Source of the DNA: Paragordius varius
Lineage: Eukaryota > Animalia > Nematomorpha
Reading direction: 5' to 3'
DNA: 64,000 nucleotides
NCBI GenBank assembly: GCA_964247055.1
Contig: OZ176052.1
Location: 6,386,001 to 6,450,000 of the forward strand
The notes below the pieces were generated by a model that was not told where the DNA came from, searched no databases, and saw only the letters and a program-made list of their open reading frames with translations. Positions 1-64,000 of this stretch are shown here, piece after piece; the stretch's first letter is position 1, and every line of letters begins with the position of its first letter. A program made the translations under genes and the position numbers.

Positions 1-1003
1 ATTAATAATGTTCAGGTGTAGTATGTCAAAAATTTAGATCTTAAAAAGATTTCGTTATTTTTAGACATTATAAAAATAGTAACAGTATATTATTATTACG
101 AGTAAAAAAGTTTGTTTTAAACATCTTCTTATATCTATATAAACAAGTTACATCAATTTAGGACAAAATGTAAAAGAGACACTCTGCGAGGTGTCAAATA
201 GGGTTAAAAATCTTTAGTTAATATACATAACATCACAAAAACTAATAAAAAAGAACAAAATTATGGAAAGAAAAGGTGTAAAAATATAGAAATATCCATT
301 GATAGCCAACCACACATGTCATAGAATATTATTTATTCATTTATTAAAAATTAAGAAGTAATAAACCCTTAAAAGAATAGTACATCAAAAGTCAAATTTA
401 AAGGTTATCAAAAACTTAAGTATGTAATTTCAAAAAAGTTTATATATGTATATTGTTGTAAATCGGCTCATCTGCCAATTATTTTATCCTTATTAGATTA
501 GTAATAAAATAATAATAATCCAAATTAATCTTCCCTAATAGACCATAATAGTTTTTTAATTACCATAGATTTTGTAAATTAAGCCGATAGATTCACTTTA
601 AAGTAAATATAGTAGGGTTTAAAAATCAAAGTAGACTGACTACTTACAAGTGTGTTTACAACACTTTTTAACAAATGTTTATACTTTATTATGATTATTA
701 ATTATAAAAATGATCGAATCAAGGTGCAAAACAATCAAAAAAAGGAAACGGATATAAGTAAGATATCTAATTTCAAAGCAAACATTAAAATGCGTGGTGA
801 TTAATTAACAAATAAATACCATCAATAAATTAGTGTATAATATCACCAGGTTTAAATTTTAGATAAAATGAATTTAAAAAAGCAAAGATTACGCTTAAAA
901 TCTAACTTTATAACGCGGAATATCCAATAATTTTTACAAAAAAAAGCAATACCAATTCATTAATGACCTAATATACTATATGAAAATATAGGATAAAATA
1001 TAC

Positions 1004-2042
1004 CTTGAGTACAGTAGGGACCTGTCCAACCCTGTTGACAAATTTTTTGTCCATTGTTCCCGCACACATAATGGCCAAATTTATCGTCTCGCGGTCGACA
1101 TAAAGCCGCGCAAGATTTGCCATAATAGTGTCGATCACAAACTACTCGATAAGAAAATTTTATTTTGATCCCAGTTTTAGGGTCCGTGTAAAGTGCTGAT
1201 GTCCAACGCATATCGGCATTAACTGATTTCTGAGTTGCTAATCGAAGTAAAAGTTTATCGCTGGAGGGAATGCTCTTTTTATTGTTGTTGTTGATGTTGA
1301 TATAATTGGCGGCCTCTTTATATGACCCATTTAACCAAGCATCCAAAATGATGGAAAAAGTACCCTGGAAATAAATGAATGGAATAAAGAATTTTCATAC
1401 GAATAAAGTGTTTTTAAGTCATATAAGTATTAGTCTAAAAATGATTGATCAATAATATTTAAAAAGCTTATATAACATACTGGCCAAGAGAATGAAAACG
1501 GGAGTTGAGATATAATTTGAGATTGTTCCCGATTTTGTCCGAGTGTCGGTGTAATAAAACTTCCAAAAGTGCAAGAAGATAATGGATTGTTGTTAATTAT
1601 GTTTGATTTTACATGGTAAGATGATTGTTTTTGACTAGCAATTAGGTTTTCATCATGCATCCTGGATACGGAATCCGTATTCAATTGTATTTTAGTTTGA
1701 TAATGTTTAAGACACACTGAGAAATAGGTGTGGCAAAACAGGGGACATCTAGAAGTTTTTGAGTCCAAAAATTCATTCCGCACTATTTCATTTGTGTGAA
1801 ATGTTTGACAACATGATTTGTCTAAGGCATCAATCCCTTGGCTGTTTTTGAAGGAATCCATACGAATTTCAAACACCCCAGATCCATAAATATTCTGTAA
1901 TAAGCGACAATTATAATATAAATATTTAAACGGCATTAATAATAAATTAAATGCTAAAAAAAATTTTTGTAAAAATAAAAGGCATACATACCTGAACATG
2001 TAAAAGAAGTTGTAGCACCAAACTCAAAATCCAACGAGACAT
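1004..2042 (-). CDS. Dl: Delta/Serrate-family Notch ligand, 5' exons 2042-1992, 1894-1481, 1364-1004 (signal peptide, C2/MNNL, DSL); 3' part not found, probably beyond the window start
   Basis: Exons join in phase at GT-AG sites, giving MSRWILSLVLQLLLHVQ/NIYGSGVFEIR...YFSVCLKHYQ...CTFG...PFSFSWP/GTFSIILDAW...FSYRVVCDRHYYGKSCAALCRPRDDKFGHYVCGNNGQKICQQGWTGPYC. These are hallmark Delta/Jagged MNNL and DSL motifs. Delta versus Serrate cannot be settled without the downstream domains. Confidence 0.88.
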
Positions 2043-5000
2043 TTTCTGGTTTGTGAGAATTGTTGTGTAATTCGTTGTCAATACTATAAGAATATCCAAA
2101 TAATATCTTTTATAGGGAATGTTTTTCACAATGTATTAGTATACAATATAAGTATTAGCTGTTTCACAATAGCGAAATAATTTAATTAGGAATGTTTCTA
2201 AAACAGCAAAAAAAGTTTAACAGGGTTAGGATATAAATATATGCCCTGAAAGATTATTAAAAATCGATAGGAAAAGTTTGGGATTTTTTCCTGGATGGTT
2301 GGTTATTTCAAATAAATTATTTATAACTAAATGTATGACGAGGAAAAAATGGAAAAAAAACTAAAAATGTCCCGATGAGTAAAATTTTTGAAAATAAAAT
2401 TCAAAAAAAAAATTATTTTGGAACAAAAAGTAGTTGTGTGTATGTGATAGATAATAAATATTTTAAAATAATTTTTCCTAAAAAAATATTTAACACAGCC
2501 GTCAATGGACTATACTATTATATATTATTAACAAATGTTCCATATGCCCACACATTCTTCAAGAATATAATATTTTATTATAAATTTAAGGAGGCAAATG
2601 TCATAAACAACAACCTGTATTATTTTCAAATATACATTGTATGTAGTTAGTTTATAGGAAAGGTGTTCTCTTTATATGCTGAGCATGTGTGTGTCTTGTG
2701 TTTTATGTGGACATATACAAAAGGTAAGTTAATATATATATATTTTATATGGAAGTTATATAGACTTTTATTTTAATATAATATAAATTAATGTAAGAAA
2801 GGACATATGTTACACTAAAATTTTTTTTTATTTTAAAAAATAAATTAAACAAAGGTGTGTGCATCATGCGATTCAAAAACGAAGAATAAAATTAAATAGG
2901 AAACAAGATCTCTAAACAAATAATGAATTTATTATATATATCTATCAAAGTTTTTTGTAAGATCAAATTGGGAAGATACATTCATAGCATTATTTTTATT
3001 GCTAACTTCCTTTTAAATTGAAAAGGAATCGAAGAAAGACAAATAAAAGTTAAAAATATTAGGCATATGAATGACAATATTTGTAAAGGTGGGATGGACG
3101 GACACAACAATACTTTTTTTCTTTACAATTTAAAAAATTTTATAATTGGTTCATTGTTTCACTATAAATGAATAATATTCATGTCATATATAATTTTTCA
3201 CCCAAACTTTAAAGTTATTACTCAAATTTCCAGAAAGCTAAATTTTATTTTGGCGCAAATTCCAGCCACACATGTTTAAGTAGGTCAATAACTTTGTTAA
3301 TAAAAAAAGTTATATACACTTCAAAACTACTGAAACAATAAATTATAATTGTAAGTGATATATGCTAAATATTGAATATTAGATATTGAACTTATTTATA
3401 TTTAATAATATAACTTAAACATATTTTACTGTAAAATTTAGACTAATTAATTACATCATTTTATACGTATATATGACCAAAACAAAAGTTATGAAACACA
3501 TGCTCTATACATTAAGAAAACTATTCAAAGTTTCTAATTAGAGAAAAAAACTTGGACAGTTGTTTTTTCATTTAAAAAACAAAATATATATTCAAATTAT
3601 CTTAACATCTGTACCTTGGTTCTTTATATATTGTAGTTTAATATTTCATTTTACAAAAATTTATTTTAATGATGGACATAAAATGCATCTAAGGTAGAAA
3701 AATTTTGTACCTTCATAAAATTTTTAGTGTATTACTAATAAAAAAAGTTTTAAAGGTGTTCAATGTCTTTTTACTTTATCACTCAGTGTCCAGCACAAAA
3801 AGTTATTATAGTATATATAGAAAGTGCAGAGCAGATGATGACAATTATCAAATACAGAACTATAAACTTGGGGTAAAGAATCGGCAGATGATACATACCA
3901 CAATTTAGTTTATATAAGCCAAATTTAAACTTTTTTGTAAAATGTTAAAACTACTTAAAAAATTCACTTTTATCACAATAATTAAGGTCCCAATTATAAA
4001 GTTTAATTATTTTTCAGAATATAATATATCTATATATCTTAAGACAATTAACTACTATGGAAATAGGGGTCAATATGACATTTTTGAATAACATTCCTAA
4101 AAAAACAAAATGTACCATATTTAACAACTATTTTATGACTTTGATGCTGGAAAAAAGCAAACAATTAGTTGAAATAATTGTCAATTGTTTTTAAACATGA
4201 AAACCGATTAAAGAGTTATTATAAAAAGTTTTTTTTATTTGATTTTTTATTCTATTAAATAGAGGTAGTTTATAATATATAGTTACAAATATTTATAACC
4301 AAAATTTACGACAAATTGTTTTTTTATGTTCTGAGCATAATACAAACATTAAAATATTTTTTATAAAATGTTTATAAACTATAAAATAATTTTGTAGACG
4401 TATTAAATAATTTACGCCGAGTCAATTAAATATTTTAAAAATTCTCTGTCACCATTTTCAAGAATGATGTTATAAATATGCAAATTAAATAAATGTACGC
4501 GCAATTAATGTGGTATGCGCAAAAAGAAGATACAACACAGAGAACAAATTGAATTGATGCCGATATATTATTACGGGAAAAGTCTAATATAATAAAAAAT
4601 GCTCTGTAAGACACACCAGGTAATAATTTAAGAATTTTAATTTATTAACTTTTACAGAGATAAAGAAAGAGGAAGCAAAATATATATATAATTTTATTAA
4701 CAAATAATTACATAACTTCAAAGATTCTCTTACAAGATATATATTTATTCAATTCATAAGCATCTAGCGGTCATTGGAAGGATCCAAGACAATAAAATAT
4801 TTTACACTTTTATCGTACACAACAAAATCACGTAAATTTCAATAAAAAAGTAACACATAATTTAGCCGAAACACCTTTATATCTTATTATAAAGCGAAAA
4901 AAAATGTTTTTAGATTGTCAACGCGTTCCGGACAATCTTGAATTTATATTGTAAAAAGATTTTTTAAAAAAAATCTGTATAAATATATAAATGTGTTACA

Positions 5001-5242
5001 AATGTTATAGTTTGTAATTGTAACCAATTATCAATCAATATGAATCCGGACATTGATATATTACGAGTTGTTGATCGTACTTATAATATGTAATGTAATG
5101 TAGTGTAATGTGTACCTTGATTTTTTTTTCTTTTCTTTTATCATTACATGTTTTCACAAAATAACTAACTATAATATACCAAATTTATAACAAATCTCTT
5201 TTTAATACTTAATATATACTTATTTTTATTGATAGATTTGAC

Positions 5243-5263
5243 ATATATATATATATATATATA
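5243..5263. repeat. (TA)n microsatellite
   Basis: Pure AT dinucleotide run. Confidence 0.9.
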
Positions 5264-6262
5264 CACAATATTTACGTGGAAGGAAGTCGTCCTTTAATAA
5301 AAAAAGTAGTCTCTAACATATACTAAAATGATTTGTTTTATAATAGTTTTTACTCTAAACTTTATACCCTATATTATAATCCTATTAGTTCAATATTTAC
5401 ACGGAGCACATGATGATATAATTATTGATATATATTGTATCTTAATAATATCAGTAAATTCATTACGGTATTTTTTAGGCGATCGAGAAACTTCCTTTAA
5501 AGTTTAAACAAAGACAACATCTTCAAATATAAAACAGTGGCTCATAATTTTTAGAACATTCTTTTATTTAAGTCATACTTTTTACACAATTTACAAAAGT
5601 TTGGTGTCGTAGTTTTGAGGTCAAAACATTTAAAATACCCTAAAATAATACAAACTATTCATTCTTATTTGACATGTGCCACTTTTAAATTGGTTCATTA
5701 ATTTTAATAAAAAAAATATATATTCCTAACCTAAAAATGGAATATCACTCTATTTAATTTATCAAATGGCATATTCAAAATGAAATTTTTCAAAAAGATT
5801 ATAAAAATAGCAAATATATGAAATATTCTTAGAAAACTGGATCAATACCATTTACATGTTTTACCAATTACATAAATGTAGAAGGGAAATAATTATTATT
5901 AAATTATTATTTTAATTAAGATTGTACATCAGGTACGTATTATAACGTAAATATAAAAAATTTATTAATATTTTATTTAAAATTTTTACTTGGTCGTTTT
6001 CCACCGATATTTCATATGTATAATAAATCAGATTATTCAATTAAAAATAAAAGGGCATTAAACTTTGTCGAAAGAGTTAGCTTAATCTAAGAAATCTCAT
6101 AATAAATTTCTCCCATTTATAAAATCCTAATTTAATTTAAAATATTATTACATCTTCTGATGTGATGCAGTATAATCTGATAAAAAGATGTAACATACGA
6201 AAGAAAAGGTGTTGAAAATATTTTTACCTGTCATTTTTAATTAATTTTTTTGAAAAAAAAAG

Positions 6263-6265
<3 letters not shown>

Positions 6266-6308
<43 letters not shown>
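6266..6308. repeat. (TA)n microsatellite, about 21 units
   Basis: Pure AT dinucleotide run. Confidence 0.95.
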
Positions 6309-6313
<5 letters not shown>

Positions 6314-9300
6314 TAATTAAATCCTAAAGACCTTATTATACAAAAAATATCAATTTATGGTTTTAAGATTTGCAAAAATAACCTTTATCAAGACTTGATT
6401 CGCAGTAATTTAATGGAATTGGGTGGAAATTGATTATAATTTTATTTTTAAAGAAATCGCAAAAATGAATTTTTCGTTAAAATATTAAAAAATAATATAA
6501 ATGACAGGCTTAAAAAGTTTATATAGGGCCAATATAATATTTTAATATTATTTAATATATGTATAATGTAATTTAAATTTTTAGTTCAAGTTCGACTTTG
6601 GACAGATGAATATTCTATCCTATTATATTGTATTTGCAAGATGTCTTAATTTATTAATCTATTAACATATACAACAAATAAAATATGCATACTATTTAGC
6701 TTAAAAAGTACTAAAAAAATTATTAACAGGTAAGTATATAACATTGTCAAGATCTTGTTTTATGATAAAACTAGACATTGCAATATGGCTTAGGTTTTGA
6801 CAAAAAAAATCAATTTGCAAGAAACAGTAGTGTATGGGGTGAAATTTATCATGTCGTAATTAAACATGGTTTCTATACACTTTAACATTAACTTTTTTTA
6901 TTTTACGAGCAGATATAGTTACACAGTATACTTAAAACAATTAAAAATGGTGATTTAAATATTATTAAATTCACCTTCAATGATAATTGGAAAGAAACAC
7001 CTGTATGTATATATAATTCAAGATAAGATCATCATAACTTTCATAATTTCCTATCTGCCTACCCAAAATAACTTAACTTATGGATTGCAATATTGATCTT
7101 CCTTACAACCTTTTTTTTAAATTTCAAATCCACAAAATAGAGATAAAATTAATAATAAAATTTAATTATCACAAAAATTCAAAGTTTGATCATCACTTGA
7201 AAAACTCTTAATGTTATTAAAATTAAAAGAATCTGTATCGATGAAATTTCTAAACTAAAGTATGCAGAAAAGGCCCGGTGTCACTTAAGGTAAAAAATGC
7301 TATACACAATAGTCGCCTGCCTACATATTGTTTATAGTTTTTGAGCACACAAAAAAAACAAATAAAAAACTATTGTATAATACAATATATTTTGTCACCA
7401 TATTGCCAGTTGGGCATACATGCGTAAAATATTGAAGCTACCAAAAAAACTCAAAATTATCATTGTATAAAACAATAAATTATATGCACATCATTTGATA
7501 CGAAATTTATTATGTCACCCCCTCCCTCCCCCCTCTAACATCTCCCAAGAAAAATGCGTGATTTAAGAATTAATTTTATTAACTTTTGTGGGTGCGCGCG
7601 TTACACCTTGCAATAAAACGCTAGAACAGTATTTATATAACATATTTCATTCATATCTTTTTAACATGAATGAAAATGAATTATATATATTGGGCTGATA
7701 AAAGATAAAATAAGGATAATTTTTTACAGAAAGTATATATGACAGATTTTATCAACAGATAGTGTCTTTACATAATGACAACACTGTTGCATTCTGCTCA
7801 TTTTAACGGTCAATATTATGTTTAAACAATGATGATCAATCATCTATGTATTCTTTAAAAAAATCAATTACCAAAAATTATGTATATATGCACATTAATC
7901 ATTAATGATGCTTACTAGTAAAATTAACAGTCAAAAATAGGACGACAGACAGGAAACCTAGACACGCCCTAAAATATGGGCCATCATCTCATAAATAACC
8001 AACTATTTTGTGACAAAATATTTTGGTTATTTTAAAGGTAATTTATATTACTTTCGACCCCTAACTTTTTATCATCATTCTGCAACTTTAAAAAGCAAGA
8101 CAAACAGGATCAAAGAAAAAAAAGTTTATAAATTTACTGCAACTTTCTTTACATATATAATGGAATGATTACTAATTATAAAACTAAGGATGCCAATTTA
8201 ACGCTAGAAATGGACAATATCGGTTTACGTTTGAAAGGTTAGAGTTCCGAATAACAACCAGTAACACGACTGAATTTTATTGAAAACACACATACCCATG
8301 TATAAAAATGCCTGTAACTTTTTCCTAACAGTAATAGACGTTCAATGATTATTTTTATACATCACGATTACAAATTAGATATTGTTTATCAGTGTCATAT
8401 TTCAATAGTATTAATAAAAACAGGTATAACATTGGGCAATTTAGAGTTAAACTAGATTTTAAGCCTAGTATATCGTAAATTTTGCCATAATTTAAAATTA
8501 AATAAGGTTTATTTCTTAACTTTTACAAAAAAGACATTAAAAACTTTAAGTGCAAGATCCCCGAAACCGGTTCATATTTAAGCTTAAATTTAGTAATTTA
8601 AGGTTGCATATTAAATTAAATTATAGGGAATGTTATTACAAATTATGTATAAAACAATATCTTCCGCTATTCTATTATCGCTAATTTGTCAATTACGATT
8701 TATTAAAAACAAATTAATCGATGTTATAATCAAACACTTTAAAATTACTTCATATATTAAACAAAATATAATATGATGGTAAATTTAAGGTAATGGGATA
8801 TTATGTTTTAAAACACTTGATTTGACGCTACTTACCCTGGTTATAAAAGTTTCGAATTTAAGTTGGCATAATATAAGTACAAAATGTTACAATATAAAAT
8901 ATACAGTCTATTAGATCCTTTTTTGTAATAAACATTTCTTAAGAAAGCCACAATATTAGAACTTATATTAAAATATACGATACGTGTGTCATTTCCCTCG
9001 GTTAACCTATACTTTAAAATTATTCGAAATCAAATTATAATTGTAAAATAATATTTTATCTAAAATTAAATATTGTTTTTACATTCAATATCTATATATT
9101 ATATAATCAATTAAGTAATGAAGGGGTATTGAATTTATCAATTAATCATTATAAAATGTTTTAAAGCGAGCGTATATGCCGTGATTATTCAGGCGTGGCA
9201 GCAATCATGTTTTTGAATAAAAAAATCAATTATATTAATTTTGTTTGTACAAAAAAAAGATGCAACATTTAACGTATAATTCATGGAAAAAGCTGTTACA

Positions 9301-12039
9301 TAAAATCTAAAAATATTATCAAAATTGTATGTATTGTATTCTTTTACATGAAAACTGGGCCATTCATCTATAAACCATATTTAAGGATAATAGCGTTCGT
9401 ACGCTATAAAATTTAATGGGTGATACAGTATTAAAAGGGAACTCTTTGTGACCTCTTTCCAAATATGTGATAAAAAAAGATGTGTTACCCAAAATTAGAC
9501 CAGCTATTTATTCAGAAAGTTTACTCTGGATTTATAAGGTCAATTTTCTTGGTTACTAGCTAAACCAGCTCATTTATTCAAAATAATGCCCAAATATATA
9601 AAGTTATACCTTTTAGGAGGAATTAGGATTTGTAGGATTTTACCATTACATTAGATTAAAGATTATGGATTTGTAATTTTATATATAATTTAAAAAAAGC
9701 CTTAAAATTAATGGTTTTTTAGTTCAAAATTCGCGCCATATAAATTCCCTTTAATTGTTTTATATATCTATATCTGTGCTTACTTAATACTTTCAAAACA
9801 TATTTTTACTCTAATGCAAATTTCAGCGCCAACCACATGGGTTTGTAGAAATATATATTGTTTGTCATCTTGCCAAACTTTTTTTATATAATTCATAATG
9901 TTGCTTGGATTATTTTAATGTCAACAACATGCAAACATAAATATATTTCGGTAATTAAAATCTATATTTTCAATTTTAAATAAAAATTTGGTAAAGGTTC
10001 CTTGAAATTAAATTCGCAACAATCATTATTTTGTCCACTTTGGGCTTTCAAATACTGCAACAGATATATAATAGTTATTTTCAATATTGTGCCAGAATTT
10101 GTTGATTTAAATATGAGCAAAATAACCAAAAATGGTATAATACACCAAACAAAAATATATTATTTTATTAGCCTAGCCCTAATATTGTAAGTCATTTCCG
10201 GTCAATTGCACAAATGGCTAACAAGTTTATTTATTATATAATCAATAACCATTATTTTATTACAAAAAGCTTTTAAGCGAGACTATATAAATCGTATCTC
10301 CTCTTAGAAGAAAATCAAATTACGTAATTAATTACACGATTAAGCAAAGTGCCAATCAATATCAAAAAGCCATAAATAAATAATGCATTGAAATATACAA
10401 ACATTTAGGAAAAACATGTAATATAATTTATAGAAAGTAATAAAACAGTTTCAAAAAGACTTTTGAACAAAACTTTAGATATACAGTATTGAATAATACT
10501 TATTTTAAAATGTCCACAATTAAATTACCAAGATTGTAAAATGACAATAATTTAACGAAACAGTGGTGAAAGCAAATATATTTTTATATAAAAAAGCCTG
10601 TTTAAGTTTAATTAGGATTGCAAAACAAATAAAAATTAATAATACCGTTTTTAACAGGAATCTGAATAATGCCCACAAAAATGGGAAGGCAGACGATAGT
10701 ATAAAAATGGCGGAAAAAAATTATGCAAAATTGCGTGTTTTGAATTCGTTTATAAAAACCTATTATTGGTTTTGTTTTAAACTTAATTAATGAAGCATTA
10801 ATTATGTCAAGACAAATTGACCATTTTAAATTCCATTATCTATCTATCCTCTTAGTAAATATAAAATTATTTAAAAAAATTAAATTATAAATTCCATATA
10901 AATTGTTAATATATTTTTTTAGTTATCATGAAGGAAAAAGTCCTATAAGAATCATATTGTACTGTGGGAATTTTTTTTAGTTTTCCATATTGAGTCCCCG
11001 TTAATATATATCATAATAAACACCAATATATAAAAATTAGCCTTTAAAGTTGTGATGAATGTTATCAAAAATTTGCCACCTAGTTGCTAAATTTTTTAAT
11101 AATTATGTATTTTAGAAAGAATTTTATGTAATAAATCATACGGTTATCAATGAATTATCTTTTACAATTTTCTAAACAAATTATGGTTAGTTTTAAACAT
11201 TTTGTGTGTTGAAAATTAATTGAAAATAGTCCCTTATGAACTTATTTATCCTTATGAAATAAGGGGATTTTTAGTTTATATTTCCAATTAATGTTAATAA
11301 ACTCCCATTTAATTATTTAAAGCCTTGATACAAAATTGAAATAATATAATCATGACCGAAAACAGATAAGTTATGTTATGGGGTTAATCGATAGATATGT
11401 TTAACAAATCGATTAAGATTCGAAAATTACAAACATAATTGTGTGGAAAATGCTTTAATTTACGTTATAAATATTAGTAAAAAACGAATAACATCTTGAT
11501 CTACTTAGTCGTTTTAAATTTCCAAGAATTTCAGCGACATTATACATCAACGCCTTTCATAAAAGTATTTGAAATTTGTGAGTGTGTATGATTAACTAAT
11601 TGACACAGATGGGGTTAGTTGACTAACTCAGGCCAACTCGATAACACTATTTTTCGCAAAATTTGTAATGATAATATCGATTTTTATATACCTTTAAATA
11701 ATATATTTGGTTATAATAATGACGGAAAAAATATTGAATTAGTAATAGTGGCAGAATGCAATTAGATAAATTCATAATAAAATATAATACAAGTTGGAAT
11801 ATAATTATCCAGTGTTATACTTATGAAGGAACTTTAAAACAGTTTTGTAATTTAAGTCTTTTGAATATTTCTTAAATCCAATAGAAACAAATGTCTAAAA
11901 TTAAAAAGTATGCTGTCAAAACACAATTAAATATAAATTAATGTTAAATTTTTATTATGATAATTTTAAGTGAGATATGAGTTTCTCCAAAAAAGATTGA
12001 AATATAGCGACATTTTGTTATATTTTATGGCATATTAAA

Positions 12040-12328
12040 AGTTTCGAAAAAAATATCCCGATGATGCAAATATACTCTGGTACGAGAATATTTAAGAATT
12101 ATCATAGTCCTTTTGGATTGGCCCCTACGATGATTTAGTTTACAATTTCATGGTAACTGCTCCATATGAGAAAATTGCAAAATTTAGGCCCATTTTGTTA
12201 AATATAAATTTTTTAAAAAATGCTTCATTCCAAAAAATAACCCTAATATTACATATAAAAAGCAGAACATTTTCGAAACATATATAATTTATCAGATTTT
12301 TTTAAAACTCCAGATTTTGGACGCAGTG
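12040..12328. mobile_element. Partial copy of the CACTG-ended non-autonomous DNA transposon family also at 27.1-28.1 kb and 29-30 kb
   Basis: Shares blocks (ttggcccctacga; aatgcttcattccaaaaa; tacatataaaaag) with 27130-27350 and ends in GATTTTGGACGCAGTG (12313-12328). The left boundary is approximate. Confidence 0.6.
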
Positions 12329-12572
12329 TTTTTGCAGGGGTGCCAAACACACATGACTCGCGGAGTGCATTAAAAAATATAAACAGTGAAAACAAATAGA
12401 GTGAAACAATACAGAATAATCAATGATGTTTGATAAACTGAATCAGTCATTTAAAAAATATTTAATGGAATATTATTTTAGTATTTAGTTAGCACAAGAT
12501 TTTTTAGATATATTTTTGCAAATTATAGAATTTTATTTGGTATTTTTTAAATTTTTTACGAGGGCAGCAGAG

Positions 12573-12605
12573 AACGTCGCGGAAGGCCGCGCGTTGGATG
12601 CCTAG
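12573..12605 (+). mobile_element. Possible Helitron-type 3' terminus (GC hairpin followed by CTAG)
   Basis: AACG-T-CGCGG-AAGG-CCGCG-CGTT hairpin, then CTAG at 12602-12605. The next base is C rather than the usual T, and no matching 5' end was identified. Confidence 0.4.
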
Positions 12606-13468
12606 CATATATGAATATTTACTTATTCTAATAATTCGCGGCAAAAATTTCAAATTATGCTAAAACAATTTATTTTAAATTTAGGCATATTTCATTTATA
12701 TGATATCATATTTATAATATTCTGGTCGATTGATGTAATCGTTAACTACTGAGTATGATCGTACGCATAAAACAAATTTTATTAGTTATGCCATTAATAA
12801 TGGCTTACAAATACTCATTTTAAAATTTTATTTATTCATTAAAATTAAAGGTTTGTAAAGTAATTTTAAATCTATCTAAGGTATATGATATCTCCAGCGG
12901 CATCAATATTATGGAAAGTGTTTTAGTATTAAGGCGTGCTTAATAGAACTACTCGTCCGAAGCATTATGCGTTGAACTACCCTTAACCAGATGTTGCTAA
13001 ATTATCTGAAGCACTTAGAGTACTACCCGTCTATTTGAAACCACATATATAATAATTGAAACAAATGGTTAGCTTAATTAATATACCTGAAGTTATGCTA
13101 TCACAAAAAACATTCGCCATAACATTTTTAAAAACTACCCTTTAAAAATATTTTTAAATAAAGCCGTAAAATGCATTTTTTACAATGTAAATATATTTGG
13201 ATTTAAGATTCTGGGATTGTCACTAATCTTATTAACGGGGCTGTTCTGTGAAAGGAGTTTGTAACTTGTGCATCATCGATTTAAATCAGTCATAGAAAAT
13301 ATGAAAATAATAAATTTGCTAACAAAGGAAAGAAAAATATATTTTCAAAACACTAAACGAAAGAGCACGAACAAATAAACCATGAAAATATATATCATAA
13401 AAAATATAGTTTAGTTAGTCTCTTTCGTGTTAAATGGTAAGACTGAAATTATATCAAGACTTATGAAA

Positions 13469-13593
13469 GCTTTACTAGTGGGGTTTAAGCTCTGGCAGTC
13501 CACGCGCCTGGTAGTGCGGCGCCCTACTTACTATACCATCATGCCTTCTAAAAATATATATAATAAAAAAATTATGCATTTGCAAACCGGGGT
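13469..13593 (+). ncRNA. Degenerate or orphan HDV-like self-cleaving ribozyme fold (probable relic 5' end of a non-LTR retrotransposon)
   Basis: P1 GCTTTAC(13469-75)/GTAGTGC(13511-17), one mismatch; P2 CTCTGG(13490-95)/CCGGGG(13587-92); P3 CAG/CTG around L3 TCCACGCGC; GG(13518-19) for P1.1; J4/2 G-C(13583)-AAA. Lies in a GC-rich island. Confidence 0.5.
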
Positions 13594-13994
13594 GTCCCTT
13601 GATCGGCGTGCAGACCTCGGTTTGAGATTTGTCAGATTGGTTTGGAATCAACAATACTAGGTTAAACGCATGGATTTTTTTTGTAATATTGTCTGTTTCT
13701 AATACTATTTATCATATTTATCTCAAGCTTTTTGGCTCATTTATATAATACTCATTTAATCAAAAGTTATATAAAAGTTTTGTAAGAGTGTTGGTTCAAA
13801 ATTTGCATTAATCATCTGTTATTAAACATCGATAACTATACATGTGACTGGTTCAGTTTTTCGAAACCCTAATTATCATTTTGAGTTTAATCTGCTCTAT
13901 TCGTTATCTTATTTTGTTGATTCTAAAATATAACTTAATGAAAATATGTACTTCTGGTCTGTTAAATAATAATTAGCGGGAAGGCGCTTGTTAA

Positions 13995-15294
13995 TCTATA
14001 TATTATAAAAATGGAAAATGCTGGCTTTATGATCTGTTTCCGGAAAACCGGTAAACCCATTCAAATCCAAATATCAAACAAATATAATCATTAATCGCCT
14101 TTTTTTGAATTAGGTTAGTTTGGGCCCACCCCGTGTAAAAAACGTTTTTTTAAAACAGAATCTGCGAAAATCGTGTATTTGAGACAATTTTCCGGAGAAC
14201 GTGTTGGCCATTCAATTTCAAATATGATTTTTGTTTAGTTTTTTTCGATTGCGCCAAACATAGTCGTCTCGCTTTTTTAATTTAAGCCCTCTTTTTACCC
14301 GCTCCCCCCGTAAAATGCCATTTTTTTCAAAAAACAAAGTCCACAAAAATAAGTTTTTGATTCTATTTTTCGCCAGAGGGAGACCGTAAAAATTCAATAA
14401 GGATTCTACGTATTCCCTGTTTTAAAAGGCAAAAATTTTAGTCAAGCTGATGATAGCTGCTGAGTAAGGAGCTACCCGTGAAAAACTGACCCGTCATATC
14501 GAAATTGCGTGCTCTTGGGGCTAAGTTTCAGAAAACCTATCAGGCCATATGAGTTCAATAGCTGCTTAAAGTTTAACCCGTAAAAAGTCAAAAATTTTAG
14601 TCGAGCGGATTTTTTAAATTAGCCGTTAAATAGACCCTTTACGCCCTAAAAAATGCGCTATCATTGAACTTATTTAGTTTTGAAGCCATTCTTCCATAAA
14701 GTATTAGGAATGCGCGATGATTCCAGGTATAAAGGGAAATTTTTTTTATCTAACTACATTTTTATATTGGCCTCTGGGTAGAGGGCTACCCGCCTACAAC
14801 TACCATCATATCGATACAGCATGCCTTTGGAGCCAAATTTCAGAAAACTTATGAGAGTATGTGAATCATTTTAAAACTTCGTGCCGCATAACAAAATTGC
14901 TTATAAAATAAAAAATATATTATGCTCATTTCAAATAAAATTGTCTTCTATCTCAATATTTAAACGAGACAATTAAATGATCAATCAGACTTTATTGATT
15001 TTAAACATATAATCGTATTTTATTGTTTTATTATTTATTTATCTATCATATGTATAGGATGTTACCTCTTTTTACCCGCTCCCAATGCCATTTTTTTTAC
15101 AAAGTCCACAAAAATAATTTTTTGAATCTATTTTTCGCCCAAGTAAACAATATATTAGTATGAATGCACCGTTTTGAAATTCCTATGAGATCATAGCTAT
15201 TAAATAATGTTTCGAAATAATTCACATATTGTGGATCATTTTATTGTCCTTTTTTTCAAATAGCCCCCCCCCCTACCCCCGAGATTTAAGCTAG
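13995..15294 (+). mobile_element. Non-autonomous Helitron copy (same family as 34261-35467)
   Basis: Starts a|TCTATATATTATAAAAATGGAAAATGCTGGC; about 500 bp homologous to 34270-34800; ends ccccgagatttaagCTAG|t, matching the 35.4-kb copy but with the hairpin deleted. Confidence 0.75.
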
Positions 15295-15751
15295 TTATAA
15301 TATAAATATTAAAATGCATATTGTAACATATGTAAAATATAATTTCAGCGATTTATTGCATTTATTTTCATGATAATAAAAATGGATATCTATACATAAT
15401 AAAAATAGTGAAATATAATTTTATATACATAATGCATATTTTTGGTCTTTGTAATATTTTTACTCTTTTTTTTCTGTTTTTCTAATTAATGTTTAATGTA
15501 TTAAATTTAAATGTTTATTTATAATTTTACCTGTTTTTGTGAGAATTTAAAATAACATTTTTAGGGCGTTATCAATCATGTAACTAGTTATTTAACATAT
15601 TATGTATTACGTTACAGTATCTCATAAATGCAGTATCCAACTTAGTTTTTAGCTCAGCTTACCTAGTTTAATATTATTATACCCAATACTTACCAGCATA
15701 CATACGGCTTAAAAACACCTATGTAAGCTAACTTAACTCAAACAAATTGTA

Positions 15752-26854
<11,103 letters not shown>

Positions 26855-27113
26855 ATTATTTCTAAAATAAATATAAATTTTACTTAGCCATCATATGAAA
26901 TGCCTGTAGACTTCTGGCGAATCAAAAGTATGGCGGCTAAATCAGAACGTAAAATGTGACACTGCAATTAGAATTATGAAATAGTCAAAAAAATATAATT
27001 AAAACTATCCAATTTTTTTTAGATTAGTGTAAAAATATAAGGCAGTACTCTGAATTTTATGAAATTTTATTAATAAAATAAATATAATATGCAAAATGTC
27101 TTTTAAAGCTTTA

Positions 27114-28119
27114 AACAGTGTCCAAAAATCATGATGAAATATATATTCTGATCGAAAGATTATCATGATTTTTTGATTTTGGCCCCTACGAGTGATTTGA
27201 AAAAGTTTCTAACACTTTTGTGATAGATCCATATCAAAAAGTGGCTAAATTTGCGCACATTTTTTAATTAAATTTTTGGTGAAAGTTAAATGCTTCAATC
27301 CAAAAATATTCAATTTTATCATTAACTACATATAAAAAGTAAAACAATATTTTAAATTCATGTTGGCTACGAATCCCAAATTTCTTTGCTCTTTTAAAAT
27401 GTGGGTTTTTAAAATAAACACAAAAAAACAATGCTTGAAAAAAATTGTAAATATAGGTTAATATTGATCTCAGCTAAAAATATTTCTCTAAAATTTTAGC
27501 TAGAAAAATTTGGAAGCGTACTTAATGCTATTTTAAGGTATGATGAAAACGGCATGAAAACGCTTTAAATTGTTGTTTATACAAAAATTCACTGAAATTT
27601 GAAAAACGGACATTAAAGTAAAATTCTGAAGCGATAGAAATAATTAGCGTCATCAAATTATCTAGAAAAAGTGTAGTTCTAATATCTTAAAGGGTTTTTT
27701 TACCGTTCCTTCATGCGCTTAAGTAGTATCTAGCACGATTCAACAAAAATTTGACAAAAATTATTTACTGATATTTATCATAATCCTATGTTTAAAATTA
27801 TTATCGCGCAATTTAGGGATTTTAATAAAATCTAGCGCTTTTTTAGAAGTGCAGAAATATTTGGGGCTTTCGAGTTCACATCTAAAACTAAAAGTTTTTA
27901 AAAATATTGATTCGCTTTTTATATGTAGGTGGCATCTAGCTTTCAAAAAATATGTGATTAATCTGAGCCATTTTCTTATAAGCAGCCCTTACTATAAATA
28001 ACTTTCTTATATTGGTGGTGAAGACCAAAATCAAAAGAGCGAGATTATCCTGATACATGTTCCTTTCAGAATATAATTTATGAGGATAGTATTTAATACT
28101 TACGATTTTGGACGCAGTG
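27114..28119. mobile_element. About 1-kb non-autonomous DNA transposon with degenerate CACTG-type TIRs (CMC/CACTA/Transib-like)
   Basis: Right end GATTTTGGACGCAGTG; left end AACAGTGTCCAAAA matches 11/14 of the expected CACTGCGTCCAAAA. Internal blocks recur at 12.0-12.3, 28.2-28.5 and 29.1-30.3 kb, partly inverted. Confidence 0.55.
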
Positions 28120-29099
28120 TTACATAGAAAATATGTTTATATATAAGTGTCCACACTGATAGGAAAATGTATTGAGTTATCAAGGTAATTTTGATTTTAG
28201 CCCTTACACTTTTATAGTATGACATATCAGAAAATGGCTAAATTTGTTCACAATTTTTTAAATTTTGGGAATAAATGCTTAATTCCAAGAAAAATCCCTA
28301 ATATATATGTAAAACTACCTATAATGTGAGCTCCGAAAGTCCTAAATTTTTTGGTATTTTAAAATCGGCTAGTTCTCTTAAAATAATCGAAAAAATGCCG
28401 GGAATGCGCACTAAAAATTCATATATGCTTAACATTCATATGCTAATATTTTTTCAAAAAAATTTTCCAAAAATTAATTTTCAGCAAAATTTTGTTGGAG
28501 CGTACTTCGCACTTGAGGCATGACACGGTATAGAAACGCATTAAGATATTATAAAACTTTTTTTCTTATAATTCAATGATGCTGAGCATTTCTATCCTCT
28601 CAGAATTTAATTTATCCTACATAATCATTATTGCAGCTATAATTCAACTAAAATTAAATGAGTTTATTGGGTAAATTTTCGATCACTACAATTAATATTA
28701 ACGTAAAAAATAAATTTAAAATATAAACTAAAGATAAAAGTAGAAAGTATAAAATATTAAATAAGTTATGAAACTAAAAAAAACATGAGTGTTATGCTGT
28801 TAAGAAAAATGTTTGTAGTGTTATTTATTTTTATGTGATCTTTCTTTCTGTTTATTATTTTTTCTTTGTTTATTAAAACTTTCCTTTAATATTTCTTTTG
28901 TTCTATTTTTTTCTTTATCGACAACTTTGGCATCCCAGTTTATTTTATGTTTGCATTTAAAGGATGATATGCCAAAGCCGAATCATTTGTTTTACTCTTG
29001 TTAATTGCCGTTTTACGTTCTTTCATCTGACTAGTCCTCTTTTTGTTTGTCCTACGTACACACTGTCGCAGTTGTTTTTTTATAAAAATTAGCGAAAAT

Positions 29100-29973
29100 T
29101 GAAAGTAAACGATGTTTAAATATTGAATTTTGAAGAATGTTCAGCATCATCGAATTTTATAGAAAAAGTGTTTATACTAATGCATTTTATACCGTTTCCA
29201 TCATGCTTCATTAGTATGAAGTACGCAAACAAAATTGTGCTAATAATTATATTTTTTGAAAAAATGCATTTTTAAATAATATTTCTAATTAATATCAAAT
29301 TTAGCGTATATTTTTTTTGCGCAATTCTAGCATTTTTGTATTTATTTTAAAATAACCAAATAATTTTAGAAGGATAAAAAAATTGACACTTTCGAAGCCC
29401 ACATTTAAAAATCAAAATTTAATACAAATGTTGTTTTGCTTTTTATATGTATTTTATGTATATTTGAGTAGTATTTTTTGGATAAAGCATCAAGCTATTG
29501 CTAAAAAAAATTTATTAAACAAAATATGCGTTTTGCCATTTTCTGATATGGAGCAATTACTATAAAAATGTAAATAAAAACACGCGTAGACAACGAAAAG
29601 CACCATGATAATCCTGTTACTTTTCCTATCTATTTCATCGGGATATTTTTGTGAACATGGCATAATATGATTTCAATATAACCTTTTTTTCGTGGTAAAT
29701 ATATAAACACCTTTTTACTTTCAATAATTTGTATCCACACACTTAAGTTTTTATCAATTTTCATTTAATCTTGTGTGTGTGTGTATTACGATAAATATTA
29801 TAATAAATTTGATTCGTGTTATTAAATATAATAAATTTTGTCCTGCGTCTTTTAAAATATCTGGTCACTATCGTATGGGTCAAAATAAAAAAGCACCATG
29901 ATAATCCTGATACAGTTTCCCATGAAATATATATTTCACCAGGTTTTTATACCCCTCGATTTTGGACGCAGTG
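29100..29973. mobile_element. Rearranged copy of the same CACTG-ended family
   Basis: 29170-29450 is a diverged reverse complement of 27330-27570; ends in GATTTTGGACGCAGTG (29958-29973). The left boundary is approximate. Confidence 0.5.
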
Positions 29974-30984
29974 TAGTATCTTAAAATCATGTTATACCGT
30001 ATCCACCATTCATCAAAAAAGCATAAAAATCGCTTTACCAAAAATTTTTTATAAATTAAATTTTTGTGAGAAATATCCATTTTTGCGAAATATTTTTTTG
30101 ATGTAAAATTTTAACATATATTTATAAATTTATCGGACAATATTGGTCCTATCGCATTTTTTCTGAATCTAACAAAAAGTGAGCAAATTTTGACATTTTT
30201 GATATGAAGCTTAAATCACTTTTAAACCATTAAAAGCACCATGTAATTCTGATACATTTTCCTATCAGAATGTTAAATTTAATTACGATATTTCTATATA
30301 CCCAAAAATTTGTTTAAAATTTTTATTTTTGGACATATATTTTTGCATGGGTTGCAACTAGTTGCTAATTAAAATAAGGGCTTCACTATGATTTATGGAA
30401 TCAATATATTAGCAATAATGTGTTTAGGTTTCCTAATTACTTCCAAAACACCATTTGCTGTAAATATTTTCAACTCCTAAGTTTACACGTGTGGGAACGA
30501 AACCCCGCGTTATCGAAAAAATGGCTCTGCCTGATTCTTGTTTTAATAATATGGTTAATAACCATTATTGGATTTTTATCCCTACACCTTTTGGAAAAAG
30601 TTGTTAAAGCCAAAAATTTAAATAATTTTATTCGAATCCCTTTAATTTACAACGTGAGCACGGACAATACTATGCACATAACGCATAATATTTTAAATTT
30701 TAAATATATAAGTCAAGGACGATAAAATAGATAATCAGGGCCCCTAACTAAAACCGAACCATTAGCTATGTTAGAAAAAGATAAAAAATCGCAGGACTCT
30801 AATTAAACATCAGTAAAATCTGGAACAATTTATTTTGCAAAAACATTTTTTGAAAATGAAACGCAACAGGGAATATTTTGTTTGAATCGGTTTTTTAACT
30901 AAAAATATAAAAATAAAAAATAGGAGGATATTATATATAAAAGGAAAATTAGGTCACATTTTAAATTTAAATGTGTAAAAATTA

Positions 30985-32042
30985 GACTAGACAACAAATT
31001 TTAAATTTAAGAACCATTTTTGTAAATTTAAAATTTATTTCATTAAGGTACACAAATAGTATATCTGAAAAAAAATTGCACTTAAAACCTTTTTATTTGG
31101 GTTTATCGAAAAATTTTGGCCCCAACTTAACATTAAACTCGAAATTTTCAAAACGAGATTTTAGATATAGACCCATGTATTTTATATCATCCGAAAGAGG
31201 GCGAACTTAACCCGAATAGTAGAAGGTCAATTAAATCGATCTGACGTAAAAGTTATTAAGCTTTATATAGTCAAAATTTTTAAACCATAAATAAGTCAAA
31301 CATTTTCACAGACAAACCAATTTAAAATCATATAAATTATTTATTTTCATTATTAGAATATCATTAGAATAAAATTAAAAAAAAATCTTTAAAAAAGCTT
31401 ATGGTTTGTTTTTTTCAAAAAAAAATATTTCATAATTATTTACCAAGTTAATACTAAAATGCCTAGTTACAACTGCAAATTTATTTCATAATGGTTATAA
31501 AAAATTAATATACCTTAAACTATATTTCTAGTCTTTGAAATTTATAGTTTGGCCTTCTAAAAAAATATTATCATGGTAATATTTAAAAAAAACAAAAAAA
31601 TAAAAATGGCTGTTTTAAATGACATAAAAGCAATAAATAAGTGTTTTGATCAGAAAAAAATTTTCCTGTTAACTACATTAGACATTCATTGCCATCTCTA
31701 CAAAGTTTGAGCTATTTTCATCCATTAGTATTAAAAATATATTAAATAAGAAAAACGCCATCGCCTTGTGGGTTAGCTTCCTATGTCCAATATTAACTAT
31801 CGATGTAAAACACATTAGTATGCATTGTATAGAGTTTTTAATACTCTTTTGAATGATATGCAAATGGGAATTTGTCGTACATTTTCAAAGAAAAACTTTT
31901 GGTAAAATTTTGATAAAGAAGGCGCATAATCATAAAAAACTAAATTATAAAAAATTCTTAGATGTAATTTAAATTTTATTTCAGAATTACTGTAAAATGA
32001 TATTTAATATCATAACTCGAGTGATAAAATTGTTGTTTAGTG
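30985..32042 (+). mobile_element. Non-autonomous CACTA-like element, copy 1
   Basis: TIRs GACTAGACAACAAATTT and AAATTGTTGTTTAGTG; colinear with 58295-59403; flanks tta/tca. Confidence 0.75.
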
Positions 32043-34260
32043 TCATGATATATTTTAAAATTGGAATAAGTAGATATACACATCAACTATGACCCTTTGA
32101 GAATTTTTTTTGATTTTTAGAAAACACTGGACTTATATAAAACAATGTAAAAATTACAAAAATAATGTAAATGCGTTTTACTGTAGTTATTTATCCTGAT
32201 ATTCCCAAGTAATATATAAATTTGGCTAACGTTTTTTTAAATCAATTAAATTTATTCAAGAAGTTCAAAATGTATTTTTATGTTTGGTGGATCACAAAAA
32301 AAGAAAAGGAGATTGGTTATCAATTTTTTAACAAAACCAAAATTAATTTGACAAATAAATATTTTTGGAATTAAAACTATTAGAATAGTTTCTATAAATA
32401 TCGTGGGAATCCACGAAATGACTTGGAGCCGAAAAACGGTCCTGATTTTCCTGGTTAAAACCTAAATTGTAACAAAAATTTATAAAGATTAAATTGCAAC
32501 GGGTATTTCCAATCAACTTTACGCAATAAATATCAGTGTGATCAATCAAAAGTGCCTTTTACGATTTAATAATGGTGATTTATTATACACATCCTAATCT
32601 GGATATTAATGTGATTTTAAAACGATTTGGGGTCAATAAAATATGCACCACAGCCCTAATTTACATCTAATTAGCATGAAAGTACTCAATCCAAATAATT
32701 TTTATATAATAATAAATTATATAATAAAGTTAAAACTCAATGCAGACATTTTAAGCCAAAGGATAATTTGGTCAAATATAAAGTTCTTCTTGGAACTAGT
32801 TAGATATAATATTTATAAGATAAAATCTACAATGTTTATTGGCTACAAACCATAATGACACACAATTTGAGGTTAATTTTTTGGATTTGCTGTTTAGACT
32901 TTGACTTTCTTAATATTTTCTTTATAGTTATCATGTCTCTTTTCCTCCAATATAATCTAATTATATATTTTTTGGCTAATAAAAAGGATACATCAAAATT
33001 ATTATTGACAAAATATGATATTTTTGGTTTGGTTAATTTGTTTAAGATAAATAAACGTCTTTTGCTACATGTCCCTGTGAGACTATTTTATTCCCTGGAC
33101 TTCAGAGTTTTTTTTACAATTATTATACAAACTTGGTGTATCTCTTTAAAATTTAATTTAGGTTGTGTTTAGCTGTGGTCTATCAAAATTATTTAATTAT
33201 ATATGATTAAACTAAATTTGATACGATTTAAATATTTTATTTTTAAATGAAAACTTTACTGATTATACTAATTTTTCCAATTTTTGAATCACGATATTCA
33301 TTATATGAATCAACTGAGAACTCATTATTTACTAATATTAATAATTCAGAATACCAAAATTCAAATGGTATATTTTATTGATTAAATTTTTATACATGTT
33401 TAAAAATCGTTATTTCATTATAATCATGGATAAATATTTTTATAAAAAAAATTCCTATATTTAAGGAAAAGTTTTTCAGATGATAATAATTAAGTTTCTT
33501 CAAATACTTAACATGCATACACAAAAAGCATAAAATACTTGACATTATTGTATATAAAAATATTGAATCTTTTAATTATTTTAGCCAATATTTTATTTTA
33601 TTTAATTTTTCCTAAAACGATTCTAGTTATACAAAAATATAATATTCTTTTAATAAATAATTATCTTATAAATTTATTAAAACTTCTGAAAAAGAAAGAG
33701 GTTGATTTATTTCGCTGAAAAGCGGATCTTTATTATATATGGCATTCAATCAATCGTAGTTTTGCGCTTAAAAACTTAAGATTTCTAATTTTAAAAAGTT
33801 TTAAAGACATATTTAAAACATATGTAGAATTTAAACAGTTCTTAACACTACATCATACATTATTATAATCACCCTGTTTAAAAATATTTTTTAAGGTATT
33901 TTAGGCTCTTTACTACATTTAGAATCAAGCAAAATCTTTATATCAATTTATTATTCATAAAGTACAATCAAATTTTGGATAAAAGCACATATTTCGGAAA
34001 AATAATCTGAAACATTAAAAGTTTATTTTATACTTATATATAAAACTTAATATTTATCATATTCCCTTTGGCGACATTTAACAAAAATTTTAAATGAAAC
34101 AAGAAAAAACCACAATTGGTATAATTTTTTCTCTTATTAAATTAGTTATCAATTTAAATACTGTAAATTTATTAAACAGCATAATTTACATACCCACGCC
34201 TTCATTTCTAGTATTTAAAAAAATAGTTTATATTTGATGAAAAATCCCATAAAACCCTAA

Positions 34261-35467
34261 TCTATATATTTATAAAAATGGAAAATGCTGGCTTTGTGAT
34301 ATGGTACAGGAAAACCGGTAGACCCAATCAAACCCAAATATCGAAAAAATATAATTATTAATAAATGTCCCGACAATAGCTTCGCCCTTTTTTTGAAATA
34401 GGCCCCCAGTTCGGGCCCACCCCGTATGAAAAACGGGTTTTTTTAAAAACAGAAGTCCATAAAATCGTGTTTTTGAGACAATTTTCCGGAGAACGTGTTG
34501 GACCATTCAATTTCAAATATGATTTTTGTTTTCTTATTTTCGATTGCGCCGAACATAGTCGAGTCACTTTTTTGATTTAGGCCCTCTTTTTACCCGCTTT
34601 CCCCGTAAAATGCCATTTTTTTCAAAAAGCAAAGTCCACAAAAATAATTTTCTAAATCGATTTTTCGCCCTAGGTATGAGACCGTAAAAATTCAATAAAG
34701 ATTCCACGTATTCCCTGTTAAAAGGCAAAAATTTTATTCTACTGTTTATTTGATGATAGCTGCTGGGTAAGGAGCTACCCGGTAAAAACTGATTTTTCAT
34801 ATTACTTTGTGATCTGTTTCCGGAAAACCGGTGAACCCAATCAAATTTAAACATCGAAAAAATTTAATCATTAATGAATGCCCCGACAATAGCTTCGCCC
34901 TTTTTTGGAATTAGGTCCCCAGTTTGGGCCCACCCCCTGTGAAAAATGGGTTAAGTCAATTTTTTGGAGAACGTGTTGGACCATTCAATTTCAAATATGA
35001 TTTTGTTTACTTATTTTCGATTGCGCCGAACATAGTCGAGTCACTTTTTTGATTTAGGCCCTCTTTTTACCCGCTCCCCCCGTAAAATGCCATTTTTTTT
35101 CAAAAAAACAAAGTCCACAAAAATATTTTTTTGATTGTATTTTTTTGCCCACGGTATGAGACTGTAAAAATTCGAGAAAGATTTTTCGTATTGCCTGTTA
35201 AAAGGCAAAAATTTTAGTCAAGCGTTTCTTTGATGATAGATGCTGAGTAAGGAGTATCTATCATATGTATAGCATGTTAAAAGATATATGGATATTAATA
35301 CATTATTTATGGTAATCTATATATTTATAAAAATGGAAAATGCTGGCTTTGTGATCTGGTACAGGAAAACCGGTAGACCCATTCAAATCCAAACTTCGAA
35401 CCCCCCCCCCCCCCCAGAAGTCCGAAGGACTTCCTCGGGCTGCGTAGCAGCACGAGATTCACGCTAG
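34261..35467 (+). mobile_element. Non-autonomous Helitron with internal tandem duplication (about 540-bp unit twice, plus a nested 5' end at 35316)
   Basis: Starts a|TCTATATATTTATAAAAATGG; ends with hairpin CTCG-G-GCTGC-GTA-GCAGC-A-CGAG (35434-35456) and CTAG(35464-67)|t, i.e. an A^T insertion site with no TSD. Confidence 0.85.
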
Positions 35468-37629
35468 TGTTTAAATAAAAATTAATAAATGTATATATAA
35501 TTAATTGGTGTTTCTAACTGTATAAACTGGAAGCGATTTTTATCATTTTGAGCCATTATGATTTAGGGTTCATAACTTTTTAAGTATAAATTCTAGTAAA
35601 TAATGTAAGTCAAGTCGGTTTATATTTTGAGCAAAGGGCCGCAGAGTTAAGAGATGTTATCGATTACGCCGCATAAGAATATATATTCTTACGGCAGAAT
35701 AAGGCATAAATAGAATATAGGACAAAAAAATTATTTAAAATATTTTTCTATATTAGTTATTAAACCATCTCATTCACTAAAACATTATTCTGTAATAACC
35801 AATTGAAAATATAATTTGATACCAAAATGCTGTGTTTTTGTAATTAGTAATGATATATTTGAAAATTGGTATATTATAAAAATTATATATTTATAAAAAT
35901 AAATTATGTTATAATCATAATAAAATTTTACAGAAAAAATATAAGCACTTAAGAGTTTTGCTAAAATTAGGTAATAAAAGTAAATATGTCCCCTATAAAT
36001 TTTACTAAAGTCACGAGGCGACTTTGACAGATCTTATTATAACTAATATATTGATAATATTGTTTTAGGAAACGCATACTTGGTTCATACATAAAAAATT
36101 ATGGATCATCTATTGTATAATTAGATGATTGTGAATATAATTTAATACAAGCATATTTGTTTTAAGAATATAATTCAAAAACAACATTTTACATAATTTT
36201 ATGTTAGAAAAATTATTCAATTTCATAATTTAGAAATATGCTAATATATTGGTTAGATGACTTTTAAGGAGTTTGACGCCTGTCTTCTCCATATGTCTTG
36301 TTTTATTTTTCAACCTGTAAAAAGAACTTACGCTATAAATATAAAATATTATGATATTAAAAAATATGTAAACAAAAATTATTATTAAGATGTTGGCGCT
36401 TGCTATATGCATAATTATCATAATTACTATTTATGACATTTCAATTTGTGATTCTTGAAAAAGGAAACGTGAACTATACAAAATTTTATGATCAACAAAT
36501 TATTTTCATTTGTATATTTTCATCCGTGGCATTAAATATAGCTTTAGAATGATACCGTACGGCTTATGAAACTTAAATTAAAATTTAATATTTATTACGA
36601 GATTATTTAAGAGACCAAAAATATCAAGTTGCTAATTTTTTTACATATAAAACCATATTAGTCTGATTTACGAAAACTTATCATTCATTAATAACGCATT
36701 AACTTTAAAATTATATAAAATTACACAGTTGATTACTAATTGAAGCTAGTGAATATTTTGACAACACCCCCCTTACAAAAAACTCAATCTTTATAACTCA
36801 ATTCACGGGCAGTGTTTAGTTTTTGATTGGAAAATATTAGAGTTGTACTCCTTATAAAAGCATTCACTTGCGGTCACAACCGGTTTTTAAATATATTTAA
36901 ACCTACAAACAAAAATAAAACTTTGAAATTTCCAAATTTTTGCAACAAATGTTAATTCTATAACCATTACTTCAAATCAAATGTCAAACAGATAATTAAA
37001 ATCCCTAATTAATTATGCCTATAAGCATGTAAGAATTCAGACATGCTTAAACCTTTTCTGGACACGAATGATTCTCGTTTCGTGGTTTGCTTTTCATATT
37101 TTAACGATGGTAGGCAATATATTTTTGTTACTCTGAGGATTTATAGTTATAAATGTGAGTAGAAATGTATTGCTAGTTTTAATATTGCCATACATAACAC
37201 AATATTATTGACTTAAATATATTTTTCGCTTTTTCTTGCTATGAGCTAATAAGAATGCTATATACTTATCAATGTATTTTTACTGTAATTATTTGACAAT
37301 AGATCGGGTTGATATTTAATAATATATATTCATATTTTTTGAGGAAAAACTTCCAACCGATTTTAGGTCATATAATTTGTTTGATATGGTTTTGTTGTTT
37401 TTAAATTTTAACATTTATACGAATAAACTGAATATACGAAATATTATTTATTATTGGATTTTTCATATGTTTAAAAAAATTATATAGCTGTGAGTTACGA
37501 TAAAAAACATATTTACTCCTATAAGCCTTTCTATAGTCGATATCAAATTATTTTTCATTTGCTTAATCCCTGGATTTTTTTATAATTTTAGCCAGTTAAA
37601 CAATGTTTCGGTGCCGGGTGTATATATAC

Positions 37630-38192
37630 CATTTGCACTTCAAGAGTGTCCTTGAATACTTCAAGTTGGTCCTTTAACATTTCAAGTTGGTTCTTGAACA
37701 CTCAAGTAAGTTTTTGAATACTTCAAGTTGGTCCTTAAAATTTTTAAAATTTAAAATAACCATAATTTTTGCATTTATTTTTTTATTTTATTATTTTTTA
37801 ACCTAATTTTACATATTTGTTATATATTTATTTATTTAGAAAAAAAATTTTAATTAAAAAACCCCTTTTTTACTTCAAACTAATTTTTTTCCAATTTAAC
37901 AAAATTATTAACTTTTAAATGTTTTCAATGAAAAAGTGTAAATCATAACCCAGAAAACTTACATATTTTTTAATTAGGTGTTAAAATCTTAAATATACAG
38001 TTTCTCTATTATTATTAGTTGATATTAATTTTAAATTATGTAAATAATTGAAAATAGGTCAAAAACTATAAAATGGATGAATGATTTACGATTTGATTCA
38101 TAAAAATTTAAAACAAAACAAAAAAGTCAAAGGACCAACTTGAAATGTAGGACCAACTTGAAGTGTTCAAGGACACTCTTGAAGTGCAAATG
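37630..38192. mobile_element. Foldback/MITE-like element with long TIRs built of 21-bp palindromic subrepeats
   Basis: CATTTGCACTTCAAGAGTGTCCTTGAATACTTCAAGTTGGTCCT is near-perfectly inverted at 38149-38192; arrays of CTTGAA-NNN-TTCAAG at both ends; AT-rich core. Confidence 0.8.
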
Positions 38193-41100
38193 TATCTAAA
38201 AAAAATATAAGATTTTAAACCAAACTGGTGCTCATCGAAAATTTTAAAAAACAATTTTTTTATCTGACCTCAAGGGCTGTACACCATCTAGTTGTAAAAT
38301 AGCAATAAAAATTTCACTGATCTTTGACACATTTGCAAATATTTATACTCAAAATAACATTCAAAAAAATAATAATTAGTTCACTGCCATAAAAAGTACC
38401 ATTAAAGCCGCGGTTAGAGTCCACTACTATCATGTAGCAGTATTTAGTTATCCATAATGTTCGCACTTTGCCCAATTCAAATTTTTATTTTTTCGAAAAC
38501 TAACGGTCTTAGTCATATTTCGGTATATTATTTTCACACTCATTAGCCTTCTAACAAAAATCCGGTAGATAAGAATTAACCCTTATTTTATCACACTGTG
38601 CTTTCGCAAAGGTAGAGAGAGAGTTTTATTGAATCAGTGAAAAACCATTGGTACGCTATATTATTTATATAAGAAGCTATTACCTCTATAATTAGAATAT
38701 ATTTTTTCCGTAAAATAAAATATTTCATATAGCGCAGCCTTATACATGTGTAATTTTATATTGATACTAAAAATGCTGTATTTGCGGTATATTTTATAAA
38801 TTTTTATCATGTATATGTGAATCATATTTTTGGCGACTTTGAAATATTTCGGTAGAATGCCAAACTTTGTTTTAACGATTAATGGATTGGGCGCCATGAA
38901 AATCGGTCAATAAATTACTCATCTGAACCTGTTGTATTTTGTATTGAGTAAAATTATATAAAAATAATCCACCTTTTGCAATAGCAAACTTATAAATTAC
39001 ATATTTTCGATGGATTACATTTTAAAATTTATAGTATAATTAAAAACATTGCTGCGTTTAGAAGATTTTTATTTTACTCAGAATCTAGTCTCCAATACAA
39101 TATGTGCCTGATGCCGATTAGCGAATAATAAACATTTATGCATAAAGCATTTGATAAATTTTGTTTTATAATTTCACGTGTTTTCAATAAAATTGTTATA
39201 AAAATTTCCACCGGAAATAATGGTTGGGTAAAGTATATTTCCATAAACTATGTGTTTAAAAGTAATTTTCACCTCATCAACTTTTTAACAAAAAAATTTT
39301 AAAACAAAAAATTAGTACATTCTATCCCTCAAAAAACTGCCTGCCCAAAACCATTTGGCTTATGGATATGAGTAAAAACATTGCTTAATATTTTTTATAT
39401 TCAAAAAGAAAAAAAAACAGAAAAACATAATTTTATGCAAAACTAAAAACAAACAAAATAAAAATATTGAGAGTTTATGTAATTGACACACTCACTCGTT
39501 TGCCATTTTTCACGGTTCAAAAGCGTATAAAAACACAAAATAAGTCCTAGAAAGAACAAAATTTTAGTTAAATTAAGCATTTAAAATGGCATTCTCTATA
39601 TTTTTATTTTCATTCACATTCAAAATTACCTTTTAATGTAACAAATATTCAAGTACCTACTATATTATGGTGTGGTGTCTATATCATTTAGCAAGCCATC
39701 CAACCAACCATCAGAACCTTTTTTTCTTTCTTCTCTTTTGTATACAATATAAAACAAACAATGCATAATATATAATTTTTATATCATAAATTTTACAATT
39801 TTAATAAGATTATATTAAAAGCACACACATACAATAGTATCAATTATATTCTTATAAATGATTTTTGATTGAATAAAAAAAATCTATTATCTTTCGTCCA
39901 TTACTGTATAATCTCATTTGCACGAAATCATCAAGATTTTTCATTATCACAACAAAATTAGAAGCATTTGTTTTTTCCCCAGCATTACTGCATTAATTAT
40001 TTTCCCAGTTAAAATTTTTTTATTAACTCGTTCTTACCCTTATTATCACTTAATCATTCTTAAATTTTTTCATTAAATTATTTTTTATCATAAATATTCT
40101 TTAAATTCAAAATCACCATGCTTAGATACTATCATATTTTGTTATTGAGGATCATAATATTCTTAAAATTTGGTAATTTATTTTAAATAGTTATATCTTT
40201 TTTAAATAATATTTTAATTTATATTTATAATAGCAAAATTAATTTTTAAATTGATTACGCTAAACTAAACGATTTGGTAGCTTTAGAGCATTTTATTTTA
40301 TAAAAATTATTTGACCATAGATGTGATCATATCGACTTTTTTAAAAATAATTTCTATGAAGCCTAATTTATATAAAATTCATATTTTGGGCAAAACATAT
40401 TTGTTGTCTTTTGTGATACTTTTAGAATATTTATACATGTCAAAAAACTATCGAATGATAGCGATTAAGCCAAAAAACCAAAGTTATTTTAATTATATGT
40501 ATCTTAAAAACACCATGTAATTAAAATTGGGATAGTTTACTATCCCAGGTTTTTTTGAAAAGATATTCTATAAAAAATATTTATAACATGTCAATGCTAA
40601 TTATGTAACTTTTTTTTGTCCCGAACCTACAAAATCTTGTGTTTGTGAAAATATTTTCAATCTATTCGTATTTTCAGAACTATTAATAAAGTATCGTGTT
40701 TTTATATTCTACGGCTAAAATTTCTTCTTATATTTTCAATGCAGTAAAAATGGTCAAAATATATTTCACTATTTTGATATTTTGTTAAGTGATTTTCCAG
40801 TTTTTTGCCAAATTTTACGGCATCAATGTTGATTATAAGTGTGAATTTTAATATTGCTTAAATACATGTTAAATGTTTTAAAATAATTGATTTCAAATTG
40901 CCTGGGCACCCCAATCGTAACGAAGGAATTAAATGACTTGCGTTTAACTATGCATGCTTAAAATAATAAAAATTATCAAATTTTTTTAAATTAATGACTC
41001 ATTTAAATGGTATTGATATCTGAATGATTTTCTTTGTATCTCACATATAAAAAGAAGAACAGTCCATTGTTTATAAAATCATTTACAATGATTTAACTTT

Positions 41101-42535
41101 GTTTGGTTCATACAAATATTCTCAATGATATCAAATAATTTTATTTTTTTAGTTCGAGAATTGATTACTAAAAATAATTAATTTCACATGCTTTAAGGTA
41201 TGCAATTCAATATCTTGGTGATTTTTACTGCAGAATATTGATATATGAGTATCTGACGACATACAATATATATTTTTTTCATTTTTTTTCCCATTGAAAA
41301 CATACAAAAGATACATGTCTACATTGTAATAAAAATAAAATAGGGACACCTAATATCAGTACCAGGTAAAAATTATGTGTGTAAAAACCCCTTTCTTCTT
41401 ATCTTTATATAAAAGTCAAGTCATTTATATATATAGTTGATTATATATAATCAGATAACAGAAATACCATTATTATTGATTAAATATAAAACTATCCAAC
41501 CAACCAAACAACCTTTGCAAAAAATTTATTTAAGGTACACACATACAATGTGCGTGTGATCGATTGAGTGAAATTAGATCTGAAAAATATATATATTTCT
41601 AAGTATCAGAGACATATTTTAGAGTGTGTACAATTACTTACTATCTGTATAGTATCTATAATTTCAGTCGTAATTGAAATAGGGAAAGGCAGGTAAACAT
41701 ATTAATGTAACTATAATTTTAATTGGTTATCAGATTAAATTTTGATTTTTTTATCATACGCATACGGATCAAATATCAAAGTATGAAAGTCAGTTTGATC
41801 TGAAATTATAATTTAAATAATTCTTGAACATATTCATGCGTAATAAATACGGGATATTTTAGGACTCTCAACATTAAATCTGAGTTTCATTTTATCCTTA
41901 GAGATAATTATGATGAGAAAATTTTTCGATCGTTCTTGGTATGTAGGGGATGAAAGTATATTAAATCATAATTTAATTTTATATCTCTAATTTGAAAACC
42001 TTTTGTAAGAATATATATAAATCTCTTTGTGCTGAAAAAAATTATCTAATCTAAGAATGGTTATATTTTCATATTTTACTATATTTGACGTTTAAAATTT
42101 AGTATAATATTTATGAGATATAAACAGCAGTAAGGCTGTGAATTTTGAATAAATTATTACTAATTATCGCAAATATGTGCGAATTCAAATTAGATTCAAG
42201 GATAAAATATAATATATAAAGCATATAAGTTCCTAACTACGAAATAGCGGCAGTAATTATGATTTTAGTGTTATAGCTTGAAATTATTTAATTTTGATTT
42301 AATAAAGTTTTGAACGTCACCCCAAATGTCCTAATAGTTGGTGAATACTTAAATACTGATGTTAAATAATTGTGGGTTTTCAAATCGTATGGAGAATTAT
42401 CTAAAGCTAAAATAATATTACAGAAATGGAGGATTTTATTTTATAAGCATAGAAGTTATAAAACATAACTGTACGATTTAGTTTTTTCACCAATTTTTAT
42501 ATAAATGACTATAAAAGTACCTAATTTTTATATAG

Positions 42536-45500
42536 TATCATTTGCCCCAAATCTTGCTCAATACTCGGCACCTGTAGGGAATTACAACAATTACCACAAC
42601 AATCCTATCCGCCTTTTGGGTTCAGTTATACCCTTTTGGGTGCTTGAACCACAAGACACTTTTGTGGTTAAACAGAATCCGGCTACGTTAGAATGTGCCG
42701 CTAAAAATGCCCGAGATATCGTTTTCAAATGCAATGATGAGGATATGGCCAAATATCAATACCTGACTGAAACGTACCGAGACCCGCTAAGCAATGAAAT
42801 AATTCTGAAAACGGCCATAGACATTACCAGGGCTCAAGTCGAAGAATTTTATGGGCCAAACGGTTATCATTGTAGCTGTTTGGCTGTGGGCGGATCCTAT
42901 GATGAACCTAGCAAAACTATTAGTCGCTCAGCTTTGGTCCAAATTGCAAGTATATATATATGTTTAAAAATTTAACATCACGCATCATAATTTTAAAAAT
43001 AGTCTGATTAAAAAATAATCTTAGTTAGCATTTTAATGTTGGCTTATTCACCGATATAATTAATCGATTGACAACACAGTAGTGTATGATAAAAACAACA
43101 AAATATTGAATAAACAATATTCCTAACTTAAACATTACTTTGTTTATGCCAATTGACCAACTATGGTGAGAATAAGCCAGCATTAAAATGCTTAACTGTA
43201 ATATGAAATATGATATTTTGGTATATTGATTTGATCGATACATTGTTTCAATGTCGGCTTTTATAGACTATGGAGGAGTCTCTTGTACTTTAAAAATTAA
43301 CTGAAAATATTATTGTTTAATATACAGTGGCGTATGCAGTAAAAGATTGTTAGTGCAAAATAATCTTAATTAACACAAAACAGGGGGACAATTTTCATAT
43401 ATTAATTATCATTCAGTCCTATTTATAAACATATCCATAATATCCCCCTCATTAAGATTATTTTGCACTAACAATCTTTTACTGCATACGCCACTGTAAA
43501 AGGATAGAATACACAACATATTGTTTTATACAATTGTTATTTTATCTGTCTGTCTTGCGTATAGTTAGGCGCCTTAATCTCATGATAAATATCTTATTAA
43601 TTAATGCGTATATATGTATACCTTGCTACACATCATTTTTTTATTTTTATGTCGTCAGAAATCACAAAATGACAATACATAATTAAAACTAATTTTTAAA
43701 TGTATACCAAATCAAGATTGCTTAAACAGAAATAGCTTGTATACAAAGTTCGAACAAATTTAATTTATAATTCCTTTATATACTGGTGGTGTTTTTTAAC
43801 CATTAGGGGCACAAAAGGAGATTTAATCTGATGATTATCTTTATATTCCTATTTATCACAACACAACTAAACTTTGACTTTATATATTTTGACCACAATG
43901 GAAGAAAATAATTGAATAATTTGCTGAATTAATGTAAAAAAAAAGAACAAAGATATAAATAACTTTATCTATTGTATCTGCTCTCCCGCACTTTGCCCGT
44001 AAATTTTATCTCTACTCAAATCATTTTATCTACACATTGAATAAGTTAAATTGATAAAACAAACAACCTGTATAACAAAAAACGAATGATTAAAGATAAA
44101 ATTCATAAAACATGTACAATCGATATTTTGAACAAAATTTCCAAAACATTTGACCAATTTGTACTTTTAGCTATGACTAAAAGTTTAGTTAATATTAACA
44201 ATTCAGTCTACCTCTCTCAATCATCATTTATTATTCATCTCCAATCTCAGGAGAATTAGAAAAAAAAATATTCATTTTATAAGAACGCACATCCTGTGCA
44301 AATGACTAGTGTCCATAAATCATCTAAAATAAAAGTTGTGTATTTCCCTATCAATTCGTGCCATTTACCTAAATATTTTATTAGGACTCAATAAACAACA
44401 TAAAAATAAATTTAAGTATTGAATAATATTATATAAAATGATTATTATCAAATTGGTATATATTATCCATAGTCTTAAATTGTTTTACATATAAAAATCA
44501 ATAAGACACACAATTGGACTCGTATTTTATCAATGCACATCTCAATAGCTTGAAGAGTTTGTATTATATCTACATGTAAATTCTTTTATTAAACTTAACT
44601 TTTACAAGAAAAATCTCTTGGGATAAAAAAGAAATGTAATAAAAATGATTATGTATATAGGATTTACGCATATTAAATTACAATTTTGTGTTCACATCTT
44701 ATGTAGGTAAGATTAGTTTATTGTCTTACTAACTGGATTTTGTACTGCCATTTAAATAATTAATACCCGTGGAAATTATAGTAAAATCGTGGTTTTCCTC
44801 ACAAATTATCTTAAATTTGTGTAAAATATGGTCCTTGAAAATGCATTTTACTCTAATAAAACCGTTGATACATAAAATATTTAAACACCTCCCCTTAATA
44901 CATTTTTTATGGTTAGGTCTTAAAAAATATTTCGAAAAACAACCCGTGTCCATTTCCACGGAAGTCAACTCTACGGTTGAATTGCAATGCCTCCCACCCT
45001 ATGGATTACCGAAACCCGAAGTTTTTTGGATGAAAGATGGCATTCCCCTTGATGTAGATAAAGACCCTAACCTCATACTATCGAGTGAAGGAAGCTTACT
45101 CATTAGTATGGCCAGTTTGAGGGATCGTGGAAATTATAGTTGTGTCGCCAAGAATATTGCGAATCAACGCTCAACTGAACCTGCTTCTCTTAATGTTTAT
45201 GGTATTAATATTTTATAATTATTTTTACGTTTATGTGATATCATCCTTAAGTGTTTCAAATATTGTTTAATAATCAAGGTATAAATTGGTTTAAAGATAC
45301 AAGAATCTAAATAGTTTGAGTGGTTTTGCAATTCATTACGTAATGGAAGAAACAAAAACATATTGACACATATATGTGAAGCATTGAAAAATCTATATTA
45401 TTTCTTGTGTTACATAAGTAGGACTTCCGTCCTTTTGGTCACGGGAAACAATTTATTTTATCATAGAATGTAAATTTAGTAATCCTTTTAAATCGATATT

Positions 45501-48500
45501 AAAGTTACCTTAGATAAAATTACCGAATCAAACATCGGAAAAAAGATATTTTAAACGCTTGATTTGCAATAGATAATTTATATTTTTACGTAGCATAACA
45601 TTTATATGTTTAGTTGTTTTTTATAATTTGTCATCTTTCAGCAGGCTATTTGCTATTTTTCAAAAATCATGCTAAAAACTAATAAAATTAATTTATAACC
45701 ACCAATTAAAAATTATACCTATTAAAAAGTCAAATAGCATTAATACTAGACATTATGTCTTAAAACAAAATATATATTTTTGTTCTCAAAAGCATCGCAC
45801 ACACCTGTAGATATGATATTTAATATCAAAATTTTATGTGGTTGAGTTAACAGATTTTTAATAGCTTATACATCTACCTCCATATATCATTTGATTTTTA
45901 TACTTGGAATAATTTATAAAATATATAAATTTTCAGGTAAAATTATTTTAAAAAATATTAATATAAAATTTGTTTTATATATGTGTGTCGTCCGGTTATA
46001 AAAATATAATTAATTTTATTACATATTTATTTAACGAGCGTACCTCTTATTACCGCTTATCGTGTTGAAATATGATTCTTTGCGTTCGAAATGTTTCATA
46101 ATTAAATAAAAATTTGTGTTATGATTAAATATCTGGTTTTGATCTAATTATATATCTGGCTAATTTATAAATAATGTTGATTTAAAAATATTGTATTTCT
46201 GCCTGATTCACAATGTAATCATATATGTACAATGTAAAAAAAGTAAATTATTTATGTTTTTGTTTGAAAGGGAACAAACAATCTTGTTAGCCATGACAGA
46301 TATTGATTACGAGAGAATGGTTGTTTAAATTTTTTGCTTCTTTGAAAATTTATGTATGATATATATTTAGCATCATTTATATACATGCTAGTTTTAGCTA
46401 ACATATTTACACATATTTTATGAAGCATTTGAATCAAATAGTTTTTAAATAATAATATTAACCAGATAATTTTGTAATGATTTATAAAATACTATAAGTT
46501 AATCATTAAAATACAATCTATGTGGGTAAGCTTTAAAATATTACAATCTCATTAATTTTAATAAGATTTTACCGCCGGGATGATTAAAATATAAGACTGT
46601 ATTACAGTATAGTATCATCTAAAATCATTAATGATTGTAATTACTTAATTTAATATTATATCATTAATTTTTATTCTTTTTTGGGCAGACTAGATTTGAA
46701 AACATAACAATATATATTTTCTATAAGTATTTAACACAATTATATTTTTAACAAGAGTTGTGAAAAAGTTCTAAAACAATTTATAAATATTTTAGTTAAT
46801 GGCGGATGGTCGGATTGGACCGAATGGCCAAGCTGCATTGATAATTGTGAGAAGGGTTTTCGAAAACGATACCGTTTCTGCGCGAATCCGAAACCCATTA
46901 ATAATGGGCGAGATTGTTCGGGTCCCGCTGTCCAAAGAGAAAGCTGTGACATGTATTGCCCAGGTAAATTTTCTTGTATATGATAAAATGACTGTAAATG
47001 GTTAAACAAGTAATGAGCAATAATATTTTGTTGGTCGAGATGAATGGTTCCAAGAAACTTTATACAGTAAACAGCCAAATTATTGACTATAAGGGCCGTT
47101 TATTAATTGGTGATTAAAAATAAAACAAAAAAATGTATCAGAAATCACAGACTTTATTGTTTTGAAGTAAACAGGCTTATTCATTGGTAGATACTGATAC
47201 TGTTAATTGGTGAATATAGAAAATATAAGAAGAGAATACTAAAATAACCTTCTATTTTGATATTTCCGATGTTAAAATCTGTGAGAAGATCTCTATTTTT
47301 GTATAGTAAGATAGAGTTTATGACTTGTAAAGTTATGTACCTTACTTTCCCAAAGCTAATACGAATTATAAAAACTATGTATTAATCCAATCTACATGAT
47401 AAACACACGTTTGTTATAATTCTTTTAATAAATGTATAGTTAATGGAGGTTGGACCCAATGGTCCCTTTGGTCACAATGTAGTAAGGATTGTAAGGCTTA
47501 TCGAAGGCGTTCTTGCACGAATCCATCACCGTTAAATGGTGGTCGAGACTGTGGAGATTTAGATGGAAGTTTACCCTTTCAAATAGCAAACTGTAGCGGA
47601 GATTTCTGCGGTTCTGATAATGGACCTTTTCGCTTGCTTCTTACGAACGAGGGGGGAGACAATAGTATAATTTCCTCAGATTTTAATGATGAACATCTGA
47701 TTGATTTAATCAAGGGACAAATCGTCGATGATGGGGATACTAATATGGAAACAAACACAAACGCGATTGGTACACTTTATTAAATCTTAATATATTTTAT
47801 AAAACCGGGGATAAAAAGATGATAGGGGTTTCTGGCACAGTAAACTATAAATAGACAAAGTTATATTTTTTAAAGGGTATATTTTTTATTTTTTATTTTT
47901 AAGATCTTCCTGCCAATAAAACATTTTCTTAATATATATTGATGGCAAATTGTTTGGTATAAGGGAAAATATTTCACACTAAGAATCGTTTTAGACTGGT
48001 AAAAAATAGACATACTCAAAAAATTTTTAAGGATCTATTTTTTATAATTTATTCTGCTAAAAATAGTTTTTGATATTAATTTTTATTACATATGTAGAAA
48101 ATGATGAGAATTTTCATGGGCTCTCACCAGATTTTACAATTTCAACATTTGATCGAGCTGGAAACCATCGCATTAATTTACCCACACCTGATACAAACAA
48201 GCTTATTCTGTATATCGGCATTGCACTTTGTACCATAATTTTGATCATATGTCTCATATTTATCTTTGTCTATGCTTACAAAAAGTACAATGGGCGAAAG
48301 AATCGACAACATACCCAACCTTATGCATTTGATTATGAAGCTACGAGTAAATCTTATATCTAAAATATATTTTTTTAATTTGTCACGGTTAGTTAAACCA
48401 ATAATAAAAACAGTTTTTAATGCTTTAGTACCATATATAACTATATCTTTTAACGTTTTAGACACTTTTAGTCCATATATGAATGGTGCATCACACTTAC

Positions 48501-51452
48501 TTCTTGGTTTAGAACGTGAATTTAAAAAATTTCCACTGGACCACAAAAACATTGGGGATTTCTCTCCACATATATCTAACACATCTTCGGATACCAACGA
48601 TAAAGTAAGTACACCAAATCCTAAAAAAGATGCAAAGTATGGAAAACATAAAAATTATGGTAAAAATGGAAAATGGTATGATTCCTACCATTATGAAAGC
48701 ATTAATACACTGAACACAAAAAAGGATGAGAAGGATAAGACTCTGAACTCTATTGAATCTGGAATAGGTACCGTATTAATTTTTAAAACACTTTTATTCG
48801 TTGAATTTAACCATCTAATTTGTTTAGACTGTACTAAGAAATTTAATTATTTTATGTATAGGATCATCAGCATACAATGATTCTCGTAAATGTAGCAGTA
48901 GTATGTATTCAAAACGTGACCCTAAAGCAATTATGTTGCCCGGGAAAGCAAAAAGTCAAGCCTCCGATTTGGCCCAAGAACAGATTGATAAATTAGAAAA
49001 GTTTCTGCTAATGAATCAAGCGACAGTGTTTAGAAACCCCAGCCCTGTTTTTTCTCAAGATTCCCCAAATATGTCTTCCTATCGTGCTGATAACCAAAAT
49101 GAAAAGCGTCAATTTTCCGAGAATTATTATTCGGCTCAACCAAACTTTTGTTGTAACAATAATGTAAACAATCAATTGACAACATCGAATATTGCTTATA
49201 CGACCAAAAATTTAGATTTATGTCAAACATCTTCAACGACATATTATGCATCCGTTCCTTTAACCAACAATACTTATTGTAATGACACAAATCTGAATTA
49301 TATACCGTCATCTGAATGTAATGATTGCCAAACTCATGATCATTGCACCATAAGTCATAATATTAATAATTACAAATGTAACAATGATTGTGTACAAACA
49401 CAAGTTTGTGACTGGATTGACCACAAAGGATCCACTCTACGCCTAGATAATTTTGGTAAGTTATGCTAAGTATATTTTTATACTTAAAAAACAAATATTT
49501 TAGGATTTTAGTGTCTAAATTAGTCTCTATTCGCTATTCGCTATAAAAGTTAATCAAAGTAAAAGAATATTAAATTACGTCAATAATATTTTGCACCAAA
49601 CGGTACCATATATATAGTCCACGTTAAACTAAATTAAACCTAAAAAAATCCATAAAATTAAGTTTTTTCCATATTATATATATATTAATTAGTTCAAATA
49701 GATTTCTAGCTATTCATCAACCAGCCAACATATATAAAATAATTTTTTAGGCATTACAGCAATGATACCCAGTGATTGTTTTGAAAACTCCAAAGACCCT
49801 ATACATGTAGTCTTATCCTGTTCGCCTTGCGCCAACGTTAATGAATATGTCCAATCATTTTTGCCTTCAATCACTACGTCTTTAACTCCAATTACTACCA
49901 TTAGAATTCACAATGATACAAAAACTAATTTTTACTTTAAAAAACCGATGGTTTTAACATTTAATCTCGATTCTGCAAGCATTTGTGATCCAAACCCAAA
50001 ACAATCTATCAAAATCTTGCATGCAAATCCCGATACAAAGGATTGGAGGGTAAGAAATTTTTTTACCTTTTGTTCTATCTATTTGATACTTGTAAATTTA
50101 CATTTGATATTTTTTTGGAAAAACTATTACTTATATATCAATTGTTTCAAATATATTTTAAAAAATTAAATATACTTTAGCCTTATTATAATATATTTTG
50201 ATCTTAGGTGTTGGCTACTTTGGGAGAAGAAACTATCGATACTCCAATATATTGTCACCTTAATTACGATGCAACTACAGACCAGTATCAATTTCACGTT
50301 TTGACAGAAATGACTGGAAATTATTGTGTTGTGAAAACTGAACAAAATTCATCCCACTCATCCTCAGCACAACATCAACAACATTGTAGTGTTCAAACCA
50401 ACTTTTCACATTATAAAACACTAGAGAATAAGGTATGAATATATCATTGATTTTTTCGAAAATCACTTATAACTTTGATTTCTTGCATATAATGTTTATT
50501 TTAGATATTGGTTAACTGATAATTTTCTTTATAAATATCTTAAACCGTGCCATATATTTATATGATTATTTTTATTTTATGTAGCCCAATGACGCTGAAT
50601 GGACAGCACTAAATGGTACAACCCCAAAAAAATGTGATGACAACAAAATGAGGTAAAACACCGATTTAATTTTATTATTTGCATAAGTTTCTTTTTTATA
50701 TTCAAAATTATTTCAAATATGTTGCAGAAACTTCCGAAAAATCTTAAAAGAAATTTGTCCCTTGCTTGATAAACCGAGGGCAGACGGAAAAGACTGGAGA
50801 TTATTGGCAAAGCATCTAAAGATCGATAGGTTCGATTAATTTTGATTTAATAATAATTGTTATAGAAAATATTACAATTTATTAATTGGTTTTAATGGAG
50901 AGTTTTTGAACTAGGATTCTAATTTTTTTTACATTGGCAATATTAAACCTCTTTTTTATTATTATTATTATGTATATTTATAAATTATAAATGTATAATT
51001 TTTCGGATTTTTGAAGAATAATAACAAAATATTTTTTTATAACACTTAGTAGAACCGGAACAATTAGCTTTTTTGGAATGAAAAACAAGACCGTTTTTAA
51101 CAATTTGGTTGAAATATAAAAGCTATTTTTATTTCTCAAAAAAAATGCACAAATGATTGCTTTTATCTATTTTGATCATATATTAACGTTGTATCATATT
51201 AACTAGAAAATTATAACCACTTGAATAAAAACCATTTAATAAATATATACCTATTCTAGATACATTCAATACTTTGCTGCTCGACCAAGTCCAACCGATA
51301 CTCTTTTAACGTTGTGGGAATCATTAAATCGAAATCAGACCACAACTTTAACAGATGAGCTTCAAAGCTCAACATTTGATCAATTAAAAACAATTTTGAG
51401 CAAAATGGATCGCAATGATGTTTGCCTGATTATGGAAAATTACATTGAATAA
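42536..51452 (+). CDS. unc-5: UNC-5 netrin receptor; exons about 42536-42949, 44917-45201, 46796-46963, 47440-47769, 48098-48346, 48462-48767, 48862-49455, 49751-50049, 50208-50432, 50585-50652, 50728-50829, 51260-51452 (at least about 1077 aa; signal-peptide exon not located)
   Basis: Ig1 (EPQDTFVVKQNPATLEC...ITRAQVEEFYG); Ig2 (LQCLPPYGLPKPEVFW...NYSCVAKNIA); TSP1 VNGGWSDWTEW and VNGGWTQWSLWSQC; TM LILYIGIALCTIILIICLIFIFVYA; ZU5 (GITAMIP...LGEETIDTPIYC); death domain (LDKPRADGKDWRLLAKHLKIDRYIQYFAARPSPTDTLLTLWE). All phases are consistent; the first acceptor is uncertain. Confidence 0.93.
43325..43496. mobile_element. 172-bp MITE with perfect 46-bp TIRs and TA target duplication (Tc1/mariner-type), in an unc-5 intron
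   Basis: CAGTGGCGTATGCAGTAAAAGATTGTTAGTGCAAAATAATCTTAAT (43325-43370) is exactly inverted at 43451-43496; flanked by TA/TA. Confidence 0.9.
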
Positions 51453-51851
51453 AATTACATGCCTTGTGTCTATTCATATGTGTGATTGGAGTAAAAATAT
51501 TAAACTAATCTGGAGCAAAATCGAGACACTCCGGAAAGTCTTCCAGACCAAAACATATTTTTTATAGTAAAATGTACATAAATTACAACAAAATTGCATT
51601 TTATTTATTTACATTTTTATAAAACGCATTATTATACATTTTATGCATTTAACACTCAATGATATTCGAGAAACGTGAATTTGAGTTACTTTATGGCAAT
51701 TTATATTATAAATATTAAATATCATACTGATTGATTGTATTTTATATGTGATGAGATACAATAAATATTGAAACCATATTTACCCATAAAATTTTGAATT
51801 TTAACATAATGAATGATATTGCAACGCAATGGATATATCGATTAAGCGCAC

Positions 51852-53012
51852 CTATATACCTATTCGATTCTTTATTGTCGGCACATTTCTAGGAAATTTG
51901 TAAGGGTATTTTTGCATTATGTAAATCCACAATGCGCAATAAACTGTTAATGACCACAGCTTAATAATATTGTGTGTCTTGTTAAACCCAGACATTTCAT
52001 CATAGTATATGATCATCCCTTTGTCCACGAAAGAAAATGTTTTGATTATAAAGTCAGTAATGAATATGGGATAATATCCGGCGGTGAAAATTAAAAAAAA
52101 TTTAATATAATTTTCATTTGAAATACTCAAACTGCCCTCCGGGTGATGATTAGGTATAGTCATAAATCTTGCACGTCTTTTTCGTCTCCAAACTTTTAAC
52201 GGTGATTTGCAAAAACTTAAGACTTTACGAACCTTTGTTTTAGGGCGCCTCGTATTGTTGAATCGTACACTATTACCCGCTGATTGTTGAATTGTGAATA
52301 AAGTATCTTCCAAAAATGAGGTAACCGATCGATCTGGCACCATATTAATGTGATGATGGTGGACCTTGTTTCGAGACGAAATACAAAGTTGACGTATCAT
52401 CATACACATTATCCAAGTCAGCGTTAACAAGGGTATCCCATTAAGGATTATTAGACGCAAAGAAATCATGATAACCATGTTAGAATTATCCGTCTTTATA
52501 CTAAGTCTATAAGCCCTAGTTCCTTGACTCACATCCACTAACCGTTCATGTAAATTAAACAGCATAAGATTATGGATATGCAGGAAAAGACACGTTATCA
52601 ATGTTCCAAGCTTGATCCATCTAATTTGTCGAGACTTGTAACTTATGTTAAGGTAAACGTAATCCATCGTCTGAGACATAACCTCAAACCCTACCATGAG
52701 ATTCAAAACGAGGTATGTCGAATACAACGATGGTGATATCCAATGCCTCCACCGTGAGAAGCATTGAACATAGGCATACGAGTATATGAAATTTGCTTTT
52801 TGATAGAGACCAATCACCTCAATTACTGGATGGTAGAATGTTATAATTTGTAATATGTTAAGGTAATCCATCCTCATCCACAAGAATATGACATCATTAA
52901 TTTGGTGTCGCGAAAGACGAATTATCAGGGCGGCAACCGTTATGAAGGTTAGTGTCAGGATGATTGGATAGATAAAAAAATAAAATATTTTATCAAATGT
53001 ATCAAAAATCAT
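51852..53012 (-). CDS. Intronless divergent 7TM (GPCR-like, possibly chemoreceptor) protein, 386 aa, paralog B
   Basis: Long clean ORF in AT-rich DNA; seven hydrophobic segments; TM5 LNGIP, TM6 GYYP, long basic ICL3; no DRY or NPxxY motif; paralogous to 53478-54587. Confidence 0.8.
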   Translation of the reverse strand: MIFDTFDKIFYFFIYPIILTLTFITVAALIIRLSRHQINDVIFLWMRMDYLNILQIITFYHPVIEVIGLYQKANFIYSYAYVQCFSRWRHWISPSLYSTYLVLNLMVGFEVMSQTMDYVYLNISYKSRQIRWIKLGTLITCLFLHIHNLMLFNLHERLVDVSQGTRAYRLSIKTDNSNMVIMISLRLIILNGIPLLTLTWIMCMMIRQLCISSRNKVHHHHINMVPDRSVTSFLEDTLFTIQQSAGNSVRFNNTRRPKTKVRKVLSFCKSPLKVWRRKRRARFMTIPNHHPEGSLSISNENYIKFFLIFTAGYYPIFITDFIIKTFSFVDKGMIIYYDEMSGFNKTHNIIKLWSLTVYCALWIYIMQKYPYKFPRNVPTIKNRIGI

Positions 53013-53477
53013 CCTGTCATATATATGGGAGGAAAATGTTAATGTTTAAGCAATTTGTAAAATTCAAGACCACTTCATGATTTTCGATTCCAATTAGGTT
53101 TTGAAATTCATACTGTGAGCAATAATTGCTTAATTTTAAAACGAATTAAAATTATTAATGATGGGCAAAAAGTATATGATGAATGTATTTGTAAAAATTG
53201 TTAAACCATAATACTTACAAAATACTTTAAAAATTAATAAAAATCAATTAAGGATGCCTCCATTAATTGTGGAAAAAATATATGCACACTGTTCCCATCT
53301 AAAAACACATCATGATCCCTTCCCACAACATGTTTTTGTTAAAAATTAAAGGATTAAACACATTTAAAGATTAATAGTAATGGTTTAAATATCCTATTTT
53401 GAGATATGACTTATGTATATTTCTATATAAGATTATGATACGATGCTGTGTGTCATTAAACTAAATGGGTTTATAAG

Positions 53478-54587
53478 TTAATTATCGCGGTTGGGAAACT
53501 TGCATTTAAAGATTTTTAGTAAAATAAGCCACAGACTGCAATATACCGTTAAAGACCAAAGTCGGCACAAATTATTAATTTTGTTAAATAGAAGATTTTC
53601 ATCGTAGTATACGCTAATGGATTGTGTATAAAATGTAAATATATTAACTGCAATATCCGCTATGTAAAGGGGGTAATATCCAACCGTGTAAAAACAAAAT
53701 ATTTTAATATGATCATTATTGTCAAAACTAGCGTTCCTTTCGTTGCCTATGAGAAAGCGTTGTAATATTTCAAAAATTGTCATTTTTTTTCGAATATAGT
53801 TGACCTCTGGAGTATTTGGTGTTAATGTTTTATTCAACGCATTTTTATTTTCAATTCTAACACCCTTATCGTTAAGTTTGGTTAAGGTTATTTCAGATGT
53901 CGTAGGAATTTGAGTGGCATGATTGGTTGTTAAAACCATGCCTCGTCTCGTTTTATGTTTGAGAATGGCATTTTTTATCAAGAAAAATGTTACTATGGTG
54001 AGTGAAAGAAAGGGTATAATATTAAGTATCATAATTCTTAAACTATACATGACGATAAAATTGGTAGATACAATATCAATGTTTAAACGATATCCCTTGG
54101 GAACTTTTGATAAATCTTTTACCCGTCCCTTGATATCAAAGAAAATTACATTATGTATATAAAACAATAGTACAAGGATAAATGTGAACACTTTTATAAG
54201 TGAGATGAATCGTGCATTAGATGTAATATGAAAATAGTCATAATCCAAATTTTGTGACATAACTTGGAAACCAATCATGAGATTTATAAGGAGATATGAG
54301 GCATTTAGAGCCGGAGTAAGCCAGTGTCTCCATCGAGTAAAATATTGTAGGTATCGGATGTCTCGAATATAAGGGGCATCAAAATATAAACTTACAATTT
54401 CCACGATTGAATGGGAAAACGCAATAATTTGAAGGACATTCAAATAATCCATTTTTATCCAAAGAAAAAAGTTATCATTTATGCTAACACGTGATAACTT
54501 AATTATCAAATATATAAGAGTGATTAACAATATTACAAGCGCAAATGGATAAAATATGATGTAAAAAAAGAAATCCAAGTTTTGCAT
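53478..54587 (-). CDS. Intronless divergent 7TM (GPCR-like, possibly chemoreceptor) protein, 369 aa, paralog A
   Basis: Same topology; shared motifs with paralog B: FLWxxMDYLN, RWRHW, MSQxxDY, LRxxILNxIP, GYYP, LWSLTVYC. Confidence 0.8.
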   Translation of the reverse strand: MQNLDFFFYIIFYPFALVILLITLIYLIIKLSRVSINDNFFLWIKMDYLNVLQIIAFSHSIVEIVSLYFDAPYIRDIRYLQYFTRWRHWLTPALNASYLLINLMIGFQVMSQNLDYDYFHITSNARFISLIKVFTFILVLLFYIHNVIFFDIKGRVKDLSKVPKGYRLNIDIVSTNFIVMYSLRIMILNIIPFLSLTIVTFFLIKNAILKHKTRRGMVLTTNHATQIPTTSEITLTKLNDKGVRIENKNALNKTLTPNTPEVNYIRKKMTIFEILQRFLIGNERNASFDNNDHIKIFCFYTVGYYPLYIADIAVNIFTFYTQSISVYYDENLLFNKINNLCRLWSLTVYCSLWLILLKIFKCKFPNRDN

Positions 54588-57500
54588 TTAAATCTTGAAA
54601 TTTGACAAAAACTTTGATATATTTTTTTATGGATAAATAAATTATATTAATTAACATTTATATATGTTTCATGCTGTGCTGTTGATAATTATTATTAACA
54701 TTAATTGAAAGTGACATAAAATCTATGCGTATATTATGTGTTTTTAATTTATTGATGATCAAATCAATAAGATATATTCTTACCCACATTACCTTTTACT
54801 TTGGTTAAAAAAAGAGAGACTCACTCTTAGCCGCACCACAATAAAGTTTATATATAAAAAAACATGACATACGTTTAGTAAACAATGATTCATAAACATT
54901 ACAATTTGAAAATGGAAATATTTTGAAGACTCGGTTAATTTAATATTTTAAGTTAAAAACTAGAAGAGGGATGTCCAACATAAATGCCTTTGCGGGCCGT
55001 ATTTTTAGCTCAAAAAATCCGAGCGCTCTCGAAAAATATATAATCATTTACAAATATTTTACTTGATTTTAAACATAGGACAAAAAAATTTTTGAACACA
55101 TAATTAAAACTCTAGTCGCCAATTTTTGCTAGTTTGTTGCCAAAGTTTGTATAGATTTATTAAGAAAATTAAATTAAGAAATACCTAAAAATTTGGAAAA
55201 GCGCATATTTTTTGCAAATTATCGTTTTAAATAATTTTTCAAAGTTTCAGCAGGATGAAAGAAATATGTTGAAGGACCGCGCGTGAGACACCCCTTGCAA
55301 TAGAAAATACTCATTTTTTTAAATTAATGGTTAATTCTTTAATTAATAGAATAATGTATTAGAATTTTGGCCATTGTAAAATGTTAGATGTAGAAAACTA
55401 GGTAATTTGATTATCATTGAACATATTGGTAACCAAAAAAAGTACGCATTAGAGTTGTATAAAATACAATCATGTGAAAATTTCTAAATCACCGTTTTAT
55501 GGATAAAATTAAAAATATTTAAGAATAGGTTTTGACGTAAAATGGAGAGAAATAACATGCTCGTTTTTTGATAGTTATTTTTTTGGTTTATCACTTGTGA
55601 CTTAAAAATACAAATATTTACTGAAAACTCTCCAAATAAAAGATTAATCCCTGGTCGACAAATGGTTAGAGCCAAAAACAAAATTTATGAATTGCATAAT
55701 TAAAAATCTATATGCCATCTATATTTTAGACATCTAGAGTTATAAGTCGGGAAAATTTAATTGAATGTTTATCAAATATTTTATCTCTCCTTTTTGTGAA
55801 ATATAAAATTTTTAAAAATGAATTTCGGGTTTTTGTAAAACCAACAACCTATAAAAATGATTTTTTGGATTTATGGCACCCTAATTTGGCAACAGTGTAA
55901 TATTATAATGATGTATTTTTAGTCTTTAACCAAAATACTGAAATAATAATAATATTTCTTAATTATACATCGAGTGAATTTGAACAAAATGTGATTAAAT
56001 CCCATTACATATTGTATAAAAATGTAACAATTATGATTGAGCCGGATTTTTAAATGGTCCCGAGTACATCATTCCGTGTAAAAGGAAATACTACAAAATC
56101 GTGACGCAATTCTCCAAGAAACATATAGGCTCAATTAAAATAAAAAACTTTAATCATAATGAAACACCAATCACATTTTTTAATTAGCCCCTTTCAGCCC
56201 CAAAATTCCGAATTCGCTATAAAAAATTTCTTTAAACCAATTATACGAAAACGTATGTGACCATATAATAATAGTCTCATAGAAGCCGAATATTATAACC
56301 GAGCATTTTATTTAAAATTAGCCCCTGAGCAGAAACTAGCCATATTTTTAACCCTTTGCATAAAAATTGTTTCGTGGTGGCAATTTTCCGGATAATAGGT
56401 CGTGCCAACCCTAATTTATTTTCTTGAATTAGCCCCTAGTTCAGCTACACTCTAAAAGTTTTGTTATATTTTATTACTTGTCTAGCGTCTAAAATTAATT
56501 AGCCGAATAAAAACGTAGTTTTTAAATACATTCTGAAAAAAATGTTTGTTTAAAATTATAATCCTTTTTTACTATTTTTTAACAATAGTCTATTACAACA
56601 AGAAAATATTATTTTATTCCAATCACGTTAGATTTCGACCAAGTTACATATAATATTCAGACTTTATTCATCCAACAATTATATATACACTAATGTTTCC
56701 AAAAATAAATTTAATTATGGAAAAATTAAAATAAATTATTAAGTATAATTAGTAAATAGAATTTCAAAACAAAATATTATAGTCAAGCGTTGAATTCTTA
56801 CACTGTTTACGCGTGGAATGAGAGTAATTCATGATCGTTGCAGCTCTGGGTAAGCGAGTGTTTTAGCTTACAAGTTAATTTAATACCATTTATACCCTTT
56901 GATAAAAAGGACTAGTGTAAACTGTATACTATTTATATGTATGAGCCGGAATCGTTTTCCTAGCTCCACATAATTATTTGTAAAAAACGGTTGATTAAAT
57001 TAAAACGGTTCTAATCCTTGATATTATTCAAACAATTATGTGTGTACCATTCAAAATATGCTTTGTTACTTTGCAGTACTTTAAAGACATTAACTTTGAA
57101 ATCATTTTTATATTTCACAACAAGCATCTTTTAATCAGTAATATGCAAAAAATATACTTCGTCATAAATATTTTGCACATAAAAATAATCGTAAGATATA
57201 GTGCATAGCATAGCCCAACATGAGATATGGAACACCTAACAAGCACTCGCTTAGATTAGGGAATTAATTTTTTTGTTAATTTTGTGAGCAAAAATCTTCA
57301 AAACAAATATGACCAGTAAAATGTAAAATAGTATTCAATCATTATCTATAAAAATAATTTTAATATTTTAAAACACGTAATTAAAAATTAATTTATTATG
57401 ATTGATATTTTCCAACTCTATCGCGTGCTATTAAACGTAGATCCGAACCATGTTTTAGGAAAACAGAACCTTATTATAAGGATATAATGAACCTGCTGTC

Positions 57501-57936
57501 ACATTAGGATTTATTCCAATGCCACTATCTGAAATTATTGCCGAAGTATTTGAATCTAATTTAAACTATATTAGAGTTAGGATAAACTTCATTGCAAACA
57601 AATTTTAATACGTTTACAAAAGGCGTTTGCTCTGGCACTGAAACTCTAAAATAATTAAAAAAATACATTTTAAATGGCAATTTTGGATCAGAAGATTCGG
57701 TTATTTTAAAAGTAATCTTGGCATTAGACCTTTAAATATATAACTATTTAAATTACATTTTCAGGTAGGGATCGTACACGCTGTTACCATATGATGATTC
57801 GAATCAAGCAGGTAAAAGTAACATTTACCTGATGGAACACAAAAGAAAATATTCAAAAATAAAGGTTTATAAATTATTAGATGCCATTTCAAATAAAAAT
57901 AATATTATCAAGTAAAATATTTCTTATTCTATTAAG

Positions 57937-60900
57937 TCCGTTTTCACATATTTTTATGGGGTTTACTTCGGATGGGAAGTATTTAATTTCTTACAAAGTG
58001 GAAAAGCAAGCTTTTTATGATCTTGAATCCGAAAGCTTTGACCGAGATAATCCATTTTTTATATTGCATTTTTGGAACTTTGAATTAAATAAAGGATTAA
58101 CTCTAGTTTATTGTTTTTTAATCTTTAGTTTAATACTTTTTCCCTGTTTAATAAAGAAACACTTTCTGAAAATTCAATGATCTGCCTCCAAAATGCTAAA
58201 AACCAATGTGATCCTAACGTGTTTATTAATGACATTAGAAATATTAATATATATTCGGGAAAGTATACGTTTTTATTACCACATTTAAAGAATACACTAG
58301 ACAACAAATTTTAAATTTTTTTAACTGCCATTCTTGTAACTTTAAAATTTATTTCATTAAAGTACATAATTAGTATATCTGAAAAGAAAATTGGTCTAGC
58401 ATTCAAGAATTTTTTTATATTAGAGTTTATCGATAATTTTTGGCCCCGATTTAACATTAGACTCGAAATTTCGAAAATTAAAAGTTTTAGATATGAAGCC
58501 ATGTATTTTATATCATTCAAAAGAGCGCAAAAAACTGCATCTTTTAAATGGTAGTAAGTCATTTAAATCAATCGGATGTAAAAGTTATTTGGATTTAAAT
58601 GGTCGAAATTTTAAATCCCTAAATAAGTCAAAAATTTCCCACTAATTTGAAAATCATATAAATTATTTTAATATAATTAATAGGGTTATATTAGTATTTA
58701 ATTTAAAAAAAATGTTTGAAAAAGTTGGTTTGCTTTTTTAATAAAAATTATTATTATCATAAATATTTTACCTAGTGGATACATAGCTGCTTAGTTATAA
58801 CTGTAAATTTATTACATAATGGCTATAAAAGATCAAAAATACCTTAAACTTTGTTTTTATTTTTAAAATTTCGAAATTATCAGCCTCGTAAAGAAAATAA
58901 ATTAATATTGATGAGATGGTAATTTTTAAAAAACAAAAAACTTAAAAATGGCTGTTTTGAGTGACATAATAGCAATAAAAAAATGTTTTAATCAAAAAAA
59001 ATTTCTTGTGTTATCTTTGGACATTCATCACCATCTAAACAAAGTTTGGGCTATTATCCATTAATTTTAAAAATATAATAATTAAAAAAAATGCTCTCGC
59101 TTCGTGCGTTTGTCGCTCTTTGTGTCCAATATTAACTGTCGATGTAATACATATTAGTATACATTCTATAGAGTTTTTAATACTCTTTCGAATGATATGT
59201 TACAAATGGGCATTAATTGTATATTTTCAAAGAAAAACATTTTTTATTAAAATTTTGATAAAGAGGGCGCATAATCAAAAAAATCAAATTATACAAAATT
59301 CTTCCATCGAGTTATAATTTTTATTTCAGATTTACTGTTAGAATGATACTAAATATCAGAAAATGCAAAAAACTCGAGTGGCAGAAAAATTTGTTGTCCA
59401 GTGATATCAATTTAAAATAATTAAAATTCTAAATACATAAATTTTTAATATCAGTTGGCTTGGTATTTTTATTTTTTGCAAATCAAAGTCTTTTTACTAA
59501 AATTTTTTGGTTTTCCTCATAATAAGCCATCAATATGCCGATAAACTAAATATTGATACAATCAATTTAATTAATTATATTTTTGTTACTAATTATTTGA
59601 TTACATATGCAAAAATGAAATTTGAATTTGGGCCATTAATTTACTGGTTTAATAAGCAGTTAACCTATTTAATGGTTAAAACCCACTATTGAATTTAATT
59701 GAATATTAAGATATTTGATGCTCAATATTTAGCTTCTAAACCAAATTAAATTATTTTTGTTTATCTATTAGTTTGGACCATACATCCCCTGATAGATGTT
59801 ATAAACACAATTTTACTCAAATTTTTTCCGGCGGAAAAGGTATTTTACAGTAAAACTATATATATACAGACAAAACGTAGAAACATAAAGACAAATATTT
59901 TTTTCAAAAAACCGCTGTATCTTTTTAAATTAATTTTTAATATAACTAATTGTTTTAAATAGCATAGTATGAGTTTATCTAAATTGGTAACATAATCATA
60001 TATATTAAAATGTGGCAAAAAATCAAGTATAAAAAGTATGGGTATCTTTTAAAAAGATATTTGTCTTCATGTTTTTACGTTTTTTTATATATAATAATTT
60101 TTACTCTAATTAAAGATTGCATCCAAATATAACCCAAATATATTATTTAAAGTGTTTTGATATTAGTGTATAGAGATGGTGAAACATATAGATATCCTTA
60201 TTTTTGTCTACATTTTAAACATGAACAAATAAACCCCAACTCCTCGTTTTATAAAACTCATTATTATCGGCCTTACTGTAATTACACAATCTTACATCTG
60301 ATCGACACAATCTTGGCTGTCAAATGTCATATCACACTTGATTCCGAAACGCTAACAACTGTAATCAGAAATAATTTGAGGTATATAAATAATAATTTAA
60401 ATCTATTAATATTTTTATTGGTTAATAATTTCCAAATATTCTTTTTTCTTAAAACTTAGGATATAGTTTTTAATGTTATTCCGTGGGCAACTGCTATTTT
60501 TAATAAGTGTACGTATTTTTTTGAGAGGATAAAAATAAAATAACAAATTTAGTGTTAAACTAATAATATTTAAAACGCAAGAATAAATAGAGATCACATA
60601 AAATCGTACTATTAATTCCTCGTGCTTACATGTTATTATATTTAACTGAAAATGGCGAACCCAATGAAATTCTCTCATAAAGTTTAATCATCCAATATGA
60701 ACATAAAAAGCCATAAATAATTCGGCTTATAAAAAGAATGCTCGCAACACTAAATTATATTAAAAGACGAACCGGAAATCGTAAAATTTAATAACCAGGC
60801 TACATAAAAGGATGATCACTGACCCATATTAATCCAAAGATGAAGCGAAATCCGCATGTATAATGTGTATTCCTAAGTTATAAGTCAAACACAGCAAAAC

Positions 60901-63900
60901 AAAAAAAAGACGTTTGTACTCCGAAAATTTGTTAAGTTTATACTATTCACAAAATTAATGATTGTTCTGCACATTTATTCAATCGAAACGCCCTTTAAGT
61001 GAGAAAAGCACAATTGAAAATTTTCAGACTTTGTCAAAGCACCTCTAACACAATACGGCAAATAATCTGACAAGTAAAGCTTCTTTCTTCAATTATAATA
61101 ACAGTTCAATTAAAGGCTGATAAATAATTATCAAATCTGTTGATCTTTAAAATCAAAGGTAGCTGAATTAAGATAAATTTTATTTTTGTTTTCCAATTGC
61201 TTCTATTTTCCACATTTTTATTTGGCCCTACTAAGACCATAATATATAGTACTGAGCCAGCTTTTGAGCTAGAATTATAGTTAGACATCATTATATGTAT
61301 ATAATTATCTGGAATTCTACGATGGATGTGACCAGCCCATCTTAGTCTTTTAGTTCTTAGGAAGGGATCAAGAGCAGCATTTTGAGGTTATAGGGATCGA
61401 ATCGATTATTAAAATTAAGTTTAATATTATTTACTGAATAACGTGAAGAAACGACTTTTTAAAAACAACAGATTATTTTAAAATCTTCAAATCACCGCGC
61501 AATAAAAAGAAGAGAACAACATTTATTTAATTGAATGTTATTATTTTATGCGTTTTAATTATTATTTGTTAATCATTACATTAGTTATTCTTTTCAATTT
61601 TATGCATTAGAAATACTCGAAAATTTTGCATTATAAATTAGGAGAAATCAAAATCAAATGATTGTGATGTAAAACCATAGTTTTTTGAAATATTTAACTC
61701 ATTCTTTGTTCATAAAGTTAACTATTTTCACTCGCTTTCATTTAAGATGTAAAATTTAATTTTTTATATCAAAAAGATAAATGTACCATAAATAGCTAAA
61801 AATAACCGTTTCCCCTATAAAATATTTATCTTTATTTTATCATATCTTTTGTTAATCTTATAAATGCGCTAAAACATATTTTCTGTGTTTAGGCACAGGA
61901 CCTATTTAAAAGAAGATTCCGAATATTACCTCTTTTACCATGAAGAGGTATGAATATTGTTAATTTTACAAACAATTAATAATGATGTTAAAAATTATAT
62001 TTTATCCACTATTTATTGTATGGAATTTATCATTTTGCCTTAAAATAATTGTTAAGACTAAGAGATTATTTTGCTTTAAGGGTTATAGGATAATTCATAA
62101 AAATGTTTACGAAATCCACATATTACAATTTGTTTAAAGATATTTTAAATTACACCATCATTGTTGTATAAAGAATTTGTTTCACATTTTTAAATAAAGA
62201 GTTTCATAGAAAACGCAAACGCTAAGCAGAATTCGTCATTTGTTCATCATTATATTGAACATAATGTAACTACGACTGGGGGACACCCTCTTCAACAATA
62301 CCCATATAATCGTGAACCTTATCCAAAATCTCGTAAATATTCATTTAAATATTAATTACAATAACATTTAGAATGAAATAAAAATTTTATAATTGCATTT
62401 ATAATCAAAAAATCTAATATGTAAATTATATTGAATAAACTTTTGATATTTTACCATGCTAAATTAAAGTAAAAATCTTAAAAATACGATTTCTAACTTT
62501 TTTTGAATTAAAAGAAGATTACATTTCGAAATAATTCATTACATTACCATTATAAACCGTTTAGCTGTATTGAAATGCACATACAAGCAATTAGATTTGG
62601 AATCATTTCTTTCCCATTTTACTACCACGATATTTGATCCAACGCATTATGAGGACGGCAAAATTATAATATTTCAACATTATAAAGATACTAGTTTTGC
62701 AGATAATAATGATAATTTAAATATCAATTCCAAATATCAATTATATCTTCAGTCATTATGTACAGAATCAACAACATTTATTGATCATATTAAACGATAT
62801 AAAATCGACGGAAAAACATTTTTCAAATCCTCCCATTCGCGGAATAGCGATTTGTTGTATACTCACCATCATCCTCATCAAGATTATTTGGTTCATAATG
62901 CATCTCTATTTGATTACAATGCACAGATTATCAATACAAATGGAATTGTTTTACCTGGTAAGCATTAATAATATCAAATATAGTATTTTGCTAATGCAGT
63001 GGTATTTAAAGCTTATTGGTTTACGGTAACCCTTTCAAAAATTATTTAATGCGTCCCTAAAACTAATTATTTTACGCTAAATTTTAATTATGATCGGTTC
63101 TTTTTGTTTTAAACAGAAAAAATAGAAATTTAAGAAAACGGTTTTTAACATAAAAAATTAATTTTTCATGGAATTCAATATAAAGGATTTTAGGCTAATG
63201 TAACAATGTTTTTAATCTTTACAATCGAAAAAATTGGTTGTCAAAATCATAGTAAAAATACAGAATATAAATTAATGATGAATGGTTAATTTTATGTTTA
63301 ATGGCTTAAAATATAAAGATGTATTTCATACGCCTTACTAAACTCATTTACGTAAAGGTCGTGTGAATTAATGATCTAAGGAATGTTTGATATAAAAAAT
63401 TTTACGATAAATTTTTTATCATATAAAACTGTTTTTAATATTTTTTAATTAACATAATAAACAATTACTTATTCACATATCTAATATTAAAATATAAAAA
63501 ATAGTTAATAAAATTATTTTATAATATTTTTACTTATATAAAAACTTATGTTTTGCCCCAAATTTCGCAAATAATAATTAAATTGAATAAACATCGCTAT
63601 TATCCGACAAACTATTGAAAATTTAACTTTAATTTCGAAACAAATATTGGCATATTTGATGATGTTTTATCTATTTTATTTTATTCAAGAACATGATCGC
63701 TATGTGGTGCTGGACGTTGAAATTGTTTTCAAAATTACCTATACCATCCTTGGTCAATCCATTCCAAATGCTACAATCAACACAATTGCTCAAACACTAT
63801 CCGACATTAAGCAACAACAACCTTACAATAAAAATAATGATTCACATACTGATTGTTATGATTTTATTGATGAACAACCTGCGAACGATAGAAATGAAAC

Positions 63901-64000
63901 TAATAAAAATGAAACTAATAAAAATGAAATTGGAAATCTCCGAGAATCAGACTCTAAGGTTATTGAAAATGTTAAACGACACATTTATCACAGTGTCTTA
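57937..64000 (+). CDS. DCAF15: DCAF15-like CUL4-DDB1 substrate receptor, partial; supported exons 57937-58105, 59772-59839, 60167-60380, 62565-62957, 63690 to past the window end (other exons not resolved; 5' exons probably at about 57.4-57.8 kb)
   Basis: HIFMGFTSDGKYLISY...LHFWNF resembles DCAF15 HIFLGFSKCGRYVLSY...LYWWEF; RCYKHNF resembles CLRHGF; CTYKQLDLE resembles LTLDFE; SLFDYNAQII resembles SFSDYDIVI; VVLDVEIVF...HIYHSVL resembles VLINIGLLL...TYHTSL. The motifs are colinear; comparison is from memory. Confidence 0.68.
58295..59403 (+). mobile_element. Non-autonomous CACTA-like element, copy 2 (intronic in the DCAF15-like gene)
   Basis: TIRs CACTAGACAACAAATTTT and AAAATTTGTTGTCCAGTG; 3-bp TSD ATA/ATA; 1109 bp. 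Confidence 0.85.

What the first reader, a model, noticed from the sequence alone, without database searches (positions are those of the whole stretch)
50208..50829. UNC-5 apparently lacking the UPA domain
After the ZU5 C-terminal strand (TGNYCVV), only about 60 low-complexity residues precede the death domain. The intervening introns (152 and 75 nt) are too short to hide the roughly 140-150-aa UPA domain, and the exon phases close without it. In known UNC-5 proteins, ZU5-UPA-DD forms an autoinhibited supramodule and UPA carries the DCC-binding region, so its loss predicts altered netrin repulsion or death-domain signalling.
Basis: partly seen in the sequence, partly recalled or inferred. Interest (0 to 1): 0.72.

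Follow-up and report, generated by a model that had tools for sequence, protein, structure and literature searches.

The report
Horsehair-worm UNC-5 without UPA domain
This is an intact netrin-receptor (UNC-5) gene of a horsehair-worm-like animal in which the middle one of the three usual intracellular signalling domains (UPA) has been replaced by a short floppy linker. The only available relative, Gordionus, has the same loss, so it is a natural "delta-UPA" receptor; it is a modest curiosity, not a new kind of system.

Summary
A 12-exon UNC-5 gene lies on the + strand at about 42.5-51.45 kb, with Unc5 N-terminal Ig, I-set Ig, two TSP1 repeats, a TM segment, ZU5 and a death domain. The last ZU5 strands are in exon C (50208-50333) and the death domain starts in exon E (50728). 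Only about 55 low-complexity residues separate them, across introns of 152 and 75 nt.

No UPA signal was found by any test:
- Pfam on all local ORFs.
- A UPA profile built here, run against all 2,791 six-frame pieces of the window (best E 0.64, outside the gene).
- A ZU5-UPA-DD profile, of which about 180 states (168-347) are unmatched.

The closest relative is the RefSeq UNC5C-like protein of the horsehair worm Gordionus (86% identity in Ig2). It also has ZU5 and Death, no UPA, and an 83-aa linker that AlphaFold2 predicts to be disordered. About 30 other full-length UNC5s carry UPA (arthropods, tardigrade, octopus, vertebrates, cestode), and a paper draws UPA in C. elegans UNC-5.

The loss is therefore real and lineage-wide, at least across the two nematomorphs available. 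The functional consequences are inferred only. The ZU5 N-terminal part is too diverged to confirm by sequence. This is a new variant of a known receptor, of moderate interest.

The parts
42505..42949 (+). Exon with the UNC-5 N-terminal Ig domain. The 5' limit is uncertain: the ORF opens with ATG at 42505, no clear signal peptide is seen, and an upstream exon may exist.
   Evidence: Pfam PF25609 Unc5_NetrinR_N at 3.3e-26. 44% identity to Gordionus P0009 32-131. Donor GT at 42950.
44917..45201 (+). Exon with the second Ig domain (I-set).
   Evidence: Pfam I-set at 1.1e-12. 86% identity to Gordionus P0009 188-281. AG at 44915-16 and GT at 45202-03.
46796..46963 (+). Exon with the first thrombospondin type 1 repeat.
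   Evidence: Pfam TSP_1 at 1.3e-9. 60% identity to Gordionus 278-337.
47440..47769 (+). Exon with the second thrombospondin type 1 repeat and an acidic stalk.
   Evidence: Pfam TSP1_spondin at 3e-4, below the curated cut-off. 54% identity to Gordionus 336-390. The donor at 47770 is my reading.
48098..48346 (+). Exon with the transmembrane segment, a hydrophobic run of about 23 residues followed by basic residues.
   Evidence: Direct reading of the translation. Splice sites.
48462..48767 (+). Juxtamembrane cytoplasmic exon, with a Tyr-containing block conserved between the two nematomorph proteins.
   Evidence: 45% identity to Gordionus 476-533. No Pfam hit.
48862..49455 (+). Long low-complexity cytoplasmic exon. 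It has a conserved block at 48942-49103, and its last ~16 codons are the presumed first ZU5 strand.
   Evidence: 41% identity to Gordionus 568-621. No Pfam hit. The ZU5 start is inferred from position only.
49751..50049 (+). Exon B: the presumed N-terminal and central part of ZU5, strongly diverged.
   Evidence: A 143-codon open frame in 26% GC DNA, with GT-AG sites in matching phase. Only a weak collinear match to ZU5 profile states 68-97 (E 4.3 over 2,791 pieces). Shuffle p 0.005-0.47.
50208..50333 (+). Exon C, first part: the C-terminal strands of ZU5.
   Evidence: Canonical UNC5 profile states 127-167 at E 1.2e-6. ZU5 profile at E 2e-7. Gordionus 969-1002. 0 of 2,000 shuffles reach the score. 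PDB 3g5b 110-142.
50334..50432 (+). Exon C, second part: low-complexity linker that stands where UPA begins in other UNC5 proteins.
   Evidence: No Pfam or profile match. A second haplotype in run X1 differs by a net 3-nt in-frame deletion at 50418-50421.
50585..50652 (+). Exon D: a 68-nt mini-exon encoding 22 linker residues.
   Evidence: GT-AG sites and phases close. No family match.
50728..50829 (+). Exon E: the pre-death-domain helix and the first part of the death domain.
   Evidence: Pfam Death positions 2-28 at E 9.5e-4. Profile states 348-380 at E 1.4e-10. 52% identity to Gordionus 1088-1120.
51260..51452 (+). Exon F: the rest of the death domain and the stop codon.
   Evidence: Pfam Death positions 32-85 at 25.4 bits, above the 22.6 cut-off. 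Profile states 378-429 at E 6e-13.

Best explanation
The locus is the intact UNC-5 (repulsive netrin receptor) orthologue of a nematomorph-like animal. The ZU5-UPA-DD cytoplasmic supramodule has lost its middle domain.

What is shown:
- The ectodomain (Ig-Ig-TSP1-TSP1), the TM segment, a conserved juxtamembrane block, the C-terminal ZU5 strands and a complete death domain are all retained.
- About 180 profile positions, covering UPA and its flanks, are replaced by about 55 low-complexity residues.
- The Gordionus orthologue has the same architecture, with an 83-residue linker predicted to be disordered.

What is inferred:
1. The loss happened once, in the nematomorph stem or at least before the split of these two species. 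It happened after the split from nematodes, because C. elegans UNC-5 has UPA.
2. The receptor still works, presumably through its juxtamembrane tyrosine block, ZU5 and the death domain.
3. ZU5 can still clamp the death domain intramolecularly, with the floppy linker acting as a tether.
4. Functions that map to UPA in other animals are absent or done differently. These are the DB motif that binds the P1 motif of DCC/UNC-40, the UNC-40-independent signalling that needs the ZU5-to-DD region in C. elegans, and LRP6/VEGFR2 coupling in vertebrates. Any UNC-5/DCC cooperation would then have to run through netrin-bridged ectodomains.

The confidence given applies to the shown part plus inferences 1 and 2. 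Inferences 3 and 4 are weaker, at about 0.4 each.
For: - UNC-5 identity: Pfam hits, and collinear tblastn matches of about 25 canonical UNC5 proteins to every ectodomain exon, the ZU5 end and the DD.
- UPA absence at this locus: no Pfam hit in any + strand ORF of 40 aa or more between 48.0 and 51.6 kb. My UPA HMM has a best E of 0.64 in 2,791 six-frame pieces, outside the gene. Supramodule profile states 168-347 are unmatched, while 127-167 and 348-429 match at E 1e-6 to 6e-13.
- Spacing from ZU5 end to DD start is 187-230 aa in canonical UNC5 proteins, about 55 aa here and about 86 aa in Gordionus.
- Gordionus orthologue: Pfam finds ZU5 at 847-924 and Death at 1092-1183, and no UPA. All three isoforms share that tail. 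The alignment shows a clean UPA-sized gap.
- AlphaFold2 on the Gordionus region gives pLDDT above 90 for ZU5 and DD, and below 50 for linker residues 188-248.
- The model superposes on UNC5B 3g5b with ZU5 and DD together: Z 25.2, 252 residues, rmsd 4.0 Å, model 15-358 against chain 541-942. ZU5 alone gives Z about 13.7 and DD alone 10.9.
- All other full-length UNC5 proteins sampled carry UPA at E below 1e-22.
- C. elegans UNC-5A is described as ZU5-UPA-DEATH (PMC10464613).
- UPA roles in other animals: PMC8897508 and PMC5123080; the DB-P1 interaction as cited in PMC10464613.
- Gene intactness: every exon is open, the phases close, total length is 3,261 nt or 1,087 codons, and the one polymorphic indel seen in exon C is in frame.
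Against: - There is no transcript evidence. All runs that hold the locus look like genomic DNA, and the one putative RNA run laid (X6) has nothing. The splice pattern is therefore a model.
- The N-terminal part of ZU5 in this species is not demonstrably ZU5 by sequence. The whole cytoplasmic module may be degenerating, not just remodelled.
- The closed ZU5-DD arrangement comes from an AlphaFold2 model of the Gordionus protein, not this one, and could echo the 3g5b crystal structure in the training data.
- 'Lineage-wide' rests on two species only.
- That the window comes from a nematomorph is inferred from the closest relative and from an earlier scan note. It was not tested independently.
- Whether a second, UPA-bearing unc-5 paralogue exists elsewhere in the genome is unknown.
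Confidence: 0.8

Rival explanations
1. UPA is encoded, but in exons that the model misses. These could be alternative exons, a distant or trans-spliced exon, or a UPA so diverged that it escapes detection. On this view the UPA-less protein is only one isoform or an artefact of modelling.
For: There are no RNA data to confirm the junctions. ZU5 exon B shows that domains in this species can diverge beyond profile detection.
Against: - The two introns between the ZU5 end and the DD are 152 and 75 nt, and cannot hold about 400 nt of coding sequence.
- The 430-nt intron lies inside the DD.
- Six-frame searches of the whole 64 kb with a UPA HMM find nothing.
- The RefSeq models of Gordionus, three isoforms, all lack it too.
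- The linker of about 55 aa is physically too short for a UPA fold of about 135 aa.
Confidence: 0.06
2. The gene is a decaying relic (pseudogene or near-pseudogene) in a lineage with heavy gene loss. On this view the missing UPA and the unrecognisable ZU5 N-part are steps of degeneration and not a working variant.
For: The ZU5 N-part is undetectable. There are long low-complexity cytoplasmic stretches. No expression evidence exists.
Against: - All 12 exons are open, with canonical splice sites and closing phases.
- Ig2 is 86% identical and TSP1 60% identical to Gordionus, and the juxtamembrane block, ZU5 end and DD are conserved.
- DD exon F alone passes Pfam's cut-off.
- The indel polymorphism in exon C is in frame.
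- Netrin genes are noted elsewhere in the genome by earlier readers (untested).
Confidence: 0.08
3. An assembly artefact: a collapsed or deleted segment removed the UPA exons from this assembly.
For: Run X3 has no contigs over 50240-50680. The tool warns that such holes prove nothing.
Against: - Contigs of run X1 cover 50093-51121 without a joint, and X5 covers 50261-50422 with no differences.
- There is no N run and no odd junction in the sequence.
- The independent Gordionus assembly gives the same architecture.
Confidence: 0.02

Closest known systems
Canonical UNC-5 / UNC5A-D netrin receptors (C. elegans UNC-5, Drosophila Unc-5, vertebrate UNC5A-D)
   Same: Ig (Unc5 N-terminal type), I-set Ig, two TSP1 repeats, a single TM segment, ZU5 and a C-terminal death domain, in the same order. 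The DD start motif and the ZU5 end motif are conserved.
   Different: There is no UPA domain. About 55 disordered-looking residues stand where other UNC5 proteins have 187-230. The ZU5 N-part is strongly diverged, and the juxtamembrane region is long and low-complexity.
Gordionus sp. m RMFG-2023 'netrin receptor UNC5C-like' (XP_065320069-71; P0009, P0151, P0152)
   Same: It is the closest relative found and has the same UPA-less ZU5-linker-DD tail. It shares nematomorph-specific cytoplasmic blocks with this gene.
   Different: Its linker is longer (83 against about 55 aa) and unrelated in sequence. Its ZU5 is still recognised by Pfam at 2.7e-16. It has extra inserts between Ig1 and Ig2 and in the cytoplasmic region.
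UNC5B cytoplasmic supramodule, PDB 3g5b (Wang et al. 2009, as cited in PMC8897508 and PMC10084454)
   Same: The ZU5 and DD folds match. In the AlphaFold2 model of the Gordionus orthologue the two domains superpose on 3g5b together (Z 25.2, 252 aa, rmsd 4.0 Å).
   Different: In 3g5b, ZU5 binds both UPA and DD. Here the UPA arm is missing, so only a two-domain clamp is possible.
Engineered Unc5B delta-UPA constructs (PMC8897508, PMC5123080) and the C. elegans UNC-5B short isoform (PMC10464613)
   Same: These are also receptors without UPA.
   Different: Those are laboratory deletions or a truncated isoform that also lacks DD and most of ZU5. Here the loss is germline, precise, and keeps the DD.

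Membership tests
UNC-5 netrin receptor family | N-terminal Unc5-type Ig domain followed by an I-set Ig domain | tested here: met
   Pfam PF25609 at 3.3e-26 and PF07679 at 1.1e-12.
UNC-5 netrin receptor family | Two thrombospondin type 1 repeats | tested here: met
   The first gives TSP_1 at 1.3e-9. The second is below Pfam's cut-off (TSP1_spondin 3e-4), but is 54% identical to the second TSP1 of Gordionus with the Cys/Trp pattern kept.
UNC-5 netrin receptor family | Single transmembrane segment between the TSP1 repeats and the cytoplasmic domains | tested here: met
   A hydrophobic run of about 23 residues followed by a basic stop-transfer stretch in exon 48098-48346, read directly. No TM predictor was run.
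UNC-5 netrin receptor family | Cytoplasmic ZU5 domain | tested here: inconclusive
The C-terminal strands are significant (E 1e-6 to 2e-7). The N-terminal two thirds (exon B) are not significant on their own.
UNC-5 netrin receptor family | UPA domain between ZU5 and DD (Pfam PF17217), carrying the DCC-binding DB motif | tested here: not met
   No Pfam hit. No hit with my own UPA HMM in six frames. Profile states 168-347 are unmatched. Only about 55 residues are available.
UNC-5 netrin receptor family | C-terminal death domain | tested here: met
   Pfam Death positions 2-28 on exon E and 32-85 on exon F, the latter at 25.4-27.1 bits against a cut-off of 22.6.
UNC-5 netrin receptor family | Binds netrin and mediates repulsion | not testable with these tools
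   Earlier scan notes report netrin genes elsewhere in this genome. I did not check them.
ZU5-UPA-DD supramodule proteins (UNC5, ankyrins, PIDD) | Three-domain closed supramodule in which ZU5 contacts both UPA and DD | tested here: not met
   UPA is absent. Only a ZU5-DD contact is predicted, and that for the Gordionus orthologue.

The most novel reading that the evidence does not exclude
Nematomorph UNC-5 is a functional, naturally UPA-less netrin receptor. It keeps a two-domain ZU5-DD autoinhibitory clamp joined by a disordered tether. If so, the UPA arm, and with it the cytoplasmic DB-P1 link to DCC/UNC-40 and UPA-dependent effector recruitment, is dispensable for UNC-5 function in a whole animal phylum.
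Probability: 0.4. Interest if true: 0.5.

Novelty: new variant of a known kind. Interest (0 to 1): 0.38.

Why it matters
Reviews describe the UNC5 cytoplasmic region as an invariant ZU5-UPA-DD unit (PMC10084454). UPA has several roles in other animals:
- It is the effector-exposing arm in vertebrate Unc5B signalling (PMC8897508, PMC5123080).
- It holds the DCC-binding motif.
- The ZU5-to-DD region is required for UNC-40-independent function in C. elegans (Killeen et al. 2002, cited in PMC10464613).

A lineage that removed exactly this domain but kept ZU5 and DD is a natural deletion experiment. It can show which UNC-5 outputs need UPA, and whether ZU5 alone can gate the death domain.

The finding also adds a domain-level example to the gene loss known in horsehair worms. 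It does not reveal a new mechanism or family, and a public RefSeq protein already shows the same architecture without comment.

Tried and rejected
1. Transcript evidence. The look-up of sequencing runs found no RNA holder. Read laying on X1, X3, X5 and X6 gave unspliced genomic-type contigs and no splice joints, and X6 was empty. The junctions therefore could not be tested.
2. PDB sequence search with exon B gave no hit.
3. The look-up of encoding contigs for the Gordionus protein found no record. The Gordionus introns could therefore not be scanned for UPA relics, and synteny could not be checked.
4. I tried to confirm the taxon with the neighbouring intronless 7TM ORF. It has no homologues and no Pfam family. 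The taxon rests on the UNC5 relative and an earlier scan note.
5. Scan-note look-ups for DCC, frazzled, neogenin and UNC-40 returned nothing. A blank there says nothing about absence.
6. I considered that Gordionus residues 1036-1090 might be a UPA remnant, because they align to profile states 295-347. I rejected this: those states are the variable UPA-DD linker and the alignment has no conserved columns.
7. All searches were made exon by exon, by reference.
Full report
**What is there**

The window is AT-rich eukaryotic DNA, 22-35% GC. On the + strand between about 42.5 and 51.45 kb lies a multi-exon gene. Its open pieces give these Pfam hits:
- Unc5_NetrinR_N at 3.3e-26.
- I-set at 1.1e-12.
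- TSP_1 at 1.3e-9, and a weaker second TSP1.
- Death, split over the last two exons: positions 2-28 and 32-85 of 86.

A hydrophobic TM segment sits in the exon at 48098-48346. I read the splice sites directly. That gives 12 exons with GT-AG introns whose phases close, 3,261 coding nt in all. The 5' end, including any signal peptide, is unresolved.

**Check of the observation**

- Exon C (50208-50432) starts with the last ZU5 strands and runs on into S/Q/N/H-rich sequence.
- A 152-nt intron follows, then the 68-nt exon D and a 75-nt intron.
- Exon E (50728-50829) starts the death domain.
- A 430-nt intron lies inside the DD, and exon F ends with a stop at 51450-52.

I built a profile from the cytoplasmic regions of 22 canonical UNC5 proteins (435 states). 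It aligns as follows:
- Exon C to states 127-167, E 1.2e-6.
- Exon E to states 348-380, E 1.4e-10.
- Exon F to states 378-429, E 6e-13.
- No piece of the window matches states 168-347.

About 55 residues occupy that interval.

**Search for a hidden UPA**

- Pfam at E up to 10 finds no UPA on the + strand ORFs of 40 aa or more that I scanned between 48.0 and 51.6 kb, intron read-throughs included.
- I built a UPA HMM from eight Pfam-delimited UPA domains. It detects UPA at E below 1e-22 in every canonical full-length UNC5 I had.
- The same HMM gives a best E of 0.64, on the other strand at 27 kb, among all 2,791 six-frame pieces of 15 aa or more in the window.
- tblastn of about 25 full-length UNC5 proteins against the window shows the same pattern each time: ectodomain exons, ZU5 end and DD are hit, and the 187-230 residues between ZU5 end and DD start find nothing.

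**Relatives**

I searched the 1.84-billion-protein library with phmmer, using the Ig1 exon as query. Eight multi-repeat Ig proteins scored higher. The closest UNC5-type hit is P0009, which one search identifies as XP_065320070.1, netrin receptor UNC5C-like, of the horsehair worm Gordionus sp. m RMFG-2023.

- It is 86% identical in Ig2, 60% in TSP1-1 and 38-52% in the DD.
- It shares two cytoplasmic blocks that no other protein matches.
- An earlier scan note also calls this genome a horsehair worm.
- Pfam finds ZU5 (847-924, 2.7e-16) and Death (1092-1183) in it, but no UPA.
- 83 low-complexity residues separate the ZU5 end from the pre-DD helix, and all three RefSeq isoforms share that tail.
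- In a 23-sequence alignment the Gordionus row has a clean gap over the UPA block.

A word search with the Gordionus ZU5-DD region returned seven other UNC5 proteins: tardigrade, octopus, bird, bats and a cestode. All carry precomputed PF17217. C. elegans UNC-5A is drawn with ZU5, UPA and DEATH domains (PMC10464613).

The most economical reading is one loss, after nematomorphs split from nematodes and before these two species split.

**Structure (Gordionus proxy)**

I ran AlphaFold2 on Gordionus residues 826-1194, with the alignment above.
- Overall confidence: pTM 0.77.
- ZU5 and DD have pLDDT above 90.
- Linker residues 188-248 have pLDDT below 50.

The model matches UNC5B 3g5b best: Foldseek E 9e-15, and VIA-align Z 25.2 over 252 residues at 4.0 Å, spanning model 15-358 and chain 541-942. 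ZU5-only structures give Z about 13.7 and DD-only 10.9. So ZU5 and DD are placed relative to each other much as in the closed UNC5B crystal form. This is a prediction on the relative, and may reflect training memory.

**Weak points**

1. No RNA. The runs that contain this DNA are genomic in behaviour, with contigs running through introns and no joints at splice sites. The putative RNA run laid (X6) is empty.
2. The N-terminal two thirds of ZU5 (exon B, 49751-50049) is not significantly ZU5-like on its own.
   - Pfam and PDB give nothing.
   - The profile gives E 4.3, with a collinear match to states 68-97.
   - Smith-Waterman shuffles give p 0.08 against Gordionus, 0.005 against one arthropod, and not significant against two others.
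   - Its assignment rests on position, length, open frame and phase.
4. Paralogues and DCC/UNC-40 could not be looked for in this genome.

**Mechanism proposed**

Shown: the architecture is Ig-Ig-TSP1-TSP1-TM, juxtamembrane block, ZU5 (at least its end), a linker of about 55 aa, and DD.

Inferred:
- The receptor is functional. Its frames are intact, it is conserved with Gordionus, and the indel polymorphism in exon C is in frame.
- It signals through the conserved juxtamembrane tyrosine-containing block, ZU5 and DD.
- It may keep a ZU5-DD clamp.
- It lacks whatever UPA does elsewhere: DB-P1 binding to DCC/UNC-40 (cited in PMC10464613), UNC-40-independent output of the ZU5-DD interval in C. elegans (title of Killeen et al. 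2002, cited there), and LRP6 or VEGFR2 coupling in vertebrates (PMC8897508, PMC5123080).

**Novelty**

Full-text searches found no paper linking Nematomorpha with netrin, and none describing a natural UPA-less UNC5. The Gordionus RefSeq entry shows the same architecture, but it is simply labelled UNC5C-like.

This is a new variant of a well-known receptor in a little-studied, loss-prone phylum. It is useful as a natural deletion, but not a new kind of system.

Noticed in passing
P0001-P0008, P0043, P0048, P0052, P0072 (library proteins, not in the window): The best-scoring library hits to the UNC5 Ig1 exon are not UNC5 proteins. They are proteins of 650-1800 aa built of four or five tandem pairs of (Unc5-type N-terminal Ig + I-set Ig), without ZU5, UPA or DD. 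Examples are an uncharacterised protein of the gastropod Babylonia areolata and a 'sax-3-like' protein of the hemichordate Glandiceps talaboti.
   Followed up: no
window 51855-53012 (-) and 53481-54587 (-): Two intronless ORFs of 386 and 369 aa lie just downstream of unc-5. Neither has a Pfam family. A word search with the first ORF (the only one searched) found no homologues.
   Followed up: partly
window 49751-50049: The ZU5 N-terminal part of this species is far more diverged than that of Gordionus. Pfam gives ZU5 at 2.7e-16 in Gordionus and nothing here. The ZU5 end and the DD stay conserved, so constraint inside one domain is uneven.
   Followed up: partly
P0152 (Gordionus isoform X3): This isoform skips exactly the first TSP1 repeat (56 aa). 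It parallels the single-TSP1 forms known from vertebrate UNC5A (the vertebrate comparison is from my own knowledge).
   Followed up: no
window 47300-51700, runs X1, X3, X5: The locus is highly polymorphic. Run X1 carries two haplotypes, with many SNPs and intron indels. Run X3 is about 5% diverged. Run X5 is filed under a different organism label but holds near-identical DNA at very low depth, which could mean a host, contamination or a mislabelled sample.
   Followed up: no
window 15752-21245 (-): Four ORFs of 232-437 aa lie in the GC-richer stretch. They are probably the LINE element that earlier readers mention inside the PAP intron. I did not examine them.
   Followed up: no
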